Below, piece by piece: positions 1 to 64,000 of a stretch of DNA of 64,000 nt. The stretch lies in assembly GCA_951406725.2 (NCBI GenBank), contig OX597823.1, forward strand, positions 8,184,001 through 8,248,000. Reading direction: 5' to 3'. Under the pieces are notes generated by a model. That model was not told the origin of the DNA. It worked only from the letters and a program-made list of their open reading frames with translations, and did not search any database. Made by a program: the position numbers and the translations under genes. Position 1 is the stretch's first letter. Every line of letters starts with the position of its first letter. Source of the stretch: Octopus vulgaris (taxonomy: Eukaryota).

Positions 1-14726: not shown

Positions 14727-15234
14727 TATATATTATTCAGCCAGAGCTTTTCAGTCAGCGCTATTGGACGCTTTTAGCGGCTTTTAGGTTGTTTCTGATA
14801 ACTCTTCTGCAAGCTCCCTAAACGGCAAGACTCTCGTACGCCTAACTTAGTGAACGACCAGCAAATCCTTAACTGCCAACTTCCACTGGCAAACACTTTG
14901 TTCGTCACTCTTGTTGCAAAGTCCTCAGCTAACTCTTAGTAGTTGGTTTTCTTCCTCTCTTGAGCTTCGTCCAGGTACTCTGTATCAAGAATCTCAACCA
15001 ACGCCTGCACACACACAAACACACACACACACACATATATACATACACACACATGCACACACACATGAATGCATACAGACACACGCACACGCGCGCACAC
15101 ACACACAGACACACACAGACACTAATGTTTTTATGTCGAGTTATAAGAAAAACTTTACATTAAACTGCCGGATTACTTGTTTATTATTTGTACTCTACAG
15201 AAACAAAAAATAAAGAAGAAATCGATCGCCGTTA

Positions 15235-15642
15235 ACTCTACTCTTTTACTCTTTTACTTGTTTCAGTCATTTGACTGCGGCCATGCTGCAGCACCGCCTT
15301 TAGTCGAGCAAATCGACCCCGTAACTTATTCTTTGTAAGCCCAGTACTTATTCTATCGATCTCTTTTGCCGAACCGCTAAGTTAAGGGGACGTAAACACA
15401 CCAGCATCGGTTGCCAGGCAATGCTAGGGGGACAAACACAGACACACATACATATATATATATATATATACATATATACGACAGGCTTCTTTCAGTTTCC
15501 GTCTACCAAATCCACTCACAAGGCATTGGTCAGCCCGGGGCTATAGCAGAGGACACTTGCCCATGATGCCACGCAGTGGGACTGAACCCGGAACCATGTG
15601 GTTGGTTAGCAAGCTACTTACCACACAGCCACTCCTGCACCT
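15235..15642 (-). mobile_element. SINE family A
   Basis: Full copy. Confidence 0.92.
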
Positions 15643-16101
15643 ATTTAGTTTTTGTTCACAAATGACTTATAATAATTTAAAAATCTCAAGTTATGCCGTT
15701 CTGAAGATTCCAAAACAAGATGAAATGATGTTATACACGGCTTCATGCAATAAGATGTATGCTCTACTCACTCTTTTCACACTGAGAACAAAATTCCCCA
15801 GAAGGGAAGAAAAAGGGTATGCTTAGAAGCGATTATCTCCCCTTGAGTAGCAACCCGCTTTCTTTCTCTGCTCCTGCTACGGCGTATACAGCTTCTTGTA
15901 AGACTACGTCGTATATTTATTATACTTTTACAAGAATAGTGGTGACTGTGGCTTCCAAGTTTTGACCTGCCAGCCCCCCTTATTGGACTGTGGTGCATTT
16001 AAGTTCATCTTGATTTTATACAAGAGTAGCTTAACATATCCCGGAAAAAAAACAAGCAAACCTATCAGGGACTATATAAAATAGATGAACTCAAATGCAA
16101 C

Positions 16102-16145
16102 ACAGTCTGACGAAGGCTAGCAGACCGAAAATTCGAAGTTACTGT
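16102..16145 (+). ncRNA. degenerate minimal type I hammerhead motif (Penelope-type)
   Basis: ACAGT-CTGACGA-AGG..CC-GAAA-A-TTCGAA-GTT-ACTGT: 5-bp stem I, palindromic loop III, weak stem II; followed by (TA)n. Confidence 0.5.
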
Positions 16146-16160
16146 CACCAATATTCCTGC

Positions 16161-16231
<71 letters not shown>

Positions 16232-17073
16232 CAAAAATGAGACAAGAACACAAAAAAAAATCCAGACAGCTAGGTGATAAAGAAAAGGGACAACAAAATA
16301 TCCAGACAGACGAAACAAAGAAAATAAGAACGGGTTTCTTTCTTTAGTCTAGTTCCAGATTATCTTCGCAATTTCGGCTGGTTATACTCGAGATCGCTCC
16401 AATGTGGTCAGTCCCAAGGAAAAACTAAGCCGAGCAGTAGATTCTTTGGAAGAAGGCAACGAATGTATACGAAAACAAGGACGGATAAAACGGAGAAATG
16501 TTACACAAATACAAATGCAAATAACAGGGCATAACAACAGGTGTCTTTTGACCAAGGACGAATTAAATTAAGCTGGCGTGTATAGAAGTAAAGGCTTGCG
16601 GCAGGGGAATAAGGTTTGACATGCACAGGGAGGAATATAGATGTTGCACGGATGGTAGTCGAACCAAGAAAAAAAAGGTCAGGCTTGGCCGAACACCGGT
16701 CACGTAGGGAGAGAAGAGAAAGAGGTAGAGACAGGGGGATAGAAGAATTAAGGAGGTGCGAAGAAAATTGAAAGGGACAGAGTGAAGTGAAAGAGGAGGG
16801 AAAGTGAGCATGAAGAGAAGGCCAGGAAATGTGAGAGAGGGGAAACGAAAGAACGAAGAGTGGAATGAACGAGATAAGTGTGAAGGGACTGATAGAAAGA
16901 AGAAAAGAATGAAAGAATAGAAGGAATAATACAGTCGTATAAAGGATATTTACAAGCGCTTTCCTCGGATGTTTGCAACTTCCTCCCATTCTCCTGCTCC
17001 CTCTCATCATAAAATGCTGAGCAACAATAGGAACAACCATTCCAATAACGTCAACGAAAATAACAGCCGAAAC

Positions 17074-17109
<36 letters not shown>

Positions 17110-17219
17110 CACATACATACGCATGTCTGTGTGCTTGAATGTGTATATGACCATGTGCATTTTCGAGTCTACTTCAATGCATTAAGTTATATTTTTTCTG
17201 CCTGTTCCACGGAATTGAC

Positions 17220-17481
<262 letters not shown>

Positions 17482-18035
17482 TTTCATGAACTCTACAGAC
17501 ACGAAGGAATTCGTGAGGTAAATTGTGTGACATATATCTCATCCTACCTGACTACTGCATGCAATTTCTTTTCTTTTATCCATTCATACATTTCTTCTAT
17601 ATTATATCTCTTTTCCTTCCTACAACATTAAACTACCTATATTTTCTATTCCTCTTGTTCCTTTTTACACACACACACACACACATACACCACCCGCACG
17701 CACACATACATCTACTCAATCATAAGCTCATTCGTTCAATCAATTACCCACCTTGCCTCTGTATGGAACTATTGCCGCTCTTCTTCCTTTTCTGTTTCCT
17801 GTCTCCTCAGAACATCGCTTTTTCCCCCTCTTAAATGGATATTTACAAGTACTTTCCTCGGATTTTTCTCGGATCATCCTCCCTCTCTTCTACTTCACTT
17901 CATCATAAAATGTTGAGCAACAACAACTATTGCAACAATAGCAAAAACCATTCGAATAACGTTAACGAAAATAACAGCCAAAACAACAACAACAATAACA
18001 ACAACAATAGCCTACTTAGAATATGCAGTAGCAGT

Positions 18036-18084
<49 letters not shown>

Positions 18085-18182
18085 CCACCAATAATGACGA
18101 TATCACGCGCCACTAACTGTACTGCACAAGAAGTGCTCAATATATCTTAAATGTACGAAGTACATTCTTTCCTGAGTTATAC

Positions 18183-18596
18183 AGGAGTGGCTGTGTAGTA
18201 AGTAGCTTGCTAACCAACCACATGGTTCCGAGTTCAGTCCCACTGCGTGGCATCTTGGGCAAGTGTCTTCTGCTATAGCCCTGGGCCGACCAATGCCTTG
18301 TGAGTGGATTTGGTAGACGGAAACTGAAAGAAGTCCGTCGTATATATGTATATATATATATATATGTGTGTGTGTATGTGTGTGTGTGTTTGTGTGTCTG
18401 TGTTTGTCCCCCTAGCATTGATTGATGCTGGTGTGTTTACGTCCCCGTCACTTAGCGGTTCAGCAATAGAGACCGATAGAATAAGTACTGGGCTGACAAA
18501 GAATAAGTCCCGGGGTCGATTTGCTCGACTAAAGGCGGTGCTCCAGCATGGCCACAGTCAAATGACTGAAACAAGTAAAAGAATAAAAGAGTAAAA
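18183..18596 (+). mobile_element. SINE family A
   Basis: Full copy, TSD GAGTTATAC (18174-18182 / 18597-18605). Confidence 0.92.
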
Positions 18597-18940
18597 GAGT
18601 TATACCACATAGTCTTCTTTTCCCGAGATGAAAAAAAAATCAAAGGATAAAAGATAACCAAACTTTTCACTTAGTTCTGCTATTCTCTTCAGACGGTATC
18701 TCCTAACATGCGTCAAACGTTAATCAATAACTTTCTCATATCATTCAGACAAGGAAATGTACTGAAATATGCTCTTTATTCAATGATGTGGTTTCAGTGA
18801 ATCTCAATTCTTAAGCGATTCCCTTGACATCGTGAAAATACCATCTTCATTTTTCTATGTAACCAAACAGAATGAAAAAGAATTTTTTGCTTTAGAGTTT
18901 TGGTAATCACTTGGGTGAAATGTAACCATGTTATCGATAA

Positions 18941-19010
<70 letters not shown>

Positions 19011-19025
19011 CATCTATCTATCTAC

Positions 19026-19110
<85 letters not shown>

Positions 19111-19113
<3 letters not shown>

Positions 19114-19316
19114 TCTTTTGTTCCTTTTCCTTTTTCTTTTCTTTTTTTGTTGTTCTTTTTTTCCCTTTTACGATCCCTTTTGATCGAAAACCTACGCAAC
19201 CTTTGTTTTTTGTTTCTTTTGTTTTTTGTTTTTTGTTTTTTTCATCCCCCAAAAGAAAAGCTCTACCTTGTAACTTGTCCTATCTGTGTGCAGCCTTGTG
19301 TGGCCAATAAAGAAAC
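19111..19316 (+). mobile_element. probable LINE 3' UTR fragment inside a (TATC)n tract
   Basis: T-rich segment ending CTTGTCCTATCTGTGTGCAGCCTTGTGTGGCCAATAAAGAAA, with (TATC)n on both sides. Confidence 0.55.
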
Positions 19317-19402
<86 letters not shown>

Positions 19403-19750
19403 CCTTTCACTGTCTCTCTTCCCCTTTGTTCTTCTGTCTCTAGTTCTGATATTGATTATCTGATCATTTAATCTTGATATATTTTTCAGCAGTTTAAATT
19501 CATAAAAATGTCTTACTATTGCATCTTCCTCTTCTAGTGTTGTATTAGCTTGATAGTTCGTATTTTGTCACTGTTGTTTCAACTTTGCAACGTTGCATTG
19601 CAACAGGGTATTGATCCCGTATCTCGAGCCAACGAAGGGGTTTCAAAGTTGTAGACCAACCTGATCAGGACGGCAACAAAATCTCCTCAAATCCTAACCA
19701 ACCATTTAGTAAAAGGAGGGTGCACATTTGATAATATGTATGCCCAGATA

Positions 19751-19950
19751 GAGCGGCGAGCTGGCAGAACCTTTAGCACGCCGGGCAAGATGCTTAGCGG
19801 CATTTATTCCATCTATACGTTTTTAGTTCAAATTCCACCAAGGTTGGCTTTGTCTTTCATCCTTTCAGGGTCAATAAAATAAGTTCCAGTTGATATAACC
19901 GACTTATCCCCCTTCCCCGTAATTACTGGTTTTGTGCCAAAAATTTGATA
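19751..19950 (+). mobile_element. diverged SINE family B
   Basis: GCGGCGAGCTGGCAGAA head and TTTCATCCTTTCAGGGTCAATAAA core. Confidence 0.8.
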
Positions 19951-20215
19951 TCAATATATGCTCAGATGAAAAAATAAATAAAATAACAACTGCAACAAAT
20001 CATCTTTTTAAATGTAGAAATATTGTGAAATTGATGCAATGCAAGCTTAAAGCACCGAGAAGTCAACAAGAAACCATAACAATTCTAGCTCGGGTTCACT
20101 TTTTTATGAAATTCTTTGTTTACATTTGACGCATATTTCTCCTCATCTTGTTTGTTGTTCATAACAGTTCTAGCTCGTGTTCACTTTTTTTATGAAATTC
20201 TCTATCATATCTGTG

Positions 20216-20337
<122 letters not shown>

Positions 20338-21289
20338 GTATGTATGTATGAATGTATGTATGTATGTATGTATGTATGTATGTATGTATGTATGTATGAA
20401 TGTGATAACTGGAATGCCTCATTCCAGTGATTTAGAAATGATAACCATTTTCTGCTTCTTCAATTTCATATCATCACTACAATCAACCGAAAACAGGAAA
20501 AGTTAATATTCCACCACACATTGACATTAAAACGCTTTACCCTTGCTACACGTTTGTGCATTATTTTTTCCACCATAGTGAGCTCATTATTCTTTTCGTT
20601 TGAAATTCTGGTCTGTAGTTTTATCACGAAACTAAATGCGTTTGCATTTTTCATACAAGAGCTGACGTAGACTCCCCAAGAGGAAGGAAATACAACACCT
20701 AGTAATATTTCACGGTTATCGAATCCAACTATTAGCTTCATCCATCATAATATCTTGTTGGTATTGTTGGCTGACTTCCATTTCTTGATATTCAGTAACT
20801 AAACAGAGTTTACTATTCATTTTCCTCTACGCAATTCTAATCAAGAGAAATTTAATTATAATAGTCATCTTACTCAGAACATATTTCTGGGTCAATCATG
20901 TTCGTTACTAACTTCAGACAATGTTCTAGAGATAAAAATATACTGCCAATTGAATTTATCGCAAGTTATAACTTGTTAAGTTTAATCACTTGCGGAAAGA
21001 CGAACGACAAAGGTGAAGTCTTTGCAGTAGATTTGAACGAAGAAACGTGAAAAATCATGAAAAGGATCTAGTTAAGCAATTTGCATTTTGTGCCAGTTTT
21101 CCAAAATGATATACTCCCAGTCTCTCTCTCTCAGACAGAATTGGAAGCACATTGTGACCAGCGATGTGTAACAACATTTGATGGTCTAGTCGATACTGTG
21201 ATACTGTAACAGACAGACACGCACATACCTACGTGTGTGTGTGTGAGTGTGTGTGCGTGTGTATGTGTGCTAGAGTGTGTATGCTTATT

Positions 21290-21440
21290 CCCCACAACCG
21301 CTTGACAATTGGTGCTGGTGTGTTTACGTCCCCGTAACTTAGCAGTTCGGCAAGTGGATGCAATAGAATAAGTGCCAGTTCTTCAAGACGGTGTCACAAC
21401 ATGGCTGCAATCTAATCACTGAAACAAGTAAAAGATAAAA
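21290..21440 (+). mobile_element. diverged SINE family A, 3' part
   Basis: GCTGGTGTGTTTACGTCCCCGTAACTTAGC...GAAACAAGTAAAAGA. Confidence 0.75.
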
Positions 21441-21478
21441 ATATAATATATATATTACAGTTCAATATTTAAGAGATG

Positions 21479-22263
21479 TACATTGTTTACATTTGACGGA
21501 TATTTGTCCTCATCTTGTTTGTTGCTTGTTGGGGCCATTTGGAACCTGTGTTCTCATTCCTAAGGTGTTTTTCCTATCCTATTATTCAAGAAACTGCCTG
21601 GAATCGAACTTGGAATCTTGAAGTTAGTAGCCCGCAGTCTTAACCACCACGCCATATACCCGTGGGCAATCATGGAGTGAATTTTAGGGCTTATAAATCC
21701 CATATTTTCCCATTCTTCTTTAAGGCCTCTCCAAAAAGATACAAAAGATATGCAGCTCATATGACACCAGGACTGTATTCCAGAGTAATACAACACTTCG
21801 CAAATATCCCCTTCGAGTAAAACCACCAATAGAAGAGAATATGACCCAAAACTGCGTGTACTCTATCCCATGAAGCTATGGTAGGTTATACAAGGGCGAA
21901 ACATATCGCCTCCTTAAAATAAAGGTAAAGGAATATCGCAAAGCTGTGACACTAGGAGATATTGATAAATCGGGTATAGCTGATCATGTATGGAAAAATG
22001 GAGACCACCTCCCCCTGTGGGATGAATTTTAAATAATAGACAGAAAACATCACTAGAAAATACGAAAACTAAAAGAGGCAGCACATATGCTAGGACGTAA
22101 TAACATCCTAAGTGGTCCTAGTGCAGATATGAGTAGCATACGGGAACCGATATTAAGGAAGGATAGGGAAATATTCGATTTATAAACCCTGAAATTCACT
22201 CTATGATTGCCCACGGGCATAAGGCGTGGTGGTTAAGATTCCGAGTTCGATTCTAGGCAGTGA

Positions 22264-22332
<69 letters not shown>

Positions 22333-22447
22333 TAATAATAATAATTATAACAACATCAGGAAAACACCTTAGGAATGAGAACCGGCCGAAACGTTGTGTT
22401 AACAACAAACAAGATGAGGACAAATATCCGTCAAATGTAAATAATGA
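21479..22447 (+). mobile_element. 5'-truncated Penelope-like element with inverted pLTR
   Basis: 21724-22185 translates to GLSKKIQKICSSYDTRTVFQSNTTLRKY...CVYSIP*SYGRLYKGETYRLLKIKVKEYRK...GIADHVW...RKLKEA (PLE linker plus GIY-YIG, 3 stops). 21479-21712 is an inverted copy of 22166-22447. Confidence 0.9.
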
Positions 22448-22449
22448 AA

Positions 22450-22772
22450 TATATATAAGAAATAAAAGAAGGCAAATGCACACACTTTACATAGTTTTAA
22501 TATAATTTTTAATATCTCCCCTGTTTAAAATAATAACGATAACCAATGACTTCCCCATAGATTTTTCTATTTGTTGAATCGTTCATTCATAAACTTCACA
22601 CACAATATGGATTAAAAAGTCGTTTTAAGAATATATGTATTTAAATAAATTTTAATGTCATTATTAGCGAAAACGAAACCGGTCGACAAACACAATATAG
22701 GATATATCAAAAATTATATTAAATCTATGTAAAGTGTGTGTATTTTCCTTCTTTAATTTCTTATATATGTAT
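22450..22772. repeat. foldback element with ~70-bp terminal inverted repeats
   Basis: ATATATAAGAAATAAAAGAAGGCAAATGCACACACTTTACATAG... is mirrored at 22700-22772. Confidence 0.75.
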
Positions 22773-22815
22773 TACAACTTACCACGTGGGGATAATCGAA
22801 ATTCCTCCCTTTCTG

Positions 22816-22880
<65 letters not shown>

Positions 22881-23947
22881 TATATATCTATATATACATG
22901 TGTGTGTGTGTGTGTGTGTTGTGTGTGTGGGTATATATAAATATATATAAATATATATATAGTTTCTTAGAGTATTTATTCGGTATATACACAAATAGAG
23001 GGTGATAAATATTTTATAGCTTTTTTATCTTCTTTGTTCAGAAGATAATGTATAAAAATATTGAATATTTACTAGCTTTTAACACCCGGGTTTGATCAGT
23101 ATCTTATGTATAATGGTTTGCCACAAGTACAAAAGTAAAGATCGATGATATTTTAAAGATATCACAATATGCACTACACGCAATATTCGGAGTAAAAGGT
23201 AATATAAGATTATGTATATTGACAGATAATGAATTCGATTTTTGTCCACGACTAAGATCTGTTTTGATAAATTACAGTGTTTCAGTGCCATATTGTACAA
23301 CAGAATATATTGACAGATTTTAACCGATACACTATGTAAGAGGCATATATGCGCACCAAATCTTTATGAACAATGTCTTTGTTGACAGGAAAAGAAAGAG
23401 CAGTAATTTATTTATTGAACTAGCTGCCAAGAATAAATAGGTCTATCTGATTTACTGAAGCCCTTAGTAATAATATGTTTATAGACTGTATTCCTGAGGA
23501 CAGTTAAAGAAGGTGCTCGGTAGATAATGAAATACTAACACAGGAGCGAAACTAGCCCGGTCCAAACTAGCTCCTTTTTATATACAATGCAAAATAGAGT
23601 ATATAAAGTCAAAGTATTAACTAAAATCTATAGATACATTCTGCAGTACTGTATAGCGTAAAATCAACTTTATACAAGAAGGTTTAAATCTAATTGAAAT
23701 GGCAGAACACTCTGCAAGTACTGAACGCTCAGTACTTGCGGAAATGCTATCATTAATGATCAAATCTATATAGCTGTAAATGGTGTCACATGGTAACAAA
23801 AAAAAAAAACACGACGCTTTAAATAGCAATAGCACGGTAAGATTAACAAGTTTTCCTGTTAGTTTTAAAAACTTAGTTTAACTAGTCGTTTGGGGCTACA
23901 GAAGGCAACGGAAAACCACACCTGCTTATAATAATAATAATAATAAT

Positions 23948-23989
<42 letters not shown>

Positions 23990-23996
23990 TATAATA

Positions 23997-24049
<53 letters not shown>

Positions 24050-24148
24050 AATAATAATAATAATAATAATAATATGATAATAATCACTATTATTATGACT
24101 ATTATTGTTATTGTTGCTGCTGTTGTTATTATTGTTATTATCATTATA

Positions 24149-24550
24149 AAGGCGGTGAGCTGGCAGAATCGTTAACACGCCGGGCGAAATGCTTAGCGGT
24201 ATTTCGTCTGCCGCTACATTCTGAGTTCAAATTCCGCCGAGGCCGACTTTGCCTTTCATCCTTTCGGGGCCGATTAAATAAGTACCAGTTACGCACTGGG
24301 GTCGATATAATCGACTTAATCCGTTTGTCTGTCCTTGTTTGTCCCCTCTATGTTTAGCCCCTTGTGGGTTGTAAAGAAATAGGTATTTCGTCTGCCGTTA
24401 CGTTCTGAGTTCAAATTCCGCCGAGGTCGACTTTGCCTTTCATCCTTTCGGGGTCGATAAATTAAGTACCAGTTACGCACTGGAGTCAATGTAACAGACT
24501 GTCTCCCTCCTCCAAATCTCCGGCCTTATGCCTACTGTAGAAAGTATTAT
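24149..24550 (+). mobile_element. SINE family B dimer
   Basis: Head plus repeat units starting at 24199 and 24383 (184-bp period); first unit has tail 1, second has tail 2. Confidence 0.9.
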
Positions 24551-25133
24551 TATCATTATTGTCATTGAGTGAGAGAGCATTGCATGCCATCAAAGTGACA
24601 CTGGGGTAAAATATACGAAGCCCAGTATACCCATCATGACTACCCGTCTGATAAGAGAAAACCAGGTGCATGCATCACAACCTTACGTGCGTGACATAGT
24701 GGTCTCATATAAAAAAAATACAGCACATGACCTTGCAGATGGGGCCCAGTTAGACTTTTCCTCAGGTCGAGTAGCCCATCCCGCTCAAAAGGTCCCTGAA
24801 TATGGTTCGTGTAAGGATGTTGAACAAAACACCCATGTTTCCAAAGGTGAATTATCCAAACCCCAAAGAATTCCTCTCAATACATGGCTATGATGCATCC
24901 CCACTACTTCTCGTGATCAGAGGTGCACATATCGTCAGCCACTAAGGGACATGCTCAAATGGTTAAGGTCAAACAACTGACAAGTAAAATCTGTGGTATT
25001 CAGCTGAATATTTGTTGTAGCCCATCTTTTATACCAAGACAAAACAATGTACATGATGACACTTCTATACAGTTAAGATCAAAAGCCATGAGAGCTACCG
25101 CCTGGTACTGCATCAGGGCAGTTATTATTATTA

Positions 25134-25340
25134 TTCAGTAGTTTTATTTTTATAGCGTGCTTTCACTTCACTACCGAGCGCAGCTCTGTGTGCCTTGGGT
25201 ATGTGCTGTGATTTGTTGTGATGCTCTGATGGTTATTGTATGGAAAGTGTTCTGCGTAGGATGTGTGCAGTGCCTAGTAGTGCAATTTTCTGTATGTTAT
25301 ATGTGTTTGTAAGTCCTGGTGTTTTTGTTATGTATTTGTC
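25134..25340 (-). mobile_element. R4/Dong-like LINE 3' end
   Basis: Reverse complement of 36460-36670, flanked by (TTA)n. Confidence 0.88.
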
Positions 25341-25380
<40 letters not shown>

Positions 25381-25401
25381 GTTGTTGGTGTTGTTGTCGT
25401 T

Positions 25402-25435
<34 letters not shown>

Positions 25436-25476
25436 CTGTTGTAGTTGTTGCTACTGTTGTTATTATTGTTATGATA

Positions 25477-26866
<1,390 letters not shown>

Positions 26867-27779
26867 CCAGAGCAAGAAAACCTGTTCTTCAATTATTATT
26901 ATTTCGTGCCTTTATAAAACAGCCTTTCCATATTTTTACTCATTCGAGTACATTCTTTTATTTTTTTAAATCATCCAAGCTATAAAGGGAAAATAATACT
27001 GGTAAAACATCCCTTGACTCACTTATGGTCATAACTGTACCTCAATCGTAAAAAAAGTGGTTCAATAATTATGTTTCTGTTTCACTTTAGCTTATCTGGT
27101 TAGATTTAATTCAATGTCGAGTCTAAATATTTTCGTACGTTCTATGTAGATTGCGTGCTCGATTGCATTGCAATATTTTAGCTGGTTCCCTCTATATATT
27201 TGACACTAATAGAGTATTTATCAATTTTGCTTTCTACTATTGTGTGCAGGTAAATTCTTTGGGATCATGTAAAAAAAAAATGGATATTATGGACATTTTC
27301 TTGACTTAAATCCTCTTTGTTAATATGTATGCAGAAGATGTCTTTCATAAAACATTGGCTTTTACTTTTTAGTTTTGCTGGTAATGCTATTTCTGGTAAC
27401 ATGCGGAGCAATGCCAATATCATAATGTGCGTTAGCTAAGTTTAAAATAACAAGTTATGCATAATCTTTTAACTCTAACAAAGGGGAGAGAAATCGGTTG
27501 GAAACTTTTCGCTTGTGATTGATCTTTCAGCTGGTCACAAAGAATATAGATCCGAGTTATATAAAAATATAAACAATTGTTTAAGTTTGATCCATTTTCA
27601 GACAATACTATCAGTGTTGGGAAAACTGTTTGAAGCTCATTTCCTGTTCCGCACCGTACATTTACACAAGGAGAAACTGCTAGAAAGCATGGTGTCTCAT
27701 TCCATATCTAAGTGTTGATTTTAAAACCAATGGAACCTTACAACATCAATGCAAAGAAAATTGTCCATCAACTTGTTAA

Positions 27780-28400
27780 CAGTAACAAAACAAATAGCAG
27801 AAAACGACATTGATTATCTGACGGAAAATCGTCTAGATTACAATTCAGTCAGCATTTTTACTAGAAAATTTACATACAAAGAGTTTGAAACAGGTATTTC
27901 TAATCTAAAGAACGGGAACGCAATCGGTCTTGATATTCTCAAACGGGAGCTAAAACATATCTTTATATATAAAAGTCAAGTTGTGTGTCTGTCTCCTACG
28001 ATTTAGATTCCTAACTACTCCCACATTTTGCGGTGCAGTTTAACCAAAAGCGGGTATCTTATAGTCGTGATTCATATCGAGCCCTTCTGGGTATTAGCGA
28101 GCATCTACGATGAGTCTACGATTTTAAAAAAAATTACCATCATTTTTTTCCATTTTAATGCATTTTTTCGCTATTATATATGGGAAGTAACTCTCTAAAA
28201 ATGTCTATGATGAGTCAACGATTTAAAAAAAAATTTACCATAATTTTTTCCCCATTTTTAATGCATTTTTTTGCTACTTTTGGGTATAACTCTCTAAAAA
28301 TGCTTATATAGTTATTTCCCTTACAAACCCGAGCAACGCCGGGCGATACTGCTAGTTGGAATCAAAACACGATAATGGCTGTTCTAACTCTTTAACAACT
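27780..28400 (+). pseudogene. decayed LINE ORF2 fragment (start of RT region) interrupted by a Helitron
   Basis: FTRKFTYKEFETGISNLKNGNAIGLD...LKH | IGIKTR*WLF*LFNN reads through once the Helitron is removed. Confidence 0.65.
27960..28355 (+). mobile_element. non-autonomous Helitron
   Basis: A|TCTTTATATATAAAAG...CCCGAGCAACGCCGGGCGATACTGCTAG|T; same family as the 13384 copy. Confidence 0.88.
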
Positions 28401-29139
28401 TAAGTAAATAAAGTACTTAAGATGTGAAGTTCTCGTAGGTTTTCCCCAATAGTAACCAAAAGAGCTTGAAGGCTCTGATGATGGTGCACACATACAGTCC
28501 TGTGCTGGTTAGAATAGATAATTTACACTATTACAATTGTTCAGTAAATAACGAGGAAGTTTAGAAGGAGCATGAGCTGACAGAATTAAATGCCGAATCT
28601 TCCTCATATCACACTCTACCGTCTTAAAGAGAAACATTGGATATTGCAGTCCTAGACATACTATGTTGGAACACAAAACAGAATGGTCTCTTCTGGAATA
28701 CTTTTAATTATAGGTCTGCTAAATCCCAAAACAACCTTAGGTATTGGAGCAACGACTGACTTCAAAAGAAATTAAAATTTTGGAACTCCATACAAATTAA
28801 ACCAACCAGGCAGCGTCTTCGCGATACTTGAAATAGCAGCCAAATATCCCTCTAAAGAAACAATCACAAGAAAGGAATAGTTTCGTTCTGACATTTGCAA
28901 CAATGTGACTAATCAGGGCTGATTTAAGCTACATTTGGTGGACTTCACGTTTTTTGTAAGACTTATTTCGTTCAGACCTCCTTGAGCAGGAAGAAAAGTA
29001 AGGCCTGAGAGAGCTACTGGGTGAAATGGTTACTAAGAGAGACCGAAACACTAGACTTCAAAGCTCTAATAAAGCCCACCTCCATTTGGAGATTTGATAG
29101 ATAGAGGATAGTTGACTCCAGGTTGATTTCACCAGTTCT

Positions 29140-29258
29140 TGTAGCTAGTCATTGCTTTTGTCCAGTCGCTGTGTTCAACCATCTTGCACATACAAGGATA
29201 AGACCCTTGCGTGTTGTCGACATTTCCACCACAGAACAGGTCGTACTGGTTTACATGG
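29140..29258 (-). pseudogene. possible decayed calcium-binding EGF-like exon
   Basis: Acceptor TTCTGTAG, then PCK...GG(K)C-DNTQGSYPCMCK-DG*T across frameshifts. Confidence 0.35.
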
Positions 29259-31197
29259 CTACAGAAGCAAATAATTTTAGAGACCTGACCTCCATAAAAC
29301 GGAAATGATACATTAGATATCGTAATCCTAGCTATACCTAAAAGTTTGGTGTGTTCGCTGCTGGAATATATTTTATCAACGATATGATCATACAAAGATA
29401 ACATTATGCTAAATATCAACACACTACACCAAAACATATGATGGCTAAGCGACATTTTAGAGATGAGTAGAATATAATTATCATAAAAAAAAACTATCAG
29501 TATATTAATCATAAAATATATAACAAGTTCTATCTGTAAACAGACACGAAAGTAACGATGTGCTCTTTTTTTTCAATTGTTTCGTAACGTAATTACATGA
29601 AATGTTTTGACCGGATATCAAAATCTGATTGCTCTTATTGTTCATTTCTATTTTACTGCGTTATATATTATTATACGTATTTATGTTTGGAACAATACAC
29701 TTAATAATTTCACAAAGGCCGCATTTAAAGGTACCAACTATATTTCGCAAGTACATCTCGGAATTTTGTCCTCTCTTGTCTTGTTTTACTCTTATATTCT
29801 TTCAATTAAACAAAACAGTTTTATCTCTGGCTTTCCATTGTGACATCTTTCACAAGTTATGTGATTAACAACCGCTATATTTTCGTTACCTATTTAGTCT
29901 CAACAGATTGGCCTTATGGACCCATCATAATCACAAAATACAACGTTGTTTTTTGATACTTTTATATTTTTATTTTCTTCAAAAGCTGCCTCTTCTTTTG
30001 GCAGCAAATTTACTGAACAACTCTCTTCTTCAATAAATTTTTTATTTCCGAAGACGTCTCAGTCTATAAGTAAAATACTGTCTAATGCTGTCTCATTTAG
30101 ATACAGTCTGTTAGAATACGATTGTTCTCTGGAGTCAATATTCCCAACAGAGCACATTCTTTAACAGAAACTTTTTATTAAAACTGACATTTTAAATACG
30201 CTACATTAATAAAGCGACGAGAGTCTGTCTTAATGAGTCTTAACTATTTGGTGCCACCATTCTCATACGTTTCAATTTACCTATTATCACATTTATGTAT
30301 TGGCATGCTATTTATTTCGACAGGTCTCCGCCACGTTTCTGTGTGTAGAAGCATTTTAATATTAGCTGCACTGTTATCAAATCTGATTGGCTAATTTACA
30401 ACCATGTGATCGTTTGGTTTAAGATGTACTTTAATGACGATATGGACTTCCTTCAGTACAAAGCTTGCAGATTCGTATTTGCACTTTATCTTTAACTGTG
30501 TCATCTTCTATATTTCCTTTATCATTGATAGAAAGAAGATGAAGTTAGTCTGACACATTAGTAGGTTTGATGTATTGGCTCTGGTGATATCACTAATACA
30601 TATCAAATTAAACTAAGTGGTATGAGATAAACGATGACTGCGATAGTATGCCATTTATAATTGCAAGTAACGAGAAGCCATAAGTGTTCATATCTGCTCT
30701 CTACCTTTTACACCATCTCGAAAGGAAAGTGGCCCACCTCTATATTTTGATGACTTACGTTTTATAATATACATTACTAAGGTCGTTTCAGTTTTTATTC
30801 AAATTAAAGAAAATATGAAAAATATAGAATCTATGAAAAATTAATTCTTAATATGCACTAGAGTTTTGGTGAACACAGAAGGTATAATTGATAAAATGTC
30901 TTTGAATATTAATTTGGATAAGTATCGTTTGGACACATGCAGATTATCGTATGAATTTTAAGCCATAGATTCATTTTCGATTCCTTCTTAGTAATTTGTA
31001 ATATACTGCATTGAACATTAGTATTGCTTTCCTTGCTCAAGCTGAGTGACTGGTGAATTATCTATGGAGATAAATTAGTGCTGTATAATAAAAGAAAAAA
31101 AAATACAGAATTTATTTTGAGGAGATGGAGTTTAATATAATCGATAGCACAGTCGCCTGACAAAAGATAGAATCGTGATTCCAGTCCTGCATAATGT

Positions 31198-32652
<1,455 letters not shown>

Positions 32653-35191
32653 CAGATTGTTGATAAAGCTTAATACCATCTAATATATAAAAAGAATTCT
32701 TGAATGAAAAAAGGTACGTGAATTTAAAATCCATGTAAATTAAGCGTGTAACCTTTTCCCAAGTTTCCGTTGAAACCATTTCAGTTACATCGACAATAAC
32801 CGTTGAACAATTTATTAACTACATAACTTTTCAGCTACTCAACCATGCAAATACAAGAGTTTGGGGAATATTTGTACTGAATTAACGTACGATCATGAGC
32901 CAAACTCGATCACTTGTGTTGCTCACATATAGCTAGTGAAACCCTGAAAGGCCGAGAGGCCGAAATTATCTCTTTTTTATTATAAAGAAGTACCAGTAAG
33001 ATACAAGTTCCCGGTCAACGAATGATACACTATGTTGTCGAATTTAACTTGGACTTAATGGGGAAGTACTTACAGAGACTTAAGAGACTAAAGGATAATT
33101 TTGCAAGCAATATAGAGCTCCAGCACTACTTTAACGATATTTCTTTTGCTCAATTCTGACATTGGGGCTCATGAAGGCGTCTTTCGTTGTGGAGTGTATC
33201 TCAGATTGGCCAAATGTTTAAGAAAAATTTAGTTTAGAAGTGCCAGATTATGAGACACTCTTAAATTTTAGAGTGTTTCAAATATTTAGAAATTAGATCT
33301 GTATGTATCCATCGTGCATGTTTATTGAGTTGTCTCCTTCGACATCTTCTTCAATTCGCGGAAGGAGTACTCCACAACTTATGAGATGTTCTGCACTTAA
33401 CACTAACCAATCTGCTTTCGCTATGGCAAGATGGGCAGCTTCCCAAAATTTAGCATTACGTCTGGTTAGATCTTCATTAACTTGCGGAATATATATCTTT
33501 CAATACACTATTGCTCCTAATGTTTGGTTCAAAGTAGAGTCCTGGGGTGTATTTGATCTCAAAGCATGTTCAATTAGAATGAATTGCTTTTGCAAGTAAA
33601 ATGCTTTCGACAGAGAAGGCCAATGTTCAATTAACCGTTGAAATTCATATATTTTCTCCACATCTAAATCGTAATAGGAGTGATGCTGAAAGTTCTTCTT
33701 TTATTTTAGTGTGCCTGTGATTAAGAGATGGACTGGCTGAACGAGAACTGACTTGGTGATGGGCACACAAAGGAAACGGCAAGATGATAAAAACAGTTAA
33801 CTTTTTAGCCTAAAGGATATAACCTTATCAAAAATCAGATATAACTATAAATGATAAAGGATAAAATAACAAACATACATAGTACGCGCAAAAGTAATCT
33901 GTGTAAATGTTCAGATTAATATATGAATACCATAGATTCTTACACCACTGTTTTAAAAATAAATGTATGTTGAAAGTGTATCGCATTTATCAGGCTTACT
34001 AATAATACCTCGCATAATATACTGCATGTGTAATATCGTGGCTAGGCAATCTGTGAGGTGCTACACTGTAAATGCTTTTGGATAGTTATTATTTCGGAGA
34101 CAGCTTACATATTTATGAACTAGGAAATAAATAAATAAAAACAAACAAAATAGATTTGTATATTATTTCCTTGAAAGAAGCAAGCTAATCCCATGGTTAG
34201 GAAGTCCTCCCCTATTTCACGCTTTTGGGTAAATCTCTTGAGTGGAAATGAAACGATTGCAATGTGGCTGCATCATATACTTTCCCCTTTGAACAAATCA
34301 CCATCCTTACTATTTTCCTCGAGTGAATGCTTTATGTAAGGCATGAAACGTTCCAGTATTCGTTATTCTTTTCTATTGTTTCATTCCAAATCATACGGAA
34401 TTAAAAAGTTTCATGAACATACAATGTTATTTCGAATCGAAGCAGATCCATGCCTATTAACTTCAACGGATCTCTAAGCGTATAAACGTTCGACCAATAA
34501 AGCTAAATTATGATATTTGTAATGTTCTATGAATTTTTTTTTATAAACTGCGTTGCATGGAATATTTGGAGAATTTGGTCTTGGGCAAAAGCCAGTTTTA
34601 TAACATTATATAAAGCAGCTGATTGACCTCAATAACATTGCTTGCATGGCTTATTTTCCTGAATAGCACCAATAATATGCACAAAAAGTCAGTATTGCTT
34701 TCGCTGAAAAGTAAATCGGGCATTGCTGTACACAAACATATAATTCCAGCTTATACTATTTATTGCAGCAGTCGAGTTACTATTGGATTTCACCAAGAAA
34801 TGACAAACTCCTCAAAAGAGATATGAATAAAAGCATTATTTTCAAGAGATATGCCTAAAAGCATTTCCGGAAATCTGTAACTTTCTTTTGAAGCAAACAT
34901 GATCATATTAGTAACCAAAGCTAATTATAATGAGCATTGCAATAAAAAAGTAAAAAAAAATGATTATAAAAAAATACTGCATAAAAAATATCTTCGATAC
35001 AAATTTGATATATTTTTATATACTTTTCTCACGATTGTTATAACTGCAGCTTCCACGTTAAGGATATTTTCTATCTAATTTCACTCTCAAATTAATATTT
35101 CAACTATGACACATAGGTACTCAAGACCGCAAACTTCTGCTCCCTAATCGATAACTTTCAATTACTATTTCTAATTATAAATGTTTTCTTT

Positions 35192-35338
35192 ATAATGCGG
35201 GACAGCATGGCAATGAACCAACGCATTTTCTGTAAAGAACGAAGCAATATTTAGTTGGTCCTTTTGCCACCAGCTTATAATATCCACTGCACGTAAAATG
35301 TGCGGTTGTGTCTACATTTCAACTAATGTTGGCATAAC
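35192..35338 (-). pseudogene. possible decayed Sushi/CCP exon
   Basis: Acceptor ATTTCATTTTGTAG, then GYANIS*NVDTTAHFTCSGYYKLVAKGPTKYCFVLYRKCVGSLPCC. Confidence 0.45.
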
Positions 35339-35895
35339 CTACAAAATGAAATAATAAAACAAACAACCAACCAGTTTTATTAATTGCATTTACGTATGTG
35401 AAGGATACAAGAGAAGAATAGAATTTATGATAAAATGTTCGCATTGAACCTTCTTTAAAATGATTAAATTTCTATTAACTTTCAGCACATGAAATACCTC
35501 AAAAAACAAATAAATGAAACAAAAAGATTAATTGATGTTTCATGATACCCAAATCAAAAACGATAATTACAATCTAATAATAAATGCTATGTTCACCTCG
35601 CTTGTTCAATTAACATAGGAAATATATTTAATTAAACAGCTAAGTTAGCACAATGCCAACAACAAAAGAAAAAGAGTGTGTTGCTAATTAAGCTCTTATG
35701 GAATAATGCATCCAAAGAAACACAATTTCAGCAATTCTCCAGTATCCTCTCTTTTAGCATAGACTAAAATGCTAAGATAAAATTACAAAATATTTTACTT
35801 TTTCATTTTTTAACTAAAGTGGCACAGAAGACAGAATACAAGCGATCTGATACTTGCCTGATTATCTGGTCGTGCCAAGAATATTGTTATTGTTG

Positions 35896-35951
<56 letters not shown>

Positions 35952-35964
35952 AACAACAGCAATG

Positions 35965-35997
<33 letters not shown>

Positions 35998-36042
35998 GCA
36001 AAAATAATAATAATAATAATAATAAAAATAATAATAATAATG

Positions 36043-36083
<41 letters not shown>

Positions 36084-36667
36084 CAGACATGACAGAGTTG
36101 GAACCTACATACATTGGAAGCTATGCCAACATTATGGAATAACAACAGAAAAAGATGGTATAGGCACACACCAGAAAAGGTCACAGAAAACGAGAAAGCA
36201 ACCATACTCTGGGATATGCCGATACACACAGATAGAGAAATTAAGGCCAACAGACCAGATATAGTTGTCAAAGATCATGAAGAAAAAAATGCTTTTTAAT
36301 TGATGTATCAATACCGGCAGATGACAACGTGTCTCTAAAAGAAATGGAGAAACTCTCAAAATACAAAGACCTGGAAATAGAGGTAACTAGAATGTGGAAT
36401 CTGAAAACAGAAACAATTCCTATCATAGTAGGTGCATTAGGCATGATAAAAAAATATTCAGACAAATACATAAAAAAACACCAGGACTTACAAACACATA
36501 TAACATACAGAAAATTGCACTACTAGGCACTGCCCACATCCTACGCAGAACACTTTCCATACAATAACCATCAGAGCATCACAACAAATCACAGCACATA
36601 CCCAAGGCACACAGAGCTGCGCTCGGTAGTGAAGTGAAAGCACGCTATAAAAATAAAAATAAAACTA

Positions 36668-36670
<3 letters not shown>
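36084..36670 (+). mobile_element. 5'-truncated R4/Dong-like LINE (restriction-like endonuclease domain)
   Basis: RHDRVGTYIHWKLC...ILWDMPIHTDREIKANRPDIVV...IDVSIP...KLSKYKDLEIEV...PIIVGALG; (TAA)n on both sides. Confidence 0.93.
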
Positions 36671-36702
<32 letters not shown>

Positions 36703-36728
36703 TAATAATAATAATGATAATAATAATG

Positions 36729-37705
36729 CAAAACAGTCTGGGATGGCACGTCAAACAACAGATTGAAACTTTCGATGTTGCTGCTAGAAATAGCAATACA
36801 ATAATTAGTAAAAACGTGACACACTCAAAAGAACATTTAAGAAACAGTATGAACAAAGATTGAATAACTGGAAAGTAGAAGCGATGCATGGGCAATACTC
36901 AGAGTAATGGGAAGATCATTATGAAATCAACATCTGGAGGAGGTTAAGGAAAAGTGGTCTGAAAAGATGCAGTGTGGGATTGATATGCAGCGTTTAGGAA
37001 CAGGCTCTGAGAACTAATTATACACTTAGTTCCGAATAGGTAAGAGTAGAGAATCGCCCTTTTGTAGAATGTGTGGCAGCAAAAACGAAACAGTCGTCTC
37101 ATATATTGTGAGTGAGTGTAGCAAATTGGCTGATAAAGAATACAAAAGGAGACATGCTAACGTAGCTAGGTATGTTCATTGGAGGTTGTGTGAGAAGTAC
37201 GGTCTTGGAAGGACACTGAAATAGTAAAGCATAAACCAGAAAGTGTCACCGAGAATAATGAGTATAATATCGTGTGCGATTTTACTTTGTGATTCAGTGA
37301 TTGATGCTCTGAGACCAGACACTGTTGTAAACGAAAGGAGGAAGGAAATCAAGTTCATAGGTATTGCCATAACTTGGGATGCACTGGTGGATGATAAAAA
37401 ACTGGAAAAGATTGAGAAGCTCGCGCCACTAAAATATAAGATTGCACGAATGACGAATGAAGGCAATGAAGAAAGGTATTCATTCGGAGCCTTAAAAATC
37501 AGGTTTGAGAAATTTGTTGGAGAAATTGGGATTGGCATGAAGGTAGAACATTGCTTTATTGGGGACAGCGAGGATTTTGAGATCGGTACTGGATGTTAAG
37601 TACAGCAGAAAGTGACATCGAGAGACCTTTAACAATAGGTTGTTGTCTGCTCTTACAGAATTAACCAGAGCAAGTGAAATCGAGAGCCCTAAGAAGTGAA
37701 ATGCC
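36729..37705 (+). mobile_element. older R4/Dong-like LINE 3' part
   Basis: MHGQY...EQALRTNY...CRMCGSKNETV..IVSECSKLADKEYKRRH.NVARYVHWRLC...RPD; many stops and frameshifts. Confidence 0.85.
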
Positions 37706-37729
37706 AATAACAATGATAATAACAATGGT

Positions 37730-37860
37730 TTCAAATTTTTGGCACATGGCTAGCAATTCTGGGGGATTGGGTAAGTCGATTACATAAACCCTAGACTCAT
37801 CTGGTACTAATTTTATCGACCCCGAAAGGATGAAAGGCAAGGTCAACTTTGATCTTCGGA
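37730..37860 (-). mobile_element. SINE family B fragment
   Basis: ATCGACCCCGAAAGGATGAAAGGCAAGGTC core. Confidence 0.75.
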
Positions 37861-37862
37861 AT

Positions 37863-38870
37863 GGAAGTATTCCAACATGGTGGAATACGAATAAGATGAC
37901 CTTTATTGTAATATACAAGCAGAAAGGTGCTGAAGTCTCAAACCAATAACTTGCTTGCCCCTACTATGGAAACTGTTTAAAAGTATGTCTGTGGATAATA
38001 TTTTTGTACATTTAGGGGAATTCAACCTACTCCCGAATGAACAGAATGTGTGCCTGAGAAATTGAAGAGGGACGAAAGAATAGTTAGTAACTAACAAAAT
38101 AACTATAGGAAACTGCAAGAGATGATAAGCTTAGCAGTGGGGATAACTGAATAAAAAAAAAAAAACACATGACAGGGTCTCCCAGTAAGAATGAAAAGGA
38201 ACTGCTCACCTATATCAGTACTGTGAGCATTTAGCTATAAGACGAGAATGAACTATGTACTTCCTAGTGTGGAGCCTTTGTGATGAAAAAGGAGACATCA
38301 TAAAAGTGATGGAATATATCTACTGAACGATAAGAATAAACAGGAGATCGATACAAATGATGGACATAAATATCTGAGAGTCCCGGAAGCTGATGCTATA
38401 AAAGATAGAACAATGGCGAATATAGTAAAGAAAGAATATTACCGAGAAGAAAATCCAAGCTCAATGGGATAAATGATATTCCTGCTCAAGAGCCGTATAG
38501 TGCCGGATTAATTAAGTGAACAAAAGAATACCGTGAGAAAGGAGATTGCTGGCTGTCTATAAGGCCTAACACTCATAGGTAGATGTTGATAAATTGTATT
38601 TCGGTAGAAAGAATGGAGGAAGAGTATTAATAAGCGTAAAAAAGAAAAAAAACCTGTATGGAAGTATAGAGAGATTAATGAAGTGCGTTGCTGAGAGCAA
38701 AGAGGATCTTTTGATAGCAGTAAGAAGAGAGGATATAGGAACGGCTGCAAAAAGTTTGAATGATTGGTTGAGAATGTTACATACCCTGATTCCACAGAAT
38801 ACCTATTTGCTTGGCACTGTAAGGTTTATAAGAAAGGTACTTGACCCTACTGCTGCAGGACACAGCTCTA
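37863..38870 (+). mobile_element. heavily decayed R4/Dong-like RT fragments
   Basis: PITCLPLLWKLF...LLPNEQ...RGTKE*L, YKYL-like segment and LYFGRKNGGR motif. Confidence 0.7.
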
Positions 38871-39441
38871 TATCTAACAATCTAATAAAGGAAGAAGAAA
38901 AACGAAATGGCGAGTGAATGAAAGTAACAACAAAAACACATCACCATGAACAGCAAGAATAATAATACCTTGATTGAAAAACAACGTGGTCATGGAACCA
39001 TGCGTCACCATTAAAAGCAAAATAAACCCGATAATATTGCCAAGACTAGATCGATATTGACAAAGTAAGAAAGTGATATTAGCAGGCTTTCAGTAAGTTA
39101 AATTGATAATTTTGTTTTGACTTGCAGCTGGTTGTTGTATACAAAATTTATTGTTTAAATATACACGCGTGTAAATGAGAAACAGTAAGGATGTTGGACA
39201 AATATTAATAAAAAATCTGGATATAAATAAGACAAGGCGGAAACGATCCCAGTAAATCCAACTTTACAAATTATTAATATATACACAATGCAATGTTTAA
39301 ATAACGATCAGCAAGTGCAAGGAAGAAGGGAACATTTGGTGCAAAAAACAAAACAAAACAATAAGAATTTAAAAATAAACCAACACTACTTAAAAGTACT
39401 TCAACTCTATTCAGGTATAAAACTTACTGTTCGAACAGCAG

Positions 39442-39479
<38 letters not shown>

Positions 39480-39552
39480 TTTTTTTTTTATATATATATA
39501 TTTTTATATAATGATAAATCTCAGAGCGAGTTATAAACAGTAGCGGTAACAC

Positions 39553-39999
39553 ATCGTGACGCATATTTGCCATTTGAATATGGCTAACCCCTAAGGGTGG
39601 ATGCTACTGTAGTTTGTAGCCCCAGGAAGATATCTCCTCCAGCTGGCTATAGACACACTATCTGTGTCCTCTCAGTATTTGTGAAGGGGAGTCATCCTCC
39701 CCGTCTTCAACTCATGATACACACGGACCCGAGTTTCAAGGTGTTTACCTTTCATCAGCGTGTGACAATCATGGTTGTCGACGAGAAGTCAGCTCCCTTC
39801 ACAAATACATATACTTTTTCCAGTGTCGATTGACATTGTGAGTTGAAGACGGGGAGGATGACTCCCCTTCACAAATACTGAGAGGACACAGATAGTGTGT
39901 CTATAGCCAGCTGGAGGAGATATCTTCCTGGGGCTACAAACTACAGTAGCATCCACCCTTAGGGGTTAGCCATATTCAAATGGCAAATATGCGTCACGA

Positions 40000-40000
<1 letters not shown>
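39553..40000. repeat. 162-bp inverted repeat with a 124-bp spacer, between (TA)n tracts
   Basis: 39553-39714 is the reverse complement of 39839-40000 (no mismatch seen by eye). Confidence 0.95.
39713..39773 (-). ncRNA. type I hammerhead ribozyme
   Basis: Minus strand: CATGAT-TGT-CACACG CTGATGA AAGGT-AAAC-ACCTT GAAAC-TCGG-GTC CGTGTG-T-ATCATG. Intact core, GUC site, all stems pair. Confidence 0.88.
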
Positions 40001-40058
<58 letters not shown>

Positions 40059-41859
40059 GACAGAAAGTAGTTCAGTAAGTAACCAGGATTGATATGGACA
40101 TGATTACAAATGTCCCCGGACATGATCACTAACGCGATCTTAAAAAGTCAATATTACCATCTATGTTATCATCACTGTTTGCTATGATTAAGAGAACAGT
40201 TCCGAAATGTAGAAACAGAATGTATCTACCCAGGTGGGTGAATGAACCGAAATATTTGTTTGGCAGTAGCACGAAGTGGAATGTATATCATAGCTATCTT
40301 GAATGTACAAGATATCTATGCCTGTATAGGATATGTTCATTTATCAAGTTGCCAGTGTTTGGTTCTGAAGTCTGCATTACAATAATGATTAATTGACTAT
40401 CCAAGATATTCTGGCAGAAGTATTCCCAATATTTTCTCTTAATCTGTTGATCTAGAACTTCGACACAGACATATTATAACTTGTAACCAATGTTTCACGT
40501 GAGCAACAGATGAAAAACATATGGAGTCAATAAATGAAGAATACATAAGAATCTTAGCAATTCTTCATTATTTTGTAATTCAATAAAATTCATTCTGAGC
40601 ACAAATTCTGTAAATTTTCTCCCGGATATTCTTACTCTCACTTTCTGTCTATCTTCTGTCAGTCTTCCTCCAGTCATCATGCCATTTGTCTCCTCACGCG
40701 CGCGTGTGTGTGTGTGAGTTTACATTCAAACAATGATGCAGACAGAAATAATGAAAATTTTATAACTGAAAATCCGGTCATACGTACAAAGGAATGAAAT
40801 AAACCGTTAGGAATGTCGGCAGCTTTATCTTTTTTAATGTTCCCAAGAAAGCAGAGAACAATATCCACAGCATTTTCAGCTAACACTTCCAGGGTAGTGA
40901 AGAGGGAGGGCAACATTTATGACCTTTGTAGGTCACACTCCTTGGCTCGCCTAAGAAACATGTTTATTGCTACATTAGCCAATACGTCCTTTCTTCCAGA
41001 CAGTCGTGTGATATGGCAGCTATTTCTAGTAACTCCAAACGAGGGCTCCTTTCGTTGCTTCAAAACCAACTGGTATATTCGGCCTACTAAACATGAAGGA
41101 GTCAGTTATATATTCGGGTTAGTTCTTCAACTTATGCTTCTAACTATACAGGAAACATCATCACAATATATTATATACTTTAATTACATCATATGCGTTT
41201 TTGTGTTTTATTTTACTTCTTTTAAAAGTGTTTTAATCAATATGTTATTATCATTCGTTATTTTCCCCCTCTTAATTGTATATTCTTCCCATATTTTCAA
41301 TATAAGTGAACTCGTAAAGGAGGTAAATGAAATAAGAACGGATCAAATATTTCTCGGTTTTCACTTTTGCCATTCTCCTTTCTAGATTCATCACTCATTC
41401 AACACTATACACACTGTATGCCAGTCATCCACCGCAGTCAGTTTTAAATTGAGTGAATATCTATATTATTGATAAGCAGTGATTAGGTTCGCAATATAAA
41501 TTTTTAGTTGGGTCGAGCCTTTGTGTGTTCTGGCTGCACTGGACATTATGTACTGCATTTGGTGTTTACAGTTTGTACTTCCGCTTTTCAGATCTTGCGT
41601 GTGTATGATTGAAGTTGATTTATCGATTTATTAGGGGCCACTCAACCGAGATTATGACCTACTATGGATGATGGATCAAGCGTGTGTGAGATGAATTTAT
41701 GTAGGGTATACTTAAACGCTTCATAGCACGTTCCTACTTTCTACTTTCTCTTAATATTGAGTTAAGTAACCGAGTTCTTCGAAAACCAGGGATCTTACAA
41801 TATATCATTTTTCTTTCTATATAATTGTACATAAATTATTTTTATTTATTTCACTACCT

Positions 41860-42300
41860 TAGCAGTTTGTATCACTTTTGACAGTTTAACTTCATCCGTT
41901 AACTGAGAACCCAGGCAGACTACTTCATCATCTAAATTTGATAGAATGGTGATAAATAAGAGAAGTGCGAGATCAATACTTCATTCAATATTTGTTCTCG
42001 TCAAGACAGGCTTCAAACTGCAGGGATGTGCTACACAGCTTTGTTCAGTACCAAAACGACATTGAATAATACTGAGGAAGTTGTTAATCATCATCGGGGA
42101 GTTATCAGTTTTCTTACAGAGCCATTCGTTCCGGTATATTAGTTTTTGTGCGAGGTGATGGATATAAGCCTATAAATACTGAATTGTGCTTTGCCTTCCT
42201 CTTCATAAATTGATGTGAGGATTCTTTTCACCAAATGTTCGAAATGTCTCAGTATCCAGTGTTTGAAAAGAATTTTTCAAAACATTTTCTAGGGAATTCT
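41860..42300 (-). pseudogene. decayed CR1/L2-group LINE RT
   Basis: YRLISITSH (resembles YRPISLTS) and LLLFITILSNLDDEVVCLGSQLTDEVKL (resembles LLFLIYINDL...FADDTKL). Confidence 0.6.
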
Positions 42301-42852
42301 TGCATGATTTATATATAGAATGATGGCTAGAATAAAGCTAGCTCAGGAGCTGGTTTTTACGAAATAAATAGAATCATTTTACGGTGAGGGTTGTGTGGGT
42401 GAGGAAACTACTCGTATTACTTTCTTGCCTCTATAAAACAAGCGATTTTATGTATTTGTTTTGATAATATTGTATATCTCCTATGTATAATTACTGCATG
42501 ATCCATCTTGATATTGTAGTCATCTGAGCTGACATTCGGTGAACGTAGGCTACATATAAAGAGGTTTAGGGTTAGCTTTAATTTCTTTCATATCATCGTA
42601 CGTTCTTTAAGAGATTGTCTGTTGAATTTCTGTTCGTCGTGTTTCTTGTCTTTTTAACAAGCAGATGGAATAGTAGGATTTCATGCATCTGTAGATTGGA
42701 TGCGTAAATAAAAGTGGCGTGTGTTACAGCACCCCGTAGACAAACTACAGCTAGATATCGAAGGAAATAAATAAGGTGGTTATGTAATATACTTTTAACA
42801 TGTTATATATATGTAAAATTATATATATATGTATATATGTATGTATGTATGC

Positions 42853-42915
<63 letters not shown>

Positions 42916-42944
42916 CGAGAAAGAAGCAACAAGAATGGATTAGT

Positions 42945-43035
42945 TTTTAGTACAATTGTTTCATACAAAGACAGGCTTTATTAAAAGTTGCAAATATTGC
43001 AGCAGATAAAAGTGTCCCGTACTCATCAGCTAAAA
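42945..43035 (-). ncRNA. type I hammerhead ribozyme with long stem-loop II
   Basis: TTTTAG CTGATGA GTACGGGACA...TGTCTTTGTAT GAAAC-AATT-GTA CTAAAA; lies in a ~210-bp island between (TA)n tracts. Confidence 0.75.
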
Positions 43036-43119
43036 CACATATGAGTTCTCCAAACATCTTAGTGGGTGAGGCTACACTCATGAAATATTGGAGATAATTT
43101 CATTACAAGCAGATTCAGG

Positions 43120-43157
<38 letters not shown>

Positions 43158-43452
43158 TTAGTTAAATATATTCAATGAGAATATTATATACTGAATTTAT
43201 ACTGAGTGATATATTGTATCAAAGTATTAATAGTATTAAAGTATTTATATAATACGAGCGATTATATGTATTTTATAATATATTATTATTAATATAAAGA
43301 AATCAATGTTAGAAAATTCTTCAGAAAGATATACACGTACGTAAAATAATTGTATTAAAAATATAAATATATATAGATATATGTAAAAATATATAAGTAT
43401 AAATATGTAATGTATATAACAGTTTTAAAGTTTTGAATTAGGTTTTTAGAGC

Positions 43453-43542
43453 ATCTTACAATCTTTTCACAGAGGTGCTGTCCCTATAATGAAATCTTAT
43501 ATTGATAAGCATTTATAGACAACTCTTCTACTCTTCAGAGAT
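43453..43542 (-). ncRNA. degenerate type I hammerhead motif
   Basis: ATCT CTGAAGA GTAGAAGAGTTGTC...GACAGCACCTCTGT GAAAA-GATT-GTA AGAT; stem III C replaced by A. Confidence 0.55.
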
Positions 43543-43702
43543 ATAAAATTTGAATTTTGTATAATATATCGAATGGTAGTTTTTAAATATGAAGTAATAC
43601 TATAAAATGGTTTTTGTTTGAAATATAAATTAAAAACTACTGATTTTGATTTTGGTAAATACACTTTAGTATGAGAGTCTTCAAACAAGCACCATTTTAT
43701 AG

Positions 43703-44090
43703 TAGGAGTGGCTGTGTGGTAAGTAGCTTGCTAACCAACCACATGGTTCCGGGTTCAGTCCCACTGCGTGGCATCTTGGGCAAGTGTCTTCTGCTATAGC
43801 CCCGGGCTGACCAATGCATTGTGAGTGGATTTGGTAGACGGAAACTGAAAGAAGCCTGTCGTATATATGTATATATATATAAGTGTGTGTGTGTGTGTGT
43901 TTGTCCCCCTAGCATTGCTTGACAACCGATGCTGGTGTGTTTACGTCCCCGTCACTTAGCGGTTCGGCAAAAGAGACCGATAGAATAAGTACTGGGCTTA
44001 CAAAGAATAAGTCCCGGGGTCGATCTGCTCGACTAAAAAGGCGGTGCTCCAGAATGGCCGCAGTCAAATGACTGAAACAAGTAAAAAAAA
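43703..44090 (+). mobile_element. SINE family A
   Basis: Full copy. Confidence 0.92.
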
Positions 44091-44137
44091 AATATCTATA
44101 AGGCACTAAAAGAGAATGACTCTCCCCACACACAACA

Positions 44138-44217
<80 letters not shown>

Positions 44218-44663
44218 TGAATAAGGGTAGAAATTGATATTAATCAATTAAAACCAGTGGCCTAGCATATTAAACAAATATTTTTTACATACAAAACTGT
44301 AGTGGTCAGTCCTTTAAATTTTGTATGTAATATATATATATATATATATATATAAATATATATGTGACAAGTGAAAAAATATTTTTACGTTTATGCAAAA
44401 CATTTTACGCGTGTTTCGTTTAACAATAATATTTGTTATATAAAGAAACCATTACAAGCTCGTTATATCATGAAATCAAGTACATATCTAACTTAAATAA
44501 CTTCAATTTATATAATGGACATGGGCCAATATATGATATCAACAAACATAACTACTACAGAAGTAATGACTGTGTTAAGAAATGGCTAGAATGGACCTTC
44601 CACGCTGTAATTGCCATAATATATGCAAACATACATACATACATACATACATACATACATACA

Positions 44664-44697
<34 letters not shown>

Positions 44698-45500
44698 CAT
44701 AACATGCGCAAAAGGGACAAAAACGCAGGAGAAGCACCAAAATGGGATAACCGTATCAAACTTCGTGGAATTAACAGAGAAGATATCGACCACATCATAA
44801 GCAGTTGCTCGAAAATGTCATTAGGGTAAAATCTACAGATGAGACATGATGTTGTAGCTGAGTCACTGTATAATGAGATCCATTAGAATGAAAACCCAAA
44901 GAAATAAGAAGCCATAGCCACTTATAATAAGGAGTACTAGTGGCATGTCCGAATGTAAACCTCCATAATATGTTAACGTAATGGATTTGACATAGTGATT
45001 TGGGACAGAAAAGGGAAACTGTGTACAGTTGTGGAAATCAGCTGCCCAGCGGATGTAAGCATAAAGCGAGAAGAAAATACCTAATCTGAACTATTAAGAA
45101 ATCTACAGTTACTCTACCCAGATTGTAAGCTCGGGTTTATACCTGCAATTATTGGGACACTGGGATATGCAACACACTGCCTTAAGTACCTATCGTGAAA
45201 AATTAGGCTTCTGAAACCAGAAAGGGGAAAACTGATTCGAAGACTACAGATCCAAGCTAATACTGGAACTGTAAACATCTGTAAAACTCTCCAGAAGTTT
45301 AGCATTTAAGTATGTATGCACACGCCTAGACTTGCGACTATATGCATGAAAATACATATATAAAACAAAACATACAGATCTGCACATGCACTGACTCCAG
45401 ATACTGTAAATATACACATAAATATGCACAAAAAAGCTGTTGATGCTGCTGAAATTCCAATGCATGTAGGTTAGAAGCCGGCTCTTTCTCTATTGAAAAT
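44698..45500 (+). mobile_element. decayed REL-endonuclease LINE (R4/NeSL group) 3' part after (TACA)n
   Basis: EDIDHIISSCSKM...RHDVVA...DIVIWDRKGKLCTVVEISCPAD...IPAIIGTLG. The 3' boundary is approximate. Confidence 0.8.
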
Positions 45501-45725
45501 CTTGAAGAGATACATAGATACAAACATGCATACGTACAAACACGCATAAAAACACATAGAACCATACATACTAACGTACATACGTACAGACAGGATGCAG
45601 AGAATGACACACACATTGGAATATAAATCTGCCATATTTCTGACTGTGAAACATATTTAAGGTGCTTTATTTCTGGGACAGATGCTGCATATCTCTTCTT
45701 ATGTTGTACCATACACACACATATG

Positions 45726-45783
<58 letters not shown>

Positions 45784-45814
45784 ATGTGTATGTTTATATC
45801 ATATATATATATGC

Positions 45815-45916
<102 letters not shown>

Positions 45917-46259
45917 GTATATATATAAACGTATATAGGCCTGCAGTTTGGTACTCTCTGAGCAACCATAAATATTTCCACGAATCCACTTGAAGTTTAT
46001 ATTTATTAATATATACATTTTGCTGTCACTTTATTTGTGTCCACAGGGGGAAAGTATGGCTCCCATACTGTCTAAGGGTGTAGCTCAGGGTTCTTTCTAT
46101 TCTTCTGATTAATTTGACAAACCTACTCAAGTACATTGCTTGTAATTATTTTATGGGCTCCCAAAGGATATCAATGTCATGTCACTAGCAAACTATTCTA
46201 ATATAATTAACGCAGACTTTTCCATAAGGGCAAACACAGAGAGAGATTGGTATACAAAA

Positions 46260-46302
<43 letters not shown>

Positions 46303-46325
46303 CATATATACATACATACACATAC

Positions 46326-46371
<46 letters not shown>

Positions 46372-46949
46372 AATATACACGTACAGATAATACAAGCATG
46401 CATACACATCACATGACTGTGTATGCGTGTGTACTCTTTTAAAGTTTTACACGCATATTTGTGTATGTGTGTGTGTATATATACACATATGCATATGCAT
46501 ATATTTATACCAAACTTATATGTACATATGCACACACATATGTACGGATGTGTGTATACACACACACAGACACACACACACATATATATATATGAATCTA
46601 ATGATATTTGCGTATATAGCTGCATGTAAGGAAATATCCATTAGATATGTACATGTATTCATGCATATGACAATTCATAAATTTATGCAATAGTAAATAT
46701 ATACCAATATTCGCGTTGATATAAGTTCATGTATGCAAGAAATCAATACTCGATCTTACAATTCATTCCTGAATGCATGCGTACATTCATCATAGCTTAC
46801 TTATATTCATACCTCAGATCTGGCTTAACTGTCCGAAACTTCGAAGTCACTGTCAATAGTATTCTCAAGAACAATAAACATATAATCTCCAAAAGTATAA
46901 AGTAGCCCATCAAATTAATGTAAAATTGTCTTTATTATAACTGAACATA

Positions 46950-47056
<107 letters not shown>

Positions 47057-47078
47057 GTTTTAATATATACAGTATAAA

Positions 47079-47676
47079 GGACACGAGCTGGCAGAAACGT
47101 TAGCACGCCGGGCGAAATGCGTAGCCGTATTTCATCTGCCGTTACGTTCTGAGTTCAAATTCCACCGAGGTCGACTTTGCTTTTCATCCTTTCGGGGTCG
47201 ATTAAATAAGTACCAGTTACGCACCGGGGTCGATGTAATCGACTTAATCCGTTTGTCTGTCCTTGTTTGTCCCCTCTATGTTTAGCCCCTTGTGGGTAGT
47301 AAAGAAATAGGTATTTCGTCTGCCGTTACGTTCTGAGTTCAAATTCCACCGAGGTCGACTTTGCTTTTCATCCTTTCGGGGTCGATAAATTAAGTACCAG
47401 TTACACACTGGGGTCGATGTAATCGTCTTAATCCGTTTGTCTGTCCTTGTTTGTCCCCTCTATGTTTAGCCCCTTGTGGGTAGTAAAGAAATAGGTATTT
47501 CGTCTGCCGTTACGTTCTGAGTTCAAATTCCACCGAGGTCGACTTTGCCTTTCATCCTTTCGGGGTCGATAAATTAAGTACCAGTTACACACTGGGGTCG
47601 ATGTAATCGTCTTAATCCGTTTGTCTGTCCTTGTTTGTCCCCTCTATGTTTAGCCCCTTGTGGGTAATAAAGAAAC
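47079..47676 (+). mobile_element. SINE family B trimer
   Basis: Head plus three 184-bp units (47127, 47311, 47495) within one TSD ATATATACAGTATAAAGG (47063 / 47677). Confidence 0.93.
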
Positions 47677-48087
47677 ATATATACAGTATAAAGGACAGGA
47701 GGTACTAATAGATTCTTGTGGACACACGTGCCTAGACAAGTTTTTGTAACACGTGTTATTAAAACTTGTCTATACACTTGTTTCCACAGCTTGAAGCTAT
47801 CAGAAACTGTACTTTAAATGATATGTATCTCTGACTTTGTTGACTTAAGGGAATACTGAAATATAGTTTCCTAATTTCTATTCCTGTATGTTATATATTT
47901 TAATAATTACTGGTATCTTTATATATTGTATATGTGAAACATAATATGTTATACATGTATGTATATTCTTGTAATTGTCATTTTAGTAAATAAATAAATG
48001 AATTGACATATAATGTCTAAAAGTTGATGAATTCCACCTATTGATCCCTCCATTTTCTTATTGCTCTCTCTCTCTCTCTCTCTCTCC

Positions 48088-48213
<126 letters not shown>

Positions 48214-48290
48214 CAGGGAATTAGAAATAATATTTATATATATATATAATAAGTTGATGAACCATCTATTGATCCCCTCCATTTCCTTAT

Positions 48291-48326
<36 letters not shown>

Positions 48327-48400
48327 CTTCTCGCTCAGAGATTTTATATGTAAATACATATATATATACATATATATACATATACATATATATATATATA

Positions 48401-48778
48401 CTAGCAGTATCGCCCGGCGTTGCTCAGGTTTGTAAGGGAAATAACTATAAAGCATTTTTAGAGAGTTATAGCCAAAAAATAGCAAAAAAATGGGAAAAAA
48501 AATGATGGTAAATTTTTTTGAGAGTTAAAAAAGGTGGAGTTGCGTCCCCTAGACAGTCTGTGGTTTGGGTTTCTGATTCTCGACCCCATGTCGAATTTAT
48601 CGATTTTTTTCAGAACTGGGGGAACTTTTCAAAATTTTCGCTGCGTTAGTTTTGAATTATGACATTGGGCTATGTGTGTGTCAAGTTTCATCAGAATCGG
48701 TTGAAAGCCGTGGTCAGAGTGAGGGTACGAGAAAACAGACACACAGAAACACGCACAGACAAACTGCCGTTTATATAT
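48401..48778 (-). mobile_element. non-autonomous Helitron, second subfamily
   Basis: Same 3' hairpin and CTAG end as the 13384 and 27960 copies, different 5' portion, embedded in (TA)n. Confidence 0.8.
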
Positions 48779-48792
48779 ATATATATATATAT

Positions 48793-48859
<67 letters not shown>

Positions 48860-48940
48860 TCTTGGAGCTAATCAACGGCAGCATTCGTCCTATTTTTCTG
48901 GACTGCCATGTTAGCTTGGCGATAGCTATTGATATCCAGT

Positions 48941-49068
48941 ACTGAGGTCGACTTTGCCTTTCATCCTTTTCGGGGTCGATAAATTAAGTACCAGTTGCGT
49001 AGTGGGGTCAATCTAATCGACTGACCTCCTCCCCCAAAATTTCGGGCCTTGCGCCTAGAATAGAAAAG
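48941..49068 (+). mobile_element. SINE family B 3' part (tail 2)
   Basis: Near-identical to 49783-49910. Confidence 0.85.
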
Positions 49069-49517
49069 AATATTGATATATGGAGGGCAGAAACACCAGC
49101 ACATGACTCAATATTGGTATTTGCCAACTAAATGTGGTGGTCCTTTAGAGGACAATTCATAAAAAGCCTTGTGAAATATTGCTGCTCAGCGTTTCCTGGT
49201 TGAAATGTTAGTTTATTTCGCCATTTATCAAGTTGTTAAACATATCGACATTTGAATGAGTATCGAGCGCAGTTAGTAAACCGTCTTGTTGTTTTTATAT
49301 TTGATCCACAGTGGTAAAATCAGAAAAACGATAGAGAATTTGGTCAAACTACTGCTTTCAATGAAATTGCATCTCGGTGACTGCTTCTATTGTACAGCCC
49401 TTGCTATTTGATTTTTATTCTCGGCAAGTGGAATTCGACGAGTGGTCCTCTTCGTGTCCTCAAACTCTGATTTGAGTAATACTAATAAAGTAGTTGAAAG
49501 TACTCCAAAAACCCTAA

Positions 49518-50040
49518 AAGTTTGATATATGGACGGCGAAAATACCAACTCATCACTCAATATTGATGTCTGGAGGGTAGAAACACCAGCACATGACTCA
49601 ATATTGATATATGAACGGCGGAAATGCCAACACATTGCTCAATATTGATATATGTACAGTGGAAATACCAGCACATCGCTCAGTATTGATATATGGAGGC
49701 AGCGAGCTGGCAGAGATGTTAGCACGCCGGGCGAATTGCTTAGCGGTATTTCGTCTGTCTTTACGTTCTGAGTTCAAATTCCACCGAGGTCGACTTTGCC
49801 TTTCATCCTTTTCGGGGTCGATAAATTAAGTACCAGTTGCGTAGTGGGGTCAATCTAATCGACTGACCTCCTCCCCCAAAATTTCGGGCCTTGTGCCTAG
49901 AATAGAAAAGAATATTGATATATGGACGGCAGAAACACCAGTACATGACTCAATATTGATATATGTACAGCGGAACTGCAAGCACATCGCTCAATATTGA
50001 TATATGGACGGCCGGAATATCAGCACATGGCTCAATATTG
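49518..50040. repeat. 41-bp minisatellite interrupted by a SINE B (~49697-49910)
   Basis: AATATTGATATATGGAGGGCAGAAACACCAGCACATGACTC-like units at 49518, 49559, 49600, 49641, 49682, 49911, 49952 and 49993. Confidence 0.88.
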
Positions 50041-50642
50041 TTGCTGATTGTTTCCCATAAGTGACCCCAGCACGGTTTAGGCTTGACTGGAAAGTAAATC
50101 CGCGCAAGTGGCTTTGAGGGTTCATCGTTCAACGCCCTGAGCAGTCATCGTTTTGAACCGTATAAAATGTCTTATTAGTACCAGCAAAGCCTGTATTCTA
50201 TGTAATAGCTGTTTGCTAAAACTCTATCGAGGCATTTCGTGAGAATCAGTAGGATATTTGACAAACTTCATGCACAATTTGATGAAGATACATTGCTCAG
50301 CCATCGTATAAATAAATATATTCATAATGTATTTATTTATACGAAATAAGAAATGCATTCATTTTCCTTTAACAAGATATTTTTTCAGTTTTATAGCCAC
50401 TCATTTACTCTCTAGCGCCAGAGAATACGAAAAGCTAGATAAAAGTATTTAAGCTGTATTCCATCATTTTCTTCAAAACATCCTGGCTTTTAATATTTGT
50501 ATATAATGAAGGAAAGAAAGGAAATACGAAAGAAAGCAATAAAGAATGAAAGGAGACGAGACTGCCATCACTTATAACATTGTCATTATTAATCTATTTC
50601 ACAGTACACTACCAAGGTTACCAAGAACTTATATTCCTATAC

Positions 50643-50710
<68 letters not shown>

Positions 50711-50725
50711 AACATATATATATAT

Positions 50726-50855
50726 AGTTGAAATTTACAGAAAAACAAAAGACATGACAGGCGTATAAACAACAAGCAAGTATATTAGTTTGACGCCTGG
50801 GAAGGTGAGAAAATCTTTTACGTTTCGAGCCTACGCCTTCAACGGAAAGGAACAC
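50726..50855 (-). mobile_element. probable Penelope-like pLTR end
   Basis: Minus strand TTGAAGGCGTAGGCTCGAAACGTAAAAGA resembles the CTGANGAAG..GCTCGAAACGT terminal motif; lies between (TA)n and (TG)n. Confidence 0.45.
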
Positions 50856-51034
50856 GTGCGTGCGTGTGTGTGTGTGTGTGTGTATACACATACATACTTA
50901 TGTATACATACACACATGTGCGCGCACATATAAATACGAGTGTATGTGGTTACTCTCTCTCGAAGATAATGCGCGAACGGCCTCTCAGCATTTTCATGTG
51001 ATGGAAATCTTTATGACATCCTCGAAATTATTCT

Positions 51035-51266
51035 TATTTCTTTATTGCACACAAGGGGCTAAACACAGAGAGGACAAACAAGGACAGACAAACGGATTAA
51101 GTCGATTACATCGACCCCAGTGCGTAACTGGTACTTAATTTATCGACCCCGAATGGATGAAAGGCAAAGTCGACCTCGGCGGAATTTGAACTCAGAACGT
51201 AACGGCAGTCGAAATACCGCTAAGCATTTCGCCCGGCGTGCTAACGTTTCTGCAAGCTCGCCGCCT
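51035..51266 (-). mobile_element. SINE family B (tail 1)
   Basis: Full copy, TSD TCGAAATTATTCT (51022 / 51267). Confidence 0.92.
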
Positions 51267-51443
51267 TCGAAATTATTCTGACTGAAAATATGACCAAGCC
51301 TTGCGTATTGCTCTTGATATTCAGTTCAGGAATTCATTTGTATTTTAGTGGTGTTTAAGACATACTGGGTTCGTTCAAGGAGGCTATTTTGAAGGGAATG
51401 ATCCTAAAAATAAGTAATATATGAAATATGGTATTTACTGGAG

Positions 51444-51578
<135 letters not shown>

Positions 51579-51597
51579 GAATCTATGTTTATAAATA

Positions 51598-53264
51598 CAC
51601 TACCGTCCGAAATTAATTAGCACCCTTGATTTGCTCTTCACTCAAGGTATTTGCTGTCACCTAGTGGCCATATCTCGAACTATTGCTTTGTTGTGAGTTC
51701 ACTGTTGTGCAGAACGATGACGTAACTTTGTTTGCAGAGCAGTTTGAGAGTCTACAGCCTAATGATGTGGACATAGCAGTGCAACAACAACTTGGAGTGC
51801 GGATGCAGACAAATCTTCCTTTGTTTAATAGATATAGGTAGCGCCTCGCAAGGACCGAAATCACACCGTACTAAGTTTTCTCATCGTGTAAGACGTTTTG
51901 AACAGCTCGTAGGTTAATTGATTTGTGTATTTGCAAGATTTTTTTTTCCTCACAAATTCTCCTACACTCTGCTTGATGACGTCACTTCCAGTTCACAAAA
52001 CTTTCTGTTATACATCAAATAAGGTGAGAAATTCTGCTTTCTTTCTTTTTTGTTTAATGAATAATAACTCATAGCAGTTTTGTTATAGCATAACATTATT
52101 CAAATGAATAGTTTTAATGAAAATAACTGGTTTTTATCGTTCATTCCTAGATGGGCCCAGGACCTCGCATGACCTTGGAGAGACGGTACGAGGCTCTCTC
52201 GTGGCGTGGGAAGCTGTCGGAGGCTGCAATAGCCAGAAAACTTGGTGTAGCCAGGCGCACAATTCAGTGCTTATTTAAGAAATACGAGGAAACCAGATCA
52301 GCAGCTGACAAAAAGGGTAGGGGACGGAAGAGGCTGATCCGAAAGTCACTGTACAACCGAAGGGCAACGAGCCGGCAACTGGCGGAGGAGATGCAAAAGA
52401 TGACAGGGAAGCAGTTGTCTACAACCACCGTCAAGACCAGATTACTGGAAGCCGCTCCTTAGAGCCCAAAACCGGAAGAGGCGGCTGCTCTGGGCCCGTG
52501 CCCACAAGACATGGACCGTGCAGCAGTGGCAGACAGTGATGTTCACTGACGAGTCGCGATTCAGTCTCGTCAGTGACAAGCCTGTCCATGTGCGACGCTG
52601 CAGGGGTGAGCGCTTCAACAAAGACTGCATTGCTCCCACCATGAAGCATGGTGGGGGTGGTCTGATAGTGTGAGGGGCGTTCAGCTACAGTGGTGTTGGG
52701 CGGCTCTATGCCGTCGAAGGCAACATCAACGCAGCAAAGTACGTTGAGATAGTACGGGATACCTCTTTGGTGGCGAGGAGTACGTGCTCCAGCAGGACAA
52801 CGCGCCTTCCCACACAGCCAAGCTCACAACCGGTTTCTTCAAGGACCATGGGGTGACGGTCATGGGGTGACGGTCATGGACTGGCCTGGCCAGTCACCTG
52901 ACCTGAACCCTATTGAGAACCTCTGGAGTCAATTGGGTAGGGATTTGAATGTGCAGCAATACAGGAACCGACACGAGCTGTTTGGGGCACTTCTTGCTGC
53001 ATGGAGGGCCATCCCTGCACAGTACCTGCAGGCACTCATAGACAGCATGCCGACCTGCGTAGCAGCTGTCATTACTGCCAAAGGAGGATCAACAAGATAT
53101 TGACTAAATTTCACGATTAATAACAATTATGTGGTGTACTGGGATATGTTTTAATAAATTTTTGATTAAAAACGAGTTCGTTTCTGATAATAAGTTAATT
53201 AAATTAAGAAAATGTAAGAAAATGTAGAAATTTGAGAAGTGCTAATTAATTTCCGACGCAAGTG
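51598..53264 (+). mobile_element. Tc1-family DNA transposon, both ends present
   Basis: TIRs CACTACCGTCCGAAATTAATTAGCAC / GTGCTAATTAATTTCCGACGCAAGTG, TA TSD. Confidence 0.95.
52151..53103 (+). pseudogene. Tc1 DDE transposase pseudogene
   Basis: HTH AIARKLGVARRTI, VMFTDESRF, QQDNAPSH, WPGQSPDLNPIENLW, KGGSTRY; deletions, a stop and a 14-bp tandem duplication. Confidence 0.93.
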
Positions 53265-53325
53265 TATGTATGTCTCCTTTCTCTCTCTGTATGTATGTAT
53301 ATTTATGTGTGTGTGTGTGTGTGTG

Positions 53326-53613
53326 TGGCCATGCTGAAGCACCGCTTTTAGTCGAGCAAATCAACCCCAGGACTTATTCTATCGGTCTCTGTTGCCGAAC
53401 TGCTATGTTACGGGGACGTAAACACACCAGCATCGGTTGTCAAGCGATGTTGGGGGGGGGGGGGTCAAACATAGATACGCAAGCACACACACATATATAT
53501 ATACATATACATATACATATATAGGACGGGCTTCTTTCAGTTTCCGTCTACCAAATCCACTCACTGAAGCCGGAATCATGTGGTTCGTAAGCAAGCTATT
53601 TACCACACAGCCT
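53326..53613 (-). mobile_element. SINE family A with deletions
   Basis: Family A head and tail segments. Confidence 0.8.
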
Positions 53614-53631
53614 ATATATACATACACACAT

Positions 53632-53711
<80 letters not shown>

Positions 53712-54309
53712 ACAGTTTGAAATAAAGAATTTACACAGACATATGCGTAAGTACAGTGGCCATCACTCATAAATGGCTATAATCTGTGAGTAGCAATCCT
53801 GTGATCTGGCTCTTCCTAACGATGCTTTCTTGGTTGCGAGCCAAATATCGGAATACAGAGGTCACTCACAGCGTTAAACATATCTAATTGATTTCAACTA
53901 CCGATGTTTTACTCGGTTTTAACAGACCCCAACCTATTTGGCAAGGCGTTCTACATTCAATTTTAGTTCCAGCTATGCGGCAAAAATCTCTTACATACAT
54001 TGACACGGGCGATTCTAAAATTTTCGACATTAGAATTGTAAATATAACAAACACGTTACTACACCCACAGGCATCCCCCTCCACACAACACACACACACT
54101 CACACGATCTCTCTGTTTCTCGCTACTTATGTACATACATACATAACTACATACAAACACATATACATACATACATGTAAATACATATATACATATATGT
54201 AAATACATACATACTCACAAACACATATTACAGTCTCTCTCACACATAGAAACGCATACACACGTGTGTCTGTGTGTGTATATATACATTCATATACACA
54301 CAACGCACC

Positions 54310-54366
<57 letters not shown>

Positions 54367-54427
54367 CCTATCTATCTATCTATCTATCTATCTATCCATC
54401 TATCTATATCTATCCGTCTATCCATCC

Positions 54428-54462
<35 letters not shown>

Positions 54463-54487
54463 CATCTATCTATCTATCTATCCATCC

Positions 54488-54527
<40 letters not shown>

Positions 54528-54556
54528 GTCTATCTATCTGTCTATCTATCTATCTG

Positions 54557-54639
<83 letters not shown>

Positions 54640-55963
54640 ATCTCTTTCTTTTTATATATGTTCATCTATACGTATATATACAATAAAAATGGTAAATAAT
54701 TCCTTCGGTATGCGGCGAAGCAGCCTGTTGCTCGCCCTTTTAATTATTTTTATTATATGTATATATATGTATATATACGTATATACATGTATGTATATAT
54801 ACATATATCTCTCTAGGTATATATTTATACGTACATACACTTGCGTGTGTGTGTGAGCCATACGCGTGCGCGCATTTTTGCCTGTGTGTGTTTGTGTAAC
54901 ACCAATGTCGATATATGTATAGATCATACTAACATCAACATTGAACCATAATTGTTTGCAAACGTTTTTATCTGAATGTGGCCATGATGTTCACACACAT
55001 ACTCTGTTACACTGACACACTTACTTAGTAGTTTACTTTCTGGCACATAACTTTATAAGAAGAGTGAAGCATTAATTAAATCAATCTGAAAACATTTCTA
55101 CTAGTTATTGACTCTGGAGTGAGGAATAGTGAAGTGTACTGTAGCAAGATAAGAACTAAAAAAAAGAGGAAAGAGTAATGGCTAATATGGAAAGATATAG
55201 TATCAAGTTCATCTCTCTACTAGATATATATCTTCCCTGCATCTTAAAATCATACAAATAATGATCTTTGGCTTAGACATAAGAAATCAAATTTGAGGAG
55301 AGAGTGAGGAGAGGAGAAATGGAGAGAGCACAAGAGGCGGAGAGAAAGGGATAGAGAGGAAAATATATAAAAGTATATGAGGGTACTTATATATAATTTT
55401 TTAACGTTCATGGAACATTTTAATGATGTCTGTTAAGTAGTGTGTAATAGTTTTGGATGAGAACCGGCTCAGAAACGGGGCTTATCAGCAACTCAGATCT
55501 ATTGAAAGCATTCTTCTTTAATTGTAGTTGTTAATTTTTTATTTATTTATAAATCATAATATATCCGTAAACTTCTTTTTCGGATACCTGGTATCTCTTT
55601 CAACATAGCAACCTAAGCTGATGAACATTCCAGCGATTACAATACTCTCCCCCCTCTCTCTCGATAAAAAAAAAACAAACTGTAAGCACTCGGCAATATT
55701 TTAAATACCAAGCATCCATTATGGATTTGCTCTTCATTCAGAACTGCATCTCAAAGAGATTAACAGTGGTAAAACATGTGTAACAACCGACAACCACATC
55801 TGACTACCATCCAGGAATTTGTTGATGATGTGTGATCTTAACATATATTATTAAGCACTTTTCCCAGCGTGCTAACAACCCTACCGGCTTGTCAACTTAA
55901 TAATAAAAATAATAACAACAAAAGTAATAATAATATATTTACCTTTCCTATAATATAACTCAG

Positions 55964-56283
55964 GTGAGGGCGCGTGGCTTAGTGGTTAGGGCATTCGGCT
56001 CATGATCGTAAGGTTGTGAGTTCGATTCCCGGCGACGCGTTGTGTCCTTGAGCAAGACACTTTATTTCACGTTGCTCCAGTCCACTCAGCTGGCAAAAAT
56101 GAGTTGTACTTGTATTTCAAAGGGTCAGCCTTGTCACTCTCTGTGTCACGCTGATTATCCCCGAGAACTACGTTAAGGGTACACGTGTCTGTGGAATGCT
56201 CAGCCATTTGCACGTTAATTTCACGAGCAAGCTGTTCCGTTGATCGTATCAGCTGGGACCCTCGTCGTCGTAACCGGCGGAGT
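55964..56283 (+). mobile_element. SINE family C
   Basis: A box TGGCTTAGTGG, B box GTTCGATTCC, GTGTCCTTGAGCAAGACACTT; TSD TAATATAACTCA (55951 / 56287). Confidence 0.93.
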
Positions 56284-56545
56284 CTTTAATATAACTCAAG
56301 AATAATCTATTCTGACAACCTTATTCACTTCTTAAAGTATTGCTGCTAGTTTATTGGGTTAGATACAAACTAAGCTGGAATTCTTCTTTGTCACTAACCA
56401 TACAACACTGGACAGAAAGTGATTTCAGGATAATGGTTTGAAAAGTTAGCTAATATTTCATCCGAAACGCGGTTCACAACAGTATTTTTCTAAACCGACT
56501 TATTGGCCTTTCATCTTCCAGGAGTCAATAAAATAAATATTCTTT

Positions 56546-56865
56546 ACTCCGCCGGTTACGACGACGAGGGTCCCAGCTGATACGATCAACGGAACAGCTT
56601 GCTCGTGAAATTAACGTGCAAATGGTTGAGCGTTCCACAGACACGTGTACCCTTAACGTAGTTCTCGGGGATAATCAGCGTGACACAGAGAGTGACAAGG
56701 CTGACCCTTTGAAATACAAGTACAACTCATTTTTGCCAGCTGAGTGGACTGGAGCAACGTGAAATAAAGTGTCTTGCTCAAGGACACAACGCGTCGCCGG
56801 GAATCGAACTCACAACCTTACGATCATGAGCCGAATGCCCTAACCACTAAGCCACGCGCCCTCAC
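56546..56865 (-). mobile_element. SINE family C, inverted near-identical copy
   Basis: Reverse complement of 55964-56283 with about 2 substitutions seen. Confidence 0.93.
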
Positions 56866-58385
56866 AAAATACATATACCAGTCTAGTAATTCACTGTACA
56901 ACCGAATTTCTGTGCGTAGTTTAGAAACAAATATCACTATTATTAAGAATGCGGTGGATTAGCTAAATTACTGTAACTCCGGAGAAAATATCTTATAACA
57001 TTTGTTTCGCGTTTTCGTGATTTGAATAAAAGTCACATAAGGATGAAGCTTCTCTTTCCTTCTTGGGAGGTCAAACAAATAAAGTACCAGTCAAAAAAAT
57101 AAAGTACCAGTCAAGCACAAGTGATTCAGTTATTATTACACTGAGTTTATTACTGGAAATAATGCTAATTTCTTAAATTTAAGTAATCTATGTAGACTAA
57201 AAACACCGTTTAACGTTAGAACGTAAAGACATAATTGAAAGTTTCCAACAGTCTAACAAATACACCGATAATCAAAATAAATTTTGCTTTTACATCACAC
57301 ACGAATTTAGCTTTTTTCCCAAAGCCTGTCTTTAGTGTTTCTTTAACACATTTAGTTTTTGAAATATGGAAGATTTTTTTTTTTTTCATAATTTCATCAA
57401 TACCAAAGATGTAATAAATAACATTTTATACAAAATTTACTTTTGGTGGAACAGAAATATACAGTAGACATTTGATTAATTTATACATAATTAATTTTAA
57501 TCGCATTTTTATTGAATATATTTAATTAAAATCACATACAATCGAAGAAAAATGTTTATTTTTAAATTTAAAAGTGTTGTACTATTTTTTCTTTTAAAAT
57601 GTTCTGTACCTTGCGATGAAGCGTTCAACAGTAGTCAACCATCATACCATCATTTTCGTATTCCTGATATCGTGTTTCCATTGCATGAATATATTGATAA
57701 AATAGTCCTCCTTGCTCAGTATCAAGATTTTCTATAAAAAAAATCTAGACAAGAATGTAAAATGTGTATGTTTTATGACGTCCCAAAGTTAATTTCTTTA
57801 GATATGAAGAAAGGTCCGAGCTCCAATTGTTCATGTAGGGGACAAAAATCATAAAATCTTACGACGTTTTTTCTTTTTAAATCGCAGTGTATTAAAGCTT
57901 TGTTGAAATCCAGTATCTTATAAAGCCTCTCTGATTTACGCCCTTTCAAATATTTCTTCCTTTAACTTTGCCGCACTCACATGTGAGACTTTTTCAGAAT
58001 GGTACTGAAATCCTCATGAATTGACTTTACTCATTGCTTTAACCTAATATTTTGTTACACCAAGCTCAATATGAAGAGATAGTAAAAAATATTGTCTTGG
58101 AATAAACAAAAGGACAAATTAGTTGTTACTTATTCCTGGAACATTTGTTAACATTAGTGGCTTGTCACGCTCAAATATGGCGAAGTGTAATAATACGATT
58201 GTCCAATAGGTATATCCAGAAATATAATTATCAGAAACAATCGGTCTTACCTCAAATCAATACGTGGTACTGAACAAATAAAGGATATTTTGAAATTATA
58301 AAAATGTCAGCTTAAAACTCCCAGGTTTTGTCCCACGCTGGTATTTTGATTCATTCACTACTTCTGTTATAATATTTGGTGCATT

Positions 58386-58528
58386 ACTGAGTTCAAATTC
58401 CGCCGAGGTCGACTTTGCCTTTCATCCTTTCGGGATCGATAAAATAAGTACCTGTTACGTACTGGGATCGATCTAATCGACTGACCCCCTCCTCCAAAAT
58501 TTCGGGCCTTGTGCATTGAGTAGAAAAA
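58386..58528 (+). mobile_element. SINE family B 3' part (tail 2)
   Basis: B box, core and CAAAATTTCGGGCCTTGTGC tail. Confidence 0.8.
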
Positions 58529-58653
58529 TATTGGGCGTGTTACATCATTCGCGTGGTGACATCTACGAAGAAACCTATTTGTCGAACACAAACTCAGAAT
58601 TACTCACATCTTTCTATCTATCAAACATAAGATATTCCTGCAGGTTATAATAA

Positions 58654-58905
58654 TGTCGCTAGAAGCTAGGATCAACCAAGCATAGAGTGGCATATTTTGG
58701 TCATATTATGCGGAGAAAAATCCATGGAGAAGGACATCATGGTCGGAATGGTCAGTGGCAAGAGAGGAAGAGGCCGACCAAGAACCCGCTGGCTTGACAC
58801 CGGAATGGACATAGCCAATCTGAAAGAAGCGGCCCAGGAAAGAACTGACTGGAGGACACTGACCCATCGAGTAACCGAGAGTCGACATCAACTGAGCGGA
58901 TAGAG
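58654..58905 (+). mobile_element. RTE LINE 3' fragment
   Basis: Same family as 3016-3503 (GKRGRGRPRTRWLD). Confidence 0.88.
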
Positions 58906-59640
58906 AGAGATAAAATAAACAATGCTCTCTCTCTCTCCTAAGATACAAAAATATTAAGAAACAGTTAAGTGTCATTGTTTTTTTCCATCACTCTAAATAC
59001 TCGGACATCCTTCAATGGATTCATGCTGCCTAGTATCAGTGGAAAATACATTGCCTGGGCATTACTGAAATCATGGCTATTTCCTATGAGTTAGCTCATA
59101 ATGGTAATGTCCCACAGCGTAGGCTGTATTTAAATATTTATGTATTATTTTTTTCCTTTCCAGTTTCTATACAGCCAATACCATTATCCATTATTTCAAC
59201 TTCAGTTAATGATTATGTATTCTATTTATGTCTATACCTATATATAAATCATGGAGACAATAGTCTCATTACTAGAAAATATTCAACTTTATTCCTGTTT
59301 CCCGTTCAGTTACTCACCAATATGACTATGATAGCAATTTATATCGATGACTTTGTCTTTATATCTTTTATCTCTTAATAGAAATCAGTTTTTAACTACG
59401 ATTTTCAAATGAATAAATAAAGTCATCTTTATTTTCTGATGATGTCTAATAAGCAAAGTTCTATTTAGTATTATTACTTTTACTCTCATTCGTTAGTGGA
59501 ATTTGTATATCTTAATATTTTATTTGTTACTCAATGTTGCAGTTGTGCTGTTCGGAATGTTAGTAGTTATATGATTCCGTATATACTTACAATTTTCGTC
59601 AAATATTTGTTAGTTTTATGTTTGTTCGAGACTACTGCTG

Positions 59641-59714
<74 letters not shown>

Positions 59715-59719
59715 TTGTC

Positions 59720-59749
<30 letters not shown>

Positions 59750-59754
<5 letters not shown>

Positions 59755-59855
59755 TTGTCTTATGATTATCACATGCTTTCACCGCCCTACGGGGCGCAGC
59801 TCTGTGTGCCTTGGATATGTGATGTGGTTTGCTTTGGTGATTTTATTTTTACTGT
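59750..59855 (-). mobile_element. R4/Dong-like 3' UTR fragment in (TTA)n
   Basis: GCGCAGCTCTGTGTGCCTTGG is shared with the 25134 and 36084 copies. Confidence 0.7.
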
Positions 59856-59859
59856 ATTA

Positions 59860-59891
<32 letters not shown>

Positions 59892-60429
59892 GTTGTTGTT
59901 GTTGTTGTTGCTGCTGCTGTTGTTGGAAACATTGTTTTGCTTTATTTGCTTTTGTACATTTTGCTACATAAGCATCTCTACTTCAACATGTGAAGAGGAG
60001 TGATGGACAGTAAGTGTAGGCATGAAGGGGCGCCTCTGTTACTAAAAAAAAAAATCTTAAATCCCCCTATCATAATTATTAACGTTTAAAATACGAGCGA
60101 AACCAGAACGCACGCTCATTGCACTATATGAGGTGATTGGAGCTAAAAGGATTCCTCTGACCACGACACTAAATAGTATTGGCTTCTCTTGACTCAACTC
60201 AAACATTACCAGCAATGACAGGAAAACAGATGAGTACGAGAACAATGATAGTAGTAGTAGTAGTAGTAGTAGTAGTAGCAGCAACAACAACATCAGTAAA
60301 GACGAAAACAAAATAAGTACTGGGGACGACTCCACGGACAGGCAATATTTTGCTGGTCTGGAGGTGAACAAAATACTTCTCGCTCCCTCTAAATGACAAG
60401 GGGGTGCGCCTGGCACAGGTGGTACAACA

Positions 60430-60985
60430 TGTGAAAGTGAATGGTGACGCGAATTTAAGTTTCAATCCCAGTCGAGGTATTGACAGAAACTCAGAAGGTA
60501 GAGTTGTACCACTGTATGTCGGCAAAAACTCGACACCGAGAAGTAGCATCATACACGCAGATGGAAAGGGCTGTCAAAGATATATGAATAGATATAACAC
60601 ATGTAAGCAGGGGGAAGCAGTTTGGGAGCGTGGAGGTATTATCAAAAGCGATGTTCTCGTCTTGAGGCACACAATAGTTCCCATATGCGGCTGGGAACTC
60701 ACCCTTTATCCAACACATTTAGGAAAGAGAACCTCTTGTTAAGATAGAGCTCCACCGGAGTTGGATATCTAATGGACTTTGGTCAGTGTTTTCTTGAAGG
60801 CTGCGACACCCGCCTCGACGTAAAGCGAAACATCGTGGAGAACCTTCTCCGCATCAAATAGGATGATGTGGAGATAGTATCAGAACTTATCCACCTACTC
60901 AGAAGAGCGGAGCTGTTTATTGCAGTTGAGGACAGAAGGAATAATGTCTCTTATGTGGTGCTGAACACGACTTCAGCACTTTCTG
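60430..60985 (+). pseudogene. decayed L1/Tx1-like ORF1 with CCHC knuckle
   Basis: ...HVSRGKQFGSVEV...LYPTHLGKRTS...FIAVEDRR, then CLLCGAEHDFSTF* (C-x2-C-x4-H-x4-C with H>D and C>stop). Confidence 0.5.
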
Positions 60986-61074
60986 AACAAAAAATAAGGT
61001 TTCCTGATACATCCCGCTCTTAAATGTATGCTCCACACATTAAGTATCCTAACTCTAATTTAAATATTGATTTC

Positions 61075-61255
61075 AAATTTTAGCACATGGCCAGCAAATT
61101 CGTGAGGATGGGGGTAAGTCGATTACATCGGTCCCAGTTGTCAGCTGGTACTTATTTTCTCTACCCTGAGGTAAAGTCGGCCTCGGCAGCATTTGAACTC
61201 GAAATGCCGCTTAGCATCTTTCCGGTGTGCTAACGATTCTGCCAACTTGTCACCT
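61075..61255 (-). mobile_element. diverged SINE family B
   Basis: Head, B box and tail remnants. Confidence 0.65.
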
Positions 61256-61661
61256 TAGATATTGGAAGCATATATTTGACAATTTTTTTTTTGTCTTTGG
61301 TTCTGGCATAAGTAGACGCAGTAAAAGTTCTGTTATCGTATCAGAATAATATACGATTTGAACTCTTTTCAGAGCAGAATAAATGACATGTTTAAATCTC
61401 AGTCCAAATTCATCCTTCAAATTTCCAGTACCTGTAAAATAAAGCATCTGAGATTAATACATTCCGAACTCATTGATACAAATAACCTTTTACTTCAGTC
61501 AGTAATCATGCAGTGATTTCCATGAAAGATGTGAGGTATTATAGAATAAGTTAGAGCTCCGCTCCCCAAGGCAGTTTACTTTATTGCTTAAGAAGTTGAC
61601 TACAACCGGATTTAAATTCGAGGCGTAAACTGACATAATTGCATACTATGAGGCAGTATTA

Positions 61662-62173
61662 CCGTAAATCCTCGAGTATAGTCCGCCCTTGAGTATAATA
61701 CGCAGGGTATTTTTAGGGGGCTGTACCTCTGAAAAACCTAAACCTTGTGTATAATACGCACCCTTTCTCTAACTTGAGTCAAGGAGGTCTATAAAACCTC
61801 CTTAGTTTGTAAAAATTTATACGGTAACATCCTTTATTATTATTGTATATATAACATAATGCAAATGTGGAGCTTTTTTATGCATTTTGTTTGCAGAAAA
61901 TAAAGAAATAACAGTAATAATGTTTAATAAATGTTGCTTATTGCAAGTTATGGATGATTCTTTTATGACTTCATTGCTTTCAGGCTTAGCTGAAGGTATT
62001 TTCGCGCCCGATATCACAAAATGCGTCTGAATAAACATTGCCGGACAGCAAATAGAGACTCGGACATTGCTTAGAAAATATTTTTCATTTTTAACCTCTT
62101 ATATAGTACGCACTAGGGATTTTGACCTTTAAATTTGGGGAAAAATATACGGATTATACTCGAGGATTTACGG
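61662..62173. mobile_element. non-autonomous pogo/Tc2-like MITE
   Basis: TIRs CCGTAAATCCTCGAGTATAGTCCG / CGGATTATACTCGAGGATTTACGG, TA TSD. Confidence 0.9.
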
Positions 62174-63240
62174 TATGTACGCCGCTCTACAAATATTGTG
62201 TGAATGTTTCTCACCTTATTGAATTAACTGAACGTTATAAATATTGAACGGAAAAGGTAAAGAAGAAAATGTACCTTTAAGCGAGCAAGGGTGTAGTTCT
62301 GGGTTTGAAAATGCTTCGAAAAAAGCTCGCTTCACCTCTTACAAGAATCCGACCCCACGCCCAAGAGACAAAGAAATAAAACAAAAACTAAACGATTTAA
62401 TCTTTCAATAGGAACTGGAACATTTACTGCAATCATTTCTGCTTTTCGATGATTTCGATATGTGGTCTTCGCAATCGGGAATCCCTTATTTTAAGGTCAT
62501 ACATTAATCATAGAAATAATTGTCACGTTTGGGGATCAAACCGGCTAATTTCCATAATAACTCCTTTTCTGTTATAAAAGACATAGGTGATACAATGTTA
62601 ATTTTGATTGGTTTAATATTTTCAGCTGCAGCAAACACCAATAGAATGAAAACAAGGTATTTATAACGTGTGTGACATTAGCGAGGACAGTATATATTTT
62701 TATGAGTTTTCCATTTTCAAGGGACACGAATATTTTGATTGTTTTGTGCTGCAATCGTTGGCAAAGCTCATTCGGATATGTGCACTTAACGTCTTTCTCT
62801 AGAACTTAAATATATTTGTTTTATATCTTTGTTGGTAGGCTATTTATGTAATATAGTATTTCTATTCAGGGCAGAAGCAGTTTCCGAACGTATGATTCAC
62901 GTCATCCATCTATTTTCTCCTCACACACTTCCACCATTTTATGACATGCGTGTTATCATTATTGTTATGACAAATAAAATTTTTGCCAGTGTTAGAAATA
63001 ATGATCATGTTCATCATCATGATCATCATGATTATCACTACCACCACAGTCACTAATATCGATGCAAAATCCACCTCCACCGCTGCCGCCACTAGTAGCA
63101 GCACCACGACCACAACCACCACCACCAACGTCATCATCATCATCATCATCGCCACCGTCATCGTCGTCGTCGTCGTCACAATGTTTACTTTTGGGCATTG
63201 TATTTTATATTATCTTTAAAATACATAACATATAGCATAT

Positions 63241-63281
63241 AGGGGTAGGAGTGGCTGTGTGGTAAGTAGCTTGCTTACCAA
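63241..63281 (+). mobile_element. SINE family A head, truncated by an insertion
   Basis: GGAGTGGCTGTGTGGTAAGTAGCTTGCTTACCAA, then unrelated sequence. Confidence 0.85.
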
Positions 63282-63580
63282 ACAGACGTGCTGTTTTTTG
63301 CTCCGGCAAATGTCACGTGTTAACGTGAATTATTGAACATTTTACGGCAACAGGTAGGACATTTTGGATATTTTTGGAAGCATAGTGAGGTTTGTTGCAT
63401 GCCGTTAATACTTTTTTGGCATTAATGTTAATTAGTGTTAACACTTTTCTGCGCGTAACAAGCTTCACTTTGCTTCGGAGGTATTTGTTCTGCCTGTTGG
63501 CATATTTATTGTCTCGCCTTTTAGTGAGAATTGTGTGTTTTGAGAGGCATAGCCCCTCCTCAAAAATTAATTTTTTCGCT

Positions 63581-63667
63581 TGTATTTACCACGGAGAACC
63601 AATTGTGCTTGGATTTACCACGGAGAACCATTTGTGCTTGGATTTACCACGGAGAACCAAGTGTGCT
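63581..63667. repeat. 29-bp tandem repeat x3 in a putative LINE 5' UTR
   Basis: TGGATTTACCACGGAGAACCATTTGTGCT units, no spacers. Confidence 0.9.
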
Positions 63668-63806
63668 GCAACTGGAGTACCCTGTTTCGTGAGGATTACC
63701 AGTTGCAGAACTGTGTTGCCATTATTTGAACTGTCTTCCTTCGTCCTTTTCTCTGCTCTGTCTTTCTGTTCTGTCATTGTGTTTTTCTTATTATTGGACT
63801 TTTGTT

Positions 63807-64000
63807 ATGGCAAAAAAGGAGTTAACCATATGGGAGTTAACACCTCCGAAGGGTTACCTGAAGGAGCTGGAGGACAAAACCGTGGTGTTGAGGACTTATT
63901 CAAAGTCACTCAACACCATAATGGTTTTTCCGAAAGCCACTATTATGAACGAGCTGGCAGACTATATGCCAGCCGTTAAATACATTCAACGGAGAGCCAA
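63807..64000 (+). CDS. start of a putative L1/Tx1-like ORF1, open to the window edge
   Basis: MAKKELTIWELTPPKGYLKELEDKTVVLRTYSKSLNTIMVFPKATIMNELADYMPAVKYIQRRA, no stop; preceded by a ~525-bp leader beginning ACAGACGTG; weak resemblance to the 60430 remnant. Confidence 0.5.
   Translation, partial: MAKKELTIWELTPPKGYLKELEDKTVVLRTYSKSLNTIMVFPKATIMNELADYMPAVKYIQRRA

Follow-up and report, generated by a model that had tools for sequence, protein, structure and literature searches.

The element at 39511 to 40000 of the window, the 64,000-nucleotide stretch of microsatellite-rich animal DNA analysed here, is probably a 5′-truncated copy of an abundant hammerhead-bearing repeat that was inserted by the machinery of a Penelope-like element (PLE), with the long hairpin around the ribozyme arising as a by-product of the insertion. 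Evidence for this reading comes from the observed anatomy of the locus, the abundance of its family, the variable joints of other copies and the pattern of family variants, from which the action of a PLE protein, the mode of priming and the cleavage behaviour discussed below would follow. Taken singly, the locus is an ordinary, textbook insertion of the PLE type; the useful part is the family to which it belongs.

Anatomy of the insertion and its hammerhead

The locus comprises the following features, given by window position and strand.

39498..39510, plus strand: left copy of a 13-bp direct repeat, a tentative candidate target-site duplication of low complexity at the edge of the (TA)n tract 39445-39510
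39511..39552, minus strand: 42-bp tail present at one end only, the 3′ end of the sense copy, deeply covered by family contigs
39553..39714, minus strand: left arm, the 3′ part of the sense copy
39713..39773, minus strand: type I hammerhead with extended stem I, predicted cut after the C at 39726, 2-bp helix III and near-palindromic tetraloop
39715..39838, minus strand: loop, the 5′ part of the sense copy, 5′-truncated at 39838 and holding the ribozyme, the rod partner strand 39774-39808 and a small hairpin
39839..40000, plus strand: right arm, an inverted, 5′-truncated, tailless second copy joined head to head to the sense copy
39999..40011, plus strand: right-hand copy of the direct repeat (13 bp), which shares the final 2 arm bases and leads into the (TA)n tract 40006-40058

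The arms (39553-39714 and 39839-40000) are exactly 162 bp long and 100% complementary, as the earlier note had reported, and enclose a loop of 124 bp; the arms being identical, the minority letters of the right arm are also those of the left. The unit as a whole is asymmetric. Its placement between (TA)n tracts, as first described, holds on the right side, where the arm meets the tract directly, but on the left the tract is set off from the arm by 42 family bases (39511-39552). This one-sided tail had been overlooked, as had the 13-bp direct repeat adjoining both ends. Read on the minus strand, the loop, left arm and 42-base tail form a single 328-nt unit, and the right arm is the 3′ part of that unit inverted, minus its last 42 bases. 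The 13-mer of the direct repeat occurs three times on the plus strand and once on the minus strand of the 64-kb window, two of these occurrences adjoining the element, and may tentatively be regarded as a target-site duplication. Beyond the arms the two flanks differ from each other, and microhomology is absent to the left of the junction. Directly left of the insertion lies a 112-aa open frame (38579-38917) with no Pfam match, which by eye resembles a decayed LINE end.

Other copies of the family extend 5′ beyond 39835, identifying the window copy as truncated. The truncation point (39820-39838) falls within a small native hairpin, and other copies go on from there as an imperfect mirror of 39800-39826; judged from their sequence, the family has a further stem-loop 5′ of the part kept in the window copy. 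A motif from this 5′ continuation was absent from the 64-kb window at up to 2 mismatches.

The hammerhead on the minus strand runs from the 5′ strand of stem I (39764-39759) through CUGAUGA (39758-39752), stem II (39751-39738) and GAAA (39737-39734) into a 2-bp stem III with its tetraloop, followed by GUC with C17 at 39726 and the 3′ strand of stem I (39725-39720). Past an internal loop, stem I is extended by 6 more pairs (39773-39768 with 39718-39713). The invariant core is complete, comprising C3 U4 G5 A6 N7 G8 A9, G12 A13 A14, A15.1-U16.1 and H17, together with helices I-III, and the CUGAUGA/GAAA core, GUC site, short stem III and 6+6 bp stem I of the original description are thus all present. 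Two details of that description need adjusting: the 5-bp stem II is possible, but a 4-bp stem with a 6-nt loop is an equally valid reading, and the ribozyme lies mostly rather than wholly inside the loop, its outer helix sharing 2 nt with the arm. A descriptor search of both strands of the 64 kb returned this hammerhead as its sole match, and a match of this quality appeared in 0 of 200 dinucleotide shuffles (a loose match in 10 of 200). The covariance models proposed earlier as a check did not recover it, the Rfam search giving no hammerhead family at gathering score or at E up to 10. Rfam rows for microRNAs and viral UTRs scored far below gathering and were rejected as reflections of the hairpin or of TA runs. 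Scanning metagenomes with the hammerhead pattern produced a single match, within a bacterial gene and with no stem II by eye, which was dismissed as chance, and a scan of viral contigs with the arm motif produced 0 matches.

When the inverted arm is left out, the sense unit, which measures at least 328 nt and has stop codons in all three frames, is predicted to be highly self-paired (z -6.0, with 0 of 100 shuffles as good), forming a rod tipped by the ribozyme. A short piece of the arm had been seen to recur in the spacer, and this 14-mer is indeed found again at 39795-39808 and 39865-39878. It is no separate oddity, because it is one strand of the unit's own rod, the predicted native partner of 39675-39688.

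The repeat family and its variants

Public contigs contain the stretch or part of it in 20 of the 24 runs listed (9 studies and 3 organism labels, with one surveyed run possibly from the source sample), and 4 of the 24 were matched to 39477-39880 at 85% likeness. Three DNA runs yielded 4155, 2208 and 3604 matching contigs, and the hammerhead unit is therefore an abundant repeat family, summed contig depth not being equivalent to copy number. No RNA run is listed as containing the stretch, which carries no weight either way on expression, and the fourth run, X15 (82 contigs; guessed to be RNA), was left out as evidence of transcription. The depth peak at 39575-39630 probably includes other repeats, and the left flank at 39477-39504 is without cover, repeats having been skipped. 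Alongside the contigs that cover the 42-bp tail deeply, 19, 17 and 20 contigs in the three runs stop at 39556 and run into (TA)n. This recurrent tailless end is the same end as that of the right arm in the window, and the occurrence of tailed and tailless ends in all three runs gives the family two alternative 3′ ends.

The joints listed for other copies number nine, in a table without orientation; each was seen in one contig (one joint in two runs), its sides being 29-54 letters long and matched at 85% likeness. Two are skips and seven are strand switches, each at another place and none at the window breakpoint. A 1952-nt contig piece with the depth of the joint 39630/39688, the only joint whose orientation is visible, has the same geometry as the window copy. 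When all seven strand switches are read in this geometry, the ribozyme is cut or lost in 4, lies in both arms in 1 and lies in the loop in 2, the arms of these last two being merely 2 and 21 bp. The earlier note had proposed looking for the arm and loop layout in other copies; strand-switch joints do recur, but all seven listed lie at other breakpoints. None of the 32 contig pieces listed, out of 32 + 10084, spans the window junction, and the joints listed include no head-to-tail joint, the unit running past the surveyed stretch. Two readings of the joints were ruled out: inverted copies ending near the cleavage site (39725), around which the seven other joints do not cluster, and native hairpins mis-read as strand switches, whose register near 79483-79486 is missed by the coordinate sums of 79288-79595.

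These joints also bear on whether the palindrome is genuine. An assembly or fold-back read artefact is highly improbable: the 100% identity of the arms would fit it, as would a junction spanned by no listed contig, the best runs containing 81% of sampled words, but the flanks differ beyond the arms, the mirror ends at a biologically recurrent end, the direct repeat brackets the unit and similar joints occur in independent runs. There is equally little to commend a foldback or MITE-type DNA transposon that had captured a hammerhead between 162-bp terminal inverted repeats. Long perfect arms, TA-rich flanks and remnants of a Tc1-type transposase in the window are what such an element might leave; however, the arms are not terminal, a 42-bp tail standing on one side, the arm runs on into the ribozyme as one co-folding unit, and the candidate duplication is 13 bp rather than TA. 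Arm lengths and breakpoints moreover differ among copies, at odds with terminal inverted repeats common to all, and this reading is largely refuted.

Within the ribozyme (39713-39773), 10 variants at 9 sites are listed for the family, unphased and with 6 rows beyond those listed. None falls within the 11 invariant core bases, a result that taken alone is not significant (P 0.14). Five of the 10 lie where the base is free or in a loop (N7, H17, loops 2 and 3), four make up two partner pairs, at the base of stem II and the end of the stem I extension (chance 0.003), and one breaks a pair at the stem II base. For the whole unit 40 variants are listed, of which 30 are unpaired or pairing-neutral in the predicted fold and 10 break a predicted pair. 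Six of the listed sites carry a letter in the window copy other than that of the family majority. Helix III becomes a perfect palindrome with the letter found at 39729 in 91-94% of depth across the three runs; the window copy has the minority letter there.

Folding with the majority tetraloop letter gives a double hammerhead as the best predicted two-copy structure (-41.5 vs -32.2 kcal/mol for two monomers), and the family ribozyme is predicted to act as a double hammerhead via its palindromic helix III. For the letter of the window copy, the model places the double hammerhead at -39.7, the best fold at -40.4 and the monomers at -37.6 kcal/mol, a gain of only 2.1, and the tetraloop is predicted to pair with the catalytic core (P about 0.9). 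Lone self-cleavage of the window copy is likely to be weak, slow or none, because a single motif is present and its minority tetraloop letter is predicted to misfold the core. Nearest-neighbour folding leaves out loop 1-loop 2 contacts and disfavours the active monomer even with the majority letter (+5.1 kcal/mol), and invertebrate retrozyme hammerheads with a 2-bp helix III are described as cleaving in vitro as monomers at 0.1-0.8 per min (PMC7229834); weak activity here is therefore a prediction only. The minority tetraloop form, at 6-9% of depth, offers a natural test of whether cleavage matters for spread.

These predictions weigh on the proposal of the earlier note that the hairpin is a working unit, whose minus-strand transcript forms a 162-bp duplex, cuts its own loop, and feeds Dicer/ADAR or serves as a replication intermediate, a reading that now appears very unlikely. 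The duplex is predicted to form with P about 1.0 and to leave stems I and II intact, every core base is present, and the arms contain 48 and 37 adenosines (minus strand). Self-cutting is weakened, however, by the single motif from a family predicted to be of the dimer type and by the predicted pairing of the tetraloop letter with the core. As for a replication intermediate, which is unlikely, the breakpoints vary from copy to copy, one ribozyme releases no unit-length RNA, and the native rod is predicted to be lost once the inverted arm is present (P 1.0 to 0.0). After a cut the pieces would still be held together by the arms (-343 kcal/mol in the model), with no circle possible, and no host gene was recognised in the 64-kb window. 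The plus strand would form the same duplex without any ribozyme, so that a role as a Dicer/ADAR substrate, possible from either strand if transcribed, would be independent of the ribozyme. The insertion had also been called very young; identical arms and a surviving candidate duplication agree with this, but 162 identical bp bound the age loosely, at up to 1.9-9.3 Myr for assumed rates of 5e-9 to 1e-9, and a SINE pair elsewhere in the window, which has no link to PLEs, is nearly as alike (318/320).

At the C-G pair 39773/39713, the minority letter of the arm is compensated by a base in the single-copy loop, suggesting from the sequence that the minority letters of the arms were inherited from the source element and are not later decay, and fitting the copying of both arms from one source. 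A different order of events would have a plain monomer, either a retrozyme or a PLE fragment, inserted first and the inverted arm added later by DNA-level template switching or repair, with the perfect identity reflecting that later event or homogenisation of the arms. In yeast, the arms of inverted repeats are described as becoming homogenised by template switching (PMC8604942); within the window, another closely spaced inverted pair matches at 318/320 positions when other copies of that SINE are 78-91% alike; and the departures of the window copy from the majority letter at the 6 listed sites could be seen in the same light. A later origin of the arm is nonetheless unlikely, given that the arm ends at the recurrent tailless end of the family (39553-39556), which a random DNA event would not choose, that the candidate target duplication brackets both copies and that strand-switch joints recur in other copies.

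Probable insertion by PLE machinery and relation to known elements

PLE insertions are described as 5′-truncated; often they bear a second, inverted and likewise 5′-truncated copy at the 5′ end as well as a one-sided tail of 30-40 bp (PMC8557442), and some PLE clades favour microsatellite targets (PMC8557442, PMC8969392). At the locus an inverted 5′-truncated copy, a one-sided tail, a hammerhead in the repeat and a (TA)n target are all present, the tail of 42 bp being slightly above the published range. The PLE link drawn in the earlier note is strengthened by the one-sided tail, by the tailless ends in TA tracts and by the inverted truncated copies, and this anatomy together with the varying breakpoints makes the layout a likely recurring by-product of insertion. 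Neither an RT nor a GIY-YIG frame was found among 150 of the 157 window frames of at least 70 aa that were scanned, and the PLE link therefore rests on anatomy. A weak search found no protein relative of a 49-aa frame ending at the tail, and a partial direct tandem (pLTR) is absent at the window locus. A 31-codon open stretch with two ATGs (39511-39603, minus strand) ends exactly at the tail end, as would be expected where a PLE ORF begins, but is just as likely to be open by chance.

The preferred account has a PLE reverse transcriptase and endonuclease inserting the repeat into a (TA)n tract. The protein would nick the AT-rich target on each strand, with the nicks about 13 bases from each other, and prime two cDNAs on the element RNA, the first starting at the tail end (39511), extending for 328 bases past the ribozyme and stopping at 39838 in the small hairpin, and the second starting at an internal site at about 39553-39555 and stopping after about 162 bases. 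The two truncated cDNAs would then be joined head to head; in a variant of this route, a single cDNA snapping back on itself would yield the same product. The ribozyme would lie in the loop only since one cDNA passed it and the other did not. Purified PLE protein is described as cutting and extending both strands of AT-rich DNA and as starting at two RNA sites that delimit the tail, and ribozyme cleavage was not required for PLE insertion in vitro (PMC11167929).

The locus shares with EN+ PLEs (Penelope/Poseidon, Neptune, Nematis and Hydra; Craig et al. 2021, PMC8557442; Frangieh et al. 2024, PMC11167929) the 5′ truncation, the inverted truncated copy at the 5′ end, the one-sided tail, the AT-rich or microsatellite target and the two alternative 3′ ends. 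A type I hammerhead near the 3′ end is likewise common to both (PMC8557442, PMC11167929). Unlike in EN+ PLEs, no RT/GIY-YIG gene was found with the locus among the window frames scanned, its tail is 42 bp, and its hammerhead is canonical rather than of the minimal PLE shape. The canonical type I hammerhead is instead a likeness to metazoan non-LTR retrozymes (Cervera and de la Pena 2020, PMC7229834; Li et al. 2026, bioRxiv 10.64898/2026.07.22.740005), the window motif having the retrozyme-type 6-bp helix I with internal loop, 4-5 bp helix II and 2-bp helix III with tetraloop. Like these retrozymes, whose units are described as about 170-400 nt, the element is non-coding, highly self-paired, a few hundred bases long and present in many copies, with a candidate target duplication above 4 bp. 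Unlike them, the locus is a monomer with an inverted fragment and one motif rather than a head-to-tail tandem; with a single ribozyme and no tandem, it falls outside the two-ribozyme definition of an active retrozyme. The word "inverted" is absent from the main text of PMC7229834, and in the text of bioRxiv 10.64898/2026.07.22.740005 it appears only in a reference, with "tail" absent.

A third likeness is to the dimer-dependent hammerheads of newt and axolotl satellites and the min-HHRs of PLEs (Cervera and de la Pena 2014, PMC4209133), which have a short, palindrome-capped helix III and share the double-hammerhead fold predicted for the window family. In min-HHRs, helix II is described as 7-8 bp and helix I as 4-5 bp long, with one additional base following A9 (PMC4209133); unlike them, the window motif has a short helix II and an extended helix I, as in canonical motifs. 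Hammerheads 100-700 bp apart on opposite strands have already been ascribed to truncated PLEs (PMC4209133). The odds are about even between two sources, an autonomous PLE of which this would be the end and a short retrozyme without autonomy. It is conceivable, if somewhat doubtful, that the family as a whole consists of short, non-autonomous retrozymes bearing a canonical hammerhead, with the PLE tail and inverted copy present in its dispersed copies.

PLE families have been recently active in an octopus genome, according to a report whose main text leaves ribozymes unmentioned (PMC13282606). A literature search mostly covering open papers, main texts only, found no report of a cephalopod hammerhead or retrozyme; the TE libraries behind PMC8557442 and PMC13282606 may already include the family. 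Mobilisation of animal retrozymes by PLEs has been proposed on the grounds of co-occurrence (PMC7229834) and of sequence trees (bioRxiv 2026.07.22.740005), and an argument for it from insertion anatomy was not found in the literature searched. How the inverted copies and tails of PLEs arise is, according to PMC8557442, still to be explained.

The marks of PLE insertion around a canonical, retrozyme-type hammerhead may connect retrozymes with PLE machinery insertion by insertion. Since the family combines high copy number with both types of end and numerous inversion joints, the questions of mobilisation and of inversions and tails can be tested from one assembly. If the retrozyme reading is true, the family would supply insertion-level evidence that PLE proteins mobilise animal retrozymes, and the two priming sites could be mapped in vivo from its thousands of paired ends, which would also put twin priming by a PLE dimer to the test. 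The genome would also be seeded with perfect dsRNA hairpins, some of them ribozyme-looped, for RNA editing or small-RNA production.

Other repeats and genes in the window

Two stretches (13381-13784 and 27958-28357) and an end piece (48398-48473), which are taken to be non-autonomous Helitron-like elements (TC start, GC hairpin and CTAG end, minus strand), include a segment with some resemblance to the hammerhead repeat. An extra segment of the first copy (13452-13535), missing in the second, is similar first to the arm at 39563-39615 (E 1e-5, 77% over 56 bp) and then, in the opposite orientation, to the tail, a likeness equalled by 1 of 2000 shuffles. By its sequence, the segment looks as if a related piece had been flipped across the native stem and then captured.

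The transposase remnant is a broken Tc1/mariner-type gene at 52151-53100, with HTH_Tnp_Tc3_2 and DDE_3 matches in three frames. ARAGORN found no tRNA in the window, and a bacterial promoter scan, the bacterial model not being apt for an animal genome, gave hits at chance level. A U6 snRNA gene occupies positions 1-96, its 5′ end cut by the window edge (102.8 bits, Rfam).

SINEs in the window resemble what are presumed to be octopus SINEs. A 184-bp unit, assumed to be a SINE of the octopus type, is repeated three times head to tail at 47127-47675 with 97% likeness, and dispersed relatives lie at 4672, 6495, 24135 and 51035. The inverted SINE pair consists of full 320-bp copies (55964-56283 and 56546-56865) with a Pol III A/B-box-like head, arranged tail to tail 262 bp apart. 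With 318 of 320 positions identical and other window copies at 78-91%, this pair, which has no PLE link, may represent a very young subfamily or arm homogenisation, and would provide a second long potential RNA duplex in the window.
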